Shown one piece after another: positions 1 through 60,231 of a stretch of DNA of 60,231 nucleotides. Position numbers and translations under genes: made by a program. The DNA comes from Gaiellaceae bacterium (lineage in GTDB: Bacteria > Actinomycetota > Thermoleophilia > Gaiellales > Gaiellaceae), in the NCBI GenBank assembly GCA_036555085.1, contig DATBMD010000225.1, positions 1 through 60,231 of the forward strand, given 5' to 3'. How positions within the stretch are numbered: position 1 is the stretch's first letter; every line of letters starts with the position of its first letter. The notes beneath the pieces are model-generated. The model saw only the letters and a program-made list of their open reading frames with translations. It did no database searches and had not been told where the DNA came from.

Positions 1-1
1 G

Positions 2-220
2 CGCTGGGACGAGGCGGACTACGTCGTCGTCACCGCCGGCCAGTTCGACGTCCTGGTCGAGGTGGTCTGCGCCGACCGGCGAGAGCTGCTCGACGTCACG
101 AACCGGATCCGGGCGCTCGACCACGTCGTCTCGACCGAGACATTCCTCTACCTGGAGCTCTGGAAGCAGCTCTACGACTGGGGCGCGCGGGTGCACGAGC
201 CGGCCCGAGGTGTCGCATGA
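2..220 (+). CDS. Lrp/AsnC-family transcriptional regulator, C-terminal part (5' end lies outside the window)
   Basis: Frame 2 reads RWDEADYVVVTAGQFDVLVEVVCADRRELLDVTNRIRALDHVVSTETFLYL...* , which resembles the AsnC ligand-binding domain. It lies upstream of a polyamine operon. Confidence 0.8.
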   Translation, partial: RWDEADYVVVTAGQFDVLVEVVCADRRELLDVTNRIRALDHVVSTETFLYLELWKQLYDWGARVHEPARGVA

Positions 221-1307
221 GGCACTCGTGAGCTCGGTCCCTCCCGACGTGCGGCTGGAGAAGGTGGTGAAGCGCTTCGACGACATGGTCGCGGTCGACG
301 GCATCTCGCTCGAGATCCCGCGCGGCTCCTTCTTCGCGCTGCTCGGGCCCTCGGGCTGCGGCAAGACGACGACGCTACGGATGATCGGCGGCTTCGACGA
401 GCCGACCGAGGGCGTGATCGAGCTTGCCGGCGTCGACGTCGTCGGCCTGCCGCCGTACAAGCGCGACGTCAACACCGTGTTCCAGAGCTACGCGCTCTTC
501 CCGCACATGACGATCTTCGACAACGTCGCGTTCGGGCTCGAGCGCCGCGGCGTGCCGAAGGGCGAGATCAAGGGGCGCGTGGTCGAGATGCTCGAGCTCG
601 TCGACCTCGCGGGGCGCGAGAACCGGAAGCCGCGCCAGCTCTCCGGCGGCCAGCAGCAGCGGGTGGCGCTCGCACGGGCGCTCGTCAACAGCCCGCAGGT
701 GCTGCTGCTCGACGAGCCGCTGGGCGCGCTCGACCTCAAGCTCCGGAAGCAGATGCAGCTCGAGCTGAAGCGGATCCAGCACGAGGTCGGGATCACGTTC
801 GTCCACGTCACGCACGACCAGGAGGAGGCGATGACGATGGCCGACCAGATCGCCGTCATGAATCGCGGCCGGATCGAGCAGCTCGGCGGGCCGACGGAGC
901 TGTACGAGCGGCCGCAGACGGCGTTCGTCGCCGGCTTCCTCGGCACCTCGAACCTCCTGCCCGCCGTCGTCGACGGCGACGGCCGCGCCCACCTCGAGGA
1001 CGGCACCGAGGTGCGCCTGGACACGACCGGCGTGCAGGGGAAGGTGGCGGTCGGCGTCAGGCCGGAGAAGGTCCGCCTCGGCGACGCGCGCGAAGGCGAG
1101 AACCGGCTGAGCGGGACGGTCCGCGAGAGCGCGTACATCGGGGTCGCCACCCAGGTCGTCGTGAGCACCGCCGCCGGCGACCTGACCGTGTTCCACCAGA
1201 ACGCCGAGGCAGGCGGCGTCATCCCGGCGGGCGGCTCCCCCGTCACCGTCAGCTGGAGCCCCGAGGCCACGTTCGTCGTCGATCGCGAGGAGGAAACGAC
1301 CCCATGA
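210..1307 (+). CDS. potA: Spermidine/putrescine ABC transporter ATP-binding subunit
   Basis: Walker [17 protein letters not shown] signature, [11 protein letters not shown] and C-terminal TOBE-like region. The exact start codon is uncertain. Confidence 0.9.
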
Positions 1308-2452
1308 ACCGTACGCTCACCCGGCGCCAGCTCGTGCAGCGCGGAGCCGCCGGCCTCACCGTGCTCTCCCTGCCGGGCCTGCTCGCCGCCTGCGGCGGCG
1401 GCGGGGACGGCGGTGGCGGCGGCGGCGAGGTGGCCGACACGCTGCGCTTCTCCAACTGGCCGCTCTACATCGACTTCGTCGAGGAGACGAAGGAGCGGCC
1501 GACGCTGAACCAGTTCACCGAGGAGACCGGGATCGCGGTCGAGTACTTCGAGGACATCAACGACAACGCCCAGTACTTCGGGAAGATCCAGGGCCCGCTC
1601 TCGCAGGGCCGGGGGATCGACCGCGACATCATCGTGCTGACCGACAACTCTCGGTTCCCGGGCCTGATGGTCGGCCAGGGCTGGCTGGAGGAGCTCGACA
1701 AGGACCTGATCCCGAACATCGAGAACCTCGTCGACGCGCAGGCCTCGCCGCCGTTCGACCCCGACCGCACCTACTCGCTGCCGTGGCAGTCCGGCATGAC
1801 AGGGATCGCCTGGAACGAGGACGTCACCGGCCCCGTCACCTCGGTCCAGCAGCTGCTGGAGGACCCGAAGCTCAAGGGCAAGGTGACGATGCTGTTCGAG
1901 CTGGCGGACTCGGTCGGGCTCGTGATGCTCCAGAACGGCGACGACCCCTCGGAGGTCACGCCCGAGAGCTTCGACAAGGCGGTCTCCACGATCCAGTCCG
2001 CGGTCGACTCCGGCCAGGTCCGGCGCTTCACGGGCAACGACTACGCCGCGCCGCTGGCGAACGGCGACCTCGCGGCGGCCTTCGCCTGGTCGGGCGACGT
2101 CGTCCAGCTGGTCGTGGACAACCCCAATCTCAAGTGGGCGGTCCCGGAGTCCGGGGGGATGATCTGGACCGACAACATGCTGATCCCGAAGGACGGGAGC
2201 GCGGCGACGGCTTCCACCTACATGAACTTCGTCTACGAGCCCGCCGTGGCGGCCAAGATCGCCGCCTACATCAACTACGTGACGCCGGTGAAGGGCGCGA
2301 AGGAGGAGCTCGCGAAGACCGACCCGGAGACCGCGAACAACCAGCTGATCTTCCCGGACGACGAGACGCTCTCGCAGGTGCACCAGTACGACTCGGAGGC
2401 GCTCAACAACGAGGAGTTCAGCCAGAAGTGGGCGGAGGTCGTCGGGGCCTGA
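1304..2452 (+). CDS. potD: Polyamine ABC transporter substrate-binding lipoprotein (Tat-type signal)
   Basis: TRRQLV twin-arginine signal, LAAC lipobox, and [14 protein letters not shown] and WTDNMLIP motifs. Confidence 0.88.
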
Positions 2453-2479
2453 GGCTGCCGCGACCGGGTTGCGCGCCGC

Positions 2480-3340
2480 GTGACGTTCCTCCACCGCCAC
2501 CGCTGGGCCACGCCGTATCTCCTGCTGCTGCCGGGGATCGCCTGGCTGGCGGCGTTCTTCGTCGTCCCGCTCGGATACCTCCTCTACCAGTCCCTCCAGT
2601 CCGGCTCGATCCTGACCGGCGGCTACGAGTTCACCTGGCAGTTCTCGAACTACTGGGACGCGATCTCCACCTACGACGCGCAGTTCCTCCGCTCGTTCCT
2701 GTACGCCGGCATCGCCACCACGGCGGCGCTGCTGATCAGCTACCCGCTCGTCTACTGGATCGCGTTCCGCGCCGGCCGCTGGCGCAACCTCGCGCTGCTC
2801 GTGATCGTCGCGCCGTTCTTCGTCACCTATCTCGTCCGGACGCTCGCGTGGCTCAACATCCTCGCCGACGAGGGGCCGGTGGTCGGCGCGCTCCGGACGC
2901 TCCAGGTCCTGGACGACGACGGACGGCTGCTCGCGACGACGTTCGCCGTCGTCGCGGGGATCACCTACAACTTCCTGCCCTTCATGGCGCTGCCGCTCTA
3001 CGTCTCGCTCGAGCAGCTCGACCCGCGCCTCTTGGAGGCGGCCAAGGATCTCTACGCGAGCCCGGTGCACGCGTTCCTCCGGGTGACACTGCCGCTCTCC
3101 GCTCCGGGGATCGTCGCCGGGACCCTGCTCACGTTCATCCCGGCGGCGGGGGACTTCATCAACGCTGCGCTCCTCGGGACGCCGCGTCAGTCGATGATCG
3201 GCAACGTGATCCAGAACCGCTTCCTCGAGCAGGTCGACTACCCGACCGCGGCCGCGCTCTCGTTCATCCTGATGGCCCTGATCCTCGTCGCGCTGCTCGT
3301 CTACGCACGCGCGGTGGGAACGGAGCGGCTGACCGGATGA
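2480..3340 (+). CDS. potB: Polyamine ABC transporter permease
   Basis: Multiple transmembrane segments, EAA loop ([11 protein letters not shown]) and operon position. Confidence 0.88.
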
Positions 3341-4146
3341 GATTCGTCAAGCGCCACGCGTTGACGGCGTACGCGCTGCTCGCGTTCGCCTACCTGCTGC
3401 TGCCCATCGCCGTCGTGATCATGTTCTCGTTCAACGCGCCCGAGGGGCGCTTCAACTTCGTCTGGCAGGGCTTCACGCTCGACAACTGGTGGAACTGGGA
3501 CGCCGTCCCCGGGATTCGCCACTCGCTGGTGACCTCGCTCGAGGTCGCCGTCGTCTCGACGATCGTGGCGACGACGCTGGGGACGCTGATCGCCCTGGCG
3601 ATCGTGCGGCACCGGTTCCGGGGCCGCGGGGCGACGAACATGCTCGTGTTCCTGCCCATGTCGACGCCGGAGATCGTGCTCGGCGCCTCGCTGCTGACGC
3701 TGTTCCTGCAGAGCCGGGTGGCGACCGGCTTCCTGACGATCTTCATCGCGCACGTGATGTTCGTGGTCAGCTACATCGTCGTCACCGTCAAGGCCCGGCT
3801 GATCGGCTTCGACCGCTATCTCGAGGAGGCGGCGATGGACCTCGGCGCGAACGAGTGGACGACGTTCCGGAAGGTGACCCTGCCGCTGCTGGCGCCGGCG
3901 ATCCTGAGCGCCGCGCTGCTCGGCTTCGCACTGTCGCTCGACGACTTCGTGATCACCTACTTCGTCTCGGGCTCCGAGACGACGTTCCCGCTCTTCGTGT
4001 GGGGCGCGGCGCGCGTCGCCGTCCCGCCGCAGGTGAACGTCATCGCGTCGGCGATCTTCGTGATCGCGATCGTGATCATGATCGTCAACGTCCTCTGGCA
4101 GTACCGGGGCGAGCGGCGCCGTGCGGCCGAGGCGGCTGCCGCGTGA
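3337..4146 (+). CDS. potC: Polyamine ABC transporter permease
   Basis: ATG 3337 overlaps the upstream stop (ATGA). Contains [10 protein letters not shown] and SLDDFVIT motifs. It is the 3' part of track ORF 1783..4146. Confidence 0.88.
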
Positions 4147-5585
4147 CCGCGACGGTCGAGCTCGAGCAGCTGGCGCGCGACCATCTCTGGCTCCACTTCA
4201 CGCGCATGGGCGGGTCGGGCCGCGACGTCCCGATCATCGTCCGCGGCGAGGGCTGCCATCTGTGGGACGCGCAGGGCAAGCGGTACATCGACGGGCTCGC
4301 GGGGCTCTACAGCGTCAACGTCGGCTACTCGTACGGCGAGGAGATCGGCCGGGCGGCGCTCGCGCAGATGCGCGAGCTGCCCTTCTACACGAACTGGTCG
4401 CACTCGCACCCGCGCGCGATCGAGCTCGCAGCCGAGGTGGCGGCCCTGGCGCCGGGCGACCTCGAGCGGGTCTTCTTCGTCTCCGGCGGCTCGGAGGCCG
4501 TGGAGTCCGCCTGGAAGCTGGCCCGCCAGCACTACCTGGCGCGCGGCGGCAAGCACCGCGCGGCGCTCGCTTCCGAGCCGGAGGTGATCCACGACGCGCT
4601 GGTCGCCGCGACCGAGCAGCGCCCGCACCGGTACAAGGCGATCGCGCGGCACGTCGCCTACCACGGCACCACCTTCGGCGCTCTGGCCCTGAACGGCATC
4701 CCGGCGATCCGCATGCCGTTCGAGCCCCTGGTGCCCGAGGTCCGGCACGTTCGCAACACGAACCGCTACCGCCGGCCGGCGGGCGAGACCGAGGCGGACT
4801 TCACCGCGTTCCTGCTCGACGACCTCGAGCAGGCGATCCTGGCGATGGGGCCCGAGACCGTCTGCCTCGTGCACATGGAGCCGGTCCAGAACGGCGGCGG
4901 CTGCTTCACGCCGCCGGTCGGCTACTGGCAGGGCGTGCGCGCGCTCTGCGACCGCTACGACATCCTGCTCTCGGCCGACGAGGTGATCACCGCGTTCGGC
5001 CGGCTCGGCCACTGGTTCGCCTCGGAGCGCTACGACATCCGCCCGGACATCGTCACCTGCGCGAAGGGGCTCTCGTCGTCCTACGCCGCGATCGGCGCGG
5101 TGGTCGCGACCGAGCGCGTGATGGAGCCGTTCCTCGAGGACACCGCGATGTGGTCGCACGGCATCACCTTCGGCGGCCACCCGGTCATGTGCGCGATCGC
5201 GCTGAAGAACATCGAGATCATGAAGCGGGACGGGATCGTCGAGCACGTCCGCGCGACGCAGGACGTGTTCCGCGAGAAGCTGGCGACCCTGCTGGACCTG
5301 CCGATCGTCGGCGACCTGCGCGGGACGGGCTTCTTCTACGCGCTGGAGCTGGTCAAGGACGCCGAGACGAAGCGGACGTTCGACGACGACGAGTGCGAGC
5401 GGCTGCTGCGGGGTGTGGTGTCGCCGGCGCTCTTCGAGGCCGGGCTGATCTGCCGGACGGACGATCGCGGCGATCCGGTCGTCCAGATCTCGCCGCCGCT
5501 CGTCGCCGGCGAGCCGGAGATGGACGAGATCGTCGGCATCCTCGGCGAGGTGCTTGCCGACGCCGGCCGGCACGTCGCAGCCTGA
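4143..5585 (+). CDS. Class III (omega-amine) PLP aminotransferase, probably polyamine catabolism
   Basis: GTGA overlap start. Motifs HLWLHFT, SGGSEAVE, AYHG, ADEVITAFGRLG and CAKG (PLP lysine). Confidence 0.88.
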   Translation: MTATVELEQLARDHLWLHFTRMGGSGRDVPIIVRGEGCHLWDAQGKRYIDGLAGLYSVNVGYSYGEEIGRAALAQMRELPFYTNWSHSHPRAIELAAEVAALAPGDLERVFFVSGGSEAVESAWKLARQHYLARGGKHRAALASEPEVIHDALVAATEQRPHRYKAIARHVAYHGTTFGALALNGIPAIRMPFEPLVPEVRHVRNTNRYRRPAGETEADFTAFLLDDLEQAILAMGPETVCLVHMEPVQNGGGCFTPPVGYWQGVRALCDRYDILLSADEVITAFGRLGHWFASERYDIRPDIVTCAKGLSSSYAAIGAVVATERVMEPFLEDTAMWSHGITFGGHPVMCAIALKNIEIMKRDGIVEHVRATQDVFREKLATLLDLPIVGDLRGTGFFYALELVKDAETKRTFDDDECERLLRGVVSPALFEAGLICRTDDRGDPVVQISPPLVAGEPEMDEIVGILGEVLADAGRHVAA

Positions 5586-5706
5586 TCGTTCACGGCTCGA
5601 CACCGCCACTGGGTGCCGGGTGCGCATGTGTACGGTTACCCGCACTGCGGGAACGGTCCCGCACGGGCAGTCTGGCCCGAGACAGGGATCCGACCGAGGA
5701 GGATGG

Positions 5707-6453
5707 ATGGAGAGCGGAGGCGAGAACGGCGCCGTCATCATCGCCAGCGAGCTGACGCGCCGCTACGGCGCGGGCGACACGGCGGTCGACGCGCTCCGCG
5801 GGGTGTCCGTCGACGTCCCGGCCGGCGAGCTGACCGCGGTGATGGGGCCGTCGGGCTCGGGGAAGTCGACGCTGATGCACATCCTGGCGGGGCTGGACAA
5901 GCCGACCTCGGGATCCGTCGCGATCGGCGGGACCGAGCTGACCACGCTCGACGACAATCAGCTCACCAAGCTGCGCCGACAGCACATCGGCTTCGTCTTC
6001 CAGTTCTTCAACCTGCTACCCATGCTCGACGCGGAGGAGAACATCAAGCTGCCGCTCTCGATCGCCGGCGAGAAGGTCGAGGACGGTTGGTTCAAGGAGC
6101 TGATCGGCTCAGTCGGGCTCGGCGACCGGCTCTCGCATCGGCCGGCCGAGCTCTCGGGCGGCCAGCAGCAGCGCGTCGCGATCGCGCGCGCGCTCGTCTC
6201 GCGTCCGACCGTGCTCTTCGCCGACGAGCCGACGGGAAACCTCGACTCGAAGACCGGCGGCGAGATCCTCGAGCTGCTGCGCCACTCCGTGCAGGACCTG
6301 GGCCAGACGATCGTGATGGTCACGCACGAGCCGCGCGCCGCGGCGATCGCCGACCGCGTGCTGTTCCTCGCGGACGGCCTGATCGTCCGCCAGTCCGAGG
6401 GCGCGTCGGCGCACGAGATCGTGGAGGCGATGGAGGAGATCGGCGCCGAATGA
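5707..6453 (+). CDS. ABC exporter ATP-binding protein (LolD/MacB-like)
   Basis: [16 protein letters not shown] and ADEPTGNLD motifs. GGAGG ribosome-binding site upstream of ATG 5707. Confidence 0.9.
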   Translation: MESGGENGAVIIASELTRRYGAGDTAVDALRGVSVDVPAGELTAVMGPSGSGKSTLMHILAGLDKPTSGSVAIGGTELTTLDDNQLTKLRRQHIGFVFQFFNLLPMLDAEENIKLPLSIAGEKVEDGWFKELIGSVGLGDRLSHRPAELSGGQQQRVAIARALVSRPTVLFADEPTGNLDSKTGGEILELLRHSVQDLGQTIVMVTHEPRAAAIADRVLFLADGLIVRQSEGASAHEIVEAMEEIGAE

Positions 6454-9011
6454 TCCGCTTCACCTTCGGCGGGCTGCTCACGCGCAAGCTGAGAACCGTC
6501 CTGACGGCGCTCGCGATCGTGCTGGGCGTCGTCATGATCAGCGGCACCTACGTCCTCACCGACTCGATCGACGACGCGTTCGACGAGATCTTCACGGAGG
6601 CGCGCCAGGGCTCCGACGTCGTCATCAGCGGCAAGTCGGCCTTCGACCTCACCGAGGGCAGCGGCGTCGCCGAGCCGAGCTTCGACGAGTCGCTGCTGCC
6701 GGAGGTGCAGGCGCTGCCGGGCGTCGCGCTGGCCGAGGGGACCGTCGACAGCGAGTCCACGTCCCTGATCGACGAGGACGGCGACGCGATCGTCTTCGGC
6801 GGTGCCCCCAACCTCGGCTTCGCGATCCCGAACGGTGACTCGCCGTTCAACCCGCTGACGCTCACCGCCGGCGCCTGGCCCGGCCCGGACGAGGTCGTCA
6901 TCGACGCGGACACCGCCGACAAGAAAGACTTCGCCGTCGGCGACCAGATCGGAGTCCAGGTCGAGGGCCCCATCGAGCGGCTCCGCATCTCGGGCCTCGT
7001 CGAGTTCGGCTCCAGCGGGCTCTCGATCGGAGGCGCCACGCTCGCCGGCTTCGACCTGCCGACCGCCCAGCGCCTGTTCCGCAAGGAGGGCAAGCTCGAC
7101 GAGATCGCCATCGCAGCGAAGCCGGGCGTCTCCAACCAGCAGCTGCTGGGTGAAGTCGAGGAGATCCTCCCGCCGGAGACCCAGGCTCGGACCGCCACTG
7201 AGCAGGCCAGCGAGGACGCCGAGGAGACGAACGAGTTCATCACCTTCCTGCAGGGCTTCCTGCTCGCCTTCGCCGGCATCGCGCTCTTCGTCGGCTCGTT
7301 CGTGATCGCGAACTCGCTCTCGATCACCATCGCCCAGCGCACGCGCGAGTTCGCCACGCTGCGGACGCTCGGAGCCTCCCGGCGACAGGTGCTCGGCTCG
7401 ATCATCCTCGAGGCGCTCGTGGTCGGGATCGTCGCGTCGCTGATCGGGCTCGTCCTGGGACTACTGCTCGCCAAGGGCCTGTTCTGGCTGTTCGACGCCG
7501 TCGGCTTCACGCTGCCGAACACCGGCCTGGTCTTCGAGACCCGGACGATCGTCGTCTCGCTCCTCGTCGGCATTCTCGTCACGCTGGTCGCCAGCCTGCG
7601 GCCGGCGCTGCGCGCGACGCGCGTCCCGCCGATCGCGGCGGTGCGCGAGGGTGCGACGCTGCCCGAGGGCCGGTTCGCGCGCTTCCGGGGCATCGGCGCA
7701 GCGCTCACGGCGATCGCAGGCTTCGCAGCGCTTCTCTACGGGCTGTTCGGCAGCGGGCTGGGCACGACTCAGGTGCTCCTCTGGATGGGGCTCGGCGCTC
7801 TGCTCATCTTCCTCGGCGTGGCGCTGTTCTCGTCACGGCTCGTGCGTCCGCTCGCTCAGGTGCTCGGCTGGCCGGCGACGAAGATCGGCGGCGCCGCGGG
7901 TCTCCTCGCCCGGGACAATGCGCGCCGCAACACCCAGCGGACCGCATCGACAGCCGCTGCGCTCATGATCGGGCTCGCGCTCGTCACGCTCGTGGCGACG
8001 CTGGCCGCCGGTATCGTCAACACCTTCAAGGGGGCGGTGAACGACCTCTTCACCGGCGACTACGCGATCACCGCGCAGAACAACTTCTCGCCGATCCCGA
8101 TCGACGCCGCGGAGGCGGCGGCGAAGGCGCCGGGCGTCACCTCCGTCGGCAACGTCCGCACCGGGGAGGCGCGTATCTTCGACCAGACCGAGTTCACCAC
8201 CGCCGTCGACCCCGGCATGAGGGACGTCATCTCGATGGACTGGGTGGAGGGCTCGCAGGACGTCCTCGCCACGCTCGGCGACGACGGCGCGTTCGTCGAC
8301 GACGGCTTCGCCGACGACCACGATCTGCAGACCGGGTCGACCGTCACAGTGACCTTCCCGAACGGGAACACGCGCACCTTCACGATCAAGGGCGTCTTCG
8401 ATCCTCCGACGGGAGGCTCGCCGTTCGGGCCGGTCACGATCTCGGCCGCGACGTGGGACGCGGAGGTACCCCGCCCGCGCAACCTCTACTCGTTCGTGAA
8501 GATGAGTGGAGGGGAGAGCGAGGCCAACCAGGCAGTGCTCGACGACGCGCTCGCGGACTTCCCGAACGCCAAGGCGCAAGATCGGCAGGCCTTCATCGAC
8601 AACCAGATCTCCGGCCTCAGCTCCGTGCTCAACATCCTCTACGTCCTGCTCGCGCTGTCCGTGATCGTCAGCCTGTTCGGGATCGTGAACACGCTCGTGC
8701 TCACCGTCTTCGAGCGGACGCGTGAGATCGGCATGCTGCGCGCGATCGGGATGACGCGGCGTCAGGTGCGGCGGATGATCCGGCACGAGAGCGTGATCAC
8801 AGCGCTGATCGGAGCGGCGATCGGGATCGTGCTCGGAATCGTGCTCGCCGCCCTGCTGATCGCGCGCGTCGACTTCATCGACTTCAGCCTGCCGGTGGCG
8901 CAGCTCGTCGTGTTCGCGATCGCGGCGATCCTCGTCGGGATCATCGCCGCCATCTTCCCGGCGCGGAGAGCGGCGAAGCTCAACCCGCTCGAGGCGCTGC
9001 AGTACGAGTAG
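6450..9011 (+). CDS. FtsX/MacB-family ABC permease with two FtsX repeats
   Basis: ATGA overlap start (MIRFTFGG). QRTREFATLRTLGA and ERTREIGMLRAIG motifs, ending ARRAAKLNPLEAL. Confidence 0.9.
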   Translation: MIRFTFGGLLTRKLRTVLTALAIVLGVVMISGTYVLTDSIDDAFDEIFTEARQGSDVVISGKSAFDLTEGSGVAEPSFDESLLPEVQALPGVALAEGTVDSESTSLIDEDGDAIVFGGAPNLGFAIPNGDSPFNPLTLTAGAWPGPDEVVIDADTADKKDFAVGDQIGVQVEGPIERLRISGLVEFGSSGLSIGGATLAGFDLPTAQRLFRKEGKLDEIAIAAKPGVSNQQLLGEVEEILPPETQARTATEQASEDAEETNEFITFLQGFLLAFAGIALFVGSFVIANSLSITIAQRTREFATLRTLGASRRQVLGSIILEALVVGIVASLIGLVLGLLLAKGLFWLFDAVGFTLPNTGLVFETRTIVVSLLVGILVTLVASLRPALRATRVPPIAAVREGATLPEGRFARFRGIGAALTAIAGFAALLYGLFGSGLGTTQVLLWMGLGALLIFLGVALFSSRLVRPLAQVLGWPATKIGGAAGLLARDNARRNTQRTASTAAALMIGLALVTLVATLAAGIVNTFKGAVNDLFTGDYAITAQNNFSPIPIDAAEAAAKAPGVTSVGNVRTGEARIFDQTEFTTAVDPGMRDVISMDWVEGSQDVLATLGDDGAFVDDGFADDHDLQTGSTVTVTFPNGNTRTFTIKGVFDPPTGGSPFGPVTISAATWDAEVPRPRNLYSFVKMSGGESEANQAVLDDALADFPNAKAQDRQAFIDNQISGLSSVLNILYVLLALSVIVSLFGIVNTLVLTVFERTREIGMLRAIGMTRRQVRRMIRHESVITALIGAAIGIVLGIVLAALLIARVDFIDFSLPVAQLVVFAIAAILVGIIAAIFPARRAAKLNPLEALQYE

Positions 9012-9014
9012 GGC

Positions 9015-10214
9015 TCACGGCCCTGCCACGCCCTCCGCGCGGAGCGCGGCGACCTCCTCGTCGGAGTAGCCGGCCTCCGCGAGCACCTCGGCGGTGTGCT
9101 CGCCGACGTCAGGCGGCGGGCTCGCATGGAGAGCGCGCTCGCGGTCGAACGACAGCGGCAGCGCCGGCAGCCGCAGGTCTGCGATCCGGGGGTGCCGGAG
9201 GTGCTGCAGCAGGCCGAGCGCGTGCGTCTGTGGTGAGGCGAGGACGTCCGCGACGTCCGCCACGGGCGCGGCCGGCACGCCGGCGGCCGTCAGCCGCTGC
9301 CGCCAGTCCTCCGTGTCGCGCTCGGCGAGGCGCGGTGCCAGCTGGTCGTAGAGGGCGTCGCGGTTGGCGACCCGGGCCGGGTTCGTCGCGAAGCGCGGGT
9401 CGTCGGCGAGCTCCTCGCAGCCGAGCACGCCGCAGATCGCCGCGAAGAGGCGGTCGTTGCCGCCCGCGAGCATCAGCTCGCCGTCCCGGGTGGGGAAGAC
9501 CTGGTACGGCGCGACCATAGGGAAGCGGGTGCCCTGGCCGCGCGGGATCGTGCCGTCCGCGAGGTAGCCGACGAGGTGGTAGCCGATGTACGCGAGCGCG
9601 GTCTCGTAGAGAGACACGTCGACGACGGCGCCCGCGCCCGTCCGCTCGCGCTCGAGCAGCGCCGCGAGGATCCCGACCGCGGCCCAGATACCGGTGCCCA
9701 TGTCGATCAGCGACGCGCCGATCCGGACGCCCGGGCGCTCGGGCTCGCCGGTGATCGAGATCAGCCCGCCGGCGGCCTGCATGAGCGCGTCGTAGCCCGG
9801 CTCGCGCGCCAGCGGGCCGACGTGCCCGTACGCGCCGACCGAGCAGTAGACGAGCCGCGGGTTGAGCGTGCGCAGCGTCTCCGGTCCCAGGCCCAGCTCC
9901 TCGGCGAGGCCGGGGCGGAGGCTCTGCAAGAAGACGTCCGCCCGGCCGGCCAGTCGCAGCAGCGCCTCGCGTCCGCGCTCGTCGCGGAGCGAGAGGGCGA
10001 GGGAGCGCTTGCCGGCGTTCGCGGACAGGAAGATCGTCCCCTCGCCGTTCCAGAACGGCGGCCCCCAGGCGCGGCCGTCGTCGCCCGTGTCCGGCCGCTC
10101 GACCTTGACGACGTCGGCGCCGAGCGCCGCCAGCACCTGGGCGCAGTACGGCCCCGCGATCGACGTCGTCACGTCGAGCACGTGCATGCCCGCCAGCGGC
10201 CGGTGCTGCGTCAC
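9015..10214 (-). CDS. CaiB/BaiF family III CoA-transferase
   Basis: LGADVVKVE, NAGKRS, GYD and GEHT motifs. Confidence 0.9.
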   Translation of the reverse strand: MTQHRPLAGMHVLDVTTSIAGPYCAQVLAALGADVVKVERPDTGDDGRAWGPPFWNGEGTIFLSANAGKRSLALSLRDERGREALLRLAGRADVFLQSLRPGLAEELGLGPETLRTLNPRLVYCSVGAYGHVGPLAREPGYDALMQAAGGLISITGEPERPGVRIGASLIDMGTGIWAAVGILAALLERERTGAGAVVDVSLYETALAYIGYHLVGYLADGTIPRGQGTRFPMVAPYQVFPTRDGELMLAGGNDRLFAAICGVLGCEELADDPRFATNPARVANRDALYDQLAPRLAERDTEDWRQRLTAAGVPAAPVADVADVLASPQTHALGLLQHLRHPRIADLRLPALPLSFDRERALHASPPPDVGEHTAEVLAEAGYSDEEVAALRAEGVAGP

Positions 10215-10297
10215 CGGCCAATCATCGCGGTTGCCGCGCCGGCGGCGCGGGCCCGAGCGCCGTCGGGAACCGCGGCGCGCTCTGCGAGGATGACCGG

Positions 10298-10897
10298 GTG
10301 TTCGACCGCCTCGTCGACGCCGTCTCGGGCGCCTGGTGGAGCTACCCGGTCATCTTCCTCGTCGCGATGCTCGACGCCTTCTTCCCGATCGTGCCGAGCG
10401 AGACGCTCGCGATCACCGGCGGCGTCCTCGCCGGGTCGGGCGACCTGGAGCTCTGGCTCGTCATCCTCGCGGCGAGCACGGGCGCGATCGTCGGCGACAA
10501 CATCTCGTACTTCCTGGGCGCATGGGTCGGCGAGCACACCGTGAAGCGCCTCTTCCGGAGCGAGAAGGCGCATCGAGGCTTCGACTGGGCCGAGCGGCAG
10601 CTCGAGGAGCGCGGCGGCTACCTGATCGTGATCGCGCGGTTCATTCCCGGTGGGCGCACGGCGGTCACGTTCGCTTCGGGCTATACCCACGCGATGCCGT
10701 GGCGGCGCTTCATCGTCTACGACGTGATCGCGGGCGTCATCTGGGGCAGCTACACGACGCTGCTCGGCTACTTCGGCGGCAAGCAGTTCGAGGACCAGCC
10801 CTGGAAGGGGCTGCTGCTGGCGTTCGGGGTTGCCGTCGGAGTAGCCGTCCTGATCGAGGTGGTCAGGCACCTCCGGCAGCGCCGCGCGACCGCCTGA
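10298..10897 (+). CDS. DedA-family membrane protein
   Basis: PIVPSE, GDNISYFLG and ARFIPGGR motifs. Confidence 0.9.
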   Translation: MFDRLVDAVSGAWWSYPVIFLVAMLDAFFPIVPSETLAITGGVLAGSGDLELWLVILAASTGAIVGDNISYFLGAWVGEHTVKRLFRSEKAHRGFDWAERQLEERGGYLIVIARFIPGGRTAVTFASGYTHAMPWRRFIVYDVIAGVIWGSYTTLLGYFGGKQFEDQPWKGLLLAFGVAVGVAVLIEVVRHLRQRRATA

Positions 10898-10945
10898 GCC
10901 CGAGTTAGCATCGGGTCGTCCCCATCCCAGACAACGGAGGCACCC

Positions 10946-11338
10946 ATGTCAACGCAAGCACTTGCCGGCCGGCGCTCGGGCTGGTTGACGTTCGCCGCGG
11001 TCGTGATGTTCGCCGTCGCCGGAGTCCGGCTGATCTCCGGTATCGCGTTCCTCGCCGACAGCGCCAAGGTCGCCGACGTGTCGCAGGGCCTGTTCGGCGA
11101 CGACCTGTTCTGGTGGGGTCTCTGGGACCTGGGGATCGCCGCGCTGGCGCTCTACGCGGGCTGGTCGCTGCTCCAGAACAAGGAGTTCGGGCGCATCGCC
11201 GGCTACGTGTGGGCGATCGTCGTGATCATCCAGAGCTTCCTGTACATCAACTGGGCGCCGTGGTGGGCGTTCGGGACGATAGTGCTGGCGTCGCTCGTGA
11301 TCTACGGGCTGGCGATCACGGCCGACGAGGAGCGCTGA
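10946..11338 (+). CDS. Small four-TM actinobacterial membrane protein of unknown function
   Basis: GGAGG ribosome-binding site, four hydrophobic segments, SGWLTFAAV N-terminus. Confidence 0.75.
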   Translation: MSTQALAGRRSGWLTFAAVVMFAVAGVRLISGIAFLADSAKVADVSQGLFGDDLFWWGLWDLGIAALALYAGWSLLQNKEFGRIAGYVWAIVVIIQSFLYINWAPWWAFGTIVLASLVIYGLAITADEER

Positions 11339-11366
11339 CGCAGGCGGCTGCCGCCGGCAGGGCTCG

Positions 11367-12116
11367 CTGACACGCATACACGTCACGGGCGCGACCGGGT
11401 ACCTCGGCGGCGCGCTGCTGCGGCTGCGTCCCGACGCGACCGGTGAGCGCGTCGACGTGCGCGACGCCGGCGCGGTGCGGTCGACGCTGGCCCGTCTTCG
11501 CCCCGACGTCGTCATCCACACCGCCTACCGCCAGGACGGGCCGGACGCACACGAGATCACGGTCGCCGGCGCGGAGCACGTCGCGCGTGCGGCCCGCGCC
11601 GCCGGCGCCCGGCTCGTCCACCTCTCCACCGACGTCGTCTTCGACGGCCGGAAGGGCGCCCCCTACGTCGAGGACGACCCGCCGTCGCCCGTGACCCGGT
11701 ACGGCCGGGACAAGGCCGAGGCAGAGGAGCGCGTCCTCGCCGCCCACCCGGACGCCCTCGTCGTGCGGACGTCGCTGATCTACGGCGGCCCGGGGGCGCC
11801 CGCCTCGAAGCACGAGCTGGCGGCGCGCGACCCGGGCGCGACGTTCTACGAGGACGAGATCCGCTGCCCGGTGCAGGTCGGGGACCTCGCGGCCGCCCTG
11901 CTCGAGCTCGCGGCCGCAGGCCTCGCCGGGCCGCTCCACGTCGCCGGCCCCGACGCGCTCTCGCGCGCGGAGCTCGCCGAGCTGGTCACCGGCGCGCCGG
12001 TCGACCGGGCGCCGGCGCCGCCCGGCCGGCCGCTCGACTGCACGCTCGACTCGTCGCGGGCGCGGAGCCTGCTCGCAACGGAGCTCCGGGGCGCCCGCGC
12101 CGTGCTGGGCGCGTAG
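11367..12116 (+). CDS. RmlD/RfbD-like (dTDP-4-dehydrorhamnose reductase-like) extended SDR; start probably non-canonical
   Basis: Rossmann motif [10 protein letters not shown] is in frame upstream of the track start (11457). LSTDVVFDG and YGRDK (YxxxK) motifs are present. Confidence 0.75.
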
Positions 12117-12142
12117 CCTGCCCCACCACGTACGGTGTCCGG

Positions 12143-14071
<1,929 letters not shown>

Positions 14072-14084
14072 CTGAAGGAGAACG

Positions 14085-14999
14085 ATGCGCGTCTGCCTGA
14101 TGATCGAGGGCCAGGAGGGCGTCACCTGGGAGGACTGGGTCGCGCTCGCGGGCGCCTGCGAGGAGCACGGCCTCGAGGGTCTGTTCCGCTCCGACCACTA
14201 CTCGTCGATCTTCTCGGCCGGCGGCGCGGACGCCCTCGACGCCTGGACGACGATCGCGGCGCTCTCGGTCGTCACGGGGCGCATCCGGCTCGGCACGCTC
14301 GTCTCGCCGGCCACGTTCCGGCACCCGTCGGTGGTGGCGCGGATGGTCGCCAGCGCCGACCACGTCTCGCAGGGCCGGGTCGAGCTCGGCGTCGGCGCCG
14401 GCTGGTACGAGCGCGAGCACCTCCAGAACGGCTTTCCGTTCCTCGACGCGCGCGAGCGCTTCCAGCTCTTCGCCGAGCACGTCGAGCTCGTCGTCCGCCA
14501 CTGGACCGAGGAGCGGTTCGACCACGACGGGCGGAGCTACCGGCTCGCAGACGCGAACAGCCTGCCGCGCCCGTTGCAGCGGCCACATCCGCCGCTGATC
14601 CTCGGCGGCTCGGCGAAGCCCCGCTCGGCGGCGCTCGCCGCCCGCTTCGCGAACGAGTACAACACCGTCTACGCGACGCCGGACGAGTGCCGGGCCCGCC
14701 GCGACGCGCTCTCACGTGCCTGCAGCGACGCCGGCCGCGATCCGGCCACGCTCTCCTTCTCGCTCATGACCGCGTGCGCGATCGGCAGCGACCGGGCCGA
14801 CGCCGACGACCGGCTCCGGCGCGTGCTCGAGCTGACGGGCCAGGCCGGGCCCGATCCCGGATGGCTCGCCGGTACCGTCGACGAGGTCGCGGCGCAGCTC
14901 GCGACGCTGGGCGAGGCGGGCGTCGAGCGTGTCTTCCTCCAGCACCTCGATCACCGGGACCTCGACGCCGTCGCGCTGATGGGCGAGCTGCGCGGGTAG
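14085..14999 (+). CDS. LLM-class, probably F420-dependent, oxidoreductase
   Basis: MIEGQEGVTW, FRSDHY, GTLVSPATFRHP and ELGVGAGW motifs. Confidence 0.85.
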   Translation: MRVCLMIEGQEGVTWEDWVALAGACEEHGLEGLFRSDHYSSIFSAGGADALDAWTTIAALSVVTGRIRLGTLVSPATFRHPSVVARMVASADHVSQGRVELGVGAGWYEREHLQNGFPFLDARERFQLFAEHVELVVRHWTEERFDHDGRSYRLADANSLPRPLQRPHPPLILGGSAKPRSAALAARFANEYNTVYATPDECRARRDALSRACSDAGRDPATLSFSLMTACAIGSDRADADDRLRRVLELTGQAGPDPGWLAGTVDEVAAQLATLGEAGVERVFLQHLDHRDLDAVALMGELRG

Positions 15000-15008
15000 T
15001 CTCCGCGC

Positions 15009-16805
15009 ATGGCGACCACAGAGCAGCGCACCGGTGCAGAGGAGGTCGAGTGGGACCTCTCGGATCTCTATTCGGGCCCTGACGACCCGAAGCTCGAGCA
15101 GGAGGCGGCCGACGCGGAGTCGTCGGGGGCCGCGTTCCGCGAGCGCTATCACGGCAAGGTCGGCGAGCTCGACGCTGCCGGCCTCGCGGAGGCGGTCGCG
15201 GAGCGCGAGCGGATCGAGTCGGCGATGGACCGCGCGCTCACCTTCGCGCACCTTCGCTTCTCGACCAACATGGGCGAGCCCGAGCGCGGAGCGCTGGTCA
15301 GCCGCCTGCAGGAGCGCGCGGCCGCGCTCGACACGCAGCTGCTCTTCTTCCCGCTCGAATGGGCCGCGCTCGACGACGCGGCCGCCGAGGCGCTGCTCGA
15401 ACAGCCGGAGCTCGACCGCTGGCGCCACTTCCTCCGCTCGCTGCGGAAGTTCCGCCCGCACCTGCTCACCGAGCCCGAGGAGCGCATCGTCACCGAGAAG
15501 ACCGTCTCCGGCTCCTCCGCCTGGTCGCGCCTGTTCGAGGAGCTGCTGGGCGCGCTGAAGGTCGAGCTCGACGGCGAGCAGGTCGGGCTCGAGCAGGCCA
15601 TGTCGCGGCTCTACGACACGGACCGCACTACGCGCCGCGAGGTCGCCGAGGCGATCACGGCCTCGCTGCAGCCGGGGCTCCGCACCCGGGTGTTCGTCTT
15701 CAACACGCTCCTGCTCGACAAGTCGATCGACGACCGGCTCCGCAGCTACCCGACGTGGATCTCGTTCCGTAACCTCGCGAACGAGACGACGGACGAGGCG
15801 GTGCAGGCGCTCGTCGACGCCGCGGTGTCCCGCTACGACGTGCCGCAACGCTACTACCGGCTGAAGGCGCGCCTGCTCGGCGTCGACCGGATCGAGCACT
15901 ACGACCGCTTCGCCCCGGTGGCGGAGGCGAGCGCCCAGACGGACTGGGAGGAGGCGCGGCGTCTCGTCGTCGATGCGTACGCGGCGTTCTCCGGCGATGC
16001 CGGCGAGATCGTCGACGGCTTCTTCACCCGCAACTGGATCGACGCGCCCGTCCGGCCCGACAAGCGCACCGGCGCCTACTGCGCGACAACCGTCCCCGGC
16101 GTGCACCCCTATGTCTTCATGAACTTCACCGGCGAGCGGCGCTCGGTGCTGACGCTCGCCCACGAGCTCGGCCACGCGCTGCACGGCGTGCTCGCGCAGC
16201 CGCTCGGCCTCTACAACGCGTCGACCCCGCTGACGACGGCCGAGACCGCCTCCGTCTTCGGAGAGGCGCTCACGTTCAAGAGCCTGCTCGCCGCCGAGGA
16301 CGATCCACGGCGCAAGCTCGACCTGCTGACCGGCCGGATCGAGGACGCGATCGCGACGACGTTCCGCCAGATCGCGATGAACCGTTTCGAGGACGCGGTC
16401 CACACGGCCCGCCGGAACGACGGCGAGCTGGCGCCGGACCGGCTCGAGGAGCTGTGGCTCGAGGCGCAGGCGACGCTGTTCGGAGACTCGGTCGGCCTCG
16501 ACGGCTACGGCAGCTGGTGGAGCTACATCCCGCACTTCGCGTCCGCCCCGGGCTACGTCTACGCCTACGCGTACGGCTACCTGTTCTCGCTCGCGGTCTT
16601 CCGGCGCTACGAGCAGGAGGGGGACGCGATGGTGGAGCCCTACTTCGACCTGCTGCGGGCCGGTGGGTCGCGCCCGCCGGAGGAGCTCGCGCACCTGGTC
16701 GGGCTCGACCTCACCGATCCGGCGATCTGGGCCTCGGGCATCGACGCCCTCTCCGAGCAGCTCGACGAGGCGGAGCGGCTGGCCGCCGAGATCGGCCTGG
16801 GATGA
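15009..16805 (+). CDS. M3B oligoendopeptidase F-like peptidase
   Basis: WDLSDLY, HELGH zinc motif, AETAS and WSYIPHF motifs. Confidence 0.92.
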   Translation: MATTEQRTGAEEVEWDLSDLYSGPDDPKLEQEAADAESSGAAFRERYHGKVGELDAAGLAEAVAERERIESAMDRALTFAHLRFSTNMGEPERGALVSRLQERAAALDTQLLFFPLEWAALDDAAAEALLEQPELDRWRHFLRSLRKFRPHLLTEPEERIVTEKTVSGSSAWSRLFEELLGALKVELDGEQVGLEQAMSRLYDTDRTTRREVAEAITASLQPGLRTRVFVFNTLLLDKSIDDRLRSYPTWISFRNLANETTDEAVQALVDAAVSRYDVPQRYYRLKARLLGVDRIEHYDRFAPVAEASAQTDWEEARRLVVDAYAAFSGDAGEIVDGFFTRNWIDAPVRPDKRTGAYCATTVPGVHPYVFMNFTGERRSVLTLAHELGHALHGVLAQPLGLYNASTPLTTAETASVFGEALTFKSLLAAEDDPRRKLDLLTGRIEDAIATTFRQIAMNRFEDAVHTARRNDGELAPDRLEELWLEAQATLFGDSVGLDGYGSWWSYIPHFASAPGYVYAYAYGYLFSLAVFRRYEQEGDAMVEPYFDLLRAGGSRPPEELAHLVGLDLTDPAIWASGIDALSEQLDEAERLAAEIGLG

Positions 16806-16907
16806 CGGCTTCCGGCTAACCGCGGGCGCGGTCCGGGCGTCCTACTTGGCGACATCGTGCAGGGGCGCTACGCTCGCCCCATCACGGCACCTCGTAAAGG
16901 AGTCTGC

Positions 16908-18170
16908 ATGCGAAAGGGGTTGCTCATCGGGCTCGCGCTCGCCGGGGTGCTCGCCCTGACGGCGACGGGAGGGACAGCCGCCACGAGCCAGGCGACGCCG
17001 GGGGTGACGGCGAAGAACATCACCATCGGCAGCACGTTCCCGCTGACCGGTCCTGCCTCGTCCTACGGGGTCATCCCCGGGGCGATGAAGGCCTACTTCA
17101 GCTACGTCAACAAGCGGAAGGGCCCGGACGGCAAGCGCGGCGTCTACGGCCGCCAGATCATCTTCAAGGTCTACGACGACGGCTACAACCCGGCGAACAG
17201 CGTGCAGCTGACCCGCCGCCTCGTCGAGCAGGACAAGGTGTTCGCGGTCGTCGGCCAGCTCGGGACCGAGGTCAACGTCGCGGTGCAGCCGTACCTGAAC
17301 CAGGCGAAGGTGCCGCACGTCCTCGTCTCGTCGGGCGCGAGCACCTGGTACCGCGACTTCAAGGAGTTTCCGTGGACGGGGGGCTGGCAGCCGGACTACG
17401 AGTTCGAGTCGAGGCTCTACGGGCAGGCGATCGCCCGGAACAGCCCCAACGCCAAGATCGCCATCCTGTACCAGAACGACGACTACGGGAAGGACTACGT
17501 CCGCGGGCTCAAGGCCGGCCTCGGGGCGAAGGCCTCGAACATCGTCGGCGAGGAGTCGTTCGAGGTGACGGCCACGGACGTCCGCTCGCAGGTGGCGAAG
17601 CTGCGCAGCACCGGGGCGACGATCTTCGCGATCTTTGCCACGCCACGCTTCACCGGCCAGGCATACGTGTTCGCACGTCTTACCGGCTGGAACCCGCCGG
17701 TGATCTACACGAACTCGGTCTCCGCCACCGACACCATCCTGACGGCCGCGCGCGCCGGGGGTGCCGGTGACCTCGTCAACAACACCTACAGCGTCCAGTA
17801 CCTCAAGGATCCCGCGAATCCGAAGTGGGACAGCGACGCGGGAATGAAGCTCTACAAGCAGGTGATGTCGACGTACGCACCGAGCTCGCTCGTGACGAAC
17901 GGCCTCAACTACTACGGGGTCGCCGTCGCGCACGCGTTCGTCCAGCTGCTCTACAAGGCCGGGCGGAACCCGACGCGCGACAGCCTGATGAAGGCCTACC
18001 GGACCTGGAACGAGGCGAACATCTTCGCGCTTCCGGGCAACAAGCAGGTGACCAAGGGGAACGACCAGGTGCCCATCGCCTGCGACCAGATCGTGAAGTT
18101 CACCGACGGGACCTTCCGGTCCGTCTCCAGGCTCAAGTGCGCGAGCCCCAGCGCCAGCGCAGCCGGCTGA
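16908..18170 (+). CDS. Branched-chain amino acid-type (Liv family) ABC substrate-binding protein, orphan copy
   Basis: AAAGGAG ribosome-binding site, signal peptide, YDDGYNP and YQNDDYGKD motifs. Paralogous to 47596..48837. Confidence 0.85.
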   Translation: MRKGLLIGLALAGVLALTATGGTAATSQATPGVTAKNITIGSTFPLTGPASSYGVIPGAMKAYFSYVNKRKGPDGKRGVYGRQIIFKVYDDGYNPANSVQLTRRLVEQDKVFAVVGQLGTEVNVAVQPYLNQAKVPHVLVSSGASTWYRDFKEFPWTGGWQPDYEFESRLYGQAIARNSPNAKIAILYQNDDYGKDYVRGLKAGLGAKASNIVGEESFEVTATDVRSQVAKLRSTGATIFAIFATPRFTGQAYVFARLTGWNPPVIYTNSVSATDTILTAARAGGAGDLVNNTYSVQYLKDPANPKWDSDAGMKLYKQVMSTYAPSSLVTNGLNYYGVAVAHAFVQLLYKAGRNPTRDSLMKAYRTWNEANIFALPGNKQVTKGNDQVPIACDQIVKFTDGTFRSVSRLKCASPSASAAG

Positions 18171-18191
18171 GCCCGGCGAAGAGCTAGGGTC

Positions 18192-18221
18192 AACGGGGCC
18201 GGCCGTCGCGCCGGCCCCGTT
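18192..18221 (+). terminator. GC-rich hairpin, a likely terminator or mRNA-stabilising stem
   Basis: 12-bp perfect stem aacggggccggc / gccggccccgtt with a 6-nt loop, just after the stop at 18170. Confidence 0.6.
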
Positions 18222-18246
18222 CCGTTCCCGAGCCCGAGGAGTGCCG

Positions 18247-19410
18247 ATGCCCGAAGCCGTCGTCGTCGCCGCGTCCCGCACCCCGATCGGCCGCGCCGCG
18301 AAGGGCTCGCTTGTCGACGTCCGGCCCGACGACCTCGCCGCCTTCGCGGTTCGCGACGTGCTGCGGAAGGCGCCCGGGCTCGACCCGGCAGGGGTCGTCG
18401 ACGTGATCGTCGGCTGCGGCTTCCCGCAGGAGGAGCAGGGGATGAACCTCGGCCGGCGCGTGGCGCTGCTGGCCGGGCTCCCGGAGACGGTGCCCGGCAC
18501 GACCGTCAACCGCTTCTGCGCCTCGTCGCTGCAGACGGTGCGGATGGCGTTCCACGCGATCCGGGCGGGGGAGGGCGACTGCTTCGTCGCCGCCGGCGTC
18601 GAGTCGATCACGCGCGTCAGCGGCTACCCGAAGTCGGCGGAGGAGCTCCACCCGCAGCTCTTCGGCGACGACGCCGAGATCGCGAACGTCTACATCCCGA
18701 TGGGGCTGACCGCGGAGAACGTGGCCGAGCGCTGGGACGTCTCGCGCGAGGACATGGACCTGTTCGCCCAGCGCTCGCAGGAGCGGGCGGTGGCCTCCCA
18801 GCGCGACGGCTTCTTCGAACGGGAGCTGACGCCGTACGAGAAGCCGGACGGCACCGTGGTCGCCTCCGACGACGGGCCGCGGCCCGACTCGACGCTCGAG
18901 CGCCTCGCGGCGCTGGAGCCGGCGTTCAAGCCGGGCGGCAAGGTCACCGCCGGCAACGCCTGCCCGCTCAACGACGGCGCCGCCGCGGTGCTCGTGACGA
19001 GCGACGAGCGCGCCCGCGAGCTCGGCCTCGAGCCCCGGGCCAGGATCCTGGCATCGTCCGTGTCGGGCGTCGCCCCGGAGATCATGGGCGTCGGGCCGAT
19101 CGAGGCCGTCCGCACGGTGCTCGACCGCGCCGGCATGACGATCGACGACGTCGACGTGGTGGAGCTGAACGAGGCGTTCGCCGCCCAGGTGCTCCCGGTC
19201 TGCCGCGAGCTCGGGATCGACCCGTTCGGCGAGAAGCTGAACCCGCACGGCGGCGCGATCGCGCTCGGCCATCCCTACGGCATGACCGGGGCCCGGATCA
19301 TGTGCACGCTCCTCAACGACCTCGAGACGCTCGACGCCGAGATCGGCCTCGAGACGATGTGCGTCGGCGGCGGTCAGGGCATGGCAATGCTGCTCCAGCG
19401 CCTCCGCTGA
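18247..19410 (+). CDS. Acetyl-CoA acyltransferase (thiolase)
   Basis: RTPIG, NRFCASSL (catalytic Cys), NEAFA, GHPYGMTG and CVGGGQG motifs. Confidence 0.93.
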   Translation: MPEAVVVAASRTPIGRAAKGSLVDVRPDDLAAFAVRDVLRKAPGLDPAGVVDVIVGCGFPQEEQGMNLGRRVALLAGLPETVPGTTVNRFCASSLQTVRMAFHAIRAGEGDCFVAAGVESITRVSGYPKSAEELHPQLFGDDAEIANVYIPMGLTAENVAERWDVSREDMDLFAQRSQERAVASQRDGFFERELTPYEKPDGTVVASDDGPRPDSTLERLAALEPAFKPGGKVTAGNACPLNDGAAAVLVTSDERARELGLEPRARILASSVSGVAPEIMGVGPIEAVRTVLDRAGMTIDDVDVVELNEAFAAQVLPVCRELGIDPFGEKLNPHGGAIALGHPYGMTGARIMCTLLNDLETLDAEIGLETMCVGGGQGMAMLLQRLR

Positions 19411-19421
19411 CGCCACCGGCC

Positions 19422-19547
19422 GCGCTCGGCTCCCGCCGGGCGGAGCCCGGCTCCGCCGAGCGCTCGCGCCGCTGAGCGCACGCGGCTCTCCGGGGTTGTG
19501 CTCCAGCACTATCCCCTCCGGCCGCGCACGCTCAGCGACGCGCCGGA
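19422..19547. repeat. Compound palindromic (REP-like) element between convergent genes
   Basis: Stem ggcggagc / gctccgcc, plus a long imperfect hairpin gctgagcg..gcggc..gggg..gtgct / agcac..cccc..gccgc..cgctcagc. Confidence 0.55.
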
Positions 19548-19573
19548 GGCATCAGCGGCTGTCGTAGCCGGGG

Positions 19574-20251
19574 CTAAGCCTCCTCGCGCAGCCGGCGAGC
19601 CGGCCGGTACTCCTGCCAGTAGCCCTCCATCGTCGTGAGGCGCGTCGACGAGTGAGCGAGGTCGGTGGGCGCGACGTTGACCGCGCGCACGATCCACTCG
19701 TCGCCGACGTCCAGCACGTTGACGCAGCCCGGCGCCTGCTCGAAGTGACCGAGGAACGTGCGCTCGCCCGTGAGCGCGTACGAGATGATCGCCCGGTTGA
19801 CGCCGCCGTGGAGAACGGCCAGGACGGTGTCCCAGCTCTCGTCGGCGAGCAGCCGGTCGAGGGCGGGCAGGACGCGGTCGAAGAGCGAGCCGATCGTCTC
19901 GCCGCCCAGGAAGCGCTTCTCGACCGGGACGACGCCGCGGAACGCGTGGACGAACGTCTCCTCGAGCTCGTCCGGGGGGATCGACGAGAGCCGGGCGCCC
20001 TTGATCTCCTGCAGCTCCGGCCACTCCTCCAGCTCGTGCTCCGGCGCGACGATCCGCGCCGTCTCGACGGTGCGCGGCAGGCCGCTGGCGAGCACGCGGT
20101 CGAACAGGACGGGCTCGAGCAGCCGCGCCGCCGCCGCGGCCTGCCTCCGTCCCTCCTCGGTCAGCGAGACGTCGTCGGGGGCGACGGGACGCCCAGCGCC
20201 GTCGAAGTACGCGACTGCGCCGTGGCGCATCAGGTACAGGCGTCGTCTCAC
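19574..20251 (-). CDS. Histidine phosphatase (phosphoglycerate mutase-like) family protein
   Basis: LYLMRHG, SGLPRTVETA and VLHGGVNR motifs. Confidence 0.9.
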   Translation of the reverse strand: MRRRLYLMRHGAVAYFDGAGRPVAPDDVSLTEEGRRQAAAAARLLEPVLFDRVLASGLPRTVETARIVAPEHELEEWPELQEIKGARLSSIPPDELEETFVHAFRGVVPVEKRFLGGETIGSLFDRVLPALDRLLADESWDTVLAVLHGGVNRAIISYALTGERTFLGHFEQAPGCVNVLDVGDEWIVRAVNVAPTDLAHSSTRLTTMEGYWQEYRPARRLREEA

Positions 20252-20264
20252 GACCGCCGCGCGA

Positions 20265-21287
20265 TCACAGGACCAGCTCGGCGAGCAGCCGCAGCGCCTC
20301 CGGCTGCTGCGCCTGCAGGATCAGCGTCGTCGCGCCGCACGCGCGCCACGCGTCCAGCCGGTCGGCGATCCGGGCACGATCGCCGACGAGCGCGATCTCG
20401 TCCACGAGCGCGTCCGGCACGGCGGCCGCGGCGTCCCCCTTCCGGCCGTCGAGGTAGAGCTCCTCGATCCGCGCCGCTTCGTCCTCGAAGCCGTACCGCC
20501 GCGCCAGGCGGTTGTAGAAGTTGCGCCCGGGAGCGCCCATCCCGCCGACGTAGAGCGCGAGCGTCGGCTTGAGCAGATCGCGGCACCCCTGTACGTCGTC
20601 GTCCACGACCACCGGGACGAGCGGCGCGAGGTCCCAGCGCTCGGGCCGGCCGCCGCGCGCCGCGAACCCCTCCTCGAGCGCGACCGCGTGCACGTCCGCG
20701 AAGCGCTCCGGCGAGAAGAAGATCGGCAGCCAGCCGTCGGCGATCTCCGCCGCGAGCGCGACGTTCTTCGGCCCGATCGCCGCCAGGTAGATCGGCACGT
20801 CGGCGCGGCGCGGGTGGACGATGAGCTTCAGCGGCTTGCCGAGGCCCGTCGCGTCCGGGCCCCGGTAGGGGATGTCGTAGTGCTCGCCGTGATGCTCGAG
20901 CGGTGACTCGCGGCGGAGGATCGTGCGCACGATCTCGACGTACTCGCGCGTCCGCACGAGCGGCTTCCCCCAGCGCTGGCCGTGCCAGCCCTCGGCGACC
21001 TGTGGCCCCGACGTGCCGAGGCCGAGCAGCACCCGTCCTCCGGAGAGGAGGTCGAGCGTCGCCACCGTCGACGCGGTCGCCGCCGGCGAGCGCGCCGGCA
21101 TCTGCATGATCGAGCTGCCGACGTTGATCCGGTCGGTGCGCCCGGCGACCCAGGCCATCGGCGAGACGGCGTCCGTTCCGTACGCCTCCGACGTCCAGAC
21201 GGAGTGGAACCCGAGCCGGTCGGCCTCCTCGGCGAGCGCCACCGCGCCCACGGGGTCGTTGTATCCGAGTTGCAGGCCGAGCCGCAC
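20265..21287 (-). CDS. LLM-class F420-dependent oxidoreductase
   Basis: [30 protein letters not shown] and LYVGGMGA motifs. Confidence 0.88.
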
Positions 21288-21305
21288 GCGACGATCCTAC
21301 TCGCC
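21288..21305. promoter_or_regulatory. Putative bidirectional promoter with overlapping -10 elements for two leaderless genes
   Basis: Minus-strand TAGGAT (21294-21299) is 6 nt before GTG 21287. Plus-strand GATCCT (21293-21298) is 7 nt before GTG 21306. Confidence 0.5.
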
Positions 21306-22511
21306 GTGTCCGCCGCGCTCTTCCCGCCCGAGTACCTCGCTCAGCGTGCGCGCTACCGGGCATTCATGGACGAGCACGTCTACCCGGCGGAGGCGGCCAT
21401 CCACCGCGAGGACGACGCGGCGCTCGCGCTGGTCACGGAGCTCCAGGGCCGTGCCCGGGAGGCGGGGCTGTGGGCGCCGCACATGCCGCCGGAGGCGGGC
21501 GGCACCGGCGAGGGCTTCCTCTACTACGCGTGCATGAACGAGGAGATCGGGCGCTCGTCGTACGCCCAGCTCGTCTTCGGCTGCCAGGCGCCCGACGCCG
21601 GCAACGCGGAGATCCTGCACCTGTTCGGTACGCCCGACCAGCAGGAGCGCTGGCTGCGCCCGCTCGTGGCGGGTGAGGCGCGCTCGTTCTTCTCGATGAC
21701 CGAGCCCGACGTTGCCGGCTCCGACCCGACGACGCTACGGACCTCAGCCCGCCGGGACGGCGGCGAATGGGTGATCGACGGGCACAAGTGGTTCTCGTCC
21801 GGCGCGGAGGGAGCGTCGTTCGCGATCGTGATGGCCGTCACCGACCCGGAGGCGAAGCCGCACCGGCGCGCCTCGCAGATCATCGTCCCGGCGGACGCGC
21901 CCGGCGTCGAGCTCGTGCGCCCGATCCCGGTGCTGGGGCACACGGGCCGCGGCTGGTCGACGCATTGCGAGGTGCGCTACTCGGGCGTCCGCGTCCCAGT
22001 CGAGAACACGCTCGGCGAGCCTGGCGACGGGTTCCGGATCGCCCAGAAGCGGCTCGGGCCGGGCCGGATCCACCACGTGATGCGCTGGCTCGGCCAGATG
22101 CAGCGCGCGTTCGAGCTGATGTGCTCCTATGCGCTCGAGCGGGAGGCGTTCGGCGGTCCGCTCGCAGAGAAGCAGACCGTGCAGAGCTGGATCGCGGACT
22201 CGGCGGCCGAGATCCAGGCCTGTCGCCTGCTGACGATGGAGGCCGCCCGCCGGATCGACGGGGGAGACGAGGCGCGCGTCGAGGTCTCGCTGCTCAAGTT
22301 CTACGCCGCCCGGGTGCTCGGCGACGTGATCGACCGCGCGGTGCAGGTGCACGGCGCCCGCGGCCTCACCGACGAGACGCCGCTGGCCGGGATGCTGTTG
22401 CAGGCGCGGGGCGCGCGCATCTACGACGGCCCCGACGAGGTGCATCGGATGGTCGTCGCGCGCCGCATCCTGAAGGCGTTCGCGGACGGCGACGGCTGGC
22501 GCTTCAGCTGA
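21306..22511 (+). CDS. Acyl-CoA dehydrogenase (ACAD10/11-like, FadE2 type)
   Basis: CQAPDAGNAE, FSMTEP, GHKWFSSGA, RLGPGRIHH and IYDGPDEVH motifs. Confidence 0.9.
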   Translation: MSAALFPPEYLAQRARYRAFMDEHVYPAEAAIHREDDAALALVTELQGRAREAGLWAPHMPPEAGGTGEGFLYYACMNEEIGRSSYAQLVFGCQAPDAGNAEILHLFGTPDQQERWLRPLVAGEARSFFSMTEPDVAGSDPTTLRTSARRDGGEWVIDGHKWFSSGAEGASFAIVMAVTDPEAKPHRRASQIIVPADAPGVELVRPIPVLGHTGRGWSTHCEVRYSGVRVPVENTLGEPGDGFRIAQKRLGPGRIHHVMRWLGQMQRAFELMCSYALEREAFGGPLAEKQTVQSWIADSAAEIQACRLLTMEAARRIDGGDEARVEVSLLKFYAARVLGDVIDRAVQVHGARGLTDETPLAGMLLQARGARIYDGPDEVHRMVVARRILKAFADGDGWRFS

Positions 22512-22570
22512 GCGCCTCCGCGGCAGCGAGCGTCGACCCCCCGGCCCACCGGTGTCCCGCGGGCTCGACC

Positions 22571-22708
22571 TGTGCACAGGATGGCTGTGGACAAATCGTT
22601 ACGAAGTTGGCGCAATCCACACCGTCCGCGCGGGCCATGTCCGGGGTCAGACCCCGGACATGGCCCCTCGGGACGCGTCCGCGGCAGCCAGGGAACCGCT
22701 GTGGAAAA
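22571..22708. promoter_or_regulatory. Cluster of four DnaA-box-like 9-mers
   Basis: TGTGCACAG at 22571, TGTGGACAA at 22586 (actinobacterial consensus), CAATCCACA at 22613 and TGTGGAAAA at 22700. Confidence 0.4.
22632..22666. repeat. Perfect 17-bp inverted repeat (REP-like element or bidirectional terminator)
   Basis: gggccatgtccggggtc-a-gaccccggacatggccc, between convergent genes. Confidence 0.75.
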
Positions 22709-22716
22709 AGGGCGTT

Positions 22717-23409
22717 TCAGCTCGACAGCGGCGGCGCCGGCACCGGCTCCCCGGACGGGCTACGCGGCCCCGGGACGTTCGGGAACCGGAAGTCCACCGG
22801 CGGCCGGCCGGGCTGGACGGCCCAGACGTGCCCGCTCAGGCCCGACTGGAGCGCGAGCCAGACCGCGTCGGCGACCTCGGCTGCCTCGAGCAGCGGGAAG
22901 CCGGCCTCCGCGAGCGTCGTCCTCGTCGCACCGGTCACCATCGGCGTGTCGGCGAAGCCCGGGGCGACCGCGTTGATGGAGATCCCGCGCGCCGCGAGCG
23001 GCCCCGCCGCGCTCCGGACGAAGCCGACGACGGCGTGCTTCGTGGCCGCGTAGACGGGATCGCCGGGGACGGCGGTCAGGCCCGCGAGCGACGCCGTCGC
23101 AACGATCCGGCCGCCGTGCGGCTGCACGCGCGCGAGCCGGCGCACGCCGAGCACCACCCCGTCGACGTTGACGCCGATCGCCCGCCGGTAGCCGTCGAGC
23201 GTCAGCTCCGCCGGGTCGGCCGGCCCGCCGAGCACGCCGGCGTTCAGGCACGCGATCTCGACCGGGCCGACCTGCTCCCAGTGCTCGCTGTCGGAGACGT
23301 CGAACCCGGTGGTCAGGTCGAGCACCTCGACCTCGAGCTCCTCGGCGCGCAGGCGCGAGGCGATCGCCGCCCCGATCCCGGACGAGCCGCCGGTGACGAT
23401 CGCCCTCAC
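22717..23409 (-). CDS. Short-chain dehydrogenase/reductase
   Basis: GTGA overlap start. TGGSSGIG, LNAG and YAATK motifs. Confidence 0.9.
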   Translation of the reverse strand: MRAIVTGGSSGIGAAIASRLRAEELEVEVLDLTTGFDVSDSEHWEQVGPVEIACLNAGVLGGPADPAELTLDGYRRAIGVNVDGVVLGVRRLARVQPHGGRIVATASLAGLTAVPGDPVYAATKHAVVGFVRSAAGPLAARGISINAVAPGFADTPMVTGATRTTLAEAGFPLLEAAEVADAVWLALQSGLSGHVWAVQPGRPPVDFRFPNVPGPRSPSGEPVPAPPLSS

Positions 23410-24326
23410 GGCACGAGGACGACCTTGCCGGTCGAGCGCCGCTCCTCGACGTGCCGGTGCGCCTCGCCGGCCTCGCCCAGCGGGAAGCTCGCGCCGACCA
23501 CGGGCCGCAGCAGCCCCTCGCGCCACAACCGCAGCAGGTCGAGCGCCGCCCCGCGGACGAGCTCGGGCTGCAGTCCCATCAGCCGGCCCAGGTAGAAGCC
23601 GTGGACGCCGACGTTCCGCCCCACGAGCAGCGCCGGTTCCAGCTGCGGCCAGAGCCCGCCTGCGAACCCGATCTCGAGGGCGACGCCGAGCGGCCGCAGC
23701 AGCGTCAGCGAGTCGAGGAAGAGCGACCCGCCCACCGGGTCGAAGACGACGTCGACCGGCTCGATCTCTCCCAGCCGCTCGTACGTGACGGCCTGGCTCG
23801 CGCCGAGCGAGAGCGGGAGCGCGAGCTTCGCCTCCGCTCCGGCCGTGGCGACGACCTCCGCGCCGAGCAGGCGCGCAGCCTGCACGGCGGCGCTGCCGAC
23901 CCCGCCCGCGGCCGCATGCACCAGCACGCGCGACCCGGAGCGCAGGTCGGCCTGCCGCGTCAGCGGGATCCACGCTGTCAGGAACGCCATCAGGAACGCG
24001 GCGCCCTCCTCGAACGAGGCGCCGTCCGGAAGCTCGAAGAGCCACTGCTCGTCGAGCGGGACGCGCTCCGCATAGCCGCCGCCGGACTGCCGGACGAGCC
24101 CGACCACGCGCCTCCCGTCGACCTCGCCGGCCACCTCGACGCCGGGCACCCATGGCAGCTCGGGGGCCTGCGGGTAGAGCCCGCGCCGGACGAGCACCTC
24201 GAGGAAGTTGATCCCCGCGGCCCGCACGTCGACGACGACCTGCCCGTCCGCCGCCGTGGGCTCCGGCACGTCCCGGAGGACGAGCTGCTCCGGCCCGCCG
24301 ACCGCTTCTAGGACGACCGCCTTCAC
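23406..24326 (-). CDS. NADPH:quinone oxidoreductase (zeta-crystallin/MDR family)
   Basis: AAGINF, PGVEVAG, HAAAGGVG and STGKVVL motifs. Confidence 0.9.
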   Translation of the reverse strand: MKAVVLEAVGGPEQLVLRDVPEPTAADGQVVVDVRAAGINFLEVLVRRGLYPQAPELPWVPGVEVAGEVDGRRVVGLVRQSGGGYAERVPLDEQWLFELPDGASFEEGAAFLMAFLTAWIPLTRQADLRSGSRVLVHAAAGGVGSAAVQAARLLGAEVVATAGAEAKLALPLSLGASQAVTYERLGEIEPVDVVFDPVGGSLFLDSLTLLRPLGVALEIGFAGGLWPQLEPALLVGRNVGVHGFYLGRLMGLQPELVRGAALDLLRLWREGLLRPVVGASFPLGEAGEAHRHVEERRSTGKVVLVP

Positions 24327-25099
24327 CGGCCGGTGAAGTTCGGCGCCCGCTTCTCGAGGAACGCGGCGACCCCCTCCAGGCCGTCCTCGCTGCGCAGGCA
24401 GCGCGCAAACCCGTCGGCCTCGCGCCGCAGGCCCTCCGCGAGCGGCAGGTCGCGGGTCGTTCGCGCCAGCTCGCGCAGGACGGCGATCGCGTGCGGCGAC
24501 CGCTCCGCGAAGGTCCTCGCGATCCCCAGCGCGGCCTCGCCGAGCTGCTCGCGCGGCACGACCTGCTCCACGAGCCCCCAGTCGTAAGCGGTGCGGGCGT
24601 CGAGGAACTCGCCGCCCAGGTTCAGCAGCATCGCGCGGCCGTGCCCGACGAGCCGCGGCAGCCGTTGCGTGCCGCCGCCGCCGGGGATCAGGCCGAGCTT
24701 GATCTCCGGCTGGCCGAGCTGCGCGTCCTCGGACGCCACCCGCACGTCGCAGCACATCGCGAGCTCGAGGCCGCCGCCCAGGCAGTAGCCGTGGATCGCG
24801 GCCACGAACGGCGTTCCTGCCGCGTCCATCCGCGCCCCGAGCGCCTGGATCCCGCGCGCCGAGCCCCCGTCGCCGGCCGACTCGCTCAGGTCGGGGAACT
24901 CGCTGATGTCCGCCCCCGCGACGAAGGCGCGCTCCCCGGCTCCGCGGATCACGATCGCGCGCGCGCCCTGGTCGGCGTCGAGCCGCTCGACCTCCGCCTC
25001 GAGCTCCTCGAGCAGCCTGGCCGAGAGCGCGTTCATCGGCGGATGGTCGATCGTGACGATTGCGACGGCGCCGTCCTGCTCGGTCGAGACGAGCTCCAT
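24323..25099 (-). CDS. Enoyl-CoA hydratase/isomerase
   Basis: FVAGADI, GGGLELA and QPEIKLGLIPGGGGTQRL motifs. Confidence 0.92.
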   Translation of the reverse strand: MELVSTEQDGAVAIVTIDHPPMNALSARLLEELEAEVERLDADQGARAIVIRGAGERAFVAGADISEFPDLSESAGDGGSARGIQALGARMDAAGTPFVAAIHGYCLGGGLELAMCCDVRVASEDAQLGQPEIKLGLIPGGGGTQRLPRLVGHGRAMLLNLGGEFLDARTAYDWGLVEQVVPREQLGEAALGIARTFAERSPHAIAVLRELARTTRDLPLAEGLRREADGFARCLRSEDGLEGVAAFLEKRAPNFTGR

Positions 25100-25112
25100 C
25101 GATCGCTCCTTC

Positions 25113-26726
25113 CTAGGCGGACGTCTTCGCGGGCTGTGCGTACTGCTCGCGGAGGGTCGTCTTGCGGAACTTCCCGACCGCCGTCTTCGGGATCTCGTCG
25201 ACGAACTCGTACCGGTCGGGCAGCCACCACTTCGCGAACTGCGGCGACAGGTGCTCTCGCAGCTCGTCGCCGGTCGCGGCGGCGCCGTCGCGGAGGACGA
25301 CCACGGCCAGAGGGCGCTCCGACCACCGCTCGTCCGGGACGGCGATCACCGCCGCCTCGAGGACGGCCGCGTGCCCCATCAGCGCATTCTCGAGCGCCAC
25401 GGTCGAGATCCACTCGCCCCCCGACTTGACGAGGTCCTTCGCGCGGTCCTGCACCTTCACGTAGCCGTCGGGCCCGATCGTGACCACGTCGCCCGTCCTG
25501 AACCAGCCGTCGTCGGTCCAGCGGTCGGCGCTGTCCGGCGCGTCGTAGTACGAGGACGCGACCGCGACGCCGCGCACCTCCAGCTCGCCCATCGTCTCCC
25601 CGTCCCACGGCACCAGCCCCTCGGCGCCCCGCGCGCGGACCTCGACGAAGGGGATCGGCGGGCCCTGCTCGGCCCGCTTGTCGTAGGCGGCGGCTCCCGT
25701 CAGCCCCTCCTCCTGGCCGGGACCGCCCGAGAGCGTCCCCACGGGGCACATCTCGGTCATCCCCCAGCCGTGCACGAGGTGCAGGCCGTGCCGCTCCTGG
25801 AACGCCTCGATCATCGCACGCGGCGGCGCCGCCCCGCCCACGGTCATCGTCCGCATCGCCGACAGGTCCCAGCCGCCCGGGTTGGCGTCGAGCGCCTGCA
25901 GAATGCCGGTCCAGATCGTCGGCACCCCGGCGGAGATCGTCACGCGCTCCTGCTCGAAGTCCTCGAGCAGGCTGACCGGGTCGAGGTGCGGGCCGGGGAA
26001 CACCTGCTTCGCGCCGACGAGCGCGCACGAGAACGGGAAGCACCAGGCGTTCGCGTGGAACATCGGCACCACGGGCAGGCAGGTGTCGGCCTGGGTGAGC
26101 CCGATCCCTGGCCCGACCGTGAGCGCGTGGACGGCAATCGCCCGGTGCGAGTAGACGACCCCCTTCGGCCGCCCGGTCGTCCCGCTCGTGAAGCACATCG
26201 CCGCCGCCAGCCGCTCGTCGATGTCGCGATAGGCGAACGCGCTCTCGTCGGCGTCCGCGATCAGGCTCTCGTAGTCGATCGCGCCGTCCGGCAGGTCGCC
26301 CTCGCCGACCGCGATGACGTGCTCGAAGCCGCAGCGGGGGACGAACGGCTCCGCGAGCGGCCAGAGGACCTTGTCGACCACCAGCACCCGGTCGCCGGCG
26401 TGGGTCGCGATGTACGTGTTGTCGTCGGGGTGGAGCCGCAGGTTCAGCGTGTGCGTGACGAAGCCTCCGGCGGGCGCTCCGATGTAGGTCTCGAAGTGCT
26501 CGTGGTGGTTCCACATGAACGTCGCGACGCGGTCGCCGTCCTCCAGCCCGAGCCCGCGCAACGCGACCGCGAGCCGCTTCGTCCGCGACACGACCTCGCG
26601 ATACGTGGAGCGGTGCCAGCTCTTGTCTGGCAGCCGCGTCACGATCTCCCGGTCGCCGTAGAGCTCGTCGGCGCGCCGCAGGATCGCGGGCACGTTCAGC
26701 TGGTAGTCCATCATCAGACCCCGCAT
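25113..26726 (-). CDS. Medium/long-chain acyl-CoA ligase (AlkK/DmdB-like)
   Basis: TSGTTGRPKGV, PMFHANAW, WGMTE and DRAKDLVKSGGEWIS motifs. Confidence 0.92.
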   Translation of the reverse strand: MRGLMMDYQLNVPAILRRADELYGDREIVTRLPDKSWHRSTYREVVSRTKRLAVALRGLGLEDGDRVATFMWNHHEHFETYIGAPAGGFVTHTLNLRLHPDDNTYIATHAGDRVLVVDKVLWPLAEPFVPRCGFEHVIAVGEGDLPDGAIDYESLIADADESAFAYRDIDERLAAAMCFTSGTTGRPKGVVYSHRAIAVHALTVGPGIGLTQADTCLPVVPMFHANAWCFPFSCALVGAKQVFPGPHLDPVSLLEDFEQERVTISAGVPTIWTGILQALDANPGGWDLSAMRTMTVGGAAPPRAMIEAFQERHGLHLVHGWGMTEMCPVGTLSGGPGQEEGLTGAAAYDKRAEQGPPIPFVEVRARGAEGLVPWDGETMGELEVRGVAVASSYYDAPDSADRWTDDGWFRTGDVVTIGPDGYVKVQDRAKDLVKSGGEWISTVALENALMGHAAVLEAAVIAVPDERWSERPLAVVVLRDGAAATGDELREHLSPQFAKWWLPDRYEFVDEIPKTAVGKFRKTTLREQYAQPAKTSA

Positions 26727-26727
26727 C

Positions 26728-27657
26728 TCAGGCTCCTTTTCCGTCGAAGAGAGCTGCCGCGACCTCTGCCCGGAGCTGTGCGCCGGACGCGCCCCAGGCC
26801 TGGATCCCGAGCGCGCGCTTGTAGAGGCGGTGGAGGACGTGCTCCCAGGTGAAGCCGATCCCGCCGTGCACCTGGATCGAGCGCTCGCACGCCGCCACCG
26901 CCGCTTCGGCCGCCTGGGCCTTCGCCGAGGCCGCGGCGAGGTCCGCCTGGGGCTCGTCTACCGCCACGCACCAGGCTGCCCAGAGCGCCAGCGAGCGGGC
27001 GAGCTCGAGCTCCGTGTACGTGGTGGCGAGCGCGTGCGACACCGCCTGGTAGCTGCCGATCGGACGCCCGAACTGCTCCCGCGTGTTGGCGTGCTCGACC
27101 GCCAGCTCGAGTGCGCGGTGGCCGACCCCGCAGGCCTCCATCGCGAGCGCGGCGTACGCCCGCCGCCGCAGCATCGGCACGGCCTCGGCGCCGGCGAGCC
27201 GGCTGCCGCGCTCCCCGCCCGAGACCGTCCCGAGCGGCCTCGACTCGTCGATCGTCTCGAGAACGGTGCGCTCGCAGCCCACGAGCTCGTAGACGCCGTC
27301 CTCGCCGGCGACGGCGATCCGGGCGGCGGTGTCGAGGTCCGGTACGAGCGGTTCGAGCGCGAGCGTCCAGCTGCTCTCGCCGGCGGCGACCGCCCGCTGC
27401 TCGCCGGCCGGCAGCGCCGGCAGGACCAGGGCGACGGTCGAGAAGAAGGGACCGTGGTAGAGAGCGCGCGCGAGCTCCTCGACGAGCACGGCCTCCTCGA
27501 GGAAGCCCAGGCCGGCACCGCCCGCGTCCTCGGCCACCGAGACCCCCGTCCAGCCGAGCTCGGCCAGCTGTTCCCAGTCCGGCGCCTGGTGCTCGGCGAG
27601 GAACGCGCGCGCCTGGGCCCGCAGCTCCTCCTGCTCGGCGCTCAGCGCGAAGTCCAC
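26728..27657 (-). CDS. Short acyl-CoA dehydrogenase-family subunit
   Basis: Starts VDFALSAEQEEL. REQFGRPIGSYQAV and IQVHGGIGFTWEH motifs; only about 309 aa. Confidence 0.85.
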   Translation of the reverse strand: MDFALSAEQEELRAQARAFLAEHQAPDWEQLAELGWTGVSVAEDAGGAGLGFLEEAVLVEELARALYHGPFFSTVALVLPALPAGEQRAVAAGESSWTLALEPLVPDLDTAARIAVAGEDGVYELVGCERTVLETIDESRPLGTVSGGERGSRLAGAEAVPMLRRRAYAALAMEACGVGHRALELAVEHANTREQFGRPIGSYQAVSHALATTYTELELARSLALWAAWCVAVDEPQADLAAASAKAQAAEAAVAACERSIQVHGGIGFTWEHVLHRLYKRALGIQAWGASGAQLRAEVAAALFDGKGA

Positions 27658-28817
27658 TACCTCGACCTCGGCAGGCCGAGCACACGCTCGGCCACGATGC
27701 TCCGCAGGATCTCCGAGGTGCCCGCCTCGATCGTGTTGCCCCGGCTCCGTAGCTGCTGGTGCTGCCAAAAGCCGCCGTACGGGGCGCTCTCGCCGGCGAG
27801 CTGGGCGTCCGGGCCGAGCAGCTCGAGCGCGAGCCGCGTCAGGCGCTGGTTCGCCTCCGACCACTGGAGCTTCGCGATCGAGCCCTCCGGGCCGGGGATG
27901 CCGGTCCGCATCAGGGTCGTCAGCGACCGGTAGTTGGTGTAGCGGAGCGCCTGCAGCTCGATCCACTCGCGCGCGATCGCCTCTCGCTGCCGGGGCGACG
28001 CGCCGCGCTCGCGCGCCAGCGCGATCAGCTTCCGGACGGCGACCTCCAGCGTCGCGGTGAGCGCGAAGCCGAGCGTCCCGCGCTCGTGGAGGAGGGTCGT
28101 CATGGCCACCTGCCAGCCGCCGCCGACGTCTCCGAGAACGTTCTCGACCGGCACCTCGACGCCGGTGAAGAAGATCTCGTTGAACTCCGCTTCGCCCGTG
28201 ATCTGGCGCAGCGGCCGTACCTCGACCCCGGGCGAGCGCATGTCGACGATCAGGTACGTGAGCCCCTGGTGCCGCTCGGACTCCGGGTCGCTCCGGGTGA
28301 CGAGGATGCAGAAGTCGGCGATGTGCGCGAACGACGACCAGACCTTCTGCCCGTCGACGACGAAGTGACCGTCGTCGAGCCTCGCGCTGGTGCGCGCGCC
28401 GGCGAGGTCGGAGCCTGCGCCCGGCTCGGAGAAGCCCTGGCACCAGATGTCCTCGGCCGAGAGGATGCGGGAGAGGTAGCGCGCCTTCTGCTGCTCGGTG
28501 CCGTGGGCCATGATGGTCGGCCCGGCCATCCCGAGCCCGATCACGCCGACGTGGGGCGGCGCCTCCGCGCGCGCGGTCTCCTCGAGGAAGATCGCCTGAT
28601 GGCTGTACGGCTGGCCGCCGCCTCCGTACTCCTTCGGCCAGGTCAGGCCCGCGTAGCCAGCGTCGTGGAGCGCCCGGCTCCAGTTCCGCACCTCCGGCCC
28701 GTCGAAGCGCGCCGCGCCGCCGCGATGGCTCCTGAGCGCGTCGGGGAGGTTCGCGGCGATCCAGGCGCGCAGCTCCGCCCGGAACGCGGCCTCCTCGGGC
28801 GTGTCTCGCAGATCCAC
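27657..28817 (-). CDS. Acyl-CoA dehydrogenase
   Basis: WCQGFSEPGAGSDLA, GQKVWSS, EFNEIFF and TIEAGTSEI motifs. Confidence 0.92.
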   Translation of the reverse strand: MDLRDTPEEAAFRAELRAWIAANLPDALRSHRGGAARFDGPEVRNWSRALHDAGYAGLTWPKEYGGGGQPYSHQAIFLEETARAEAPPHVGVIGLGMAGPTIMAHGTEQQKARYLSRILSAEDIWCQGFSEPGAGSDLAGARTSARLDDGHFVVDGQKVWSSFAHIADFCILVTRSDPESERHQGLTYLIVDMRSPGVEVRPLRQITGEAEFNEIFFTGVEVPVENVLGDVGGGWQVAMTTLLHERGTLGFALTATLEVAVRKLIALARERGASPRQREAIAREWIELQALRYTNYRSLTTLMRTGIPGPEGSIAKLQWSEANQRLTRLALELLGPDAQLAGESAPYGGFWQHQQLRSRGNTIEAGTSEILRSIVAERVLGLPRSR

Positions 28818-28860
28818 GGCGCGATGCTAGCCCGCGCCCGCCCCGCAGGCCAGGTGCACC

Positions 28861-29493
28861 CTACGACCGCCGCTCGAAGGCCAGGCGCACGCCGAGAGCG
28901 ACGAGCACGGCGCCCGTCGCGCGCTCGACCCACGACAGCACGGCGGGCCGCGCCAGCACCCGCCCGACGCCCGCGACGGCGAGCGCGTAGCCGGTCAGCC
29001 ACAGGAGCCCCATCAGCACGAAGATCGCGGCCAGCAGCAGCGTCCGCGCCGCCGCGCCGGCACCCGGCTCGACGAACTGCGGGATCAGCGTCGTGTAGAC
29101 GACCGCCACCTTCGGGTTGAGGAGGTTGGTCAGCAAACCCTGGCGCAGGGCGGCGCGCGCCGTGAGCGGCGGCGAGGCAGCCACGGCCGGCCCCGGCCCG
29201 CGAGCCCGGAACGAGTCGAGCAGGAGCCGGACGCCGAGGTACGCGAGGTATGCGGCCCCGGCGAGCTTCAGGAGCGTGAACGCCGTCGCCGACGCCTGCA
29301 TGAGCGCGGCGATCCCGAGCGCGGCGGCGAGCGCCCAGACGACCAGGCCTGTGTTGATTCCGAGCGCGGTCGCGAGCGCAGTGCGGCGGCCGCCCCGCAG
29401 CCCGTTGCGGAGCACGAGCGCCATGTCCGGCCCCGGCACGACGACGATCACGGCCGCGACCGCGACGAACCCGAGGAGGTTGTCGTCGAGCAT
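28861..29493 (-). CDS. LysE/RhtB-family exporter
   Basis: PGPD, GAAYLAYLG and NLLNPK motifs; ATG at 29493. Confidence 0.9.
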   Translation of the reverse strand: MLDDNLLGFVAVAAVIVVVPGPDMALVLRNGLRGGRRTALATALGINTGLVVWALAAALGIAALMQASATAFTLLKLAGAAYLAYLGVRLLLDSFRARGPGPAVAASPPLTARAALRQGLLTNLLNPKVAVVYTTLIPQFVEPGAGAAARTLLLAAIFVLMGLLWLTGYALAVAGVGRVLARPAVLSWVERATGAVLVALGVRLAFERRS

Positions 29494-29504
29494 CCCGACC
29501 GAGC

Positions 29505-30647
29505 CTAGGCCACCAGCGAGCGATCGACGTCGCCGACGGTACGCAGCCCCGAGAGCACGAAGGCGAGGTCGACCTCCGCCGCGATCTGGCGGATCACCGC
29601 CTCCACCCCCGCCTGACCGCCGACCGCCAGCCCGTAGACGAAGGGGCGCCCGACCAGCACGGCGTCCGCCCCCAGAGCCAGTGCCTTGAGCACGTCCGTG
29701 CCCCGGCGGACGCCCGAGTCCATCAGCACCGTCGCCTCCGGTCCGACCGCGGCCCGAACCTCGACCAGGGCGTCGAGCGCGGCCACGGAGCCGTCGAGCT
29801 GCCGGCCGCCGTGGTTGGAGACGACGATGCCCGCGGCGCCGTGCTCGAGGGCCAGGCGCGCGTCGTCGCCCCTGACGACGCCCTTCACGAGGATCGGCAA
29901 CCGCGTCTGCCCGCGGAGCCAGGCGAGATCCGGCCAGGTGAGCGCGAGGTTCGGGAACACCGCCAGCGCCTGCGCCGCGGCGCCCAGCGGATCCTCGTCG
30001 GGCGGCGCTTCCAGCCGCGCCCGGAAGACCGGGTCGGAGAAGAAGTGCGCAAGCCCGTGGCCCGCGAGGAACGGGAGGAAGCCGTGGCGCAGGTCGCGGT
30101 CGCGCCAGCCGAGGACGATCGTGTCCACCGTCACGACCACGGCGCCGTAGCCGGCCGCTTCGGCCCGGGCGACGACGCTGGCCGTCACCTCGCGGTCGTT
30201 GAACCAGTAGAGCTGGAACCAGCGCAGCGGGCCTTCGGCGGCGACGTCCTCGATCGTCGTCGACGCTGCGCCCGAGAGCACCATCGGCACTCCGGTTGCC
30301 GCGGCTGCGCGCGCGACGGCGAGGTCGGCGTCCGGATGGACGATCGACAGCGTCCCGACGGGCGCGAGCAGAAAGGGGACGGGCGAGCGCAGCCCGAGGA
30401 GCTCGACCGAGAGATCGCGCTCGGCGGTGCCGGCGAGCATCCGCGGGCGCAGGCGCGCGCGCTCGAACGCGGCGAGGTTCTCCCGCATCGTCGCCTCCGA
30501 GCCCGCGCCCCCGGCGACGTAGTCGAAGGCGGCCGGCTCGAGCGCCGCGCGGGCCCGCTCTTCCCACTCGGCCGGCGTCAGCGGCCAGTCGTGGGCGCCG
30601 GCGATGTAGATCGCGTTCTGGAAGACCTGGCCCGGGTCGAGCGTCAC
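29505..30647 (-). CDS. FMN-dependent alpha-hydroxy acid oxidase (lactate 2-monooxygenase-like)
   Basis: YVAGGAGSE, WFQLY, VSNHGGRQLDG and DSGVRRG motifs. Start GTG is 30647 or 30653. Confidence 0.88.
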   Translation of the reverse strand: MTLDPGQVFQNAIYIAGAHDWPLTPAEWEERARAALEPAAFDYVAGGAGSEATMRENLAAFERARLRPRMLAGTAERDLSVELLGLRSPVPFLLAPVGTLSIVHPDADLAVARAAAATGVPMVLSGAASTTIEDVAAEGPLRWFQLYWFNDREVTASVVARAEAAGYGAVVVTVDTIVLGWRDRDLRHGFLPFLAGHGLAHFFSDPVFRARLEAPPDEDPLGAAAQALAVFPNLALTWPDLAWLRGQTRLPILVKGVVRGDDARLALEHGAAGIVVSNHGGRQLDGSVAALDALVEVRAAVGPEATVLMDSGVRRGTDVLKALALGADAVLVGRPFVYGLAVGGQAGVEAVIRQIAAEVDLAFVLSGLRTVGDVDRSLVA

Positions 30648-30681
30648 TGCCACCGATCCTACGGCCCGGCGGGGTCTCGTT

Positions 30682-30722
30682 GGGGAGTGCCATCGGGAGG
30701 GCGGGAGGGGAGTGCCATCGGG
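30682..30722. repeat. Perfect 16-bp direct repeat, two copies with a 25-bp period
   Basis: ggggagtgccatcggg at 30682-30697 and 30707-30722, in a divergent intergenic region. Confidence 0.75.
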
Positions 30723-30723
30723 G

Positions 30724-30755
30724 CTGTACGGGCCGGACAGGTCCGGCCCCTACAG
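30724..30755. repeat. GTAG-family REP-like palindrome
   Basis: ctgta-c-gggccggac-ag-gtccggccc-c-tacag; the minus strand reads GTAGGGGCCGGACCTGTCCGGCCC. Confidence 0.6.
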
Positions 30756-30894
30756 GCGGGGGGAACGGGCGCCGATGACCCGTTTACGACCCCTTAACGC
30801 GGGGCGGAGCCGCACCTCTCTACCATCGAGGGTTGAGCGGGCGGCGCCCGCTCGCGTTGCACCCGACACCATCGTCCGACAGAGGGAGCCGCTG

Positions 30895-31917
30895 ATGTCA
30901 GGTACCGAGAGCGAGATGCCGCCCGGCACTGCGCACGACGCGCGCCGCGAGCGGCTCGAGGAGGCGCTCGTCGAGATCAAGCGAGTGATCGCGGGCCAGG
31001 ACGCGATGCTCGAGCGCGTACTCGTCTGCCTGGTCGCGGGCGGGCACCTCCTGATCGAGGGCGTTCCCGGCCTGGCCAAGACGCTGACGATCAAGACGAC
31101 CGCGGCCGTGCTCGGCGGCACCTTCAAGCGCGTCCAGTTCACACCCGACCTCGTGCCGTCGGACCTGGTCGGGACGAGGATCTACAAGCCGCGCACGACG
31201 ACCTTCGCGGTGGAGCTCGGGCCGGTGTTCTGCAACTTCCTGCTCGCGGACGAGATCAACCGCGCGCCCGCGAAGGTGCAGTCGGCCCTGCTCGAGGTGA
31301 TGCAGGAGCGCCAGGTGACGATCGGGCACGAGACGCACCCGGTCCCGGACCCGTTCCTCGTGATGGCGACGCAGAACCCGATCGAGTCGGAGGGCACCTA
31401 CCCGCTGCCCGAGGCGCAGGTCGACCGGTTCATGCTGAAGGTGCTCGTGGGGTATCCGGAGCGCGACGAGGAGCTGACGGTCGTCCAGCGCTCGCTCGAG
31501 CTGCCGGCCGAGGTGCGCCAGGTGCTGTCGCTCGTGGACCTGAAGGAGCTGCAGCGCTCCGCGCTCGAGGTCTACGTCGACCCGTCGCTCGTCTCCTACG
31601 CCGTCACCCTCGCGACGGCGACGCGCGTCCCCGCCCGGCACGGGCTGGATGCGTGGTCGGAGTACGTCGCCTACGGCGCGAGCCCGCGCGGCCCGATCGC
31701 GCTCGTCCAGAGCGCACGCGCGCTCGCCCTGATCCACGGCCGCGACTACGTGATCACGCAGGACCTGCTCGCGCTCGTCAAGGACGCCTTCCGCCACCGT
31801 CTGGTCCTGACCTATCAGGCGCTCGCGGAGGAGAAGTCGGCCGACGACATCCTCGACGCAGTCATCCACGCGGTCCCGCAGCCGGCGCTCGACCTGCGGC
31901 GGATCGCCGCGGCATGA
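30895..31917 (+). CDS. moxR: MoxR-family AAA+ ATPase
   Basis: EGVPGLAKT, RVQFTPDLVPSD, LADEINRAPAK, ATQNPIE and GASPR motifs. Confidence 0.93.
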   Translation: MSGTESEMPPGTAHDARRERLEEALVEIKRVIAGQDAMLERVLVCLVAGGHLLIEGVPGLAKTLTIKTTAAVLGGTFKRVQFTPDLVPSDLVGTRIYKPRTTTFAVELGPVFCNFLLADEINRAPAKVQSALLEVMQERQVTIGHETHPVPDPFLVMATQNPIESEGTYPLPEAQVDRFMLKVLVGYPERDEELTVVQRSLELPAEVRQVLSLVDLKELQRSALEVYVDPSLVSYAVTLATATRVPARHGLDAWSEYVAYGASPRGPIALVQSARALALIHGRDYVITQDLLALVKDAFRHRLVLTYQALAEEKSADDILDAVIHAVPQPALDLRRIAAA

Positions 31918-31937
31918 TCCTCCCGCCACGCGCATGA
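31914..31937 (+). CDS. 7-aa minigene MILPPRA, coupled by ATGA overlaps at both ends
   Basis: ATG 31914 overlaps the moxR TGA, and its own TGA (31935-31937) overlaps ATG 31934. Confidence 0.4.
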   Translation: MILPPRA

Positions 31938-32059
31938 GGCCTGTGTCGACCTCCCGATCGGCGCCCCTGCTCGGCGCCGGCCGCGCCAGCGGCCGCTTCA
32001 GGGATTGTCGCGATCCCGGATCTGCTCCTGCAGATTCGGGATCTGCGGGGAAGAGATGA
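31934..32059 (+). mobile_element. Peptide-encoding structured intergenic repeat, copy 1 (41-aa ORF MRPVSTSRSAPLLGAGRASGRFRDCRDPGSAPADSGSAGKR)
   Basis: About 85% identical by hand alignment to 53032-53160 (minus strand). Bounded by ATGAG at both ends, with an internal gatcccggatctgc / gcagattcgggatc hairpin. Mobility is inferred. Confidence 0.65.
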
Positions 32060-32985
32060 GCCGGTCGCTCCGGGTCCTCGGCGTCGAGCACACGCCGGAC
32101 CGGCCCGGTCCCGGCGCGATGCCCGACCAGCTCCTCCGGGCGCTGGAGCTCACGATCGGGCGCCGGGTCCAGGGCCTGCTGGCGGGCGACCACCGCTCGG
32201 CGCTGCTCGGCCGCGGCAGCGAGCTCGCCCAGGTGCGGGCGTACGAGCCGGGCGTCGACGACGTGCGCCAGATCGACTGGAACGTGACCGCGCGGACGAA
32301 CGAGCCGCACGTCCGCGTCCAGCTCGCCGAGCGCGTCCTCGTCACGTGGCTCGCGCTCGACACCTCCCCGTCGATGACGTTCGGCACCGCAGACCGGCGC
32401 AAGGCCGACGTCGCGCTGGGCGTCGGGCTCGCACTGGGCCACGCCGCGAGCGCGCGCGGGAACCGCGTCGGGCTCGTCGGGTTCGGCGGCTCGGACGCCA
32501 CCGTGCCTCCCCGGCAGGGCCGCGCCGGCCTCGTCGGGCTGATGATGGCGCTGCGCGACGCGGAGAACGGCCGCAACGGGGGCTCGTCGAGCCTCGGCGG
32601 GGCCCTCCGCCGGCTCGCCGCGGTGAGCCAGCAGCGCGCTCTGGTCGCCATCGTCTCCGACTTCCGCGGCCCCCGTGACTGGCGCTCGCCGCTGCTCGAC
32701 CTCGCCGGCCGGCACGACGTGCTCGCGGTGGAGATCCGCGACCCGCGCGAGCAGGAGCTGCCCGACGTGGGCGAGCTGACCCTCGTCGACCCGGAGACCG
32801 GCCGTCAGCTCCGCGTCGACACCCGCAGCGCCGCGCTCCGGCGCCGCTTCGCCGAAGCCGCCGCGGAGGAGCGCAAGTCGCTCGCGCAGGCGTTCTCCTC
32901 GGCCGGGGTCGCGCACGTCGTCCTGTCGACGTCCGGCGACTGGCTGCGGACGCTCGCCGGCTTCCTTCGGCAGAGGTCGAGATGA
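32056..32985 (+). CDS. DUF58 protein (MoxR-associated, VWA-like)
   Basis: VRAYEPGVDDVRQIDWNVTAR, DTSPSM and IVSDF motifs; ATG at 32056. Confidence 0.9.
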   Translation: MSRSLRVLGVEHTPDRPGPGAMPDQLLRALELTIGRRVQGLLAGDHRSALLGRGSELAQVRAYEPGVDDVRQIDWNVTARTNEPHVRVQLAERVLVTWLALDTSPSMTFGTADRRKADVALGVGLALGHAASARGNRVGLVGFGGSDATVPPRQGRAGLVGLMMALRDAENGRNGGSSSLGGALRRLAAVSQQRALVAIVSDFRGPRDWRSPLLDLAGRHDVLAVEIRDPREQELPDVGELTLVDPETGRQLRVDTRSAALRRRFAEAAAEERKSLAQAFSSAGVAHVVLSTSGDWLRTLAGFLRQRSR

Positions 32986-33956
32986 GCTTCGCCTGGCCGC
33001 TCGCGCTCGTCGGGCTCGTGCTCGTTCCGATCGCCGTCGCGGGCTACGTCTTCGCGGAGCGCAGGCGGGAGCGCGACGCCGCGACGTTCTCCAACCCCGA
33101 CCTGCTGCCGAACCTGCTCGCCGAGCGCCCGGGCCGCCGCCGGCACCTGCCGCCGCTGCTCGCGCTCGGAGCCTTGACGCTGCTGCTGGTCGGGCTCGCG
33201 CGCCCGCACGCGACGCTCTCGACGCCGAAGGAGGAGGCGACGGTGATGCTGGCGCTCGACGTCTCGCGCTCGATGGCCGCCGAGGACGTGCAGCCCAACC
33301 GCTTCGAGGCCGCGCGGGCCGCCGTGACGGCGTTCCTCGAGAAGGTGCCGGACACCTACCCTGTCGGCATGGTCGCGTTCTCGACGAAGGCCGAGGTCGT
33401 GCTGCCGCCGACCGTCGATCGCGAAGCTGCGCGCGCCGCGCTGAAGGCGCTGCGGCTGGGCTCGGGAACCGCCATGGGCGACGCGATCGCGACCGCCATC
33501 TCGGCGGTGCCGCAGCCGACCCAGGCAGAGCAGGCCGCCGGCGAGGAGCCGACGCCGACGTCGGTGCTGCTGCTCTCGGACGGCGCCCAGACGGCGGGCG
33601 GGACGCAGCCGCTCGACGCCGCGCGGCGCGCTCGCCAGCTCGGCATCCCGGTCTCGACCGTCGCGCTCGGCACGTCGGACGCGGTCGTCGAGGTGCCGCT
33701 GCCCGGCGGGCTGTCCCAGCGCGTCACGGTCCCGCCCGACGCCGCGACGCTGAAGCAGGTCGCCGAGGCCACCGGCGGCCGCTTCTTCGAGGCGCCCGAC
33801 GCCGAGCAGCTGAACACCGTCTACGAGGATCTCGGCTCGCGCCTGGGCAGCGAGGACAAGAAGCGCGAGGTGACCTCGGCGTTCGCGGGCGGCGGCGCGC
33901 TGCTGCTGCTCGCCGGCGGGGCGCTGTCGGCGCTCTGGTTCCGGAGGGCGCTGTGA
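32982..33956 (+). CDS. BatA-like membrane VWA-domain protein
   Basis: N-terminal TM segments, LARP, MIDAS DVSRS, GTAMGDAI, LLSDG and a C-terminal TM segment. Confidence 0.9.
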   Translation: MSFAWPLALVGLVLVPIAVAGYVFAERRRERDAATFSNPDLLPNLLAERPGRRRHLPPLLALGALTLLLVGLARPHATLSTPKEEATVMLALDVSRSMAAEDVQPNRFEAARAAVTAFLEKVPDTYPVGMVAFSTKAEVVLPPTVDREAARAALKALRLGSGTAMGDAIATAISAVPQPTQAEQAAGEEPTPTSVLLLSDGAQTAGGTQPLDAARRARQLGIPVSTVALGTSDAVVEVPLPGGLSQRVTVPPDAATLKQVAEATGGRFFEAPDAEQLNTVYEDLGSRLGSEDKKREVTSAFAGGGALLLLAGGALSALWFRRAL

Positions 33957-34693
33957 CGCGGGCCGTCGTCGTCGCCCTGGTCGCCGGGCTCGCGACGGTC
34001 GCGCTCGGGGCTGTTGCCCCGGCCGCAGCCGCCGCGGACGAGTGCCGCGGGCTGCCGGTCTGCCTGCCCGTGGCCGGGCCGTGGGTCGTGATCCCGGCGC
34101 CGGCGCCGGGCGCCCGCACGTCCGCCGTCGAGTGGGAGCTCCGCTGCCCGCTGCGCGGGTACATCGTGGCGGGCACCGACGTGCGGATCTCGGACCGAGG
34201 GATCGACGTCAGCTTCCGCGGCGAGAGCGGCAGCCCCGTGGCGCCGGGCGTCACCACCCGGGCGAGCGCGGTCTTCACCGCCGTCTACACCGGCACCGCC
34301 CGCAAGGCGACGAGCTTCCGCCCCTTCATCGGCTGCATCCCCACCCAGGGCGGCGGCGGCCGCGCCCAGACCGTGCACGCGCCGCGGACGCTCGCCGCGC
34401 TCCGGCCGGGGAACCCGCTCGAACGGCGCGTCGGGCGCGTGCGCTTCGGCACGGGGGCGACCCGCTCCGTCACGGCCGCGTGCCAGCGAGGCGACCGGCT
34501 GGTCGGCTCCTCGCACGCGCTCGGCTTCCACACGGCGCTCGAGCCCGGCGCCTCGCTGCTCGGGCTCGTACGGGCAACGCACGTCGAGCGCGCCAGGAGC
34601 GTCGTCGGGCGCGGTGCCGCGTCGACGGCCCTGCCGGGCGGGATCCAGGTGGAGCTGCAGGCGCACGCCCTGTGCGCGAGGAGCGGCAGGTGA
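33953..34693 (+). CDS. Secreted Cys-containing hypothetical protein within the MoxR operon
   Basis: Signal peptide ending AAAAA-DEC, six Cys, GTGA overlaps on both sides. Confidence 0.7.
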   Translation: MTRAVVVALVAGLATVALGAVAPAAAAADECRGLPVCLPVAGPWVVIPAPAPGARTSAVEWELRCPLRGYIVAGTDVRISDRGIDVSFRGESGSPVAPGVTTRASAVFTAVYTGTARKATSFRPFIGCIPTQGGGGRAQTVHAPRTLAALRPGNPLERRVGRVRFGTGATRSVTAACQRGDRLVGSSHALGFHTALEPGASLLGLVRATHVERARSVVGRGAASTALPGGIQVELQAHALCARSGR

Positions 34694-35667
34694 GCTTCGA
34701 GGCGCCCCAGCTCCTGCTGACGCTGCTCGTCGTCCCGCTGGCGCTGCTCGGGTACCTCTGGGTGCAGCGACGTCGCAGCCGCTACGCGGTCAGCTTCACG
34801 AACCTCGGCGTGCTCGAGACGGTGGTCGAGCAGACGCCGTCCTGGCGACGGTGGCTGCCGCTGGGGCTGCTGCTGGCGGCGCTCGCGGCGCTCTGCATCG
34901 CGGTGGCGCGCCCGACGGTGACCCTGGCGTCCCCTCAGGAGCGCGCGACCGTGATCCTCGTAGTCGACGTGTCGGGCTCGATGCGGGCGGAGGACGTGGC
35001 GCCGACCCGGCTGGGCGCGGCGCAGGAGGCGATGCGGAAGTTCCTCGACAAGGTGCCGCGGCAGCTGCGCGTCGGGATCGTGTCGTTCTCGGACGAGGCG
35101 CAGGTGGTCGTGCCGCCGACGTCGGACAAGGACCTGCTGCGGTCGGGGATCGACCTGCTGACGCCCGGGTTCGGCACGGCGATCGGGGACGGGATCGTGC
35201 GGGCCGTCGAGCTGGGGCAGAGCGTGGAGGCGGAGGGCGGTGAGCCGCCGGATGCCGAGGACAAGCCGCTGACGGCCGTGCTGATGCTGTCGGACGGGTT
35301 CCAGACCCGCGGCCTGGTGGAGCCGCTCGACGCGGCGCAGCTCGCGAAGGAGCAGCGCATGCCCGTCTACACGATCGCGCTGGGCACGGACGAGGGGACG
35401 ATCGAGGTGTTCCGGTTCGGCGAGCGGCAGACGGTGCCGGTGCCGCCCGACCGGGAGACGATGGCGGCGGTCGCCGAAGCGACCGGCGGCGAGTACTTCA
35501 GCGCGTTCGACGCGGAGCGCCTGACGTCGGTCTACGAGGAGCTCGGCTCGGAGGTGGGCAGGGTGGACGAGCCGAAGGAGGCGACCGTCGCGTTCGTGTT
35601 CGGCGGTGCGGCGCTGCTCCTCGGCGCCGGCGTGCTCTCCGGGCTCTGGCTGCCGCGCCTGCCGTAG
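34690..35667 (+). CDS. Second BatA-like membrane VWA-domain protein
   Basis: Starts VSFEAPQLL at a GTGA overlap. MIDAS DVSGS, GTAIGDGI and MLSDG motifs; paralog of 32982..33956. Confidence 0.9.
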   Translation: MSFEAPQLLLTLLVVPLALLGYLWVQRRRSRYAVSFTNLGVLETVVEQTPSWRRWLPLGLLLAALAALCIAVARPTVTLASPQERATVILVVDVSGSMRAEDVAPTRLGAAQEAMRKFLDKVPRQLRVGIVSFSDEAQVVVPPTSDKDLLRSGIDLLTPGFGTAIGDGIVRAVELGQSVEAEGGEPPDAEDKPLTAVLMLSDGFQTRGLVEPLDAAQLAKEQRMPVYTIALGTDEGTIEVFRFGERQTVPVPPDRETMAAVAEATGGEYFSAFDAERLTSVYEELGSEVGRVDEPKEATVAFVFGGAALLLGAGVLSGLWLPRLP

Positions 35668-35669
35668 GG

Positions 35670-37010
35670 CTACGAGCGCCGGACCCTGAACGTGGTCTCG
35701 CCGAGCAGCTTGCCGTAGCGAGGCTGCTTCCGCGTTCCGAACGCGGGCCAGACGAAGAGGCGATAGGCCCCGTTCGCGAGCGTGCGGCGGCGGCCGTCGT
35801 ACGTCCACGCCCGTCTCAGCCGCAGGCGCGGCTCGACGACCCAGGCGCTCAGCACCTTCGTCGTGCCGTGGTAGAGCTGCACGTTGTAGAAGCGCGCCCC
35901 CGCGACGTCCTCCCACGCCGCCCGGGGCGGCGCTCGGAGCACCGTTCCCGCGGCGGGGGCGAAGACCGGCGCGCGCGGCAGCGCCGCGATCGTCCGGGCG
36001 GCTGCGTTGCCCGCCTCGTCGAGGCTGCGGAGCAGGTACCGGTAGCGCACGCCGTTGCGGACCGCGCGGTCGAGGAACGAGACCTTCCGGCCGCGGTAGA
36101 CGGTGCTGCGTGACGCGCTGCCGAGGCCGGGGATGCGGACGAGCTCGTAGAGCCGGGCCGACGGCGAGCGCGCCCAGCGGACGCGGGTGAAGCCGCTGCC
36201 CGTCTCGACCCGGAGCCGTCCGGCCGCTGCGGGCGGCTTGCTGTCGTAGCGCAGCGTCAGCGCCGCCGGCGCGCCCGCGTTGCCGGCCGCGTCGCGGCAG
36301 GATCCCGACACCGCCGCCCGGGCGGTCTCGGGTCCGCCGTACGTCACCGGCCCGTCGCACGAGGCGACGCCCGACAGGGCGTCGACGCCGCTGAAGCGAA
36401 CCGCGACGGGTGCCCGGTACCAGCCGTTGGCGTCGGGCGCGCGGGCCGCCACGGCCGCCACGGTCGGTGGCGTCGAGTCGTAGCGGAGGGAGAACGAGCC
36501 CGAGCTCGTGTTGCCGGCGACGTCGCGGCACGTGCCTGCGACCGATGCCGTCGCGGTGTCGGGCCCGGAGTACGTGGCGCCGGCGCAGGCGGCGATCCCG
36601 GAGGTCGCGTCCGTGCCCGTGAACCCGACTGCGACCGGATGGTTGAACCACTCTCCCCAGTCGGGCGCGCGCTCGGCGGCCGCCCCGGTGACGGCCGGCG
36701 GCGTCGCGTCGCGCCTGATCACCTTGCCGGCCTCGACGTAGTCGCTGCCGTACCAGACCCGGCAGGTGACGGACGCTCCGGCCGTGTCGGCGCTGACGGT
36801 GACCACGTCGCAGTCCGTGGCGGTCACGCCGGCCGGGTCGTAGCTCCAGGTGACGGTCACGTCGGTCGTGAACCAGCCGGCGCAGCCGACCGGCGCGGAA
36901 CCTCCCGGCGTCCAGCAGCTCGCGGTGGGTAGCGCGGGCGCGCCGCTCGCCGGCCCGGCGACGACGCACGCCACCGCGACCGTCAGCGCGAGCGGCAGGA
37001 GGCGTCTCAC
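35670..37010 (-). CDS. Secreted protein with tandem Ig-like/beta-sandwich repeats and an FN3-like region
   Basis: Signal peptide VRRLLPLAL...ASGA. Repeated D.TPP...W...PVAV.F.G.D..SG...C...C.D.AGN units and YRYLLRSLDEAGN. Confidence 0.75.
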   Translation of the reverse strand: MRRLLPLALTVAVACVVAGPASGAPALPTASCWTPGGSAPVGCAGWFTTDVTVTWSYDPAGVTATDCDVVTVSADTAGASVTCRVWYGSDYVEAGKVIRRDATPPAVTGAAAERAPDWGEWFNHPVAVGFTGTDATSGIAACAGATYSGPDTATASVAGTCRDVAGNTSSGSFSLRYDSTPPTVAAVAARAPDANGWYRAPVAVRFSGVDALSGVASCDGPVTYGGPETARAAVSGSCRDAAGNAGAPAALTLRYDSKPPAAAGRLRVETGSGFTRVRWARSPSARLYELVRIPGLGSASRSTVYRGRKVSFLDRAVRNGVRYRYLLRSLDEAGNAAARTIAALPRAPVFAPAAGTVLRAPPRAAWEDVAGARFYNVQLYHGTTKVLSAWVVEPRLRLRRAWTYDGRRRTLANGAYRLFVWPAFGTRKQPRYGKLLGETTFRVRRS

Positions 37011-37576
37011 GCGGCGCCCCTCAGCGATCGTCCTGCGCCGGCGGCGACGACGCCTGCGCCGAGCGCGACCAGCGCGAGCGAGATGCCCGCGACGGCCAGC
37101 AGGCCGCGATCGTGGCCGTCCGCCGCCCTCGAGACGACGCGGAGAACCGGCAGGTCGAGCCGGAACAGGGCGGGAACGTCGATCACGGGAGCCGGGCGAG
37201 CGGCAGGCGGTTGCAGGCGCCGGCGGTCCCTCGCCGGGGGCCGCTGCGACTCGGCGGACGTAGCCGCGCTCGGCGGCGGGGCGGCGGGCTGTGCTCGGGT
37301 CGGAAGGGCGGGAGCGGCGGCGCGGGCCGCCGCGGGGGATGGCGGCGGCCGCACCGCCGCCGCCGCGGGCCGGGGTGCCGCCGTCGGCGGCGCATCGGGC
37401 CCGGGGGCGGTGAGCGCTCCCTGCGCGGGAGCGTCGGGGGTCGGCGACGTCGCCGCGCCGGCCAGGGCAGGTGCCGCGAGGACGGCGGCGCAGGTCACGA
37501 GGACGGCACGCCGAGTGGACGGCGCCCGTGGCGCGCCGCCTCGTCGCCGCAGAGACGATGTGCCCGAACTGCTCAT
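37007..37576 (-). CDS. Pro/Ala-rich exported protein with a C-terminal membrane anchor
   Basis: Arg-rich N-region with hydrophobic signal, Pro-rich stalk and C-terminal TM segment. Its stop overlaps the next GTG. Confidence 0.6.
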   Translation of the reverse strand: MSSSGTSSLRRRGGAPRAPSTRRAVLVTCAAVLAAPALAGAATSPTPDAPAQGALTAPGPDAPPTAAPRPAAAAVRPPPSPAAARAAAPALPTRAQPAAPPPSAATSAESQRPPARDRRRLQPPAARPAPVIDVPALFRLDLPVLRVVSRAADGHDRGLLAVAGISLALVALGAGVVAAGAGRSLRGAA

Positions 37577-37614
37577 CGCCGCCGCCTCTCGCTGCCGGAC
37601 TGACTGCGCCACCC

Positions 37615-37643
37615 ACGGTAGGCCGGAGCGCGGATCGTGTCAA
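37615..37643 (-). promoter_or_regulatory. Near-consensus housekeeping sigma promoter TTGACA-N17-TACCGT
   Basis: Minus-strand -35 at 37643-37638 and -10 at 37620-37615, with an exact 17-nt spacer, upstream of ATG 37576. Confidence 0.7.
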
Positions 37644-37658
37644 TCGAGCGCCCGTACT

Positions 37659-37696
37659 GGGTGGGGGCGCGGCGGCTGCAGGCCGCGCCCCCACCC
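37659..37696 (-). terminator. 15-bp hairpin downstream of the repeat-protein gene
   Basis: gggtgggggcgcggc / gccgcgcccccaccc with an 8-nt loop, about 10 nt past the stop at 37706. Confidence 0.7.
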
Positions 37697-37705
37697 CGGC
37701 CGGGC

Positions 37706-39997
37706 CTATCGCATCGGCACCTCCTCGTCGAGCGTCGGGCGCTCCCGGCACGGGCGCTTCGACTCGCACCGGTCGCGCTTCGGGCAGCGCACCTTCCACT
37801 CGCACGGCGACGGCTCATCGCGGCGGTCGCCCTTGCTGCACGGATCGTCCTGCTCGCAGGCAGGGCGACCGCACGGATCCGACTTCGGCAGCTCGCAGCG
37901 CTCGCGCTGCTTCCACCGGTCGTCGGGCTTCCGCCAGCCGTCGGTCTCGTCCGGATCCTGCTTCGGGTCGTCGCCCTTGCGCGGATACGGGGTCTCGCAC
38001 GGCTGCCGCTTGTCGCAGCGGTCGTGCTTACCGAGGATCGACACGGGCGCGTTCACGTTCCTCGCACCGATCTGGAACGCGTCGGCGTCCGCGTCGGCGT
38101 CCTGGTGGTTCCAGGCCTTCTGACCCGCCGCCTGGATCGAGAGCCCACCGGGGCCGCTCTGGCTCTGGCCGATCGACTGGTGCGTGCCGTTCAGGTTGAC
38201 GGCGGCGGCCAGCGCCGCGACGAGATTCGACTGCTCGACCGATCCGGCCGATCCGTCCTCGCCGTCGTGGCCCTTGCCCTTGTCCAGCACGGCAACGGGT
38301 GCGTTGACGTTCTCGGCGCAGCACTGCGTCGCGTCTGCGTCCGCGTCTGCCTTCTGCTCGTTGCCGGCCAGCTGCCCGGCGGCCTGGATGTACGGGCCAC
38401 CGGGGCCACCCGACTGCTGCTGGTCGATCGACTGCGTCGTCTTGTCGAGGTTCGCCGCGAGCGCGCCTGCGAGCGCGGCATTCGACTGCTCGACGGAGCC
38501 GCCGCCACCGGGGCTGAGCACCCGCACCGGCGCGTTCACGTTCGACGGCGCGTACTGGACCGCGTCCGCGTCGGCGTCTGCGTGCTGGTCGCTGGTGGCC
38601 TTCTGGCCAGCCACCTGGAGCCCGGGCCCACCGGACTGCTGCCCGATCGACTGGTGCGTCTCGTTGGCGTTCAGGGCACCCGCCAGCGCGAGCGACGTGT
38701 TCGACTGCGAGACCGGCCCGTCGGCTCCCGGGCTGCCCACGCGGATCGAGGCGTTCTCGTTGGTCGGGTGGATCTGCTTCGAGTCGGCGTCGGCGTCGGC
38801 GTCCTGCTCGCTCTTCGCGAGCTGGCCGGCGATCTGGGCGCCCGGCCCACCCGACTGGCTCTGGGTGATGCACTGGCACGTCGTGTTCGTGTTCGCCGCC
38901 AGCGCTCCCGCGGCGCTCGTGTTCGACTGGGTGACCGGGCCGTTGTCGCCGGGGCTGAAGATGCGCACCGAGACGTTCGTGTTCTTCGGGTGCACCTGCT
39001 TCGAGTCGGCGTCGGCGTCGGCGTCCTGGTCGTTGTCGGCCTTCTGCCCGGCGATCTGGGTGGAGCTGCCGCCGGGCCCGCCGCCGGTCTGGTCCTGCTC
39101 GACCGACTGGGTCGTCTCGTTGCCGTTCGCGGCGAGCGCGCCGGCGATCGACGTGTTGGACTGCGAGACGGGCCCGTCGTCGCCGGGGCTGAAGATGCGC
39201 ACCGAGACGTTCGTGTTCTGCGGGTGCACCTGCTTCGAGTCGGCGTCGGCGTCGGCGTCCTGGTGGTTGTCGGCCGACTGGCCCGCGACCTGCGTGGAGC
39301 CCGTGCCAGACCCTGACTGGCTCTGGCTCACGTCCTGCGCGGTGTTGTTGCCGTTCAGCGCGCCGGCGAGGGCGATCGAGTCGTTCGACTGGGTGACCGG
39401 CCCGTTGTCGCCGGGGCTGAAGACGCGGATCGTGACGTTCGTGTTCTCGGGCGCGATCTGCGTCGAGTCGGCGTCCGCATCCGCGTCCTGCTTGTTGTCT
39501 GCCGACTGCCCGGCCACCTGCGTGGAGCCGCCGGTCGGCGGGATCGTGCTCGAGCCGTAGTCGGGCTCGGGCTTGGGCTCGGGCTCGGTCGAGGGGGCGG
39601 GCTCGCCGCCCTGCTCCTGCGCGACCGTCTGGCCCGTCTCGTTGCCGTTCCCGGCGAGCGCGCCGGCGAGCGACCCGTTCGACTGGGACGTCCCCTCCGG
39701 CTCGGTCGGCGTCTCCGCCGGCTCCGAGTCGGCGGTGTCGGCGGGCGGCTCGGGAGCCACCGGCTCCGTCGTCCCCGTCGGCTCTGTCGTCTCCGCCGCG
39801 TCGGGCTGCTCGTCTGGCGTGGCGAGATCCGGGAGGTACTGCCCGACCAGGGCCAGGGCGTCGCCGGCCGGATCGCTCGACTCCGCCTGGCCCGCCGCCG
39901 GGAGGGCCGGTGGGCTGCCCGTGTCGGCCGCGGCGGTGCCCGCCCAGATGCAGAGGGCGAGCGCAGCGCCGAGGCTGGCACCAAGCGTGCGTCTCAT
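37706..39997 (-). CDS. Secreted 763-aa Gln/Asn/Ser/Gly/Ala-rich tandem-repeat protein with a Cys-rich C-terminal tail (candidate fibre or functional amyloid subunit)
   Basis: AAAGGAG ribosome-binding site and Sec signal. Six full repeats of about 75 aa (Q.AGQ.A...QDADADAD..Q..P.N.N...R..SPG..G.V.QSN...AGALA.N.N.T.Q...Q.Q.GG) plus two half-repeats. Ten Cys in the last ~105 aa. Confidence 0.8.
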   Translation of the reverse strand: MRRTLGASLGAALALCIWAGTAAADTGSPPALPAAGQAESSDPAGDALALVGQYLPDLATPDEQPDAAETTEPTGTTEPVAPEPPADTADSEPAETPTEPEGTSQSNGSLAGALAGNGNETGQTVAQEQGGEPAPSTEPEPKPEPDYGSSTIPPTGGSTQVAGQSADNKQDADADADSTQIAPENTNVTIRVFSPGDNGPVTQSNDSIALAGALNGNNTAQDVSQSQSGSGTGSTQVAGQSADNHQDADADADSKQVHPQNTNVSVRIFSPGDDGPVSQSNTSIAGALAANGNETTQSVEQDQTGGGPGGSSTQIAGQKADNDQDADADADSKQVHPKNTNVSVRIFSPGDNGPVTQSNTSAAGALAANTNTTCQCITQSQSGGPGAQIAGQLAKSEQDADADADSKQIHPTNENASIRVGSPGADGPVSQSNTSLALAGALNANETHQSIGQQSGGPGLQVAGQKATSDQHADADADAVQYAPSNVNAPVRVLSPGGGGSVEQSNAALAGALAANLDKTTQSIDQQQSGGPGGPYIQAAGQLAGNEQKADADADATQCCAENVNAPVAVLDKGKGHDGEDGSAGSVEQSNLVAALAAAVNLNGTHQSIGQSQSGPGGLSIQAAGQKAWNHQDADADADAFQIGARNVNAPVSILGKHDRCDKRQPCETPYPRKGDDPKQDPDETDGWRKPDDRWKQRERCELPKSDPCGRPACEQDDPCSKGDRRDEPSPCEWKVRCPKRDRCESKRPCRERPTLDEEVPMR

Positions 39998-40071
39998 CTG
40001 TTGTCTCCTTTGGACTCGTTCGTCGGCGGGGCCCAGGGTGGCCCCGCGGCAGGGCTCGGACGCGGTTTGCG

Positions 40072-41289
40072 CTACCCGGGCCGTTCCGGGAACGAGTCGA
40101 CGCGCTGGGACCGCGGCAGCGCCGGCTCGAGCCGGAGCCGGCGCAGCAGGTCGAGCAGCGCGAGGAAAAGCGTGAGCAGCGTGGCCGCGAGCACGGCTCC
40201 TCCGGCCGAGGACGAGCCGCCGGCGGAGGCCGACGACCCGCTCGGCGCGGTTCCGGCAGCGGAGCGCAGGTCGAGCGGCGCCGGCCGCGCCGGTCGCTCG
40301 GCCCGGGCCTCACGCGGCGCCGGTCGGGCCGTTGGGGAGCGCTCTGCGCGCGCCGGACGGTCGGCCGGCGCCGCCGCATCGGGCGGGGCGCGCCGGGCCT
40401 CGGCGGGCGCCGCGACCGCACGTGCCCCCGCGGCGACGTCGTCTACCGCTGGGGGCACGGCGGGCGGCGGCGGGCGGCCGAGCTCACGCGCTGCCGGCGG
40501 CAGCGCGTGTCGCGCAGGCTGGGGGGAGAGGAGCCCGACGACCGGTTGCGATACGGCCTCCGGGAGCTCGGCCACGCCTTCTGGTACCGGGATCTCGATC
40601 TCCGTCGACAGTGCGGGGGCTTCCGGCGAGGACGTCGCTGTCTGCGCGGATTCGATTGGCAGTTCGACAGCGATCGAGACGTGATACTGCTCGAGAAGCA
40701 ACTGGTATCGCTCGACGAATTCGCGAACGGAATTCGCCGAGAGACGGCGCGCCATGTCGCACGCGGCGGCGAGCCCCAGCAGCCCACGTATCTGCTCGGT
40801 GTCGCAGGCGTTCGGCGGCGACGGCGCCGGGGAGGCGGCGCGGTTCGGGGGCGGCGCGGGCCGCGGCGCCGGTCGGGGCGCCGGCTCGCTGGCGGCGGGC
40901 GGCGTCGGCGGCGCGACGGGTGCGGGACGAGCCGGAAGCGGCGTCGCGGCGCGATACTGCGACTGAACAGGCTGATATCGCACCGGTTTCACGGGGCTCG
41001 GCGCGGCCGGCTGCGGCTGTGGGGGCGGCGGTGGCGCCGCGGCGGTCGCCGCTGCCGGCTCGGGCTCGCCGGGAGCGGCGGCGGGGCTCGGTGTCGCGGC
41101 CTGCTCGACGAGCGCCGTCACGTCCTCGGGCAGCGGCACCTCGGCGAGCGCTTCCTGGACCATCTGCGTCACGTCGACGGGGAGGACCGGCTCGCTCGAC
41201 GGGGTTTCCGCACGGGCGTCGGCACAGATGCAAAGCGCTGCGAAAGTCGCGAGCAGCGCGCCGAGCGAGGCGGAATAGAGCGTGGGCAC
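40072..41289 (-). CDS. Pro/Ala-rich exported membrane-anchored protein ending in ...SFPERPG*
   Basis: Signal-like VPTLYSASLGALLATFAALCICADARA, long Pro-rich stalk, C-terminal TM segment and short basic tail. Start is 41289 or 41295. Confidence 0.65.
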   Translation of the reverse strand: MPTLYSASLGALLATFAALCICADARAETPSSEPVLPVDVTQMVQEALAEVPLPEDVTALVEQAATPSPAAAPGEPEPAAATAAAPPPPPQPQPAAPSPVKPVRYQPVQSQYRAATPLPARPAPVAPPTPPAASEPAPRPAPRPAPPPNRAASPAPSPPNACDTEQIRGLLGLAAACDMARRLSANSVREFVERYQLLLEQYHVSIAVELPIESAQTATSSPEAPALSTEIEIPVPEGVAELPEAVSQPVVGLLSPQPARHALPPAARELGRPPPPAVPPAVDDVAAGARAVAAPAEARRAPPDAAAPADRPARAERSPTARPAPREARAERPARPAPLDLRSAAGTAPSGSSASAGGSSSAGGAVLAATLLTLFLALLDLLRRLRLEPALPRSQRVDSFPERPG

Positions 41290-41360
41290 ACGCACCTCGA
41301 GTTGTAAATACCCAACGGAGAGGGATATGAGCCGTGCAGGTCGACAATTACACTCGCGGC

Positions 41361-41957
41361 ATGCATTGCGACGACGAAATGCACGCGGGTGTGTGCGGCG
41401 CCGCGAACGGGCAGGCCCGCAGGCTGGGGCGCCAGCAGCTGATCGAGCAGCACCTGCCGCTCGTGCGCTCGCTCGCACGCCCGTTCGCCGGCCGTGGCGA
41501 GCACCTCGACGATCTCGTCCAGGTCGGCGCGATCGGGTTGATCAAGGCGGTCGACCGTTTCGACCCGGCCCGCGGCCGGCCCCTGGCCGCGTACGCGGTA
41601 CCCACCATCAGGGGCGAGATCAGGCGGTACCTGCGCGATCGCGCCGCCCCCCTCCGCGTCCCGCGGGTCGAGCAGAGCCGTGGTCGCGTCGTGATCGGGC
41701 TGCCGCTCGCCGAGGGGCGCGACGAGAGCTCTGCCGCCGGCGAGGCGAGCGCGCTGGAGCTGGGCGAGAGCAGGGCGCTCCTGCACGACGGGATGCGCGC
41801 GCTCGACAGCCGCGAGAAGCGGATCGTCCACCTCCGCTACTTCGGCGACCTCAGCCAGAGCGGCATCGCGGCAGAGCTCGGGCTCTCGCAGACCCACGTC
41901 TCGCGCCTGCTGCGCGGCTCGCTCGAGAAGCTGCGAGCCGAGATCGGCGCGCGGTAG
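41361..41957 (+). CDS. SigB/SigF-like (group 3) sigma factor with a shortened or absent region 3
   Basis: Region 2 DDLVQVGAIGLIKAVDRFDP...YAVPTIRGEIRRYLRD and region 4 LRYFGDLSQSGIAAELGLSQTHVSRLL. TACACT lies 6 nt before ATG 41361. Confidence 0.85.
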   Translation: MHCDDEMHAGVCGAANGQARRLGRQQLIEQHLPLVRSLARPFAGRGEHLDDLVQVGAIGLIKAVDRFDPARGRPLAAYAVPTIRGEIRRYLRDRAAPLRVPRVEQSRGRVVIGLPLAEGRDESSAAGEASALELGESRALLHDGMRALDSREKRIVHLRYFGDLSQSGIAAELGLSQTHVSRLLRGSLEKLRAEIGAR

Positions 41958-42018
41958 CAGCCTGATACTGCGTTCGAGCGATTGCCGGAACCCGCTTGAG
42001 AGCTAGAATTCCCGCAAG

Positions 42019-42345
42019 GTGAGCGCTCAGCCGTCCGCTCGGCCGTCGGGGGCGTCGACGCCGGAAACGGCGCCCGTGCCCAGCGGGCGCCTGCTCCTGC
42101 GTATGCCCAGCGAGCTCCACGGCGAGCTCGCCCGCGCCGCGGAGCGTGACGGGACCAGCCTCAACCAGTTCATCACGCGCTCGCTCGCCGGCACGGTCGG
42201 CTGGCAGGGCGCCGGCAGCCCGCCGGCGCGGCGCGCCTCAGCGCGCGGCGCCGACCTGACGACCGTCGTCCTCGTCGTCAACGCCGTGGTCGTCGGGCTC
42301 GCAGCGGTCGCCGCGATCGCGATCCTCGTCGTCGCGCTCGGCTAG
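42019..42345 (+). CDS. HicB-like ribbon-helix-helix protein with a C-terminal TM helix
   Basis: SGRLLLRMPSELHGELARAAERDGTSLNQFI followed by a hydrophobic C-terminus. TAGAAT lies upstream. Confidence 0.75.
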   Translation: MSAQPSARPSGASTPETAPVPSGRLLLRMPSELHGELARAAERDGTSLNQFITRSLAGTVGWQGAGSPPARRASARGADLTTVVLVVNAVVVGLAAVAAIAILVVALG

Positions 42346-42369
42346 CCGCGGTCCTCTACTGTCCGGGCC

Positions 42370-43362
42370 GTGCGGGTACTCGTCACGGGCGGCGCCGGAA
42401 TGCTCGGGCAGAAGCTGGCCGCGCGCCTGGCGGCGGACGGCGCGCTCGGCGGCGAGCGCCTCGAGCGGCTGACGCTCCTCGACGTGGCGGCGCCGGCGCC
42501 GCCCGCCGCAGGGCCGACTCGGGTCGACGTCGCGGCCGCCGACCTGGCGGAGCCCGAGATCGCCGCGGAGCTGGTCTCCGCCCGCCCGGACGTGATCTTC
42601 CACCTGGCCGCGGTTCTCTCCCATGAGGCCGAGAGCGACTTCGAGCGCGGGTACCGCGTCAACCTCGACGGCACCCGGCTGCTGCTGGAGGCGGTGCGCG
42701 GGGCGGGCGCCGGGTATCGCCCGCGCGTCGTCTTCGCTTCCTCGATCGCCGTCTTCGGCGCGCCCCTGCCCGATGTGGTCGGCGACGAGCACTGCCTGAC
42801 GCCGTTGACCAGCTACGGGACGCAGAAGGCGATCGGCGAGCTGCTGCTGTCCGACTACGCGCGGCGCGGGCTCCTCGACGGAATCGGGATCCGGCTGCCG
42901 ACGATCTGCGTCCGGCCCGGACCCCCCAATCGCGCTGCCTCCAGCTTCTTCTCGAGCATCATCCGCGAGCCGCTGAACGGTCGGGTCGCCGTGCTGCCCG
43001 TCCCGGACGACGTGCGCCACTGGCATGCCTCCCCGCGCGCGGCGATCCGCTTCCTGCTGCACGCTGCGACGCTGGACACCGACCTGCTCGGCGACCGCCG
43101 CTGCCTGACGATGCCGGGCGTCTCGGCAACCGTCGCCGAGCAGGTCGAGGCGCTCCGCCGTGTCGCGGGCGACGAGGCCGTGCGCCTGATCCGGCGGGAG
43201 CCGGACGAGCTGGTGACGCGCATCGTGACCGGCTGGCCGCGCAGCTTCGACGCCCGCCGCGCGACCGAGCTGGGGTTCCGGGCGGAGGCGGACTTCGACG
43301 AGATCGTTCGCGTGTACGTCGAGGACGAGCTCGGCGGCACGTTCGCGGGAGCGGCCGCGTGA
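42370..43362 (+). CDS. denD: D-erythronate dehydrogenase-like NAD-dependent epimerase/dehydratase
   Basis: [20 protein letters not shown] and [28 protein letters not shown] motifs. Confidence 0.8.
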
Positions 43363-44102
43363 CCGGCATCGCGCTCGTGACCGGAGCGGGCAGCGGCATC
43401 GGCAAGGCGTCGGCGATCGCCCTCGCCGACGCCGGCTTCACGGTCGTCCTGGCCGGTCGCCGCCCCGAGCCGCTCCAGGCCGCGGCGGCGGAGGCGGGCC
43501 GCGACGCGGTCGCCCTGACCTGCGACGTCACCCAGCCCTCGTCCGTGGCGGCGCTGTTCGAGGAGATCGCCGCGCGCTTCGGGCGGCTCGACCTCCTCTT
43601 CAACAACGCCGGCGTCGCCGGCCCCCCGGCGCCGCTCGAGGACGTCGGCGTCGACGAATGGCGATCGGTGCTGGACACGAACGTCACCGGGGCGTTCCTG
43701 TGCACGCAGGAGGCGTTCAGGCTCATGAAGCGGCAGCTCCCCAGAGGCGGCAGGATCATCAACAACGGCTCGCTCTCGTCGAGCGTGCCGCGTCCGCGCT
43801 CCGCGCCGTACACGGCGGCGAAGCACGCGATCACCGGCCTCACGAGATCGACGTCGCTCGACGGCCGCGAGCACGACATCGCCTGCGGCCAGATCGACAT
43901 CGGCAATGCTGCCACCGACATGACCCAGAGGATGCGCGGCCCCGGCGTCCCGCAGGCGGGTGGGACGGTCGAGCGCGAGCCCACGATCGACCTCTCCGAC
44001 GTGGCGCGCGCCGTCGTCTACATGGCCACCCTGCCGCTCGGGGCCAACGTGCAGTTCATGACCGTGATGGCGACGAAGATGCCGTTCATCGGCCGCGGCT
44101 GA
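43359..44102 (+). CDS. Short-chain dehydrogenase/reductase
   Basis: [27 protein letters not shown] and QIDIGNAAT motifs. Confidence 0.9.
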
Positions 44103-44158
44103 CCGGCGACGCGCGCGCTTCCCCTCGCCCGCCGCCCCGAGTAGGCTCTCGCGCTCAG

Positions 44159-44893
44159 ATGGCGCTGCTCTCGGTCCGCGGCATCACCGTGCGCTTCGGC
44201 GGGATCGTCGCGCTCGACGGAGTCTCGTTCGACGTGGAGCGCGGGCACATCGCCGGGCTGATCGGTCCGAACGGCGCGGGCAAGACGACGGCGTTCAACG
44301 TGATCACGCGCCTCTACAAGCCCGAGGAGGGCGAGCTCGAGCTCGACGGCGAGTCGCTGCTCGCGACGCCGCCGCACCGGATCGTGGGCCGCGGGATCGC
44401 GCGCACGTTCCAGAACCTCAACCTCTTCCGGACGATGTCGGTGCTCGAGAACGTCCTGCTCGGCGCGCACGCCCGCGGGCGCGCCGTCGGGGAGGACGAG
44501 GCGCTGTCGACGCTGGACTACGTCGGGCTGCGCGAGCGGGCCCGTCAGCCCGCAGCGGCGCTCCCCTACGGCACGCAGAAGCGCGTCGAGCTGGCGCGCG
44601 CCCTGATTGCGAAGCCGACGCTGCTGCTGCTCGACGAGCCGGCCGGCGGGCTCAACCACGAGGAGGTCGAGGAGCTCGGGGCGTTCATCCGCAAGCTGCG
44701 GGACGACCACGACCTCACGGTGCTGCTCGTCGAGCACCACATGAACCTCGTCATGTCGGTCTCCGACCAGGTCACCGTGCTGAGCTTCGGGCGCACGATC
44801 GCGGGCGGGACGCCCGAGCAGGTGCGCAGCGACCCGGCGGTGATCGAGGCGTACCTCGGCGCCGAGGACGTGGACGAGGGCGCTTCGGCCTGA
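44159..44893 (+). CDS. livG: Branched-chain amino acid-type ABC ATP-binding protein
   Basis: FGGIVAL, GPNGAGKT, ARTFQN, LPYGTQKRVE and VIEAYLG motifs. Confidence 0.88.
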   Translation: MALLSVRGITVRFGGIVALDGVSFDVERGHIAGLIGPNGAGKTTAFNVITRLYKPEEGELELDGESLLATPPHRIVGRGIARTFQNLNLFRTMSVLENVLLGAHARGRAVGEDEALSTLDYVGLRERARQPAAALPYGTQKRVELARALIAKPTLLLLDEPAGGLNHEEVEELGAFIRKLRDDHDLTVLLVEHHMNLVMSVSDQVTVLSFGRTIAGGTPEQVRSDPAVIEAYLGAEDVDEGASA

Positions 44894-45600
44894 TGGCGCC
44901 GCTGCTCGAGCTGGCCGCGGTCGAGGCGCGGTACGGGCCCGTGCAGGCCCTGCGCGGGATCTCGCTGAGCGTGGAGCCGGGCGAGGTGGTCGCCGTGCTC
45001 GGCGCGAACGGCGCGGGCAAGACGACCACTCTGCGCGCGATCTCAGGCACCGTCCGGCGGTCGGGCACGATCTCGTTCGCGGGCAAGACGCTGCGCGGAG
45101 GGCCCGAGGCGGCGGCGAAGGCGGGCATCGCCCACGTCCCGGAGGGTCGTGGCACCTTCACCGACCTGAGCGTGCTCGAGAACCTCCGGCTGGGCGCGTA
45201 CACGCGCCGCGACCGGGACGTGAAGCGCGACGTCGAGCGGGTCGGCGGCTATTTCCCCTGGATCCCCGAGCGCGCCGACCAGCGCGCGGGCACGCTGTCG
45301 GGCGGCGAGCAGCAGATGCTCGCGCTCGGCCGGGCGCTGATGAGCCGGCCGACGCTGCTGATGCTCGACGAGCCGTCGCTCGGCCTCGCGCCGATGGTCG
45401 TCCGCGAGATCTTCCGGATCGTCCGGGAGCTGAACGAGCAGGACGGGCTGGCCGTGCTCGTCGTCGAGCAGGACGCGCGGATCGCGCTGCGGATCGCGTC
45501 GAGCGCATACGTGCTCGAGGTCGGCAAGGTGGCCGTCGCGGGGACGAGCGCCGAGCTCCGGGACAACGAGTCCGTCCGGCGGAGCTACCTCGGCTACTGA
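44893..45600 (+). CDS. livF: Branched-chain amino acid-type ABC ATP-binding protein
   Basis: GANGAGKT, VPEGRG, LSGGEQQM and DEPSLGLAP motifs. Confidence 0.88.
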   Translation: MAPLLELAAVEARYGPVQALRGISLSVEPGEVVAVLGANGAGKTTTLRAISGTVRRSGTISFAGKTLRGGPEAAAKAGIAHVPEGRGTFTDLSVLENLRLGAYTRRDRDVKRDVERVGGYFPWIPERADQRAGTLSGGEQQMLALGRALMSRPTLLMLDEPSLGLAPMVVREIFRIVRELNEQDGLAVLVVEQDARIALRIASSAYVLEVGKVAVAGTSAELRDNESVRRSYLGY

Positions 45601-46484
45601 TGGCGGACTTCTTCCAGCAGGTCGTGGCGGGCCTCGCCTCGGGCGGCATCTACGCCGCGCTCGCGCTGGCGCTCGTGCTGATCCATCGCGCCACGGGCGT
45701 CATCAACTTCGCCCAGGGCGAGATGGCGACGTTCTCGACGTACATCCTCTGGACGCTGACCGCGAATCACGGCTGGCCGTACTGGCCGGCGTTCGCGTTC
45801 ACGCTCGCGGTGTCGTTCGCCGGCGGCATCGCGATCCACCAGGTCGTCATCCGTCCGGTCGAGCGCGGCTCGCTGCTGCGGGTCGTGATCGTGACGATCG
45901 GGCTGCTCCTGCTGCTGAACGGCGCCATGACCTGGATCTGGGGCGGCGAGGTACGCGCCGTCGAGAACCCGTTCCCGACCCGGACGATCGACGTCGCCGG
46001 CGTCGCGATCTCGCTGCAGGATCTCTACACGATCGCCGTCGTGCTCGGCACGGTCGTCGTGCTCTGGGCGTTCTTTCAGTTCACGAAGGTCGGCCTGGCA
46101 ATGCGGGCCGCCGCGGTCAACCCCGCCGAGGCCAGGCTCGTCGGCGTCCGCGTGGCCTGGATGCTCGGCCTCGGGTGGGGGCTCGCGGCGGCGCTGGGCG
46201 CGATCGCCGGCGCCCTGACCGCGCCGAGCGTCTTCCTCGACCCGAACATGATGCAGGCCGTGCTCATCTACGCCTTCGCCGCAGCGGTGCTCGGCGGCAT
46301 CGACTCGCCCGCCGGCGCGGTCGTCGGCGGGTTGCTGCTCGGCGTGGGGCTGAACCTGCTCGGCACCTACGTCGATTTCGTCGGGGCCGACCTGAGGCTG
46401 CCGGCCGCGCTGCTCGTGATCCTCGTGGTGCTCCTCGTCAAGCCGTCGGGCCTGTTCGGGCGGCCGGAGGTGAAGCGCGTATGA
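45600..46484 (+). CDS. livH: Branched-chain amino acid-type ABC permease
   Basis: GVINFAQGE, GLAMRA, AAVLGGI and KPSGLFG motifs. Confidence 0.88.
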   Translation: MADFFQQVVAGLASGGIYAALALALVLIHRATGVINFAQGEMATFSTYILWTLTANHGWPYWPAFAFTLAVSFAGGIAIHQVVIRPVERGSLLRVVIVTIGLLLLLNGAMTWIWGGEVRAVENPFPTRTIDVAGVAISLQDLYTIAVVLGTVVVLWAFFQFTKVGLAMRAAAVNPAEARLVGVRVAWMLGLGWGLAAALGAIAGALTAPSVFLDPNMMQAVLIYAFAAAVLGGIDSPAGAVVGGLLLGVGLNLLGTYVDFVGADLRLPAALLVILVVLLVKPSGLFGRPEVKRV

Positions 46485-47551
46485 GAGGCCCGGCCGTTCG
46501 TACGCTGGCACCGGTGCTCGCGTTCGTTGCGCTCGCGGTGCTGATCTACGTCCTGCCGGCGTTCGTCAGCGACTTCCGGGCACAGCAGTTCGCGTACGTC
46601 GGCATCTACACGCTCGCGCTGATCGGGCTCAACGTGCTGACCGGCTACACGGGCCAGATCTCGCTCGGCCACGGCGCCTTCATGGCGATCGGCGGCTACA
46701 CGACGGCGATCCTGATGGCGGGGAACGAGCAGTTCTCCGGCGGCGTCAAGGACATCTGGACGATCCCGGTCGCGGGCGTCGTGGCGGGGGCGGTCGGGTT
46801 CCTCTTCGGCCTGCCCGCGCTCCGGCTCTCGGGCCTCTACCTCGCGCTCGCGACATTCGCGATCGCCGTCGCCACGCCTGCGGTGATCAAGAAGTTCGAG
46901 GGCTTCACCGGCGGCGGCGGCGGCATCAACCTGTTCGGCCTGCCCGAGCTGACCGCGGGCATCACGCCGGTGAACGTGCTCGGCTTCGAGCTGAACTTCA
47001 ACAACTGGCTCTACGTCCTCTGCTGGACGGTCACGCTCGTCGGCTACGTCCTCGCCTGGCTGCTGCTGCGCGGGCGCACGGGGCGCGCGTTCCGCGCCGT
47101 CCGGGACAGCGAGACGGCGGCGCTGTCCTCCGGGGTCAACCTCGCGACGTACAAGACGCTCGCCTTCGCCGTCAGCGCCGCCTACTGCGGCGTCGCCGGC
47201 TCGCTGTTCGCCATCGCGACGACGTTCGTCAACCCGGACACGTTCCCGATCGCGCTCTCGATCTTCCTGCTCGTCGGGGTCGTGGTCGCCGGCCTCGGCT
47301 CGCTCGTCGGCGCGATCGCCGGCGCGATCTTCATCTACTACATGCAGATCTCCTGGGCCCAGGGGATGGACAAGGTGATCCCCGACTGGCTCCCGATCCT
47401 CGGGGACGTCGACACGAGCTCGCCCGGCGCGCCGGCGGTCGTCTTCGGCGTCATCCTGATCCTGCTGATGTTCGTGTTGCCGGGCGGCGTCTCGGGGCTC
47501 GTCGCACGGCTCGGCGCGATCGCGCGTCGCGGCTACCATCGGTCGCCGTAG
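46481..47551 (+). CDS. livM: Branched-chain amino acid-type ABC permease
   Basis: GYTGQISLGHGAF, RLSGLYLALAT and GRAFRAVRDSE motifs; ATG at 46481. Confidence 0.88.
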   Translation: MRGPAVRTLAPVLAFVALAVLIYVLPAFVSDFRAQQFAYVGIYTLALIGLNVLTGYTGQISLGHGAFMAIGGYTTAILMAGNEQFSGGVKDIWTIPVAGVVAGAVGFLFGLPALRLSGLYLALATFAIAVATPAVIKKFEGFTGGGGGINLFGLPELTAGITPVNVLGFELNFNNWLYVLCWTVTLVGYVLAWLLLRGRTGRAFRAVRDSETAALSSGVNLATYKTLAFAVSAAYCGVAGSLFAIATTFVNPDTFPIALSIFLLVGVVVAGLGSLVGAIAGAIFIYYMQISWAQGMDKVIPDWLPILGDVDTSSPGAPAVVFGVILILLMFVLPGGVSGLVARLGAIARRGYHRSP

Positions 47552-47595
47552 GCCGGCCGGCGCCGGCCGCCTGCTCCGCCGACCGGGAGGCCGCA

Positions 47596-48837
47596 TTGCG
47601 TACCAGGCTCGCACTCGCAACCCTCACGCTCGCAGCCGCGCTCGTCGCAGGGGTGACGGCAGCCTCGGCGGGCCAGGCGGCGCGGGCGGCCGACCCCGGC
47701 GTCACGCCGACGTCGATCCTGCTCGGAGGCACGACGCCGCTGTCGGGCCCCTACTCGGCCTTCTCCTCGGTCGCGCGCGGCGCCGACGCGTACTTCGACT
47801 ACGTCAACGCCCGGGGCGGCGTCAACGGCCGGAAGATCTCGTACACGTACGTCGACGACGCCTACAACCCGGCGCAGACGATCCAGGCGATGCGCACGCT
47901 CGTCGAGCAGGACAAGGTCTTCGCGGTCTTCAACGCGCTGGGGACCGAGCACAACCTGCTCGTGCGCGACTACCTGAACGCCGCCGGCGTGCCGCACCTG
48001 TTCGCCGCGTCGGGGTCGACGACGCTCGGCCTCGACGCCGCCCGCTACCCGTACTCGATCGGCTTCCAGCCGAGCTACCGCGCCGAGGGCTGGATGTACG
48101 GGAAGTTCCTGGCGCGCACGCGCCCCGGCTCGCGCGTCGCCGTCCTGTTCCAGAACGACGACTACGGGAAGGATCTCCTCAACGGGCTCAAGCAGGGCAT
48201 GCACCGCTCGAAGGTCAAGGTCGTCGCGGCCGAGCCGTACGAGACGACCGCCTTCGACGTCCAGGCCCAGGTGGCCAGCCTGCGCTCGAGCGGGGCGGAC
48301 GTGTTCGCGATCTTCGCGGCGGGCAAGTTCGCGATCCAGGCCTACGTGATCGCCAACAAGCTGGGCTGGCGGCCGAAGCTCGTGATCAACAACGTGGTCT
48401 CCTCCGCCTCGAACGTGATGCTGCTGGCGTCCGAGGGCGGGACGAACAGGACGGTCCAGGGCTCGGTCTCGGGCGTCTTCCTCAAGGACCCGACGGACCC
48501 GAAGTGGGCGAAGGACCCGGCGATGCGCCTCTACCGCACCGTGATGGCGCGCTACGCGAAGGGCGCGAACGCGAGGGACGTGTACCACGTCTACGGGATG
48601 GCCGCCGCGTACACGCTGGTGCGGGTGCTCGAGCGCGCGGGCGCGAACCTGACGCGCGCGGGCGTGATGAAGCAGGTCCGCTCGCTGAACATCGCCTCGA
48701 ACCCGTTCCTGCTGCCGGGGATCACGATCAAGACCGGCGGCTCCGACCAGTTCCCGATCGAGCAGATGCAGCTCCAGCGCTGGGAGGGCAAGGCCTGGCG
48801 CGCGTTCGGCGGGCTCTGGGGCTACCGCGCCGCCTGA
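47596..48837 (+). CDS. Liv-family ABC substrate-binding protein
   Basis: GGGAGG plus TTG start, signal peptide, GGVNGRKI, DDAYNP and QNDDYGKD motifs. Confidence 0.88.
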   Translation: MRTRLALATLTLAAALVAGVTAASAGQAARAADPGVTPTSILLGGTTPLSGPYSAFSSVARGADAYFDYVNARGGVNGRKISYTYVDDAYNPAQTIQAMRTLVEQDKVFAVFNALGTEHNLLVRDYLNAAGVPHLFAASGSTTLGLDAARYPYSIGFQPSYRAEGWMYGKFLARTRPGSRVAVLFQNDDYGKDLLNGLKQGMHRSKVKVVAAEPYETTAFDVQAQVASLRSSGADVFAIFAAGKFAIQAYVIANKLGWRPKLVINNVVSSASNVMLLASEGGTNRTVQGSVSGVFLKDPTDPKWAKDPAMRLYRTVMARYAKGANARDVYHVYGMAAAYTLVRVLERAGANLTRAGVMKQVRSLNIASNPFLLPGITIKTGGSDQFPIEQMQLQRWEGKAWRAFGGLWGYRAA

Positions 48838-48926
48838 GCCGCGCCCGTACCCGGCGGGGCGCCGGACGGCCGCTGTATGCTTCCCGCTCCGGCGCGAGGA
48901 GACCGCCCGGCGACCCCACGTCACCG

Positions 48927-51287
48927 ATGCGCGATCTCGTCTCCGAGCTGCTGAGCGCCGACCTCGACGACCTGTTGGCGGAGGCGCGGCGGCTGCGCCG
49001 GAGGCCGCTCGTCACCTACTCGCCGAAGGTCTTCGTCCCGCTCACGACGCTGTGCCGCGACGTGTGCGGCTACTGCACCTTCGCCCGGCCGCCGCGTCGC
49101 GGCGAGCGCGCGTACCTCACCGAGGACGAGGTGCTCGCGATCGCGCGGGCCGGCCGGGCCGCCGGCTGCACCGAGGCGCTCTTCACCCTCGGCGACAAGC
49201 CCGAGCGGCGGTACCGCGTGGCCCGGGACGAGCTCGCGGCGCTCGGCTGCGAGACGACGATCGACTACCTGGCTCGCTGCGCCGGTCTCGTGCTGGCGGA
49301 GACGGGGCTGCTCCCGCACCTCAACCCGGGCGTGATGACGCGCGGCGAGCTCGAGCGCCTACGCACCGTCTCGGCGTCGATGGGGATCATGCTCGAGACG
49401 ACCGCGGAGCGGCTGGCGGCGAGGGGAGGGCCCCACTGGGCGTCCCCGGACAAGCAGCCGGCGCGCCGCCTGGAGACGATCAGGCTGGCCGGCGAGCTCG
49501 CGATCCCGTTCACCAGCGGCATCCTGATCGGGATCGGCGAGACCCGCGCGGAGCGGCTCGAGGCGCTGCTCGCCCTGAGGGCGCTCGGCGAGGAGCACGG
49601 CCACATCGGCGAGGTGATCGTCCAGAACTTCCGCGCCAAGCCGGGGACCCGGATGGCCGGTCACCCGGAGCCGTCGCTCGACGAGCACCTCTGGACGATC
49701 GCCGCCGCCCGCGTCCTGCTCGGCTCCGGCTGGCACGTGCAGGCGCCGCCGAACCTCGCGTTCGACGACTTCCCGCGGCTCCTCGACGCGGGGATCGACG
49801 ACTGGGGCGGCGTCTCGCCGGTGACGATCGACCACGTCAACCCCGAAGCGCCCTGGCCCGAGCTCGAGCGGTTGGCGGCGGCGACCCGCTCGCGCGGCCT
49901 GGAGCTCGCGGCCCGGCTGCCGCTGTACCCCGAGCACGTCGGGGACCTGGGCCGCTGGGTCGACGAGGCCGTGCGGCCGCACGTGCTGCGCGCGTCCGAC
50001 GGGATGGGGCTCGCGCGCGAGGATCGCTACGCGCCGGGCGAGCCCGTCGACGTCCCGTTCCTCGTCCGGCGGGACGCACCGCCGCTCGAGCTGAGCGGCG
50101 ACGAGCTGGGCGAGGACGAGCTGGTCCGGCTCCTCGAGACCAGAGGGGCCGAGCGCGAACGGGTGCTGGCCGCCGCCGACAGGCTGCGCCGGGCCGTCAA
50201 GGGCGACGAGGTGACGTACGTCGTCACGCGCAACATCCAGTACACCAACGTCTGCTACTTCCGCTGCGGCTTCTGCGCGTTCTCCAAGGGGAAGCTGGCG
50301 GCGAACCTGCGCGGGCCGGCCTACCTCGTGCCGCTGGACGAGATCGTGCGGCGCTCGGTCGAGGCCTGGGAGCGCGGCGCGGTCGAGGTGTGCCTCCAGG
50401 GCGGTATCCACCCGGCCTTCACCGGCGACTACTACGCCGAGGTCGTCTCGGCGATCAGGGACGCCGTCCCCGCCCTGCACGTCCACGCGTTCTCGGCGCT
50501 CGAGATCTGGCAGGGCGCGGCGACGCTCGGGATCGGCCTCGACGCGTATCTGGCACGGCTCCGGGGGCTGGGCCTCGGCTCGCTGCCGGGCACGGCGGCG
50601 GAGATCCTGGACGACGAGGTGCGTGCCGTCATCTGCCCGGACAAGGTGACGACGTCCCAGTGGCTGGAGGTGCACGACGCCGCGCACCGGGCCGGCCTGC
50701 GCTCCAACGTGACGATGATGTTCGGCCACGTCGACGGCCCGCGAAACTGGGCCAGGCATCTGATGCGCGCCCGCGAGCAGCAGCGGCGGACCGGCGGCTT
50801 CACCGAGCTCGTGCCGCTTCCGTTCGTGCCGATGGAGGCTCCGATCTTCCTCCAGGGACGTGCCCGGCGCGGGCCGACGTTCGGCGAGGCGCTGCTCGTC
50901 CACGCGGTCGCGCGTCTCGCGCTCCACCCCTGGATCGAGAACGTGCAGGCGTCGTGGGTGAAGCTCGGCCCGGACGGCGTCCGGCAGGCGCTGGCCGCGG
51001 GCGTGAACGACCTCGGCGGGACGTTGATGAACGAGTCGATCTCGCGGGCGGCCGGCTCGGAGTGGGGGCAGGAGCTGCCCCCGGAGCGGATGGAGGCGTT
51101 GATCCGCTCGGCGGGCCGTGTCCCGCGCCAGCGGACGACGCTCTACGAGCCGGCGCCCGAGGAGCGGCGCCGCGCGTCGTTCGGCGCCGTGCCGCTGGCG
51201 GAGCCGCTCAACCCGCCGGTGGGGGAGGCGGGGCTGAAGGCGCCGCCGCGGCTCGTGCGGCCCGGTTACGCGCGGGCGGCCCGCTGA
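48927..51287 (+). CDS. fbiC: Bifunctional FO synthase (CofG+CofH), F420 biosynthesis
   Basis: Two radical-SAM motifs (CRDVCGYC and CYFRCGFC), plus GIDDWGGVSP, LPGTAAEILDD and GGTLMNESISR. Confidence 0.93.
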   Translation: MRDLVSELLSADLDDLLAEARRLRRRPLVTYSPKVFVPLTTLCRDVCGYCTFARPPRRGERAYLTEDEVLAIARAGRAAGCTEALFTLGDKPERRYRVARDELAALGCETTIDYLARCAGLVLAETGLLPHLNPGVMTRGELERLRTVSASMGIMLETTAERLAARGGPHWASPDKQPARRLETIRLAGELAIPFTSGILIGIGETRAERLEALLALRALGEEHGHIGEVIVQNFRAKPGTRMAGHPEPSLDEHLWTIAAARVLLGSGWHVQAPPNLAFDDFPRLLDAGIDDWGGVSPVTIDHVNPEAPWPELERLAAATRSRGLELAARLPLYPEHVGDLGRWVDEAVRPHVLRASDGMGLAREDRYAPGEPVDVPFLVRRDAPPLELSGDELGEDELVRLLETRGAERERVLAAADRLRRAVKGDEVTYVVTRNIQYTNVCYFRCGFCAFSKGKLAANLRGPAYLVPLDEIVRRSVEAWERGAVEVCLQGGIHPAFTGDYYAEVVSAIRDAVPALHVHAFSALEIWQGAATLGIGLDAYLARLRGLGLGSLPGTAAEILDDEVRAVICPDKVTTSQWLEVHDAAHRAGLRSNVTMMFGHVDGPRNWARHLMRAREQQRRTGGFTELVPLPFVPMEAPIFLQGRARRGPTFGEALLVHAVARLALHPWIENVQASWVKLGPDGVRQALAAGVNDLGGTLMNESISRAAGSEWGQELPPERMEALIRSAGRVPRQRTTLYEPAPEERRRASFGAVPLAEPLNPPVGEAGLKAPPRLVRPGYARAAR

Positions 51288-51304
51288 AGCGGGAATCCGG
51301 CCGG

Positions 51305-51544
51305 TCAGCTCGCCGGCGCCGGCCCCAGCTGCGCCGCCGGGTCGACGGGCTCGTCGGCGAGCGCGAGCATCAGCCGCGCGCGTGACGCGTTCGGGTCGTC
51401 GGCCGGGCCGGCGAGGAAGGCCCAGACGAGCCGGCCGTCGGCGTGGTGCGCGTTGCGGACGGAGAGGCCCAGCAGCTCGTAGAACGCGATCGAGCGATCG
51501 AGGTCGGCGACGTGCGCGTACGGGGTGAGTGCGTCGATCTCCAC
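51305..51544 (-). pseudogene. Truncated VOC/glyoxalase-family gene (N-terminal module only)
   Basis: Reads LTPYAHVADLDRSIAFYELLG...RLMLALADEPVDPAAQ and stops after 79 aa. No second beta-alpha-beta module is evident downstream. Confidence 0.55.
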
Positions 51545-51609
51545 GAGAGTCCGTCCGGCGCACCGTAGCGGGCTGCGACGAGGGCAGCGCTGCTCGTCGG
51601 GCCGGGTCG

Positions 51610-52227
51610 CTAGCGGCGCCTGCGGCGCGCGTCGGCGGCGAGGGACGGCAGCTGCACGAGGGCTCGGGGGAGATCGCTCCGCGCGTGGTCGAGCGCGCCG
51701 TGGAGTGCGTCGGCAGCCGCGCTCCCGTGCAGCCCTTCGCCGTGCCCGACGAGCAGGTGCTCGGGGCTCAGGCCTCCGAGCGCGGCTCGGGGAGGCCGCA
51801 GCCGGAGCAGGAGGTGCACGCCTGCCCCGTCCCGGGGCGCGAAGAAGCGGTTGGTGCCGATCGCCTCGGCGACGGCGAGCGTGGAGGTGTCGGGCCACCA
51901 CAGGGCCACCTCGCGCCAGAGTCGCGACCTCCTGATCTCCAGCACGTGGAACGGGCTTTCCGGTATCGCGGCAGGTGTCGCGAGGTGCGGGACGGCGAGG
52001 CGCTGGGCGAGCTCCCGGCAGTCCCGGTTGTGCCGGTCGAGCAGCTGGACGATCCCCGCGGGCGTGCCCGCGGCGACGGCGCGGTCGATCGCCTCGGGCC
52101 AGTCGACCGGGTCGACGAGCCAGACCCGCCCGCCGGCGACCAGGGCGTGCGACGTGCGCGTCGCCGGCTCGTCGACCACGATCCACGAGAAGCCGAACGG
52201 CTGCTCGTCGCAGAAGCGCACCTCCAC
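51610..52227 (-). CDS. Hypothetical protein with a metallo-beta-lactamase-like fold
   Basis: TSHAL..GGRVWLVDP, QLLDRHNRD and HLLVGHG motifs. TACCGT lies 7 nt before GTG 52227. Confidence 0.7.
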   Translation of the reverse strand: MEVRFCDEQPFGFSWIVVDEPATRTSHALVAGGRVWLVDPVDWPEAIDRAVAAGTPAGIVQLLDRHNRDCRELAQRLAVPHLATPAAIPESPFHVLEIRRSRLWREVALWWPDTSTLAVAEAIGTNRFFAPRDGAGVHLLLRLRPPRAALGGLSPEHLLVGHGEGLHGSAAADALHGALDHARSDLPRALVQLPSLAADARRRRR

Positions 52228-52264
52228 GTGCCACACGGTAGTCCCGCGGTGGCGGCGGGTGCCG

Positions 52265-52364
52265 GGGGGTGGTGCGGGCGCACGTGGGACCGGGTACGCC
52301 GATCCGGAGCACCACCCCCGAGGGGGCGCAAGCCCCCCAAGAGCAACGCTACCGACGTCGTTGC
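52265..52364. ncRNA. Candidate structured RNA or repeat with three stems
   Basis: 11-bp stem 52265-52275 / 52309-52319, hairpin gggggc-gcaa-gccccc at 52322-52337 and stem gcaacg / cgttgc. Family not recognised. Confidence 0.3.
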
Positions 52365-52402
52365 GCCGGGTGTGTGTCGCGTTCGCGACGAGATCGTGAC
52401 GA

Positions 52403-53035
52403 TCAATCCACAGGCGCCGCGAGGTCGGATCTGCCGAGTTGTGTCACGGCCGCTTCGAACGCGCCCTCGGGCTGCGCGCCGAGCACCAACAGCCGGCCGG
52501 CGAGGAGGAACGCCGGCACGCCTGTGGCGCCGATCGCAACGGCCTGCCGGGTCGACCCTTCGACCACGTCGGCGTAGCGATCCGTCGCGAGCACGCTCTC
52601 GACCTCGGCCGGGGGCAGGCCGACGGTCGCTGCGATCCGGCGCAGCACCTCGCGATCCCCGATCTCGAGGCTGTCCTGCCAGTAGGCGCGCATCACCGCG
52701 TCGTGGAAAGGCGAATGCAGACCGTGCTCGCGTGCGAGCTCGGCGAGCCGCAGCGCCGTCAGCGATCTCGGCACGAGATCGGGATGCGGACGGTACTCGA
52801 GCCCGCGCGCGGCGAAGAACGCGCTGACGTGCTCGGTCATCCCGGGGCCGTAGCGAGCCAGCAGCTGCTCGCGCGGGAGCCCGCCCGACGGATACTCGGG
52901 ATGGAGGTCGAACGGAAGCCACGTGACCTCGGCGCCGTACCGGCGCCGGAGCCAGTCGACCGTGGGCTCGGCCGCCCGGCAGAACGGTCAGATGAAGTCC
53001 GACCAGACGACGATCCGGAGCGGCTCGGTGCTCAT
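52403..53035 (-). CDS. DsbA/FrnE-family thiol-disulfide oxidoreductase, probable selenoprotein (Sec16, UxxC)
   Basis: ATG 53035 gives MSTEPLRIVVWSDFI-TGA-PFC, and the frame continues into track ORF 52403..52840 ending GVPAF...GAQP. The TGA (52990-52988) occupies the catalytic Cys position. Confidence 0.82.
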
Positions 53036-53160
53036 GCTTTCTCCGCAGATCCCGAATCTGCAGCGGCAGATTCGGGATCGCGACAATCCCTGAAGAGGCC
53101 GCCGGCGCGGCCGGCGCCGATCAGGGGCGTTGCTCGGGAGGTAGACGCTGGACGTCTCAT
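53032..53160 (-). mobile_element. Peptide-encoding structured intergenic repeat, copy 2 (42-aa ORF MRRPASTSRATPLIGAGRAGGLFRDCRDPESAAADSGSAEKA)
   Basis: Homologous to 31934-32059 and flanked by GCATGAG direct repeats. Its ATG overlaps the hisA stop and its TGA overlaps the dsbA start. Mobility is inferred. Confidence 0.65.
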
Positions 53161-53882
53161 GCCGTCACCGTAGCCTCCAGCGCCTCTGCGAGCGTGAACG
53201 TCCCACGCAGGAGCGCGCTGCCTGCAACGGCGCCCTCGCACCCGAGCTCGCGCAGCGCGAGCAGGTCGCACACGCTTGCGACCCCGCCTGCTGCGAGCAC
53301 AGGCAATCCCGCCGGGAGCACGCTCCGCAGGAGGTCGAGATCGGGGCCGGCGAGCGAGCCGTCCCGGCGGGTGCTCGTGACCAGGATTCGCGCTACGCCT
53401 GCTTCGGCGCAGCGGTGGGCGAGCTCTGCCGGGCCGAGCTCGGACCTGCGGGCCCAGCCGTCGACGGCGACGCGGCCGTCGCGCGCGTCGATCGCCACGA
53501 CGAGGCGATCGCCGAGCCGTGCCGTCGCTCGGGCGAGGAACTCCGGCGAGAGAGCCGCCGTGCCGACCATCACGCGCGCCGCGCCGGCGGCGAGGGCCGC
53601 GTCGAGCGCGTCGGGTGTCCGGTAGCCGCCCCCGACCTGGACCGGGACCGGCACGGCCGCCGCGATCCTCTCCACCAGCGCGATCGTCGGCGAGCCGCTG
53701 AACGCGCCGTCGAGATCGACGAGATGCAGGCGTGTCGCTCCTTCGGCGGCGTAGCGGCGGGCAAGCTCGACGGGGTCGCCGCCCTCGACGGTCACGTGCT
53801 CCCGGCGGCCCTGGTCGAGCCGGACGGCGCGGCCCTCCAGGACGTCGACAGCTGGAACGACTTCGAACTCGCGTGCTAGCAC
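53157..53882 (-). CDS. hisA: ProFAR isomerase
   Basis: VPAVDVLEGRAVRL, LHLVDLDGA, QVGGG and RDGSLAGPD motifs. Confidence 0.9.
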   Translation of the reverse strand: MLAREFEVVPAVDVLEGRAVRLDQGRREHVTVEGGDPVELARRYAAEGATRLHLVDLDGAFSGSPTIALVERIAAAVPVPVQVGGGYRTPDALDAALAAGAARVMVGTAALSPEFLARATARLGDRLVVAIDARDGRVAVDGWARRSELGPAELAHRCAEAGVARILVTSTRRDGSLAGPDLDLLRSVLPAGLPVLAAGGVASVCDLLALRELGCEGAVAGSALLRGTFTLAEALEATVTA

Positions 53883-53906
53883 GTTACTACATTAGCATGC
53901 TAATAT
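53872..53906. promoter_or_regulatory. Putative YerC/HisR operator overlapping divergent leaderless promoters
   Basis: Perfect palindromes ATTAGCATGCTAAT (53891-53904) and CGTGCTAGCACG (53872-53883). The -10 elements TAATAT (+, 53901) and TAATGT (-, 53894) each lie 6 nt before a start codon. Confidence 0.7.
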
Positions 53907-53912
53907 GGGTGC

Positions 53913-54245
53913 ATGGCTGAGCGGGGAGCGCCGGCAACGAGGGGCGAGCATACGGTCGAGGCCGTGAGCGGGCTCGACGCGCTCTCCGACGTCTTCCTCA
54001 CGCTCCGCACACGGGACGAGGTGCAGCGCTTCCTGCGCGACCTCTGCACGCTCCCCGAGCTCGAGGCGCTCACACATCGCTGGCAGACCGTCCTGCTGCT
54101 CGAGCAGGGGATGCCCTACGTCGAGATCGCCGGCCGCGTCCCGACGTCGACCGCGACCGTCACGCGTGTTGCCCAGTGGCTCCGCCACGGAACGGGCGGC
54201 TACCGAACGGCCCTCGACCGCATCGGCGCGGGGCGCCGGCCGTGA
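53913..54245 (+). CDS. TrpR-like YerC/YecD-family repressor (probable HisR)
   Basis: FLRDLCTLPEL, RW and STATVTRV..WL.HGTGGY motifs; first gene of the his operon. Confidence 0.88.
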   Translation: MAERGAPATRGEHTVEAVSGLDALSDVFLTLRTRDEVQRFLRDLCTLPELEALTHRWQTVLLLEQGMPYVEIAGRVPTSTATVTRVAQWLRHGTGGYRTALDRIGAGRRP

Positions 54246-55126
54246 GCACCTTCACGCGGGCCGGCGAGAACGGCCGCCTGACGCTGGCGGTTCCGGCCAA
54301 GGGGAGGATGGCCGAGCCCTCTCTGCGGCTGTGCCTCGACGCCGGCCTGAGCTTCGAGGTGACCGAGCGCTCGCTCGTCGTGCCGTGCTCGAATGCGCCG
54401 GTCGACCTGCTCCTCGTGCGGCCGAGCGACATCCCGGAGTACGTGCAGGACGGAGTGGTGCACCTCGGCATCACCGGCGCCAACCTCGTCGCCGAGGCGG
54501 AGGCCGAGGTCGTGACGCTGGCCGAGCTCGGCTTCGCGCGCTGTACGCTCGAGGCTGCGGTCCCGGAAGACGCGGCGCCGGCGGCAATCGCCGACCTCGA
54601 CGGCCTTCGCGTGGCGACCGCGTACCCGGCGTCCACTCGGCGTCTGCTCGGGGAGCGCGGCGTCCGCTGCGAGCTGGTGCCTGTCTCCGGCTCGGTCGAG
54701 GCGGCCCCGCGGCTCGGCCTCGCCGACGCGATCGTCGATCTCGTCTCGACGGGCTCGACTGCGAGCGCGAACGGCCTACGCCGGATCGGCACGCTGCTGT
54801 CCTCGCAGGCCGTGCTCGTCGCCGGCGCCGCGGCGGTCGACGGCCGCCGGGAGGTGGTCGAGCGACTCGAGCTGATGCTGTCCGGCGTCGTCGCGGCGCG
54901 CCGCCGCCGCTACGTGATGATGAACGCCACCGTCGACTCGCTGCCGCGGATCCGGGCCGTACTGCCCAGCATGGGGGCGCCATCCGTCCTGCCGCTCGCC
55001 GAGGAGGGCCAGATCGCGGTGCATGCGGCGGTCGACGCGGACGACGTCTGGACGTTGCTCCCCGAGCTGAAGTCGGCCGGCGCGTCGTCGATCCTCGTCG
55101 TGCCGGTCGAGCGGCTCGTCCCGTGA
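54242..55126 (+). CDS. hisG: ATP phosphoribosyltransferase, long form
   Basis: AVPAKGR, VRPSDIPEYV, ATAYP, GSVEAAP and DAIVDLVSTGST motifs, with the C-terminal regulatory domain. Confidence 0.93.
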   Translation: MSTFTRAGENGRLTLAVPAKGRMAEPSLRLCLDAGLSFEVTERSLVVPCSNAPVDLLLVRPSDIPEYVQDGVVHLGITGANLVAEAEAEVVTLAELGFARCTLEAAVPEDAAPAAIADLDGLRVATAYPASTRRLLGERGVRCELVPVSGSVEAAPRLGLADAIVDLVSTGSTASANGLRRIGTLLSSQAVLVAGAAAVDGRREVVERLELMLSGVVAARRRRYVMMNATVDSLPRIRAVLPSMGAPSVLPLAEEGQIAVHAAVDADDVWTLLPELKSAGASSILVVPVERLVP

Positions 55127-56313
55127 CGGCGACGACGATCGACGAGGCCCTGCTCGGCGTCGCCCCGATCCTCGCCGACGTCCGTGCCCGGGGCGACGAC
55201 GCGGTGCGCGAGTGGACGGCGCGCTTCGACGGCCCCCGCAACGAGCTTCGCGTTCCGGCGGCCGCGATCCACGAGGCCCGGGTGGACGACGACGTGCTCG
55301 AGGCGCTGCGCCGGATGATCGCGGCGGTGCGCCGGTTCAACGAGGCGCAGCGGCCCGTCGACACGGTCGTCGAGGCCGCGAGCGGCATCGTCAGCGAGCG
55401 GCGGTGGCTGCCCCTCGACTCGGTGGGGGTGTGCGTGCCGAGCGGGCGGGCGCCTCTGCCGTCCTCGCTCGTGATGGGGGCGGTGCCCGCCGTCGTGGCG
55501 GGCGTCCGCCGCGTCGCGGTGATCACGCCGCGGCCGGTCGACGTGATCCTCGTCGCGGCACGCGAGCTCGGGCTCGAGGAGGTCTACGCGGTGGGTGGGG
55601 CCCAGGGCATCGCCGCCCTGGCGTACGGGACCGAGACGATCTCCGCGGTCGACAAGATCGTCGGCCCCGGCAGCGTCTACGTGACCGCCGCGAAGCTGCT
55701 GGTCTCCGGCCGTGTCGGGATCGACCTGCCTGCAGGCCCGAGCGAGGTCGTCGTGATCGCTGACGGCTCTGCGAGTGCGGAGGAGTGCGCCGCCGGGTTG
55801 CGGGCCCAGGCGGAGCACGGTCCGGACAGCGTGGCGCTGCTCCTCACCGACGATCGGATGCTGTCCGATGCCGTCGCTAGCCTGGTTGTCGATTATGACA
55901 ACGTGGATTGCGAGCTGGTTGCGTCGCTGGACGAAGCGCTCGTCCGCTCCGAGGCGCTTGCGCCCGAGCACCTGGAGCTGTACCTCTCCGACCCGGGCCC
56001 GTTGCTGGCGCGCGTCCGCAACGCCGGCTCCGTGTTCGTCGGCATCCCGGCCGTGGTGGGCGACTACGCGGCCGGGGCGACCCACGTGCTGCCGACGGGC
56101 GGCCTCGCGCGCGCCGCCGGCGGGCTCGGGCTCGAGGCGTTTCTGAAGCCGCTCCAGATCGTTCGCGCGAACGACGCAGGTCTCCGGCGCGCACGCGAGA
56201 TCGTCGACCCGCTGGCGCGTGTCGAGGGCCTGCCGAACCACGCGGCCGCTCTCGAGGCAGCTGTCCGAGCCGGCGCACGCGGGAACGCCGACGCCAGGGA
56301 GGCAACGGCGTGA
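55123..56313 (+). CDS. hisD: Histidinol dehydrogenase
   Basis: GGAQGIAALAYGT, DKIVGPG, AGPSE, QAEH, APEHL and GDY..G..HVLPT motifs. Confidence 0.92.
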   Translation: MTATTIDEALLGVAPILADVRARGDDAVREWTARFDGPRNELRVPAAAIHEARVDDDVLEALRRMIAAVRRFNEAQRPVDTVVEAASGIVSERRWLPLDSVGVCVPSGRAPLPSSLVMGAVPAVVAGVRRVAVITPRPVDVILVAARELGLEEVYAVGGAQGIAALAYGTETISAVDKIVGPGSVYVTAAKLLVSGRVGIDLPAGPSEVVVIADGSASAEECAAGLRAQAEHGPDSVALLLTDDRMLSDAVASLVVDYDNVDCELVASLDEALVRSEALAPEHLELYLSDPGPLLARVRNAGSVFVGIPAVVGDYAAGATHVLPTGGLARAAGGLGLEAFLKPLQIVRANDAGLRRAREIVDPLARVEGLPNHAAALEAAVRAGARGNADAREATA

Positions 56314-58004
56314 CGCCGCGCCAGGCAGAGCCTGCCCGCGCAGGTGGCGACGTGGAGGCCTCGGTGGCGCCGGCCGGCGACGCCCCCGCCCTCGAGACGG
56401 AGGTCGCCGTGCGCGTCGAGGCGGTGCGGCGGAGCCTGCAGCCGGTCGGCGCCGGGTTCGCACCATACGCGTGGACGCCGACGCCGGCGGACGTCGCCGC
56501 CCGCCACGGCCTTCGCCCAGAGTCCGTGCTCCGCTACGACCAGAACACGCCACCGCTGCCGGGCGTCCCCCAGGTCCCGCTCGCGGAGAGCTTCGCGAGG
56601 CTCAACGAGTACCCCGACGGGACGTACCGCGAGCTGCGGGACGCGGCCGCCGCCTACGCAGGGCTGACACCCGAGCACGTCGTCGTCGGCGCCGGTGCCG
56701 ACGAGCTGATCATCCTGATGGCCCAGGTCTTCCTGGGCCCGGGGCGCAGCGCGTCGATCGCCGAGCCCACGTACGCGATGTACCGGATCGTCACCCAGCT
56801 GCGGGACGCAGCCATCCTGGGCGCGGAGGCGGAGGACGAGGCCGACCTGGTGTGGCGGTGCAACCCGAACAACCCGACCGGCGAGGCCGTCGAGCCCGAG
56901 GTGCTGGTGGAGCTCGCGCGACGCCGGCCCGATGCGCTCGTCGTCGTCGACGAGGCGTACATCGAGTTCGGCGGGCGCACCGTTGCGCAATGGGTCGACG
57001 AGCTGCCGAACCTGATTGCGCTGCGAACGCTCTCGAAGGCGTTCGGGTTCGCGTCACTGCGGGTGGGCTTCGCGCTCGCGCACCCCGCCACGGCCGCCCT
57101 GCTCGACGCGCGGCGGGCGCCCGCCTCGATCTCGGGCCCGGCGGCGCGGATCGCCGCAGCCGCCTTGCGCGATCCTCGCTTCGACCCAGGACCGGAGCTC
57201 GAGGAGCGCGAGCGGGTGCGGCGGGCGCTGCTCGACGCCGGCTACGACGCGCCGCCGACCGAGACGAACTTCGTCTTCGTTCGCAGCGAGGAGCCGCTCG
57301 CGGACCTCCTGGAGCGCCAGGGGCTCGTGGTGCGCGACGTTCCCGGCGGGATCCGGATCACGCTCCGGCGACCGACCGAGAACGACGTCCTGCTGCGCGC
57401 GCTCGGCGCGACGCCGGGGCCTGCCCCGGGCCGAGCCGCCACGGTCGTGCGGACGACCACCGAGACCGCGCTCTGCCTCACGCTCGACCTCGACGGTCGC
57501 GGCTTCGCGCGTGTCGCGACGGGCATCGGGTTTCTCGACCACCTGCTGTCGCTGCTCGCGTTCCACGCCGGCTTCGATCTCGACCTCGCCGCCGGCGGCG
57601 ATCTCGACGTCGACGAGCATCACACGGTCGAGGACGTCCTCGCCGCGCTCGGCACGGCGGTCGACCAGGCGCTCGCGGGCCGGGATGGCGTCTCCCGCTA
57701 CGGCGCTGCCACCGTGCCGATGGACGAGGCGCGGGCAACCGCCGCGGTCGACCTCGTCCGTCGTCCCCACGCCGAGATCACGCTCGAGCTCTCCGGCCCC
57801 CGTGTCGGCGGGCTGGCCCTGACGCTGCTCCCGCACGCGCTCGAGCGCTTCGCGATCGAGGCGCGCTGCACCGTCCACGTCGAGTCAGCGGGACAGGACG
57901 ACCACCACGTTGCGGAAGCCGCCTTCAAGGCGCTCGGCCGTGCCCTCGGCGAGGCGTGCGCCCCGCGCGGCGCCGGCATCCGCTCGACCAAGGGCGAGGC
58001 ATGA
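56310..58004 (+). CDS. hisC: Fused histidinol-phosphate aminotransferase (HisC) and imidazoleglycerol-phosphate dehydratase (HisB)
   Basis: N-terminal NPNNPTG, VDEAY and RTLSKAFG..LRVG; C-terminal TGIGFLDH, DEHHTVED, PMDEA, DDHHVAEA and STKG. No stop codon lies between the two parts. Confidence 0.88.
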   Translation: MTPRQAEPARAGGDVEASVAPAGDAPALETEVAVRVEAVRRSLQPVGAGFAPYAWTPTPADVAARHGLRPESVLRYDQNTPPLPGVPQVPLAESFARLNEYPDGTYRELRDAAAAYAGLTPEHVVVGAGADELIILMAQVFLGPGRSASIAEPTYAMYRIVTQLRDAAILGAEAEDEADLVWRCNPNNPTGEAVEPEVLVELARRRPDALVVVDEAYIEFGGRTVAQWVDELPNLIALRTLSKAFGFASLRVGFALAHPATAALLDARRAPASISGPAARIAAAALRDPRFDPGPELEERERVRRALLDAGYDAPPTETNFVFVRSEEPLADLLERQGLVVRDVPGGIRITLRRPTENDVLLRALGATPGPAPGRAATVVRTTTETALCLTLDLDGRGFARVATGIGFLDHLLSLLAFHAGFDLDLAAGGDLDVDEHHTVEDVLAALGTAVDQALAGRDGVSRYGAATVPMDEARATAAVDLVRRPHAEITLELSGPRVGGLALTLLPHALERFAIEARCTVHVESAGQDDHHVAEAAFKALGRALGEACAPRGAGIRSTKGEA

Positions 58005-58603
58005 GCGCCGTCCTCGCCGATTACGGTGCCGGCAATCTCCGCAGCGTCTGCAGCGCCCTGGCGAGGGCGGGCGCCGACCCGATCGTCACCACCGACGCCG
58101 CCTCCGTCCGCGCGGCGCAGCTCGCGGTCGTCGCCGGGGTCGGGCACGTCGAGGCCGCCGCGCGCGGCCTCGCCGCGCACGGGCTCGACGACGCGATCCG
58201 GGACCGTGCCGCCGCGGGCAGGCCGACGATCGGCATCTGCGTCGGGCTCCAGCTGCTGTTCGAGGAGAGCGAGGAGGGCGGCCGCGGGCTCGGGCTGCTC
58301 CGTGGGGACGTCCGACGCCTCCGCGCCCGCCGGGTCCCGCACATGGGCTGGAACACCCTACGGATCACCGGAGAGTGCGAACTGCTCGCCGGGCTCGACG
58401 GCGCCGACGTCTACTTCGCCCACAGCTACGCCGCCGTCCCCGCCGAACGGGCGGTCGCAGTGGCGACCGTCGACCACGACGGGGTGATCGTCGCCGCGGT
58501 CGAGGCCGGCCCGCTCGCGGGCGTCCAGTTCCACCCCGAGCGCAGCGGCGCCGCCGGGGCCCGCGTGCTCGCGAACGCCCTCGCATGGTCAAGAAGCGCG
58601 TGA
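58001..58603 (+). CDS. hisH: IGP synthase glutaminase subunit
   Basis: [28 protein letters not shown] and QFHPE motifs. Confidence 0.93.
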
Positions 58604-59325
58604 TCCCCTGTCTCGACGTCGCCGGCGGCCGTGTCGTCAAGGGCGTCAACTTCCGCGACCTGCGCGAGCTCGGCGACCCGATCGAGCTGGCGACGCGGTA
58701 CTCCGAGCTGGCGGCGGACGAGCTCGTCTTCCTCGACATCACCGCCACGATCGAGGGGCGCGCGCCGATCGTCGAGCTGATCGGGCGAGCCGCCGCGGAG
58801 CTCTCGATCCCGTTCACGGTCGGCGGCGGCGTCCAGGGGCTCGAGGACGCGCGGGCGCTCCTGCGGGCGGGGGCGGACAAGGTGGCGGTCAACCGCGCGG
58901 CGTTCGACGATCCGCCGATGCTCACCTCGCTCGCGGACGAGTTCGGCAGCCAGGCGGTCGTGTGCGCGATCGACGCGCGGGCCGGCGAGGTCGTCACCCA
59001 CGCCGGCCGGCGTCCCCGCGGCCGCGACGCCGTCGACTGGGCGCGGGAGGCCGTCGGTCACGGCGCCGGCGAGATCCTGCTCACCTCGATCGACGCCGAC
59101 GGCACCCGAGCCGGCTACGACCTCGAGCTGACCGGGGCGGTCGCGGACGCCGTCGAGGTCCCCGTCATCGCCTCCGGCGGCGCGGGCGAGGCAAGGCACC
59201 TCGCGGAGGCCTTCGACGCTGGCGCGGAGGCGGCGCTGATCGCGTCGATCGTGCACGAGCGGCCCGAGCGGCTGCCGGAGCTGAAGGCCGAGTTGCGGGA
59301 GCTGGGATGGAACGTCCGGAGCTGA
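58585..59325 (+). CDS. hisF: IGP synthase cyclase subunit
   Basis: [27 protein letters not shown] and [15 protein letters not shown] motifs. Confidence 0.93.
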
Positions 59326-59873
59326 CGCCCGCGATCGTCCAGGACGCCGAGTCGGGCCGCATCCTGATGCTCGCCTGGATGGACGACGAGGCGCTCCGAC
59401 GGACGCGCGAGAGCGGCGAGGCCTGGTTCTGGAGCCGCTCGCGACGGGAGCACTGGCACAAGGGGGCCACCTCCGGCAACACGCTGGCGGTGGAGGAGAT
59501 CCGCGACGACTGCGACGGCGACGCGCTCCTGCTCCGTGTCAGGCCGGCGGGGCCCGCCTGCCATACGGGCGCCGAGTCGTGCTTCGCGCCCTGGCTGTGG
59601 CGGACGATCGCCGACAGGGCGCAACGGCGGCCCGAGGGGTCGTACGTCTCGAAGCTGCTCGACGCCGGGCCGGCCGCGGCGGCGCAGAAGGTCGGCGAGG
59701 AGGGTGTCGAGGCCGCGCTCGCAGGCGCGGCCGAGTCGGACGAGCGCCTCGTCGAGGAGCTCGCCGACCTCTGGTTCCACAGCTACGTGCTGCTCGCCGC
59801 CCGCGGCCTCGACCCGGCGCGCGTGGAGGAGGAGCTGTCGCGGCGGCATGCCGCCCGGACCGCGCGGAGCTAG
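59307..59873 (+). CDS. hisIE: Bifunctional PR-AMP cyclohydrolase / PR-ATP pyrophosphatase
   Basis: [33 protein letters not shown] and ELADL motifs. Confidence 0.93.
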
Positions 59874-60082
59874 AGATGCTCGGGAGCGAGAGATCGTGAC
59901 GTTGTGACGACCCTTATCGTGACGTGTTCCGTGCGTGGACTGAGGGACGCGGCGTGTGCCGTGATGCGAGGAGGGGATCGCAGGAGAGCCTCTGTGGATC
60001 CGCGGTTGCGGCCGGAGGCCGGCTTTGCCGGCCGGGGGGCCAGCTGCGAGCCGTCCTCTGCGCTCGGGCGTGGGTGGGGGCC

Positions 60083-60109
60083 CGTGGGGTAACCATAGGT
60101 TTCCCCACG
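60083..60109. repeat. REP-like hairpin immediately upstream of the last gene
   Basis: cgtgggg-t-aacc-ata-ggtt-t-ccccacg, ending 6 nt before ATG 60116. Confidence 0.55.
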
Positions 60110-60115
60110 CTGACG

Positions 60116-60231
60116 ATGGAGATCGCGCCGTTCGCGATCGAGCACTTCTACGCGCGCTACGAGTTCGCGGCCGAGCACATGCTCTCGAGCAGCGATTGCG
60201 AGTCCTGGTCGATCGAGCAGCTGCTCGCGCT
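60116..60231 (+). CDS. Class I/II PLP aminotransferase, N-terminus only (runs off the window)
   Basis: MEIAPFAIEHFYARYEFAAEHMLSSSDCESWSIEQLLA resembles the N-terminus of aspartate/capreomycidine-synthase-like aminotransferases. Confidence 0.65.
   Translation, partial: MEIAPFAIEHFYARYEFAAEHMLSSSDCESWSIEQLLA

Follow-up and report, generated by a model that had tools for sequence, protein, structure and literature searches.

A dispersed double-hairpin repeat of Gaiellaceae at start/stop overlaps that probably relays ribosomes between operon genes

Background

Why do two junctions between unrelated genes of one bacterial genome hold almost the same ~125-bp sequence, each time as an open frame that ties the stop codon upstream to the start codon downstream? 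The question arose in a stretch of 60,231 nucleotides from a Gaiellaceae bacterium, called the window in the following; its 3.7-Mb genome of 72 % GC is designated G000. The original prediction had proposed a non-autonomous element that inserts into operons together with its own translational bridge or, alternatively, a portable regulatory leader.

Results and discussion

Two copies in the window

The two loci contained the following features:

30895..31917 (+): moxR-type AAA ATPase (Pfam AAA_3), upstream host gene of copy 1, stop codon at 31915-31917
31914..31937 (+): mini-ORF of 7 codons with -4 coupling on both sides, to moxR and to the element (24 nt, chained to the 126 nt of the latter)
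31934..32059 (+): element copy 1, RTGA to RTGA, 126 nt, open 41-codon bridge
31934..31951 (+): leader of copy 1, family form RTGAGACGTCCTGTGTCAACC, here with a 3-nt deletion; also present in a second repeat family
31978..31995 (+): hairpin 1 of copy 1, 7-bp stem, nearly invariant, with a GNNA loop
31996..32008 (+): conserved linker of copy 1, CTTCAGGGRT
32009..32047 (+): hairpin 2 of copy 1, covarying stem of ~17 bp
32048..32055 (+): purine-rich tail of copy 1, conserved among copies, at the ribosome-binding position of the next gene and with this putative function
32056..32985 (+): DUF58 gene (Pfam DUF58), downstream host gene of copy 1
52403..53035 (-): DsbA/FrnE-like gene, host gene on the downstream side of copy 2; codon 16 is an in-frame TGA within a UPFC motif
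53032..53160 (-): element copy 2, 129 nt, open 42-codon bridge
53157..53882 (-): hisA-type gene (Pfam His_biosynth), upstream host gene of copy 2

The alignment of the two copies presented 109 identical positions in 129 columns and a single 3-nt indel, in agreement with the predicted ~125-bp repeat of about 85 % identity at two sites. Both copies had the predicted peptide motif (LxGAGRAxGxFRDCRDPxSAxADSGSA) in 41 or 42 open codons, a terminal TGA overlapping the following ATG, and the 3' hairpin with its variable loop and an A-U to G-U change in the stem. The overlap of the initial ATG with an upstream TGA was described correctly for copy 2, where the hisA stop provides it; in copy 1 the TGA is that of the 7-codon mini-ORF and not that of moxR. 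The relay of copy 1 has two steps, because the mini-ORF between moxR and the element overlaps each of them. Overlooked at first were the smaller second hairpin (7 bp, GNNA loop) and some 40 further core copies in the genome. Folding z values of the two window copies were -2.1 and -4.3. Neither peptide matched a Pfam family, and Rfam found nothing in the window at gathering score; four loci searched at E 0.1 gave tRNA only.

Contigs from two other DNA runs continued from moxR into copy 1 with zero differences, and the passage from copy 1 into DUF58 was matched by one of them, thus copy 1 is not an assembly artefact. RNA-library contigs of both RNA runs examined also spanned moxR into copy 1 with no mismatches, where contigs do not prove a transcript. 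An empty allele of copy 1 was not among the joints listed for four runs (15 of 20 joints; contigs drop rare variants). The DsbA/FrnE-like gene next to copy 2 is likely a selenoprotein: a tRNA-Sec is present in the genome, and the DsbA-like gene of locus L493 has the same in-frame TGA.

A repeat family of Gaiellaceae

A profile search with the core, composed of a 7-bp hairpin with GNNA loop, the conserved linker and a hairpin of ~17 bp, detected 44 core copies in G000. The usual unit measures 122-125 bp and the bridges 84-216 nt. Tandem arrays comprised one to four units, with unit lengths of the form 3n+2 (122 and 125 bp). An exact 26-base pattern was present at 112 GTDB loci, titled as Gaiella, Gaiellaceae, Gaiellales, Thermoleophilia and unclassified Actinomycetes or Actinomycetota; with 53 of the 64 database parts scanned, none of these matches had a Mycobacterium title. 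The covariance model matched 10 of 26 genomes of the family, belonging to three genera, with 1-45 copies in each of these ten relatives (45 in G323), and none of 74 genomes from other families of the order or of 150 genomes from the wider phylum. Pattern matches were absent from IMG/VR and from phages, and plasmids gave a single marginal match of 36 nt. The element is a repeat family of the Gaiellaceae.

Bridging and non-bridging copies

About 24 co-oriented gene junctions of G000 contained the element, and 16 of these 24 loci were unbroken -4/-4 relays from RTGA to RTGA, compared to 49 of 1108 other G000 gaps of 8-330 nt; gene calls came from our own codon-usage script and are approximate. 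Counted among the 16 relays were copy 1, a fused tandem pair and a copy that no longer has the long hairpin; several of the remaining eight loci had a -1 or few-base spacing. About 20 of the 44 core copies, most of them of a longer hairpin variant, lay outside operon junctions and formed no bridge: after stops, in convergent or divergent gaps or beside tRNAs. Metagenome matches to this variant (n = 144) were convergent (37), co-oriented (31), antisense (17), divergent (6) or incomplete (53). Bridging is therefore a property of one subfamily. Copies in random contexts, which the original prediction had named as grounds for its refutation, were thus encountered in part, with the ~20 extragenic copies beside the 16 intact co-oriented loci.

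The 112 named GTDB loci were classed as 58 sense, 7 antisense and 47 unclassifiable by the gene caller. Of the sense loci, 36 were open bridges and 47 had a length divisible by 3; despite lengths of 93-216 nt, 34 of the 36 open bridges used the same frame, whereby the named loci are not independent, many being rplK-rplA. Three of the seven antisense loci were open bridges as well. One junction upstream of an E1-alpha-like dehydrogenase gene had reverse-orientation copies (L046, L047, L056, L064, L068), some as open RTGA bridges. Degenerate copies in the G000 C238:735 region and at C131:13133-13213 were apparently fused in frame to the host gene, one at its start and one at its end.

Empty sites and insertion

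Empty sites in orthologous operons, the kind of evidence named in the original prediction, were found at narH-narJ, narJ-narI, moxR-DUF58 and hisA-dsbA. The narH-narJ junction was a plain overlap in 19 of 19 relatives, narJ-narI in 14 of 19, with different inserts in the other five, and moxR-DUF58 in 21 of 29, with three short other inserts and five unreadable cases. The hisA-dsbA junction was empty in L493 and held related copies in L480; only these two of 24 loci share the gene order. A filled site reads RTGA-element-RTGA, and the first base of both RTGA words agreed in 13 of 17 G000 loci (Fisher p 0.03); in the named loci this agreement was weak (p 0.09). At rplK-rplA and a few other sites, including nuo, 15-31 bp with the ribosome-binding site were duplicated, and a simple 4-bp target duplication does not explain these duplications at rplK-rplA. 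The nearest neighbour of a copy was in its own genome for 33.7 of 74 copies, against a shuffled mean of 3.2; this clustering originated almost wholly from two of eleven genomes, each with its own subfamily burst. The plain overlaps at orthologous junctions, together with the clustering of copies by genome, mark the copies as insertions. Judged by these sequence comparisons, the element has been mobile in the recent past.

The rplK-rplA junction (L423-L452 and others) appeared as a hot spot of insertion, with plain overlaps at about 16 of the 28 loci of the family and with this element, a second family or several unrelated inserts at the others; the sampling favoured long matches.

Conservation of frame and hairpin

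Ten ungapped G000 copies had a pN/pS of 0.86-0.95, with substitutions distributed evenly over the three codon positions. The ten copies were without internal stops against 2.1 expected, which at P 0.09 is not significant alone, and copies had been picked as open. Core-less deletion relics, which retained the leader, some also the tail, and had lost the hairpins, were in frame in six of six cases, and 58 of 85 core-free G000 gaps with RTGA at both ends were divisible by 3. Across 99 non-redundant copies 95 % of cells were paired, and both sides had changed in 14 of the 17 pairs of hairpin 2, a count inflated by related sequences. Thus, with lengths and relics in frame, a covarying hairpin 2 and a pN/pS without sign of constraint, frame and hairpin are kept and the peptide is not. 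A role for the peptide, or the portable regulatory leader that the original prediction gave as its alternative, is not supported, given the pN/pS and the neighbouring genes of the copies, which are functionally unrelated. The non-autonomous insertion with its own translational bridge gained support from the empty orthologous sites, the excess of relays over other gaps and the frame-keeping indels.

Other repeats in the same niche

As a second family, a repeat of ~180 bp whose core is unrelated to that of the element was present in 52 of 100 Gaiellaceae genomes, a tally that includes the positives G373, G381 and G399 (unpublished genomes, used only here). Open bridges were formed by 10 of the 24 loci examined. 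Several copies, often bridging ones, began with nearly the same 21-nt leader as the element; the query contained the leader and favoured such matches. A third family, of 30 bp and with a GAA-loop hairpin, bridged seven G000 junctions and three narJ-narI junctions in relatives; its unit runs from RTGA to RTGA over nine codons with CGTC at the hairpin foot, and one copy ends in a -1 overlap. The loci were:

window 19427..19544 (-): second-family copy, non-bridging
G000 C100:600-779, C202:6142-6300; L420, L445, L504-L507: second-family bridging and non-bridging loci
G000 C76, C89, C108, C170, C190, C191, C276; L408, L414, L418: third-family loci

New are the second unrelated repeat with the same leader at the same type of junction, the third bridging family, the in-frame core-less relics, and bridging and non-bridging subfamilies side by side. 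Possibly, although we regard this as doubtful, a mobile system not yet described has its working end in the 21-nt leader; its enzyme would target start/stop overlaps, take up unrelated hairpin repeats (at least two cores, of 77 and ~150 bp) as cargo and leave permanent relay mini-ORFs as scars.

Search for a mobiliser

A transposase with matching ends, which the original prediction had proposed to look for, was not found among the families searched. None of nine Y1_Tnp loci from six genomes was flanked by the element, and G323, with its 45 copies, had no Y1_Tnp match at all. For DUF559, MTES_1575, IS110, RT, AbiEi_4, GIY-YIG, HNH and TnpB no locus was core-flanked in G000 and up to five high-copy genomes; one partial core match (E 0.024) lay 1.1 kb from a GIY-YIG gene. 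Clustering of 354 neighbouring proteins revealed no recurrent mobile gene, Pfam named no transposase on 150 neighbouring proteins (of 267 cluster representatives), and no transposase gene was seen next to the leader pattern. In G323 two inverted copies have ordinary genes at their sides. A SINE-like retro-element was also considered and dropped, no RT being found in five genomes.

Other arrangements were observed on the way. Two outward-facing copies with near-identical inner flanks (L247/L266, G303:C3:138408-139093) have only a DUF4396 gene between them, an arrangement that resembles a small composite transposon. Three RAYT-like Y1 genes of G000 were accompanied by their own repeats (C34:6150-6476, GTAG-type; C150:26493; C177:24831-25277). 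The repeat by the C177 gene is of the GGGTCTGACCC type, that of C150 of a related type, and the window holds a C177-type copy at 22511-22717. Several long HNH-domain genes in G000 (C126, C263, C308, C335), presumably resembling DUF222 proteins, included two with a shared upstream repeat unrelated to the element.

Comparison with known systems

Mycobacterial interspersed repetitive units (MIRUs) reportedly go back to Supply et al. 1997. In the source texts available in part, MIRUs are described as mobile, with insertion at start codons and a -4 coupled ORF (PMC12548453), as occurring in 40-50 copies with direct repeats of four nucleotides and with empty sites (PMC3184786), and as having units of 77 and 53 bp (PMC4213456). 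As far as these descriptions go, the element shares the dispersal in about 40-50 copies (here the 44 of G000), the start-codon insertion with a small ORF -4 coupled to both neighbours (16/24 in G000, 36/58 sense named loci), the 4-nt direct repeats and empty orthologous sites, GC-rich internal inverted repeats, and variable tandem arrays of 3n+2 units (77 and 53 bp in MIRUs, 122 and 125 bp here). In contrast to the MIRU unit of 40-100 bp, that of the Gaiellaceae measures 122-125 bp, and the imperfect terminal inverted repeats of MIRUs have no counterpart visible by eye between leader and tail. The element belongs to another class of Actinomycetota, and differs further in having two defined hairpins, a sister subfamily that forms no bridges, bridges in reverse orientation and a leader that recurs in another repeat. 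On the MIRU trait of co-transcription in the polycistronic mRNA, the RNA-library contigs from moxR into copy 1 are the observation to set beside it, and contigs do not prove a transcript. Since size and terminal-repeat features differ and the likeness drawn here is one of lifestyle, the element was not filed as a MIRU; by the MIRU descriptions it appears to live like MIRUs and to follow the same strategy. The original prediction recognised no described family. The literature searched (little subscription content, no supplements) held no account of such a Gaiella repeat; the lifestyle is already described for MIRUs in the text available of PMC12548453.

With the REP/REPIN-RAYT systems (GTAG and CGTC families) the element has in common extragenic GC-rich hairpins by stops and tRNA genes, tandem clusters and lineage specificity, and CGTC REPs likewise occur without a linked transposase, according to the portion of PMC3733652 considered. 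It differs in that no GTAG or CGTC tag stands at the foot of either hairpin and in that the repeats on either side of the Y1 genes in these genomes are different ones; the word CGTC is present in the leader of the element and at the hairpin foot of the 30-bp family. Bridging is not mentioned for REPs in that portion of the text. In -4 translational coupling and bicistronic design, too, a short ORF hands ribosomes to a downstream start and can unfold nearby structure (PMC12548453, in the part available), but here the short ORF is borne by a repeat and replaces the native overlap.

Proposed mechanism and alternatives

We consider it likely that this dispersed double-hairpin repeat, located at RTGA overlaps that are empty in relatives, relays ribosomes through a throw-away ORF, which they would enter at the upstream stop and leave at a downstream start that has been rebuilt, and that its insertion is tolerated in operons. 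One subfamily of an older, extragenic REP-like repeat may have gained leader and purine-rich tail. A single RTGA-to-RTGA unit would be copied into RTGA sites by an enzyme acting in trans, with ~4-6 bp of the target repeated. Ribosomes crossing the unit would melt hairpin 2 next to the initiation region of the following gene and begin anew at the -4 overlap, and copies losing the frame would be purged. The best candidate for the mover, a guess that we hold only tentatively, is an HUH-type enzyme that would work in trans on single-stranded DNA and recognise hairpins. It is proposed because the element has hairpins, targets a short word and shows no inverted ends; the general properties of HUH-type enzymes stand behind this proposal. 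Coupling through unfolding or reinitiation is established, as stated in the part of PMC12548453 considered.

A targeting enzyme could be dispensable if slippage or recombination duplicates the gene junctions, gene conversion or untargeted insertion spreads the hairpin cores, and only the in-frame cases survive selection. The long junction duplications at rplK-rplA and nuo, the 49 other open bridges in G000, the several unrelated inserts at rplK-rplA and the lack of an enzyme in the searched families fit such a course, and targets are plentiful with -4 overlaps at 638 of 2479 co-oriented junctions, about a quarter. We nevertheless hold it to be unlikely: leader, core and tail return together at unrelated sites whose flanks share no more than ~4-6 bp, and two adjacent nar junctions are filled in G000 while the element is absent from both in all 19 relatives. 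Less credible still is a classical MITE that stems from IS110, or from an IS bearing terminal inverted repeats, and is moved by the transposase of its source. Its short direct repeats would be in place, five IS110-family loci exist in G000, and the leader contains TGTCAAC, which we take to be an IS-end-like word. Aligned copies, on the other side, lack terminal inverted repeats matching an autonomous IS as well as an inverted leader copy at the other end, the leader was not seen beside a transposase gene, the IS110 ends examined were dissimilar, and four other high-copy genomes had no IS110 match; such an origin is very improbable.

The host might have placed the repeat as a domesticated regulatory cassette to tune operon stoichiometry, with the function of a leader peptide, an attenuator or a signal for RNA processing or stability. 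The covarying hairpin 2 adjoins the downstream initiation region, rplK-rplA is occupied in many genomes, and at senX3-regX3 independent expression has been reported to come from the MIRUs (PMC4213456, in the section available). Against it, a constrained peptide and related downstream genes as features of leader or attenuator peptides were absent (10 copies; neighbours examined), presence is patchy with most sites of relatives empty, reverse-orientation bridges occur, core-less relics persist and no Rfam match was obtained, so that we give this cassette little credence, below that of enzyme-free spreading and slightly above that of a MITE. The relay by an inserted repeat is the reading carried forward.

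Conclusions

The Gaiellaceae element appears to be an independent MIRU-like case in harmless soil bacteria with many filled and empty sites, in which bridging and non-bridging subfamilies coexist and two further families use the same junction niche. MIRUs are in daily use for strain typing, and of their movement the reviews, in the parts considered, say only that they appear mobile. For annotators, such ORFs of 10-60 codons are a warning, being repeat relics rather than small proteins. An enzyme with non-polar insertion at start codons would be valuable as a tool. If the leader is indeed the working end of a mobile system, small ORFs would have a general route into operon junctions, and the mechanism of MIRU mobility could be studied in a tractable model.

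What the first reader, a model, noticed from the sequence alone, without database searches (positions are those of the whole stretch)
38030..39690. Candidate new functional amyloid or beta-solenoid fibre protein with complementary terminal half-repeats
Seen: six full ~75-aa repeats with fixed Gln/Asn positions, alternating small residues (QDADADAD, AGALAAN) and Gly/Pro turns. An isolated second half-repeat (SQSNGSLAGALAGNGNETGQTVAQEQGG) lies near the N-terminus on a Pro/Glu linker, and a first half-repeat ends the array. The gene has a strong ribosome-binding site and its own terminator. Knowledge: curli (CsgA) and Fap amyloids use Q/N ladders, and NVNAPV recalls chaplin-type motifs, but this repeat matches none I recognise. 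Inference: the half-repeats could complete each other between subunits and drive head-to-tail polymerisation.
Basis: partly seen in the sequence, partly recalled or inferred. Interest (0 to 1): 0.8.

Follow-up and report, generated by a model that had tools for sequence, protein, structure and literature searches.

The report
Giant curli-like fibre protein, soil actinobacteria
A soil actinobacterium has a gene for a likely exported protein made of seven ~75-residue repeats, predicted to fold into an unusually wide, open-ended beta-coil that would stack end to end into amyloid-like surface fibres; it belongs to a large protein family that matched no named family, and no fibre has yet been seen.

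Summary
The gene is real (37706-39997, minus strand, 763 aa): signal peptide, Pro/Glu linker, Q/N repeats, Cys/charged tail. The "six repeats plus two complementary halves" are better read as seven whole repeats. The first has a long loop of a size common in the family, and AlphaFold folds it into the monomer.

The family is large (1,484 clusters at 50% identity), mostly Thermoleophilia, with no Pfam, NCBIfam or PDB sequence match. The model (pLDDT 89.5) is a two-sheet parallel beta-solenoid with one ~75-residue rung per repeat, about three times curli's, and no caps. Its closest folds are SufB/D and curli CsgA. Two copies of a bare-ended homologue are predicted to stack head-to-tail in register (0.86; best control 0.00).

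A membrane-anchor gene ending xxPG-stop lies 70-83 nt upstream in all 23 loci examined. It often carries rung fragments (possible nucleator). In most relatives a predicted stem hides the fibre gene's ribosome-binding site, resembling arrest-peptide control.

Best reading: major subunit of an undescribed curli-like fibre (about 0.6). It is not a member of curli, Fap or chaplin. Polymerisation, amyloid state and expression are untested.

The parts
37706..39997 (-). Repeat-protein gene, 763 aa (P0001): predicted major fibre subunit
   Evidence: 668 homologues at E<=1e-3 among 7994 candidates scored; no Pfam/NCBIfam family at cut-off
39926..39997 (-). Signal-peptide-like N-terminus, residues 1-24 (basic start, hydrophobic core, AAA-D end)
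   Evidence: read from the sequence; no signal-peptide predictor was available; helix 2-18
39692..39925 (-). Pro/Ala/Thr/Glu/Asp linker, residues 25-102, predicted disordered
   Evidence: composition; pLDDT <50 for 1-93
39611..39691 (-).
39527..39610 (-). Pro/Glu insertion in the variable A-to-B loop of rung 1, residues 130-157
   Evidence: low pLDDT; spacing 55 within family range
38033..39526 (-). B1-C1 and rungs 2-7, residues 158-655: each rung = strand A (~28 aa), Gly loop, strand B (~24 aa), Pro kink, strand C (~9 aa), SPG loop
   Evidence: single-rung HMM finds A1, five full B-C-A units plus one with an insertion, and a final B-C, and no other copy in the genome
37709..38032 (-). C-terminal tail, 108 aa, 10 Cys, Arg/Asp/Pro/Lys/Glu-rich, net charge about +1, predicted disordered
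40005..40010 (-). Shine-Dalgarno AAGGAG, 7 nt before the ATG
39998..40071 (-). 74-nt structured spacer between partner stop and repeat-gene start (70-83 nt in all 23 loci)
   Evidence: in this window the SD itself is predicted open (0.76)
37659..37696 (-). 15-bp GC hairpin after the stop, no U-tract; TTGACA follows at 37638-37643
40072..41295 (-). Partner gene, 407 aa: signal-peptide-like start, Pro/Ala linker, one C-terminal hydrophobic segment, ending ERPG-stop; no rung fragments in this lineage
   Evidence: start codon inferred from a leaderless-type context shared with relatives and the 407-aa database protein
41334..41957 (+). Divergent SigB/SigF-like sigma factor
   Evidence: Sigma70_r2/r4; TIGR02980 below cut-off; syntenic in 6 of 6 loci L013-L018
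42019..42345 (+). HicB-like small DNA-binding domain plus C-terminal hydrophobic segment
   Evidence: PF05534; syntenic in 6 of 6 loci
37007..37612 (-). Downstream small Pro-rich protein with N-terminal signal-like and C-terminal hydrophobic segments
   Evidence: no family; no tblastn match in related loci; a Pro-rich ORF sits at the same place in L013 (by eye)
35670..37010 (-). Downstream secreted-type beta-rich protein (start approximate)
   Evidence: weak tblastn matches in L013-L017 and L011; no Pfam family

Best explanation
The gene encodes a repeat protein that is likely exported and is predicted to fold as an uncapped, very wide two-sheet beta-solenoid, whose copies would stack head-to-tail into a curli-like (cross-beta) surface fibre. 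Shown by sequence: seven whole repeats, a strict alternation of conserved Gln/Asn/Ala positions with variable charged positions, no membrane or sortase anchor, and a conserved gene cluster. Predicted: each ~75-residue repeat is one giant beta-arch in which strand A packs against strand B-C through a Gln/Asn/Ala zipper; rungs stack parallel and in register; both ends are free beta-edges; the linker, loop and Cys tail hang outside. Inferred: after Sec export the subunits polymerise by beta-sheet extension from last rung to first rung; the upstream membrane protein anchors the fibre and in most lineages primes it with rung fragments; the divergent sigma factor controls the cluster; Cys in loops and tails may cross-link fibres.
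For: (1) AlphaFold2 on a 100-row alignment: pLDDT 89.5, pTM 0.84, only strands. In the full-length model, residues 1-93 and 658-763 are disordered, so no caps form. (2) VIA-align against 48,161 chains: SufB/D-type beta-helices Z 12.0 (rmsd 3.2, 207 aligned) to 9.5; curli CsgA 8c50 Z 10.3 (rmsd 7.8, 165 aligned); E. coli CsgA fibril 8enq Z 6.7. (3) Family columns over 964 A strands and 783 B-C strands: every second position is Q/N/A/S/T/V with 0% charged residues in the A strand, and the positions between carry the charges. The regex fixed some of these columns, but not the Ala, Asn19, Thr21 or Gln29 columns. (4) Two copies of the natural 5-rung homologue P0123 (ESMFold2): score 0.86, best of 3 controls 0.00. 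The mark was reached by 20 of 30 proteins solved as pairs and by 1 of 23 solved as single chains; these counts hold only roughly because my own alignment was used. Runs agree in at least 97% of contacts; partner pLDDT is 90. The last rung (346-416) sits on the first rung (27-98), like residue on like residue at offset 320. The pass may reflect likeness to solved curli-type stacks. (5) P0123 and 14 of 16 listed short relatives start on a B strand directly after the signal peptide and stop at the end of an A strand, leaving no room for a cap. (6) None of 119 homologues has a hydrophobic anchor after residue 40 or an LPxTG/LAxTG motif. (7) A partner gene ending in PG-stop lies upstream in 23 of 23 loci. 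13 of 17 partners from other fibre loci carry rung fragments, one of them two whole rungs. (8) The n+1/2 layout of most members has a precedent: curli R15.5 has a half-repeat overhang and still forms polar fibres with a 2(1) screw (PMC10192328, passages).
Against: No experiment exists: polymerisation, amyloid properties and expression are unshown. The dimer was predicted for a homologue (about 47% identical), not for the window's protein, and structure predictors may stack any open-ended solenoid; the controls were unrelated proteins, not monomeric solenoids. The best fold matches are SufB/D, which are soluble Fe-S scaffold proteins (recalled), and Foldseek found nothing at E<=0.001. The repeat region has net charge -44, and in-register Asp ladders would repel unless cations bind. 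In 17 of 135 last rungs a conserved Val/Ile is replaced by Glu, against 1 of 733 internal rungs, which could be design against stacking. Many members end on a degenerate strand plus a basic tail that could act as a cap. The window's own partner has no rung fragment, so nucleation by the partner is unsupported here. Distribution is patchy: 12 of 24 same-genus genomes, 15 of 250 in the class.
Confidence: 0.6

Rival explanations
1. The protein is a non-filamentous surface protein: a monomeric or small-oligomer beta-solenoid, or a 2D coat or S-layer tile, whose broad flat Asp/Thr/Ser faces bind cations, minerals, ice or polysaccharide.
For: Top folds include soluble beta-helices (SufB/D), an antifreeze protein (3p4g, Z 6.9), adhesins and the RsaA S-layer. 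The outer positions are acidic or Thr/Ser-rich. Terminal rungs are often modified.
Against: No caps are predicted, and natural members have bare ends. The in-register end-to-end dimer passes. Without an anchor of its own the protein needs a partner or polymer to stay on the cell.
Confidence: 0.27
2. One reading: the tethered N-terminal A strand is donated to the neighbouring subunit and completes its C-terminal half-repeat (donor-strand polymerisation).
For: A1 is flanked by flexible linkers on both sides. The layout is kept in 8 of 119 homologues. In this lineage the partners lack the rung fragments that others carry. Because A1 is the terminal strand, it touches the next subunit in any head-to-tail stack.
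Against: A1 folds into its own chain in both models. The loop length is ordinary for the family. Most members lack the layout, and a homologue without it stacks.
Confidence: 0.1
3. The protein is a peptidase inhibitor (family I78) or another enzyme-related protein, as precomputed labels on some homologues suggest.
For: PF11720 matches 10 of 65 members and many hits; scattered JGI names such as 'GTP cyclohydrolase II' and 'trimeric autotransporter adhesin' appear.
Against: No single stretch passes the threshold (0 stretches in P0008 and P0022), so the score is summed over repeats. The query has no such match. The names disagree with one another.
Confidence: 0.02

Closest known systems
Curli (CsgA major subunit, CsgB nucleator; PF07012; PDB 8c50, 8enq)
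   Same: Exported, Q/N-rich imperfect repeats; two-sheet parallel beta-solenoid with inward Q/N zipper; open ends; head-to-tail stacking; members with a half-repeat overhang (PMC10192328, passages); fold match Z 10.3 and 6.7.
   Different: The rung is ~75 residues with ~28- and ~33-residue sides, against two 7-residue motifs per curlin repeat. No sequence match. No Curlin_rpt or CsgG found in this 92.9%-complete genome. The host is an actinobacterium; the partner is a membrane-tethered protein.
Fap amyloid (FapC/FapB of Pseudomonas; PDB 9u4u)
   Same: Longer imperfect Q/N repeats, one layer per repeat, flexible linkers between or within repeats (PMC12822426, passages).
   Different: FapC has three repeats with a Greek-key cross-section. 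Here there are 5 to about 15 rungs predicted as long two-sided arches. Foldseek E 3.9, TMq 0.04; no sequence match.
Streptomyces chaplins (PF03777)
   Same: Actinobacterial, exported, amyloid-forming; a short free form plus an anchored form (recalled); a short N-x-N-x-P-V motif looks similar by eye.
   Different: No PF03777 match in the query at E<=1 or in 65 members at E<=0.01. No LPxTG/LAxTG signal in 119 members. The anchor is a membrane helix on a separate gene.
SufB/SufD beta-helix (PDB 9h78, 4dn7, 5awf, 1vh4)
   Same: Best fold scores (Z 9.5-12, about 207 residues aligned): wide two-sided parallel beta-helix.
   Different: 8-10% identity; only about 30 residues per rung align. SufB/D are cytoplasmic Fe-S assembly proteins with capping domains (recalled); this protein is signal-peptide-bearing and uncapped.
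Monitoring-substrate arrest peptides (SecM, MifM, VemP, ApcA; NSP-stop, NAP-stop, DGMK-stop) - for the partner gene
   Same: N-terminal export signal, long spacer, conserved C-terminal Pro-containing motif, and a stem-loop hiding the next gene's SD (bioRxiv 10.1101/2023.09.02.556018, passages; here).
   Different: The motif is [ED]xPG-stop. The downstream gene is a fibre subunit, or a LuxR or resolvase gene, not sec/yidC. The partner is 400-700 aa with a membrane helix near its end. Arrest is untested.

Membership tests
Curli (CsgA/CsgB) | Curlin repeat (PF07012; two 7-residue N-x-psi-x-psi-x-Q motifs) | tested here: not met
   no Pfam hit at E<=1; none in 65 members; profile finds no CsgA in PDB sequences at E<=10; repeat is ~75 aa
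Curli (CsgA/CsgB) | CsgG/E/F secretion machinery | tested here: not met
   CsgG (PF03783) not found in own genome, 92.9% complete; control rang in 4 of 14 genomes; CsgE and CsgF were not searched
Curli (CsgA/CsgB) | Two-sheet parallel beta-solenoid with inward Q/N zipper and open ends | tested here: met
   predicted only:
Curli (CsgA/CsgB) | Head-to-tail in-register stacking of subunits | tested here: inconclusive
   prediction passes for homologue P0123 (0.86 vs best control 0.00; 20 of 30 and 1 of 23 calibration); not run on the window's protein and not shown by experiment
Functional amyloid (general) | Cross-beta diffraction, ThT/Congo red binding, SDS resistance, fibres in vivo | not testable with these tools
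   needs protein or cells
Fap (FapC/FapB) | Three Fap repeats, sequence homology to FapC | tested here: not met
   seven repeats of a different pattern; no match to PDB sequences
Fap (FapC/FapB) | Greek-key layer fold | tested here: inconclusive
   Foldseek 9u4u E 3.9, TMq 0.04; not among the 50 VIA rows shown; model coordinates could not be inspected
Chaplin | Chaplin domain PF03777 | tested here: not met
   the genome-wide search is uninformative because its control rang nowhere
Chaplin | Sortase signal on long forms | tested here: not met
   0 of 119 members with LPxTG/LAxTG in the last 50 residues
SufB/SufD | Sequence family membership | tested here: not met
   no Pfam/NCBIfam hit; 8-10% identity in structural alignment
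Peptidase inhibitor I78 | A complete ~65-residue I78 domain | tested here: not met
   no hit in the query; 0 passing stretches in P0008 and P0022
Monitoring-substrate arrest peptide (partner gene) | N-terminal export signal, >30-residue spacer, conserved C-terminus | tested here: met
   signal peptide read by eye; criteria from bioRxiv 10.1101/2023.09.02.556018
Monitoring-substrate arrest peptide (partner gene) | Stem-loop hiding the downstream SD within reach of the stalled ribosome | tested here: inconclusive
   SD more paired than shuffles in 20 of 23 loci (median 0.11 vs 0.38; 0.53 with a ribosome-sized block), many of them close kin; NOT in this window (0.76 vs 0.55)
Monitoring-substrate arrest peptide (partner gene) | Located upstream of a sec or yidC gene | tested here: not met
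   downstream genes are the repeat gene, a LuxR-type gene or a resolvase
Monitoring-substrate arrest peptide (partner gene) | Ribosome stalling released by force | not testable with these tools
   needs toeprinting or reporter assays

The most novel reading that the evidence does not exclude
An undescribed amyloid-fibre system of soil actinobacteria. It would be built from the widest beta-solenoid rungs yet seen in a bacterial fibre (~75 residues, about 9-10 nm if the strands run straight). Synthesis of the subunit would be gated by an upstream secreted, membrane-tethered protein that stalls its ribosome at an [ED]xPG-stop, opens the stem over the subunit's ribosome-binding site, and also displays rung fragments that prime or sense the fibre. 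That would be an arrest-peptide circuit controlling a structural polymer, reused elsewhere in front of LuxR and resolvase genes.
Probability: 0.2. Interest if true: 0.88.

Novelty: new variant of a known kind. Interest (0 to 1): 0.7.

Why it matters
Thermoleophilia are common soil bacteria (recalled), and my literature searches found no described surface fibre for them. The near-identical locus is held at 0.90-0.96 of sampled words by 19 soil and rhizosphere DNA runs. If the prediction holds, this is an independent solution to functional amyloid in actinobacteria, with rungs about three times curli's and long tolerated loop insertions. That would bear on soil biofilm and aggregate formation and be useful as a protein-material scaffold. 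Natural 5-rung, bare-ended members (~390 aa mature) make the test simple. The PG-stop partner with its fixed spacer is a second testable lead: possible arrest-peptide control outside the Sec/YidC genes.

Tried and rejected
Family and structure searches. Pfam and NCBIfam gave no family for the query. The PDB profile search gave only a signal-peptide match at E 5. Foldseek found nothing at E<=0.001 in the PDB. The viral library gave one weak hit (E 9e-4, TMq 0.15, rmsd 39), rejected. ESM Atlas returned only unnamed clusters. Rfam found nothing over 37400-41500. The Inhibitor_I78 label was rejected as a summed-repeat artefact. A weak tblastn hit on contig C247 lies in a shadow frame, and the rung HMM does not find it.

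Regulatory sites. The promoter scan found nothing. A GGGTAT hexamer before the partner start looked like a SigB/SigF -10 box (recalled consensus), but my patterns found no match in the six related intergenic regions, so it is not claimed.

Loci of the window's own sub-lineage. The metagenome scan gave one short locus, and a 400-genome family search found none.

ERPG-stop pattern searches. The pattern also admitted TGG, so the tallies are not used. After filtering to true stops, 5 of 27 matches had a membrane segment: 2 fibre loci, 1 LuxR, 1 resolvase and 1 likely chance hit in a permease-like gene. Genomes G041 and G128, flagged unpublished, support no claim.

Expression. Five soil metatranscriptome runs hold 0.18-0.26 of the words of 36000-42400. 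No read layout was obtained, so which gene they cover is unknown and this is not counted as evidence.

Regex slips. The first A-strand regex matched nothing and was redone. The terminal census is regex-based, and 8 of 119 rows fell into minor classes that I did not inspect.

Literature. No paper describing the family turned up in searches, and none on an ERPG arrest motif in 64 and 65. These were search listings only, apart from passages of three papers. The library lacks most subscription papers, and no supplements were read. The supplementary tables of the arrest-peptide preprint could list such motifs but are closed.
Full report
OBSERVATION. The finding lies in ORF 37706-39997 on the minus strand, 763 aa. 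It has a signal-peptide-like start (read by eye), a Pro/Ala/Thr/Glu/Asp linker to residue 102, repeats from 103 to 655 and a 108-residue tail with 10 Cys. Each repeat has three parts: strand A (G-x-V-x-Q-S-N...A-x-A-x-A-x-N-x-N-x-T-x-Q-x-I-x-Q-x-Q), strand B (Q-x-A-G-Q-x-A-x-N-x-Q-x-A-D-A-D-A-x-S-x-Q) and a short strand C ending in S-P-G. The seven B strands are 73% identical on average, against 17% in shuffles. The RBS (AAGGAG, 7 nt spacing) and a strong hairpin after the stop (z -4.0) are present. The hairpin has no U-tract, but one recurs in 6 of 6 related loci, followed by TTGAC in 5 of them and in the window.

THE HALF-REPEATS. Seven A and seven B-C segments alternate in order, so whether there are 'halves' depends only on where the repeat is cut. 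The 55-residue first A-to-B spacing is ordinary: 120 of 890 spacings in 121 proteins are 50 or more. AlphaFold places A1 in the folded body in both models. Of 119 homologues, 84 begin and end on B, 8 share the window's layout, 7 run from B to A, 12 are partial and 8 fall in minor regex classes. Donor-half complementation is therefore not a family mechanism.

THE FAMILY. The word-index search gave 668 proteins at E<=0.001 among 7994 candidates scored. An exhaustive profile search gave 1,484 clusters at 50% identity, 1,010 of them at E<=1e-10. None is usefully named. Source labels name Gaiella sp., Gaiellaceae, Solirubrobacteraceae and Limnocylindrales. The Gaiella-labelled protein is encoded in a genome of the same genus as the window's. 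The gene is patchy: 12 of 24 same-genus genomes (one only weakly) and 0 of 16 from other families of the order; 15 of 250 in the class; 2 of 300 in the phylum. It is single-copy in this genome. There is no match in Pfam, NCBIfam or PDB sequences. The Inhibitor_I78 label on some members is a summing artefact.

STRUCTURE (predicted). Residues 99-655 give pLDDT 89.5 and pTM 0.84, with strands of about 28, 24 and 9 residues per repeat. Foldseek finds nothing significant. VIA-align ranks two-sided parallel beta-helices first: SufB/D-type Z 12.0-9.5 and curli CsgA Z 10.3 (rmsd 7.8, 165 aligned). The tool warns that middling Z is common, so this shows the class of fold, not kinship. Family columns alternate strictly between uncharged conserved and variable charged positions. 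The cross-sheet contacts in the dimer model (Gln392-Asn54, Asn394-Pro52, Asn404-Gln39) place strand A antiparallel across from B-C. Each repeat is thus one giant beta-arch. If the strands run straight the slab is roughly 9-10 nm wide; this is my arithmetic from strand length, since I could not see coordinates. In the full-length model both extensions are disordered and form no caps.

POLYMERISATION (predicted). It is a natural 5-rung member that starts on B right after its signal peptide and ends on the last residue of A, a layout shared by 14 of 16 short relatives listed. The dimer scored 0.86 against a best control of 0.00. The mark was reached by 20 of 30 proteins solved as pairs and 1 of 23 solved as single chains, roughly applicable since my alignment was used. 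Runs agreed in at least 97% of contacts, with pLDDT 90. The last rung sits on the first, like on like at offset 320. This supports but does not show binding, and may reflect likeness to solved curli stacks. For members with an extra B strand, curli R15.5 is a precedent: a half-repeat overhang is accommodated by a 2(1) screw (PMC10192328, passages seen). Against a fibre: net charge -44; Glu in place of Val/Ile in 17 of 135 last rungs versus 1 of 733 internal rungs; degenerate terminal strands in many members; and soluble proteins as the best fold matches.

THE CLUSTER. In 6 of 6 loci L013-L018 a SigB/F-like sigma factor and a HicB-like membrane protein match the window's, on the strand opposite the repeat gene. 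A secreted-type protein follows downstream, with matches in 5 of those 6. Starting from the repeat gene's start codon without selecting for the motif, an upstream ORF ending in PG-stop was found in 23 of 25 rows; the other two rows are the partner gene itself. The gap is always 70-83 nt. The partner has a signal-like start, a long Pro/Ala linker, a hydrophobic segment and an [ED]xPG end. In 13 of 17 other fibre loci it carries rung fragments, mostly strand C plus the first half of A, and in one case two whole rungs (some loci are cut short). This fits an anchor or nucleator like CsgB (inference). The window's partner and five close relatives carry none, and this is the lineage whose subunit has its own tethered A1.

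A POSSIBLE TRANSLATIONAL SWITCH. In 20 of 23 loci the repeat gene's SD region is predicted more paired than in shuffles (median 0.11 vs 0.38). In most loci the pairing arm lies between -26 and +13 of the partner's stop codon, and blocking that stretch raises accessibility to a median 0.53. Many of these loci are close kin, though different lineages use different arms. The window is an exception: its stem ends just before an open SD (0.76). The same membrane-ERPG-stop, 72-78 nt spacer and hairpin also precede a LuxR-type gene in this genome and a resolvase in another. The layout matches secM-secA-type monitoring substrates, some of which stall at a stop codon (bioRxiv 10.1101/2023.09.02.556018, passages seen). 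Stalling is untested, and a conserved tail could equally be a protein-binding or proteolysis tag.

COMPARISON AND NOVELTY. It works like curli by prediction but fails curli, Fap and chaplin membership on sequence and machinery. I found no paper on it. Earlier AI notes of this scan describe what looks like the same gene pair in other genomes; these are not independent evidence. I rate it a new variant of a known kind: an unnamed family that probably builds a functional-amyloid-type fibre with an unusually large rung.

VERDICT. Observation partly confirmed; interpretation partly supported. Fibre subunit 0.6, non-filamentous surface solenoid 0.27, donor-strand mechanism 0.1. Expression is unknown. 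Interest 0.7.

Noticed in passing
G000:C322 (L046:814-2589, minus strand): A second signal + Pro/Ala linker + membrane segment + ERPG-stop protein. It is followed after 78 nt by a LuxR-family HTH gene whose SD is paired with the bases right after the stop; no repeat gene is nearby.
   Followed up: partly
L095:1501-2361 (G276): Membrane segment + ERPG-stop, a 72-nt hairpin spacer, then a resolvase/recombinase gene: the module is not limited to fibre genes.
   Followed up: partly
L047 (G361:C6), L044 (G450), L035 (G501): Partner genes that contain whole rungs plus the membrane-ERPG end, i.e. a true anchored minor subunit, next to a divergent main repeat gene.
   Followed up: partly
L013/L014/L023/L029/L030 partner genes: Paired Trp-rich W-x-W-x-W-x-C motifs and QYQ motifs in the partner ectodomain; the window's lineage keeps only RY..QY motifs and a Cys pair.
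   Followed up: no
L020/L049 (G262, another class) and L036 (G493): Divergent versions of the repeat with longer rungs and His/Cys-rich loops, still behind a PG-stop partner.
   Followed up: partly
window 37709-37730 and family C-termini: The window's sub-lineage ends in a conserved E-V-P-M-x-like motif after the Cys tail, whereas most members end in a basic G-G-M-K-K-K-R-type tail; many loops carry CC or CxC pairs (67 of 119 members have 2 or more Cys).
   Followed up: no
ESM Atlas structure rows: A 160-member cluster of 239-aa proteins, mostly Planctomycetota, aligns to the model at TM 0.72 by its own length: a possible distant relative of the fold.
   Followed up: no
G023:C11, G009:C11, G001:C15, G017:C112, G021:C65: Weak matches (E 1e-4 to 1e-8) inside ~1000-aa ORFs elsewhere in same-genus genomes; possibly a second repeat family.
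   Followed up: no
window 41295-41334 and L013-L017: The partner gene appears leaderless: an AT-rich -10-like hexamer sits a few bases before the start codon, back to back with the sigma gene.
   Followed up: partly
window 30712-35667: By eye, a MoxR-type AAA ATPase, a DUF58-like gene and two VWA genes lie just beyond the cluster on the plus strand; no link was tested.
   Followed up: no
L002, L005, L008, L011, L012, L017: Repeat genes in several related assemblies are frameshifted, probably through long-read errors, so many 'short' database members are fragments.
   Followed up: partly
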